Source: Escherichia coli
Lineage (GTDB): Bacteria > Pseudomonadota > Gammaproteobacteria > Enterobacterales > Enterobacteriaceae
Strand: one strand, 5' to 3'
Length of the DNA: 64,000 nt
Assembly: GCF_003334785.1 (NCBI RefSeq)
Contig: NZ_QOWV01000010.1
The translations under genes were made by a program, and so were the position numbers. This document shows, piece after piece, positions 1-64,000 of this stretch. How positions within the stretch are numbered: the stretch's first letter is position 1; the number at the start of each line of letters is the position of its first letter. The notes under the pieces were generated by a model. The model was not told the DNA's origin, did not search any database, and saw only the letters and a list, made by a program, of their open reading frames with translations.

Positions 1-22528: not shown

Positions 22529-22555
22529 ACGGGGCCAAAGGGTCCCGTTTTTTTC
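22529..22555 (+). terminator. rho-independent terminator after glgP
   Basis: acggggcc-aaag-ggtcccgt hairpin followed by ttttttt. Confidence 0.75.
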
Positions 22556-22627
22556 CGCCATCATTTCGGAAAAGTGTCCAGAAGGGGCAAGGGGACTCGG
22601 GGAGTATAATTTCACCATTCAAAAAGA

Positions 22628-22921
22628 ATGGAAAGAATAATGCAAAACAGAAAATGGATTTTGACCTCGCTGGTAATGACTTTTTTCGGCATCCCCATAC
22701 TGGCGCAATTTTTGGCGGTGGTTATTGCCATGCTGGGTGTCGGACTTGCCGGTATTATTGAAGTTTGTAATATCCTTATCACGCCAACAATTTACCTTCT
22801 GCTCAAAATTTTTATGCTGGCGCTGGGCGCATTAATGCTATTTTTCTCGGGGCGAGTGGGGAACGTGCCTGAGTTTTGTTACGTTGGGTATGATGGCGTG
22901 GGCTTTGCGGTAATTCCCTGA
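22628..22921 (+). CDS. yzgL: small hydrophobic hypothetical protein (97 aa)
   Basis: ORF with two predicted hydrophobic helices; I recall a small ORF of this name between glgP and glpD in K-12 but am not certain; coding status unverified. Confidence 0.35.
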   Translation: MERIMQNRKWILTSLVMTFFGIPILAQFLAVVIAMLGVGLAGIIEVCNILITPTIYLLLKIFMLALGALMLFFSGRVGNVPEFCYVGYDGVGFAVIP

Positions 22922-22965
22922 ATTAAAAAGTAGGTTAGATTTTTGACAAAGTGCGCTTTGTTCAT

Positions 22966-23062
22966 GCCGGATGCGACGTGAACGTCTTATCTGGCCTACA
23001 AGACCATGCAAATTCAATATATTGCATAAACCACGTAGGCCTGATAAGCGTAGCGCATCAGG
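22966..23062. repeat. REP/BIME-type palindromic repeats
   Basis: gccggatgcgacgtgaacgtcttatctggcctac and inverted partner gtaggcctgataagcgtagcgcatcaggc. Confidence 0.75.
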
Positions 23063-23126
23063 CAGTTTTGTGTTTGTCATCAGTCTCAGGCCAGATTGAA
23101 ATCTGACCTGATCACCTTACGTTAAT

Positions 23127-24632
23127 TTACGACGCCAGCGATAACCTCTGCTGCGTATACTCCACCAGCCACTGACTCACACGAGATTGTTGATCCGCAT
23201 TTAGCCACATGCCTTGTTTTGTGCGACGCCACAGGGCGTCGTCGGCGCGGCGGACCCATTCGTGATCCACCAGGTATTTCAGCTCCGCTTCGTAGAACTC
23301 ATGACCGAAATCTTCCCCGAGATCGCTTACCGTTCCCGCATTGCCGAGCAGCAGCTCGCTGTTGCTGCCGTAAGTGCGAGCGTAATGACGCGCCAGCGAT
23401 TCAGTCAGGAACGGATAGCGGCGGCGCAGGCGAGCGGCATAATCGTCGCGGTCGCCTTCAATGGCGCCACCCGGTAGCACACTCTCTTTCGTCCATGCCG
23501 GGCCAATACCCTGATAATACGGCGTTAGTTTTTCCAGCGCATGTTCCGCCAGTTTTCGGTAGGTGGTCAGCTTACCGCCGAATACCGACAGCAGCGGTGC
23601 TTTGCCATTTTCATCATGAATATCAAGGGTGTAATCACGGGTAATAGCCTGCGGCGAGTCGGACTCATCATCACACAGCGGACGCACACCGGAGTAGGTC
23701 CAGACGATATCGTCACGGCTTAACTGCTTTTTAAAGTGCGTGTTATACACATTCAGCAGGTAATTGATTTCACTCTCTTCAATCTTCACCGCTTTCGGAT
23801 CGCCTTTGTACTCGACATCGGTAGTGCCGATGATGGAAAACTCGTCCATCCACGGGATCACGAACACAATACGTTTATCTTCGTTTTGCAGAATGTAGGC
23901 TTGCTTCTGGGTATGCACGCGCGGCACCACAATATGGCTGCCTTTGATCAGGCGAATGCCATAAGGCGAAGGCAGATGCATCCCGTCGTCGAAGAACTGT
24001 TTCACCCACGGGCCGGTGGCGTTAACCAAGCCGCGCGCTTGCCAGCTATATTTTTTGCCGGTATCGATATCTTCCGCTTCCACAATCCACAGGCCGTTTT
24101 CGCGGCGAGCAGAGGTGGCGCGAGTCCGAGTAAGCACTTCGCCGCCTTTACGCACCACCATCTGGGCGTTGGCGAGTACCAGACGGGCGTCGTCTACCCA
24201 ACAGTCAGAATATTCGAATCCGCGCTTAATTTCCGGTTTTAACACTGAATTTGCGCCAAAACGCAAACCAGTTGATCCCGGCAAGCTGGTGCGTTTACCC
24301 AGATGATCGTACATAAACAGACCAATGCGAATCATCCACGCCGGGCGCAGATGCGGACGATGTGGCAGGCGAAAACGCATCGGGAAGGCGATATGCGGGG
24401 CCATTTTCAGCAGCACTTCACGTTCAGCCAGCGCCTCGCTGACCAGGCGGAATTCATAGTGCTCAAGGTAGCGCAGGCCACCGTGAATGAGTTTTGAACT
24501 GGCGGAAGAGGTCGCGCAAGCGAGATCCTGCGCCTCCAGCATCAGCACGGATAAACCGCGTCCAGCGGCGTCTGCCGCGATACCAGCACCATTGATGCCG
24601 CCCCCTATCACAATCAGATCTTTGGTTTCCAT
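23127..24632 (-). CDS. glpD: aerobic sn-glycerol-3-phosphate dehydrogenase (501 aa)
   Basis: FAD-binding start METKDLIVIGGGINGAGIA; ORF track begins 5 codons earlier. Confidence 0.95.
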   Translation of the reverse strand: METKDLIVIGGGINGAGIAADAAGRGLSVLMLEAQDLACATSSASSKLIHGGLRYLEHYEFRLVSEALAEREVLLKMAPHIAFPMRFRLPHRPHLRPAWMIRIGLFMYDHLGKRTSLPGSTGLRFGANSVLKPEIKRGFEYSDCWVDDARLVLANAQMVVRKGGEVLTRTRATSARRENGLWIVEAEDIDTGKKYSWQARGLVNATGPWVKQFFDDGMHLPSPYGIRLIKGSHIVVPRVHTQKQAYILQNEDKRIVFVIPWMDEFSIIGTTDVEYKGDPKAVKIEESEINYLLNVYNTHFKKQLSRDDIVWTYSGVRPLCDDESDSPQAITRDYTLDIHDENGKAPLLSVFGGKLTTYRKLAEHALEKLTPYYQGIGPAWTKESVLPGGAIEGDRDDYAARLRRRYPFLTESLARHYARTYGSNSELLLGNAGTVSDLGEDFGHEFYEAELKYLVDHEWVRRADDALWRRTKQGMWLNADQQSRVSQWLVEYTQQRLSLAS

Positions 24633-24665
24633 GCTGCCCTCATTCACTTTCGTTAAAGCTCATAA

Positions 24666-24683
24666 ATGTTCGTTATCGAACAT
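24666..24683. promoter_or_regulatory. GlpR operator in divergent glpD/glpEGR control region
   Basis: Perfect palindrome atgttcg-ttat-cgaacat seen 34 nt upstream of glpD start; matches remembered GlpR operator half-site TGTTCG. Confidence 0.65.
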
Positions 24684-24743
24684 ATTAGCAAAGAATCGCG
24701 CTTTAGGTAACATTGAAAAAACATTTTAGAGTGATATGTATAA

Positions 24744-25148
<405 letters not shown>

Positions 25149-25180
25149 CGCTTTATACTGTCCCCTTTTGTGTGGAATAA

Positions 25181-26023
<843 letters not shown>

Positions 26024-26039
26024 TTCCAGGGATTTATAA

Positions 26040-26798
26040 ATGAAACAAACACAACGTCACAACGGTATTATCGAACTGGTTAAACAGCAGGGTTATGTCA
26101 GTACCGAAGAGCTGGTAGAGCATTTCTCCGTCAGCCCGCAGACTATTCGCCGCGACCTCAATGAGCTGGCGGAGCAAAACCTGATCCTGCGCCATCATGG
26201 CGGTGCGGCGCTGCCTTCCAGTTCGGTTAACACGCCGTGGCACGATCGCAAGGCCACCCAGACCGAAGAAAAAGAGCGCATCGCCCGCAAAGTGGCGGAG
26301 CAAATCCCCAATGGCTCGACGCTGTTTATCGATATCGGCACCACGCCGGAAGCGGTAGCGCACGCACTGCTCAATCACAGCAATTTGCGCATTGTCACCA
26401 ACAATCTCAACGTTGCTAACACGTTGATGGTAAAAGAAGATTTTCGCATCATTCTCGCCGGTGGCGAATTACGCAGCCGCGATGGCGGGATCATTGGCGA
26501 AGCGACGCTCGATTTTATCTCCCAGTTCCGCCTTGATTTCGGCATTCTGGGGATAAGCGGCATCGATAGCGACGGCTCGCTGCTGGAGTTCGATTACCAC
26601 GAAGTTCGCACCAAACGCGCCATTATTGAGAACTCGCGCCACGTTATGCTGGTTGTCGATCACTCGAAATTTGGCCGTAACGCGATGGTCAATATGGGCA
26701 GCATCAGCATGGTAGATGCCGTCTACACCGACGCCCCGCCGCCAGTAAGCGTGATGCAGGTGCTGACGGACCACCATATTCAACTGGAGCTGTGCTGA
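26040..26798 (+). CDS. glpR: DeoR-family glycerol-3-phosphate regulon repressor (252 aa)
   Basis: N-terminal DeoR HTH (VSTEELVEHFSVSPQTIRRDL). Confidence 0.95.
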   Translation: MKQTQRHNGIIELVKQQGYVSTEELVEHFSVSPQTIRRDLNELAEQNLILRHHGGAALPSSSVNTPWHDRKATQTEEKERIARKVAEQIPNGSTLFIDIGTTPEAVAHALLNHSNLRIVTNNLNVANTLMVKEDFRIILAGGELRSRDGGIIGEATLDFISQFRLDFGILGISGIDSDGSLLEFDYHEVRTKRAIIENSRHVMLVVDHSKFGRNAMVNMGSISMVDAVYTDAPPPVSVMQVLTDHHIQLELC

Positions 26799-28378
26799 TC
26801 CTGCACGGCTTCCCACGTCAGACCAAAACGCGCCAGGTATTTGCGTAGCCGATCCGCGTCATTGACGCTGGCTTTGCCCTGGCGCGAAACGTCAAAAAGC
26901 TGGCGTCCGGCTGCGGAAAGCGACTTTGCCTGGCGGCAGATAGCGATAACGTGTTCCAGTTGCATACGGTCGAAGAGATCGATGTTTTCTGCCTCTGCGC
27001 CCAGCAACGCCGTAAGCGCGGAGGGGCGGCTCTCCTGCCAGTTATAGCGCAGACGGTTTATCTCATCTTCAACCACGTCCAGAGTGATGCGTCCGCTAGT
27101 GGCAAAGGTGGCCATCCGCGTGACGCTGGCAGAAAGTTCGCGAAAGTTACCGCGCCATGTTGCCTGGGGAGAGGTCGCAAAAGCCAACCAGGCGCGCCGC
27201 GCTTCGGTGTTAAAACGCACGCTGTCGCCAGTGAGTGAGGCGTGGCGCTCCACTTCATAATCCAGGTTCGGTTCAATATCTTCCTGGCGCTGGCGTAGAC
27301 CCGGCAGGGTGAAGGTCCAGAGATTGATCCGCGCGTACAGATCTTCGCGAAATTTGCCTTCGGCAACCAGCTGGCGCAAATCGCGCACCGTTCCGGCGAT
27401 AAGCTGAAAATCACTGCTCACCTGGCGATCGCTGCCAAACGGGTAAAAGGTTTTCTCTTCAATGGCTTTCAGCAGCATTGCCTGTTCGTCTGCGCCCAGT
27501 TCGCCAATCTCATCAAGAAACAACATTCCGCCGTTGGCGCTGCGTAATAAACCTTCACGAGATTCCCGCGCCCCGGTAAACGCGCCTTTTACATGACCAA
27601 ACAGCGTCGACATGGCGGTATCGCCGCGCAGGGTGGCGCAGTTCACTTCCACAAACGCGCCGCTAAACTGATGCCGCGCCTGTTTTAACTCGAAGATGCG
27701 TCGCGCCAGAAATGACTTGCCCGCGCCGGTTGGACCGTTAAGCAGAATCGGCGCGCGGGATTTGATCGCCACTTTTTCGATCTGCTCAATCATGCGGTTG
27801 AAGTGGGGGTTACGCGTGGCAATGCCGGACTTAAGAAAATCAAGCGTTTGCTGGCGTTCCTCGGCAAAGCGGCTGGCGATGGCGTTATAACGGCTTAAAT
27901 CGAGATCGATAATCGTTACTTCACCTGGGCCGCGCGGCTGTTCTTTTTTGCGCGGAGGTGAAGATTGTATCAGCCGGGCGGGCAGGTAACGCGCTTCTGC
28001 CAGCAGAAACCAGCAAATCTGCGCGACGTGGGTACCGGTGGTGATGTGAATTAAATAGTCTTCTTTTTCTGGCTGAAACTCGTAACCACGGGCGAAATCA
28101 TGCAGGCAGGCGTAGACCTCTTCGAAATCCCACGGGTTATGCAGTTCAATCTCAACGCTCACCACTTCTGTTTCTGGCGAAACGCTGGCGATATCGCGTT
28201 TAAGCGTTTCAAATAGCGAGCGCGAGCGGGCGTCGTGCAACAATTCCAGTCGATCGATGACCAACGATTCTTGCTGGCATAAACAGAGTGTCGGACGCCA
28301 TTTTGACCAGCGCTGACTGCCGCGCCCGGCATAATCCAGTACGGTACCGACAAAGCCAAAAGCCACTGTTTTACGCAT
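26780..28378 (-). CDS. rtcR: sigma54-dependent transcriptional activator of the RNA repair operon (532 aa)
   Basis: Walker A GPTGAGKS and sigma54-contact GAFTGA motifs visible; divergent from rtcBA; 3' end overlaps glpR 3' end by 19 nt (convergent). Confidence 0.95.
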
Positions 28379-28512
28379 CTTAGATATCCTTATAAAAGAC
28401 GATATTTCATTATCGGTAAATTGGCTTTGCGGGAAATCTCCGGTTACGGACGTAAAGATATAATCTTTTTTAAAACAATGAATTAAAAAATTAAGCTGCT
28501 TATTTAATTTTC

Positions 28513-28528
28513 TGGCACGACGGTTGCA
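28513..28528 (+). promoter_or_regulatory. sigma54 (-24/-12) promoter of rtcBA
   Basis: TGGCAC-gacgg-TTGCA exactly matching the GG-N10-GC class consensus, ~40 nt upstream of rtcB. Confidence 0.75.
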
Positions 28529-28566
28529 ATTATCAGGACAGCAAACAACGAAAAGAGAAAAACAAA

Positions 28567-29793
28567 ATGAATTACGAATTACTGACCACTGAAAATGCCC
28601 CGGTAAAAATGTGGACCAAAGGCGTGCCGGTAGAGGCCGATGCGCGTCAGCAACTTATTAATACGGCGAAGATGCCGTTTATTTTCAAACATATTGCGGT
28701 AATGCCTGATGTACACCTGGGTAAAGGTTCCACCATTGGTAGCGTGATCCCGACCAAAGGGGCGATTATTCCGGCGGCGGTGGGCGTGGATATTGGCTGT
28801 GGAATGAACGCGCTGCGTACCGCGTTAACGGCGGAAGACCTGCCTGAAAACCTGGCAGAGCTGCGTCAGGCGATTGAAACGGCCGTGCCGCACGGGCGTA
28901 CCACTGGCCGTTGTAAACGTGATAAAGGTGCCTGGGAAAATCCACCTGTTAACGTCGATGCTAAATGGGCTGAGCTTGAAGCCGGTTATCAGTGGTTAAC
29001 GCAAAAATATCCCCGTTTCCTGAATACCAATAACTATAAACACCTGGGAACGCTGGGAACCGGTAACCACTTTATTGAAATCTGCCTTGATGAGTCGGAC
29101 CAGGTGTGGATTATGCTGCACTCCGGTTCACGCGGAATTGGTAACGCCATCGGGACTTACTTTATCGATCTGGCACAAAAAGAGATGCAGGAAACGCTTG
29201 AGACGTTGCCGTCGCGTGATCTGGCGTACTTTATGGAAGGTACGGAATACTTTGATGATTACCTGAAAGCCGTGGCCTGGGCGCAGCTTTTTGCCAGCCT
29301 TAACCGCGATGCGATGATGGAAAACGTGGTAACGGCATTGCAGAGCATTACGCAGAAAACGGTCAGACAGCCACAAACGCTGGCGATGGAAGAGATCAAC
29401 TGTCACCACAACTATGTGCAAAAAGAACAGCACTTTGGTGAAGAGATCTACGTGACGCGTAAAGGCGCGGTGTCTGCGCGTGCTGGTCAATATGGAATTA
29501 TTCCCGGTTCGATGGGAGCAAAAAGCTTTATCGTCCGTGGGCTGGGAAATGAAGAGTCGTTCTGTTCGTGCAGCCACGGTGCCGGGCGGGTAATGAGCCG
29601 AACTAAAGCGAAAAAACTGTTCAGCGTGGAAGATCAAATTCGTGCCACCGCGCATGTGGAATGCCGTAAAGATGCCGAAGTGATCGACGAAATCCCGATG
29701 GCGTATAAAGATATTGATGCGGTGATGGCGGCACAAAGCGATCTGGTGGAAGTTATCTATACCCTGCGTCAGGTGGTGTGCGTAAAAGGATAA
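28567..29793 (+). CDS. rtcB: RNA-splicing ligase RtcB (3'-phosphate/5'-OH ligase, 408 aa)
   Basis: 408 aa; conserved metal-binding His/Cys blocks (GCGMN, HSGSRG, NCHHNY, SHGAGR). Confidence 0.95.
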   Translation: MNYELLTTENAPVKMWTKGVPVEADARQQLINTAKMPFIFKHIAVMPDVHLGKGSTIGSVIPTKGAIIPAAVGVDIGCGMNALRTALTAEDLPENLAELRQAIETAVPHGRTTGRCKRDKGAWENPPVNVDAKWAELEAGYQWLTQKYPRFLNTNNYKHLGTLGTGNHFIEICLDESDQVWIMLHSGSRGIGNAIGTYFIDLAQKEMQETLETLPSRDLAYFMEGTEYFDDYLKAVAWAQLFASLNRDAMMENVVTALQSITQKTVRQPQTLAMEEINCHHNYVQKEQHFGEEIYVTRKGAVSARAGQYGIIPGSMGAKSFIVRGLGNEESFCSCSHGAGRVMSRTKAKKLFSVEDQIRATAHVECRKDAEVIDEIPMAYKDIDAVMAAQSDLVEVIYTLRQVVCVKG

Positions 29794-30813
<1,020 letters not shown>

Positions 30814-30855
30814 TGCAGAGATGTAAGCCGGATCTGGCGCGTTATCCGGCTAAAC

Positions 30856-33567
<2,712 letters not shown>

Positions 33568-34095
33568 TCACTTCACTGTGGAAAATGAGGAAATATTATT
33601 TTTTTTGCGCTTCGTAATTAATGGTTATAAGGTCGGCCAGAAACCTTTCTAATGCAAGCGATGACGTTTTTTTATGTGTCTGAATTTGCACTGTGTCACA
33701 ATTCCAAATCTTTATTAACAACTCACCTAAAACGACGCTGATCCAGCGTGAATACTGGTTTCCCTTATGTTCATCAGATTCATTTAAGCAAGGGTTTCTT
33801 CTTCATTCCTGATGAAAGTGCCATCTAAAAAGATGATCTTAATAAATCTATTAAGAATGAGATGGAGCACACTGGATATTTTACTTATGAAACTGTTTCA
33901 CTCCTTTACTTAATTTATAGAGTTACCTTCCGCTTTTTGAAAATACGCAACGGCCATTTTTTGCACTTAGATACAGATTTTCTGCGCTGTATTGCATTGA
34001 TTTGATGCTAATCCTGTGGTTTGCACTAGCTTTAAGTGGTTGAGATCACATTTCCTTGCTCATCCCCGCAACTCCTCCCTGCCTAATCCCCCGCA

Positions 34096-34107
34096 GGATG
34101 AGGAAGG
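34096..34107. promoter_or_regulatory. candidate MalT boxes in malPQ promoter
   Basis: ggatgaggaagg contains GGATGA / GGA(A/G)GA motifs ~70 nt upstream of malP; assignment from remembered consensus. Confidence 0.45.
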
Positions 34108-34148
34108 TCAACATCGAGCCTGGCAAACTAGCGATAACGTTGTGTTGA

Positions 34149-36566
<2,418 letters not shown>

Positions 36567-36575
36567 GGAAGCTCG

Positions 36576-38660
36576 ATGGAAAGCAAACGTCTGGATAATG
36601 CCGCGCTGGCGGCGGGGATTAGCCCCAATTACATCAATGCCCACGGTAAACCGCAGTCGATTAGCGCCGAAACCAAACGGCGTTTGCTTGACGCGATGCA
36701 TCAACGTACCGCCACGAAAGTGGCGGTAACGCCAGTCCCGAATGTCATGGTTTATACCAGCGGCAAAAAAATGCCGATGGTGGTGGAGGGCAGCGGCGAA
36801 TATAGCTGGCTGCTGACCACCGAAGAAGGAACGCAGTACAAAGGCCATGTAACGGGGGGCAAAGCGTTCAATCTACCGACGAAGCTGCCGGAAGGTTATC
36901 ACACGCTGACACTCACCCAGGACGACCAGCGCGCGCATTGCCGGGTGATTGTCGCCCCGAAACGCTGTTACGAACCGCAGGCGTTGCTGAATAAACAAAA
37001 GCTGTGGGGTGCCTGCGTTCAGCTTTATACGCTGCGATCGGAAAAAAACTGGGGTATTGGGGATTTTGGCGATCTCAAAGCGATGCTGGTGGATGTGGCA
37101 AAACGTGGCGGGTCGTTCATTGGCCTGAACCCGATTCATGCGCTCTATCCGGCAAATCCGGAGAGCGCCAGCCCATACAGCCCGTCTTCTCGCCGTTGGC
37201 TGAATGTGATTTATATCGACGTTAACGCCGTTGAAGATTTCCATCTTAGCGAAGAGGCTCAGGCCTGGTGGCAGTTGCCGACCACGCAACAGACGCTGCA
37301 ACAGGCGCGCGATGCCGACTGGGTCGATTACTCCACGGTTACCGCCCTAAAAATGACAGCATTACGAATGGCGTGGAAAGGTTTCGCGCAACGTGATGAT
37401 GAGCAGATGGCCGCGTTTCGCCAGTTTGTTGCAGAGCAGGGCGACAGCCTGTTCTGGCAGGCAGCCTTTGATGCGCTACATGCCCAGCAAGTGAAAGAGG
37501 ACGAAATGCGCTGGGGCTGGCCTGCATGGCCAGAGATGTATCAGAACGTGGATTCACCAGAAGTGCGTCAGTTCTGCGAAGAACATCGTGATGACGTCGA
37601 TTTTTATCTCTGGTTGCAGTGGCTGGCTTACAGCCAGTTTGCCGCCTGCTGGGAGATAAGCCAGGGCTATGAAATGCCGATTGGCTTGTATCGTGATCTG
37701 GCGGTTGGCGTAGCGGAAGGTGGGGCGGAAACCTGGTGTGACCGTGAACTATATTGCCTGAAAGCATCGGTTGGCGCGCCGCCGGATATCCTCGGCCCGT
37801 TGGGGCAGAACTGGGGATTACCGCCAATGGACCCGCATATCATCACCGCGCGTGCCTATGAACCGTTTATCGAGCTGTTGCGTGCCAATATGCAAAACTG
37901 CGGCGCATTACGAATTGACCATGTGATGTCGATGCTGCGTTTGTGGTGGATACCGTATGGCGAGACGGCAGATCAGGGCGCGTATGTTCACTATCCGGTG
38001 GATGATCTGCTCTCGATTCTGGCACTCGAAAGTAAACGTCATCGCTGTATGGTGATTGGTGAAGATCTCGGTACCGTACCGGTAGAGATTGTCGGTAAGC
38101 TGCGCAGCAGCGGTGTGTACTCTTACAAAGTGCTCTATTTCGAAAACGACCACGAGAAGACGTTCCGTGCACCGAAAGCGTATCCGGAGCAGTCGATGGC
38201 GGTTGCGGCGACACATGACCTGCCAACGCTGCGCGGTTACTGGGAGAGCGGGGATCTAACGCTGGGCAAAACCCTGGGGCTGTATCCGGATGAAGTGGTA
38301 CTGCGCGGTCTGTATCAGGATCGCGAACTGGCGAAGCAAGGGCTGCTGGATGCACTGCATAAATATGGTTGTCTGCCGAAACGTGCCGGGCATAAGGCAT
38401 CGTTGATGTCGATGACGCCGACGCTGAACCGTGGTTTGCAGCGCTACATTGCCGACAGTAACAGTGCTCTGTTAGGACTACAGCCGGAAGACTGGCTGGA
38501 TATGGCCGAACCGGTGAATATTCCTGGCACCAGTTACCAGTATAAAAACTGGCGACGCAAGCTTTCCGCAACGCTTGAGTCGATGTTTGCCGATGATGGC
38601 GTGAACAAGTTGCTGAAGGATTTGGACAGACGGCGCAGAGCTGCAGCGAAGAAGAAGTAG
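36576..38660 (+). CDS. malQ: 4-alpha-glucanotransferase / amylomaltase (694 aa)
   Basis: 694 aa GH77; operonic with malP. Confidence 0.95.
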   Translation: MESKRLDNAALAAGISPNYINAHGKPQSISAETKRRLLDAMHQRTATKVAVTPVPNVMVYTSGKKMPMVVEGSGEYSWLLTTEEGTQYKGHVTGGKAFNLPTKLPEGYHTLTLTQDDQRAHCRVIVAPKRCYEPQALLNKQKLWGACVQLYTLRSEKNWGIGDFGDLKAMLVDVAKRGGSFIGLNPIHALYPANPESASPYSPSSRRWLNVIYIDVNAVEDFHLSEEAQAWWQLPTTQQTLQQARDADWVDYSTVTALKMTALRMAWKGFAQRDDEQMAAFRQFVAEQGDSLFWQAAFDALHAQQVKEDEMRWGWPAWPEMYQNVDSPEVRQFCEEHRDDVDFYLWLQWLAYSQFAACWEISQGYEMPIGLYRDLAVGVAEGGAETWCDRELYCLKASVGAPPDILGPLGQNWGLPPMDPHIITARAYEPFIELLRANMQNCGALRIDHVMSMLRLWWIPYGETADQGAYVHYPVDDLLSILALESKRHRCMVIGEDLGTVPVEIVGKLRSSGVYSYKVLYFENDHEKTFRAPKAYPEQSMAVAATHDLPTLRGYWESGDLTLGKTLGLYPDEVVLRGLYQDRELAKQGLLDALHKYGCLPKRAGHKASLMSMTPTLNRGLQRYIADSNSALLGLQPEDWLDMAEPVNIPGTSYQYKNWRRKLSATLESMFADDGVNKLLKDLDRRRRAAAKKK

Positions 38661-38669
38661 AGTGCGGTT

Positions 38670-38760
38670 GATGCCGGATGCGATGCTTGACGCGTCTTAT
38701 CCGGCCTACTAATTCATCCCGAATCGTAGGCCGGATAAGGCGGTCACGCCGCATCCGGCA
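38670..38760. repeat. REP/BIME palindromic repeats between malQ and gntT
   Basis: gatgccggatgcgatgcttgacgcgtcttatccggcctac and inverted gtaggccggataaggcggtcacgccgcatccggc. Confidence 0.8.
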
Positions 38761-38770
38761 GTCAGTGTTA

Positions 38771-40087
38771 TCAAATCACCATATTCAGCAGCAGACAGCC
38801 TACCAGACCGCACACCGAGATAATGGTTTCCAGCATCGACCAGGATTTGATGGTCTCGCCGATAGTCAGGTTAAAGTACTCTTTGAACAGCCAGAAGCCC
38901 GGATCGTTCACATGAGAGAAAATCACACTACCGGAACCAACCGCAATAACCATCAGCTCCGGGCTAACACCCGTCGTTGCAATCAGCGGTGCCGCGATAC
39001 CACCCGCAGTGATTGCCGCAACGGTTGCGGAACCCAGCGCGATACGCAGTACGGCAGCAATCGACCAGGCCATCAGCAGCGGAGAAATGTTGGTTTCGTG
39101 CATCATGGAAGCAATGTATTTGTCCACGCCGCTGTCTACCAGCACCTGCTTGAACGCACCGCCACCACCGATGATCAACAGCATCATCGCAATGATTTTG
39201 ATGGAAGAAACCAGCGTGTCGTTAATCTGATCCATTGAACGACCACGGTTTAGACCAAAGGTGAACATCGCAATCAGCACGGCAATCAGCGTTGCCATTA
39301 CCGGGTCACCGAGGAACTCCGCTACCGGCAGGAAAGCGTGACCTTTCGGCAGGATCATTTCGGCAATCGCACGCATCGCCATCAGTACTACCGGCACCAG
39401 AGAGGTCCAGACGCTGACGCCAAAGCTCGGCATCTCTTCTTCGCTGAAGGTTTTCGCGCTGTAGAGACCTTCCGGAATTGGCTTATCGATACCTTTCAAC
39501 ACGCGAGCGTAAACCGGACCGGCGAGAATCACGGTCGGGATTGCCAGAATAGTACCGTACAGCAGGGTTTTACCCATATCGGCATTGAAAATGGTGGCAA
39601 TCGCAGTCGGACCCGGATGCGGTGGCAGGAAGCCGTGGGTCACAGACAGTGCAGCCGCCATTGGTACACCAACATACAGCAGTGGAATATTCGCAGAAGC
39701 CGCGATGGTAAACACCAGCGGCAGCATCAGCACAAAGCCCACTTCATAGAACAGGGCAAAACCAACGGTAAAACCGGTCAGTACCACCGCCCACTGGATG
39801 TGTTTTTTACCAAATTTGGCAATCAGCGTGGTGGCGATACGTTGTGCGCCACCGCAGTCTGCCAGCATTTTGCCCAGCATTGCGCCAAAACCCATGATCA
39901 GGGCAAGGCTACCGAGCGTCCCGCCGACACCGGCTTTGATGGAGCCAATAACTTTATCCAGCGGCATTCCTTGCATTAATCCAACAGCAAGCGCCACGAG
40001 GACGAGAGCGATGAAGCCGTTCATTTTGAAGCGGATCATCAGGAGCAACAACAAGATTACACCGATAGCAACAATGACTAATGGCAT
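38771..40087 (-). CDS. gntT: GntP-family high-affinity gluconate transporter (438 aa)
   Basis: 438-aa polytopic membrane protein, paralogue of gntU. Confidence 0.95.
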   Translation of the reverse strand: MPLVIVAIGVILLLLLMIRFKMNGFIALVLVALAVGLMQGMPLDKVIGSIKAGVGGTLGSLALIMGFGAMLGKMLADCGGAQRIATTLIAKFGKKHIQWAVVLTGFTVGFALFYEVGFVLMLPLVFTIAASANIPLLYVGVPMAAALSVTHGFLPPHPGPTAIATIFNADMGKTLLYGTILAIPTVILAGPVYARVLKGIDKPIPEGLYSAKTFSEEEMPSFGVSVWTSLVPVVLMAMRAIAEMILPKGHAFLPVAEFLGDPVMATLIAVLIAMFTFGLNRGRSMDQINDTLVSSIKIIAMMLLIIGGGGAFKQVLVDSGVDKYIASMMHETNISPLLMAWSIAAVLRIALGSATVAAITAGGIAAPLIATTGVSPELMVIAVGSGSVIFSHVNDPGFWLFKEYFNLTIGETIKSWSMLETIISVCGLVGCLLLNMVI

Positions 40088-40240
40088 GATTTACCTGGCC
40101 TTTCATTTGTTATGGGTAACGTCAATTTTCTGACGACAAACTCTAATTATCCCAATCGGGAACAGAGATATTGCGGCACCACGACTGATACCCACTAAAA
40201 CTAATTATTGTAGTCAGATGTCAGGAGTATGTTTGGTACC

Positions 40241-40263
40241 CATGTGAATGATACGGGTAACAT
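40241..40263. promoter_or_regulatory. GntR operator in gntT promoter
   Basis: On the gntT strand reads atgttacccgtatcattcacatg, containing the GntR half-site TGTTACCCGTA; ~155 nt upstream of gntT start. Confidence 0.6.
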
Positions 40264-40390
40264 CTGGCGTTTGAGAATCACCAGAGCGGGGTAAATTTAA
40301 ATTATGAGAGGTTGGTCATATTATCGCGGGGAAACGAACCGAGGATTTGACAAAGCAATGCTGCGCCAACGTCTGGCACATGTTCAACGT

Positions 40391-40446
<56 letters not shown>

Positions 40447-64000: not shown

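Follow-up and report, generated by a model that had tools for sequence, protein, structure and literature searches.

Organization of the REP sites

The genes malQ (plus strand) and gntT (minus strand) converge on a 110 bp spacer in the window analysed here, a stretch of 64,000 nucleotides from Escherichia coli (contig NZ_QOWV01000010.1 of assembly GCF_003334785.1), and this spacer carries a pair of GC-rich imperfect palindromes at positions 38672–38760 (site B). The piece around the site, flanked by malQ and gntT, is found with 100% identity in many E. coli chromosomes, that of K-12 among them. By BLAST, the whole 64 kb matched MG1655 with 99.985% identity, on the reverse strand at about 3.5226–3.5874 Mb, and because of this identity the MG1655 annotation was applied directly to the window, which differs from MG1655 by the absence of IS1E and by one additional base in glpR. 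The preliminary description of this DNA had listed palindromes of the same type at four places, each downstream of a gene end. All four were present within a few bases of the positions given, and their placement was as described: three of the junctions are convergent (yzgL/glpD, malQ/gntT and nudE/mrcA; sites A, B and D) and one is co-directional (after yhgF and upstream of feoA; site C). Each of the four consists of an inverted pair of REP units of 30–38 nt. Although all four are genuine, the number was too low, as a profile HMM scan detected six REP-type sites in the window, two of which (E and F) had been overlooked. All six are located between annotated genes, after at least one stop codon, and the density of 8–10 units in 64 kb is near the genome-wide density.

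The left unit of site B, B1 (38672–38709, minus strand), is 38 nt in length and has a z2-type body with a G-C pair in place of T-A at stem position 5 (HMM E = 7e-7). It begins 11 nt past the malQ stop codon (TAG, 38658–38660) and reads TGCC...CCTAC on the plus strand, the GTAG-first orientation being that of the minus strand. B1 shows three differences from the z2 REP of K-12 yjbB; its stem is the y-type GCCGGAT, and the TGCC|TGAT signature is absent. The right unit, B2 (38726–38760, plus strand), is a canonical y REP of 35 nt, GTAGGCCGGATAAGGCGGTCACGCCGCATCCGGCA (E = 1.6e-9), which ends 10 nt before the gntT stop codon (38771–38773, minus strand) and is very similar to the y REP of the TnpA-REP co-crystal (PMC3479197). 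Between the two inward-facing GTAG ends lies a linker of 16 nt, TAATTCATCCCGAATC (38710–38725), which, together with its flanks, was detected in 1430 genomes at one place per genome, always at malQ–gntT. Site B is a single tail-to-tail doublet that fills the malQ–gntT spacer, its z2-bodied REP and its y REP being separated by the 16-nt linker. The terminator scan found no terminator-like structure in this 110-nt spacer, and neither A-runs nor T-runs flank the REP hairpins.

According to the scheme of PMC3333891, BIME-2 elements combine z2 and y units around a short linker and often occur in arrays. Their y and z2 units alternate, the short linkers are designated S, s, l or r, and the elements are bound and cleaved by DNA gyrase. 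Site B resembles BIME-2 in its y REP, its 38-nt z2-bodied REP, its 16-nt linker and its tail-to-tail arrangement, but differs in that there is one pair and no array, and in that the z2 member has the y-type G-C pair at position 5 and lacks TGCC|TGAT. No tandem BIME-2 copies were found at site B, each of the three haplotypes described below holding a single pair. Since the pair is single and its z2 member non-canonical, we filed site B under this scheme as 'BIME-2-like / atypical' and not as a textbook BIME-2.

Site A (22965–23064) lies between the convergent genes yzgL (plus strand) and glpD (minus strand). It is composed of a y REP, A1 (22965–22999, minus strand; E = 2.2e-10), which begins 43 nt past the yzgL stop, a long L linker (23000–23034) containing the motif TGCAAATTCAATATATTGC, and a short z1 REP of 30 nt, A2 (23035–23064, plus strand; E = 5e-6), which is of the TGCCTGAT type, stands 62 nt from the glpD stop and aligns with the z1 REP of K-12 ubiA. 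The repeated unit at site A is longer than the extent of 22966–23062 first given: the similarity to other genomic copies, at 86–89%, spans 22934–23087, and a left flanking motif (22934–22964) recurs in site D and in other copies of BIME-1. No terminator was found near site A by the terminator scan. The sequence ATTCAATATATTG in the A linker and its counterpart in D each agree with the IHF consensus, WATCAANNNNTTR, in 12 of 13 bases, which makes both putative IHF sites by sequence.

Site D (61070–61169) lies between the convergent genes nudE (plus strand) and mrcA (minus strand). Its first unit, D1 (61070–61099, minus strand; E = 1.2e-4), is a degenerate z1 REP in which GTAG has become ATAA, and it begins 12 nt past the nudE stop (61055–61057). 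The L linker of D (61100–61134) reads ...AAAACTCAATAAATTGCAG... on the minus strand and includes an IHF-like core, and the second unit, D2 (61135–61169, plus strand; E = 1.5e-8), is a y REP with GTTAG in place of GTAG. A hairpin with a T-run is situated between D2 and the mrcA stop, at about 61198–61222; it was read from the sequence, the terminator scan listing none there. Site D is an inverted, degraded copy of site A, to which it corresponds over 107 nt with 79% identity.

Site C (46866–46938) is located in the 3′ UTR of yhgF (minus strand), upstream of the co-directional feoA. Its y-type unit, C1 (46866–46900, minus strand; E = 3.1e-9), carries A-T as its fifth stem pair and lies 39 nt past the yhgF stop. 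The remainder of the site (46901–46938) is a linker, TGCAAATTCGA, and a second REP, GTAGGCCAGTACGGGCG, both truncated: about 15 nt, including the IHF-like core, are deleted from the linker, and the remnant of the second unit, C2 (46922–46938), abuts the yhgF stop (46940–46942). The terminator scan detected a hairpin with a T-run beside site C, at 46820–46840.

A linker motif, TGCAAATTCAATAAATTGC, is common to A, D and the unrelated BIME-1 of K-12 ubiA–plsB. BIME-1 elements combine z1 and y units around a long, well-conserved L linker, frequently with an IHF site, and occur singly (PMC3333891), their single copies being found where transcription units end, on the 3′ side. In comparison with this BIME-1/RIP/RIB type, sites A and D have exactly the order of y REP, L linker of about 35 nt and z1 REP, with conserved flanking motifs and one copy per locus; D differs in its degeneration, with only 79% identity to A and with loss of GTAG, and C is a partial match in which the linker core and most of z1 are missing. 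Judged by these features, A and D represent BIME-1 elements in opposite orientations, and C represents a decayed BIME-1. The main text of an IHF ChIP-seq paper makes no mention of REPs.

Site E (40389–40425, plus strand) is a single z2-like REP, GTAGGCCCGAAATGACGCTTTAGCGTCGCATCGGGCA, whose fifth stem pair is a compensated C-G (E = 0.01). It follows the nfuA stop at a distance of 21 nt, in a position upstream of the promoter region of gntT, and its predicted fold has a free energy of −22.5 kcal/mol (z = −4.2). Site F (30827–30850, minus strand) consists of GCCGGATCTGGCGCGTTATCCGGC followed by TAAAC and fills the 42-nt spacer between the stops of rtcA and malT. With the sequence CGTTATCCGGCTAA common to F and D2, site F is probably the remnant of a y REP that has lost its loop; this assignment is tentative in view of an HMM E-value of 0.09 and of a fold whose z-score, −1.1, lacks significance.

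Membership of the REP family

REP and BIME elements have been known since the early 1980s, with hundreds of copies per E. coli genome; the descriptions of REP, or PU, reportedly go back to Higgins/Ames in 1982–84 and to Gilson and Hofnung. The four sites proved to be mutually related in a self-comparison of the window of the dot-plot type, which had been proposed as a check in the preliminary description. The repeat search detected pairwise inverted matches between A and D (107 nt, 79%), C and D (51 nt, 76%), B and C (39 nt, 90%) and A and B (35 nt, 89%). The HMM built from the window units recovered seven full units in sites A–D (E-values for the 64-kb search from 2e-10 to 1e-4), followed by sites E and F (0.01 and 0.09), below which there was noise. 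A consensus scan had also been suggested, and the REP-shaped consensus pattern that we used gave 0 matches across 100 shuffles.

Two unrelated 50-kb pieces of MG1655, one with rayT and the other with malEFG–malK–lamB, were used as comparison regions. Within these two K-12 regions, the window-built HMM identified 22 units, including the classical malE–malF BIME and those that flank rayT on either side, and in a joint alignment of 26 units, those of the window matched the malE–malF and rayT-flanking REPs column by column. In this alignment, 96% of the stem cells were paired, and pairing fell to 27–44% when the 3′ partners were shifted by 1–3 columns. Changes on both sides of the stem were counted in 37 cells, a number reached in none of 500 shuffles, with compensatory changes at 4 stem pairs. 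Stem pair 5 was G-C in 13 units and U-A in 10, with single occurrences of A-U (C1), C-G (E) and G-U (A1). A GC/TT bubble, with GC in columns 9–10 opposite TT in columns 26–27, was present in nearly all 26 units, including those of the window, and the terminal CTAC/GTAG was conserved across the aligned units. GTAG is intact in A1, A2, B1, B2, C1, the C2 remnant and E; D1 (ATAA), D2 (GTTAG) and F have a mutated GTAG and are on this account degenerate members.

The REP described in the literature is an imperfect palindrome of 30–40 nt with GTAG at its foot and belongs to one of three classes, y, z1 and z2, of which K-12 has 584 copies, mostly paired as BIMEs (PMC3333891; Ton-Hoang et al. 2012). 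The same study reported that a two-base mismatch in the stem (the bubble) is needed for the binding of TnpA-REP, and that TGCC|TGAT accompanies the z iREPs and is absent from the y iREPs. The sites of the window agree with the REP/PU of E. coli in length (30–38 nt), in the GC/TT bubble and terminal GTAG, in their extragenic position at 3′ ends and in copy number. Nothing essential differs: there are variants at pair 5 in B1 (G-C on a z2 body), C1 (A-T) and E (C-G), and GTAG is lost in D1, D2 and F. Concerning copy number, a 95-nt query from site B found at least 40 places in each of the 5426 of 5426 complete E. coli genomes. The two strands of site B were predicted to fold as RNA into one hairpin of the 40-bp class, with free energies of −67.3 and −63.9 kcal/mol (z = −8.8 and −9.4); the z-scores were −3.8 and −6.2 for A, −3.7 for C and, weaker, −2.3 for D.

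We put the probability that the four sites belong to the REP (palindromic unit) family of E. coli, in BIME (or REPIN) arrangements, at about 0.92, and the REP identity of the sites is rated well above 0.9. Their designation as typical enterobacterial REP elements was supported, with amendments of detail, as the units align with canonical K-12 REPs, fall into the y, z1 and z2 classes, have BIME architectures and are extragenic and multicopy. GC-rich hairpins at gene ends could alternatively be unrelated chance palindromes or ordinary intrinsic terminators, in line with the hairpins and T-runs found beside C (by the scan) and D (by reading the sequence); this explanation is hardly credible, however, as the sites match each other with 76–90% identity over 35–107 nt and also match canonical REPs elsewhere in the genome, T-runs are absent after the REP stems, the scan finds no terminator in A, B and D, and the REP pattern was never met in the shuffles.

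As a further alternative, the sites might be fragments of some other class of element (IS termini, a MITE, CRISPR repeats, a gene for a small RNA), and the doublets, with inverted termini around a short spacer, are superficially MITE-like. We regard such an origin as having a negligible chance: the sequences belong to the REP classes y, z1 and z2, and the window contains no IS and, by the repeat and tandem-repeat searches, no regularly spaced direct repeats of the CRISPR type. The earlier statement that neither CRISPR repeats nor IS ends occur in the window was therefore upheld, a single trivial tandem repeat being the only one detected. An Rfam scan of the whole window at gathering thresholds returned RyhB only, and the REP sites matched no RNA family. 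The REPs were not, as had been claimed, the only repeated DNA family in the window, since the paralogue pairs glgP/malP and gntU/gntT also repeat at the DNA level: the repeat search of the window gave several blocks of 72–88% identity for glgP/malP and one block of 63 nt (76%, on opposite strands) for gntU/gntT. These are paralogous genes and not an interspersed repeat.

The copy of the RefSeq annotation of MG1655 used here lists no REP features, and the genes at these sites are not mentioned in the RepRanger supplements. The identification of the four sites was correct but ordinary; the repeat family was already known, in the bacterial genome that has been studied best, and is no surprise to a specialist. 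No CRISPR, IS or new repeat class is hidden behind the palindromes, the pattern recognition of the preliminary description was sound, and the result has little importance beyond annotation, namely the precise typing of each site and two additional copies.

Variation at the malQ–gntT junction

Variation within the species was counted in 5426 complete E. coli genomes. Three haplotypes of the malQ–gntT junction, each single-copy, together account for 99% of the genomes. The K-12-type full doublet, which is the allele of the window, was found in 1430 genomes (26%). In 898 genomes (17%) the full doublet was of a second kind, represented by strain SaT040, with a divergence of about 5%. The third is a short allele in which the inner 66 bp are missing (3056/5426 genomes, 56%, including O157:H7 and O111); its spacer is 44 nt in length, AGTGCGGTTGATGCCGGATGCGAT|GCATCCGGCAGTCAGTGTTA, and it keeps a perfect 9-bp GC-rich hairpin formed from the two outer arms at the same distance to both stops. 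The three haplotypes are old, and as the site B linker with its flanks is present once per genome and at no other locus, there is no sign of recent copying. Such polymorphism has been reported for BIME loci (PMC3333891). At the other sites of the window, site D was present in 5423 of the 5426 genomes, with 93–100% identity, and the yzgL–BIME–glpD arrangement of site A was found, at a coverage of at least 80%, in only 2127. The widespread absence of the full A and B elements among genomes indicates that they are dispensable.

We infer that the short allele arose by palindrome-stimulated deletion across a 2-nt GC microhomology, which is more likely than excision by RayT. Its GAT junction agrees with the doublet of the K-12 type and not with that of the SaT040 type. 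Excision by RayT was rejected as the origin of the 66-bp deletion, since among the left junctions that are possible only one is a C|T dinucleotide, and the right junction is none. The short allele was also considered as an empty target site, and this was rejected in view of the REP sequence that it retains from both outer arms.

For the comparison between species, a degenerate pattern for the C-terminus of GntT was run against a single genome of each species. It gave 57 Enterobacteriaceae loci, and 48 species yielded a convergent gntT/malQ pair. The spacer ranged from 32 to 403 nt in length among these species, and its content differed widely among genera. A perfect-stem hairpin followed by a T-run, often bidirectional, was present in the spacer of 31 of the 48 species, an example being AAAAAAGCCGGGAAAATCCCGGCTTTTTT of C. 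gillenii. REPs were detected by the E. coli model in twelve species, including E. albertii, and one to three REPs of their own type were found in Salmonella enterica arizonae and diarizonae, C. youngae, Pluralibacter, Kluyvera georgiana and others. In E. albertii, the spacer has 44 nt, like that of the short allele of E. coli, with GCGGCGC replacing GCGATGC. The hairpin with a T-run was absent from the malQ–gntT spacer of both the long and the short E. coli alleles and of E. albertii.

These comparisons indicate that the malQ–gntT junction has been colonised repeatedly by REPs, and that in Escherichia a REP-derived palindrome apparently stands where other genera have an intrinsic terminator. 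The lack of a terminator in the Escherichia spacer and its presence in 31 of 48 species fit the REP palindrome as a structure of the 3′ end. Site B occupies the same place as the bidirectional intrinsic terminators of the other genera and probably does the same job of defining both 3′ ends; the REP hairpins of E. coli differ from these terminators in having no flanking A- or T-runs and in belonging to a dispersed repeat family. A more far-reaching proposal would be that the three haplotypes form a regulatory polymorphism, in which the strength of a hairpin located 10–11 nt from both stops would tune MalQ and GntT via mRNA stability and ribosome stalling, the REP palindrome functionally replacing a bidirectional terminator. 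We consider this proposal quite improbable. The three haplotypes at malQ–gntT and the contrast between terminator and REP make a tidy illustration, which is mildly interesting and not a discovery, and the junction would offer a convenient natural test case for the effects of REP hairpins on convergent 3′ ends.

Proposed mobilization and possible roles of the elements

The single RAYT gene of MG1655, rayT (b0228, encoding RayT/YafM), is annotated as a REP-associated tyrosine transposase at 247637–248134 and is flanked by y/z2 BIMEs. It is located outside the window, 3.3 Mb away in K-12. Mobilisation of REPINs by RAYTs has been described (Bertels and Rainey 2011, PMC3116915; Nunvar 2010, PMC2817692; Ton-Hoang 2012). 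Site B resembles the REPINs of this system in that two inverted REPs around a short spacer give one long hairpin (−67 kcal/mol), and the GTAG and bubble for the binding of TnpA-REP are present in A, B, C1 and E. Site B departs from the system in that its haplotypes are single-copy and old, and in that the ends of the 66-bp deletion are not both C|T. By analogy, the sites are most likely non-autonomous elements that were seeded and reshuffled as single-stranded DNA hairpins by RayT, which would recognise GTAG and the bubble, and they probably persisted at 3′ ends because they are tolerated there. Since site D is without GTAG in both units, and C and F are truncated, these sites can no longer be substrates of RayT, which would leave the hairpin as the sole basis of any function there.

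Once in place, the elements would be co-transcribed with the upstream gene, and their stable RNA hairpins may block 3′–5′ exonucleases and stabilise the message, setting the stable 3′ ends of the malPQ, gntT, nudE and yhgF messages. A hairpin within 15 nt past the stop could, in addition, hinder the ribosome as it terminates and reduce the amount of protein made, as might be expected for malQ (11 nt), gntT (10 nt) and nudE (12 nt). Both kinds of effect have been documented for other REPs: stabilisation of mRNA and effects on translation are described in PMC3333891 and PMC12306157, and the latter quotes Liang et al. 2015 for a lowering of translation by a REP at 15 nt or less from the stop. By analogy with these cases, real effects of the hairpins on the neighbouring mRNAs seem reasonably probable at sites B, C and D.

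The primary role could instead be exerted on DNA, sites A and D acting as architectural sites for IHF (RIP/RIB) and site B as a gyrase site that relieves supercoils between the convergent units. The roles listed for REPs in PMC3333891 include the binding of IHF, Pol I and gyrase as well as topological insulation. The BIME-1 linkers of A and D, with an IHF-like core conserved between A, D and an unrelated BIME-1, are probable IHF sites as judged from the match to the consensus, site B, with its BIME-2-like structure, could by analogy be a site for gyrase, and three of the four sites are located between convergent genes, where positive supercoils accumulate. Nevertheless, the IHF-like cores match at only 12 of 13 positions, and site C, which has no IHF core, is still in place; gyrase binding has been described for BIME-2 arrays, whereas the doublet at site B stands alone and its z2 member is non-canonical; and the short B allele removes most of any protein-binding surface in 56% of the genomes. 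We consider a primary role on DNA unlikely, and roles via IHF or gyrase are rated lower than the putative hairpin effects on mRNA.

It is also conceivable, although doubtful, that the elements are purely selfish or neutral relics of a spread driven by RayT, placed after genes only because an insertion is harmless there, that contribute nothing to mRNA stability, termination, translation or chromosome structure at the four loci. Such an interpretation would account for the loss of the inner 66 bp of B in 3056 and the presence of the A arrangement in only 2127 of the 5426 genomes, for the decay of C and F and the loss of GTAG from D, and for the varying content of the orthologous spacers among genera. 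It is at odds with the maintenance of the REP stems by compensatory change and with the mRNA-stabilising and translational effects reported for other REPs. The absence from Escherichia of the terminator found in 31 of 48 relatives suggests, moreover, that some 3′-end structure is probably needed at malQ–gntT, where even the short B allele has a perfect 9-bp GC-rich hairpin at an unchanged distance to both stops. Site D has been kept in 5423 of the 5426 genomes.

Variation of the malQ–gntT REP doublet

Three haplotypes of the REP doublet between malQ and gntT (site B, 38672-38760 in the window) were identified among 5426 E. coli genomes (loci L003, L004, L005 and L009 of the malQ–gntT set). The short haplotype, in which a 66-bp internal deletion leaves a 9-bp mini-hairpin, was present in 3056 of these genomes; the K-12-type doublet was found in 1430, and a second doublet, diverged by approximately 5%, in 898. 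The malQ–gntT spacer of the E. albertii type strain was equal in length to the short form of E. coli.

Orthologous spacers were then compared in 48 other species of Enterobacteriaceae (loci L008-L064), each represented by one genome. A perfect hairpin accompanied by a T-run, often constituting a bidirectional intrinsic terminator, was detected in 31 of the 48 species; the Escherichia spacer contains a REP-derived palindrome only. Salmonella, Citrobacter, Pluralibacter and Kluyvera carry REPs of their own at this junction. A distinct palindromic repeat, CCCTCTCCCTnAGGGAGAGGG, was observed at the junction in Pseudocitrobacter, Superficieibacter, Lelliottia, Huaxiibacter and Pluralibacter (loci L013, L015, L057, L010, L029, L054, L045 and L024), often with GGGTGAGGG on its flanks. 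In Superficieibacter electus (L010), the spacer contains approximately five tandem units, each of approximately 58 nt.

Persistence and predicted transcription of the other REP sites

Site D, located between nudE and mrcA (61070-61169), is a fixed fossil BIME-1, the arrangement of a y REP, a long L linker and a z1 REP. Both of its REPs lack GTAG, the tetranucleotide at the hairpin foot, so that recognition by RayT, the REP-associated tyrosine transposase, has probably been lost, and despite this loss the site is retained in 5423 of the 5426 E. coli genomes. At site A (yzgL/glpD), the GTAGs are intact, and the site was found at its own junction in just 2127 of the 5426 genomes. Sites C (in the yhgF 3′ UTR) and D are each followed closely by a GC-rich hairpin with A- and T-runs on its flanks (46820-46840 and 61198-61222, respectively); both hairpins resemble terminators and are apparently bidirectional. 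With these hairpins beyond them, the REPs of sites C and D would be transcribed within the 3′ UTRs of yhgF and nudE, respectively, upstream of the terminator.

Additional REP-type sites and other repeats in the window

The preliminary description did not include a single z2-like REP at 40389-40425, 21 nt past the nfuA stop codon; its GTAG is intact, and its stem has a compensated C–G pair. In addition, a REP-like hairpin, GCCGGAT-N10-ATCCGGC, nearly fills the 42-nt stop-to-stop spacer between rtcA and malT (30814-30855); it resembles the y REP of site D with the loop deleted and, with weak statistics, is probably a REP remnant. Two pairs of paralogous genes, absent from the preliminary description, add further repeats at the DNA level: glgP and malP are 72–88% identical over several direct blocks (20271-22086 and 34350-36147), and gntU and gntT have in common an inverted 63-nt block of 76% identity (10495-10557 and 39126-39188). 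RyhB small RNA (5658-5722, 83 bits) was the sole Rfam family above the gathering score within the window.

Comparison with MG1655

The window and MG1655 showed 99.985% identity. MG1655 carries IS1E in yrhA at the position of 3218-3226, where the window lacks it and two BLAST alignment blocks share a 9-base overlap, apparently a single uninterrupted copy of the IS1E target site; these features indicate that the window is not MG1655 itself. Near 26190, one extra base was observed in glpR relative to MG1655, in which this gene is annotated as a frameshifted pseudogene, and thus glpR of the window may be intact.
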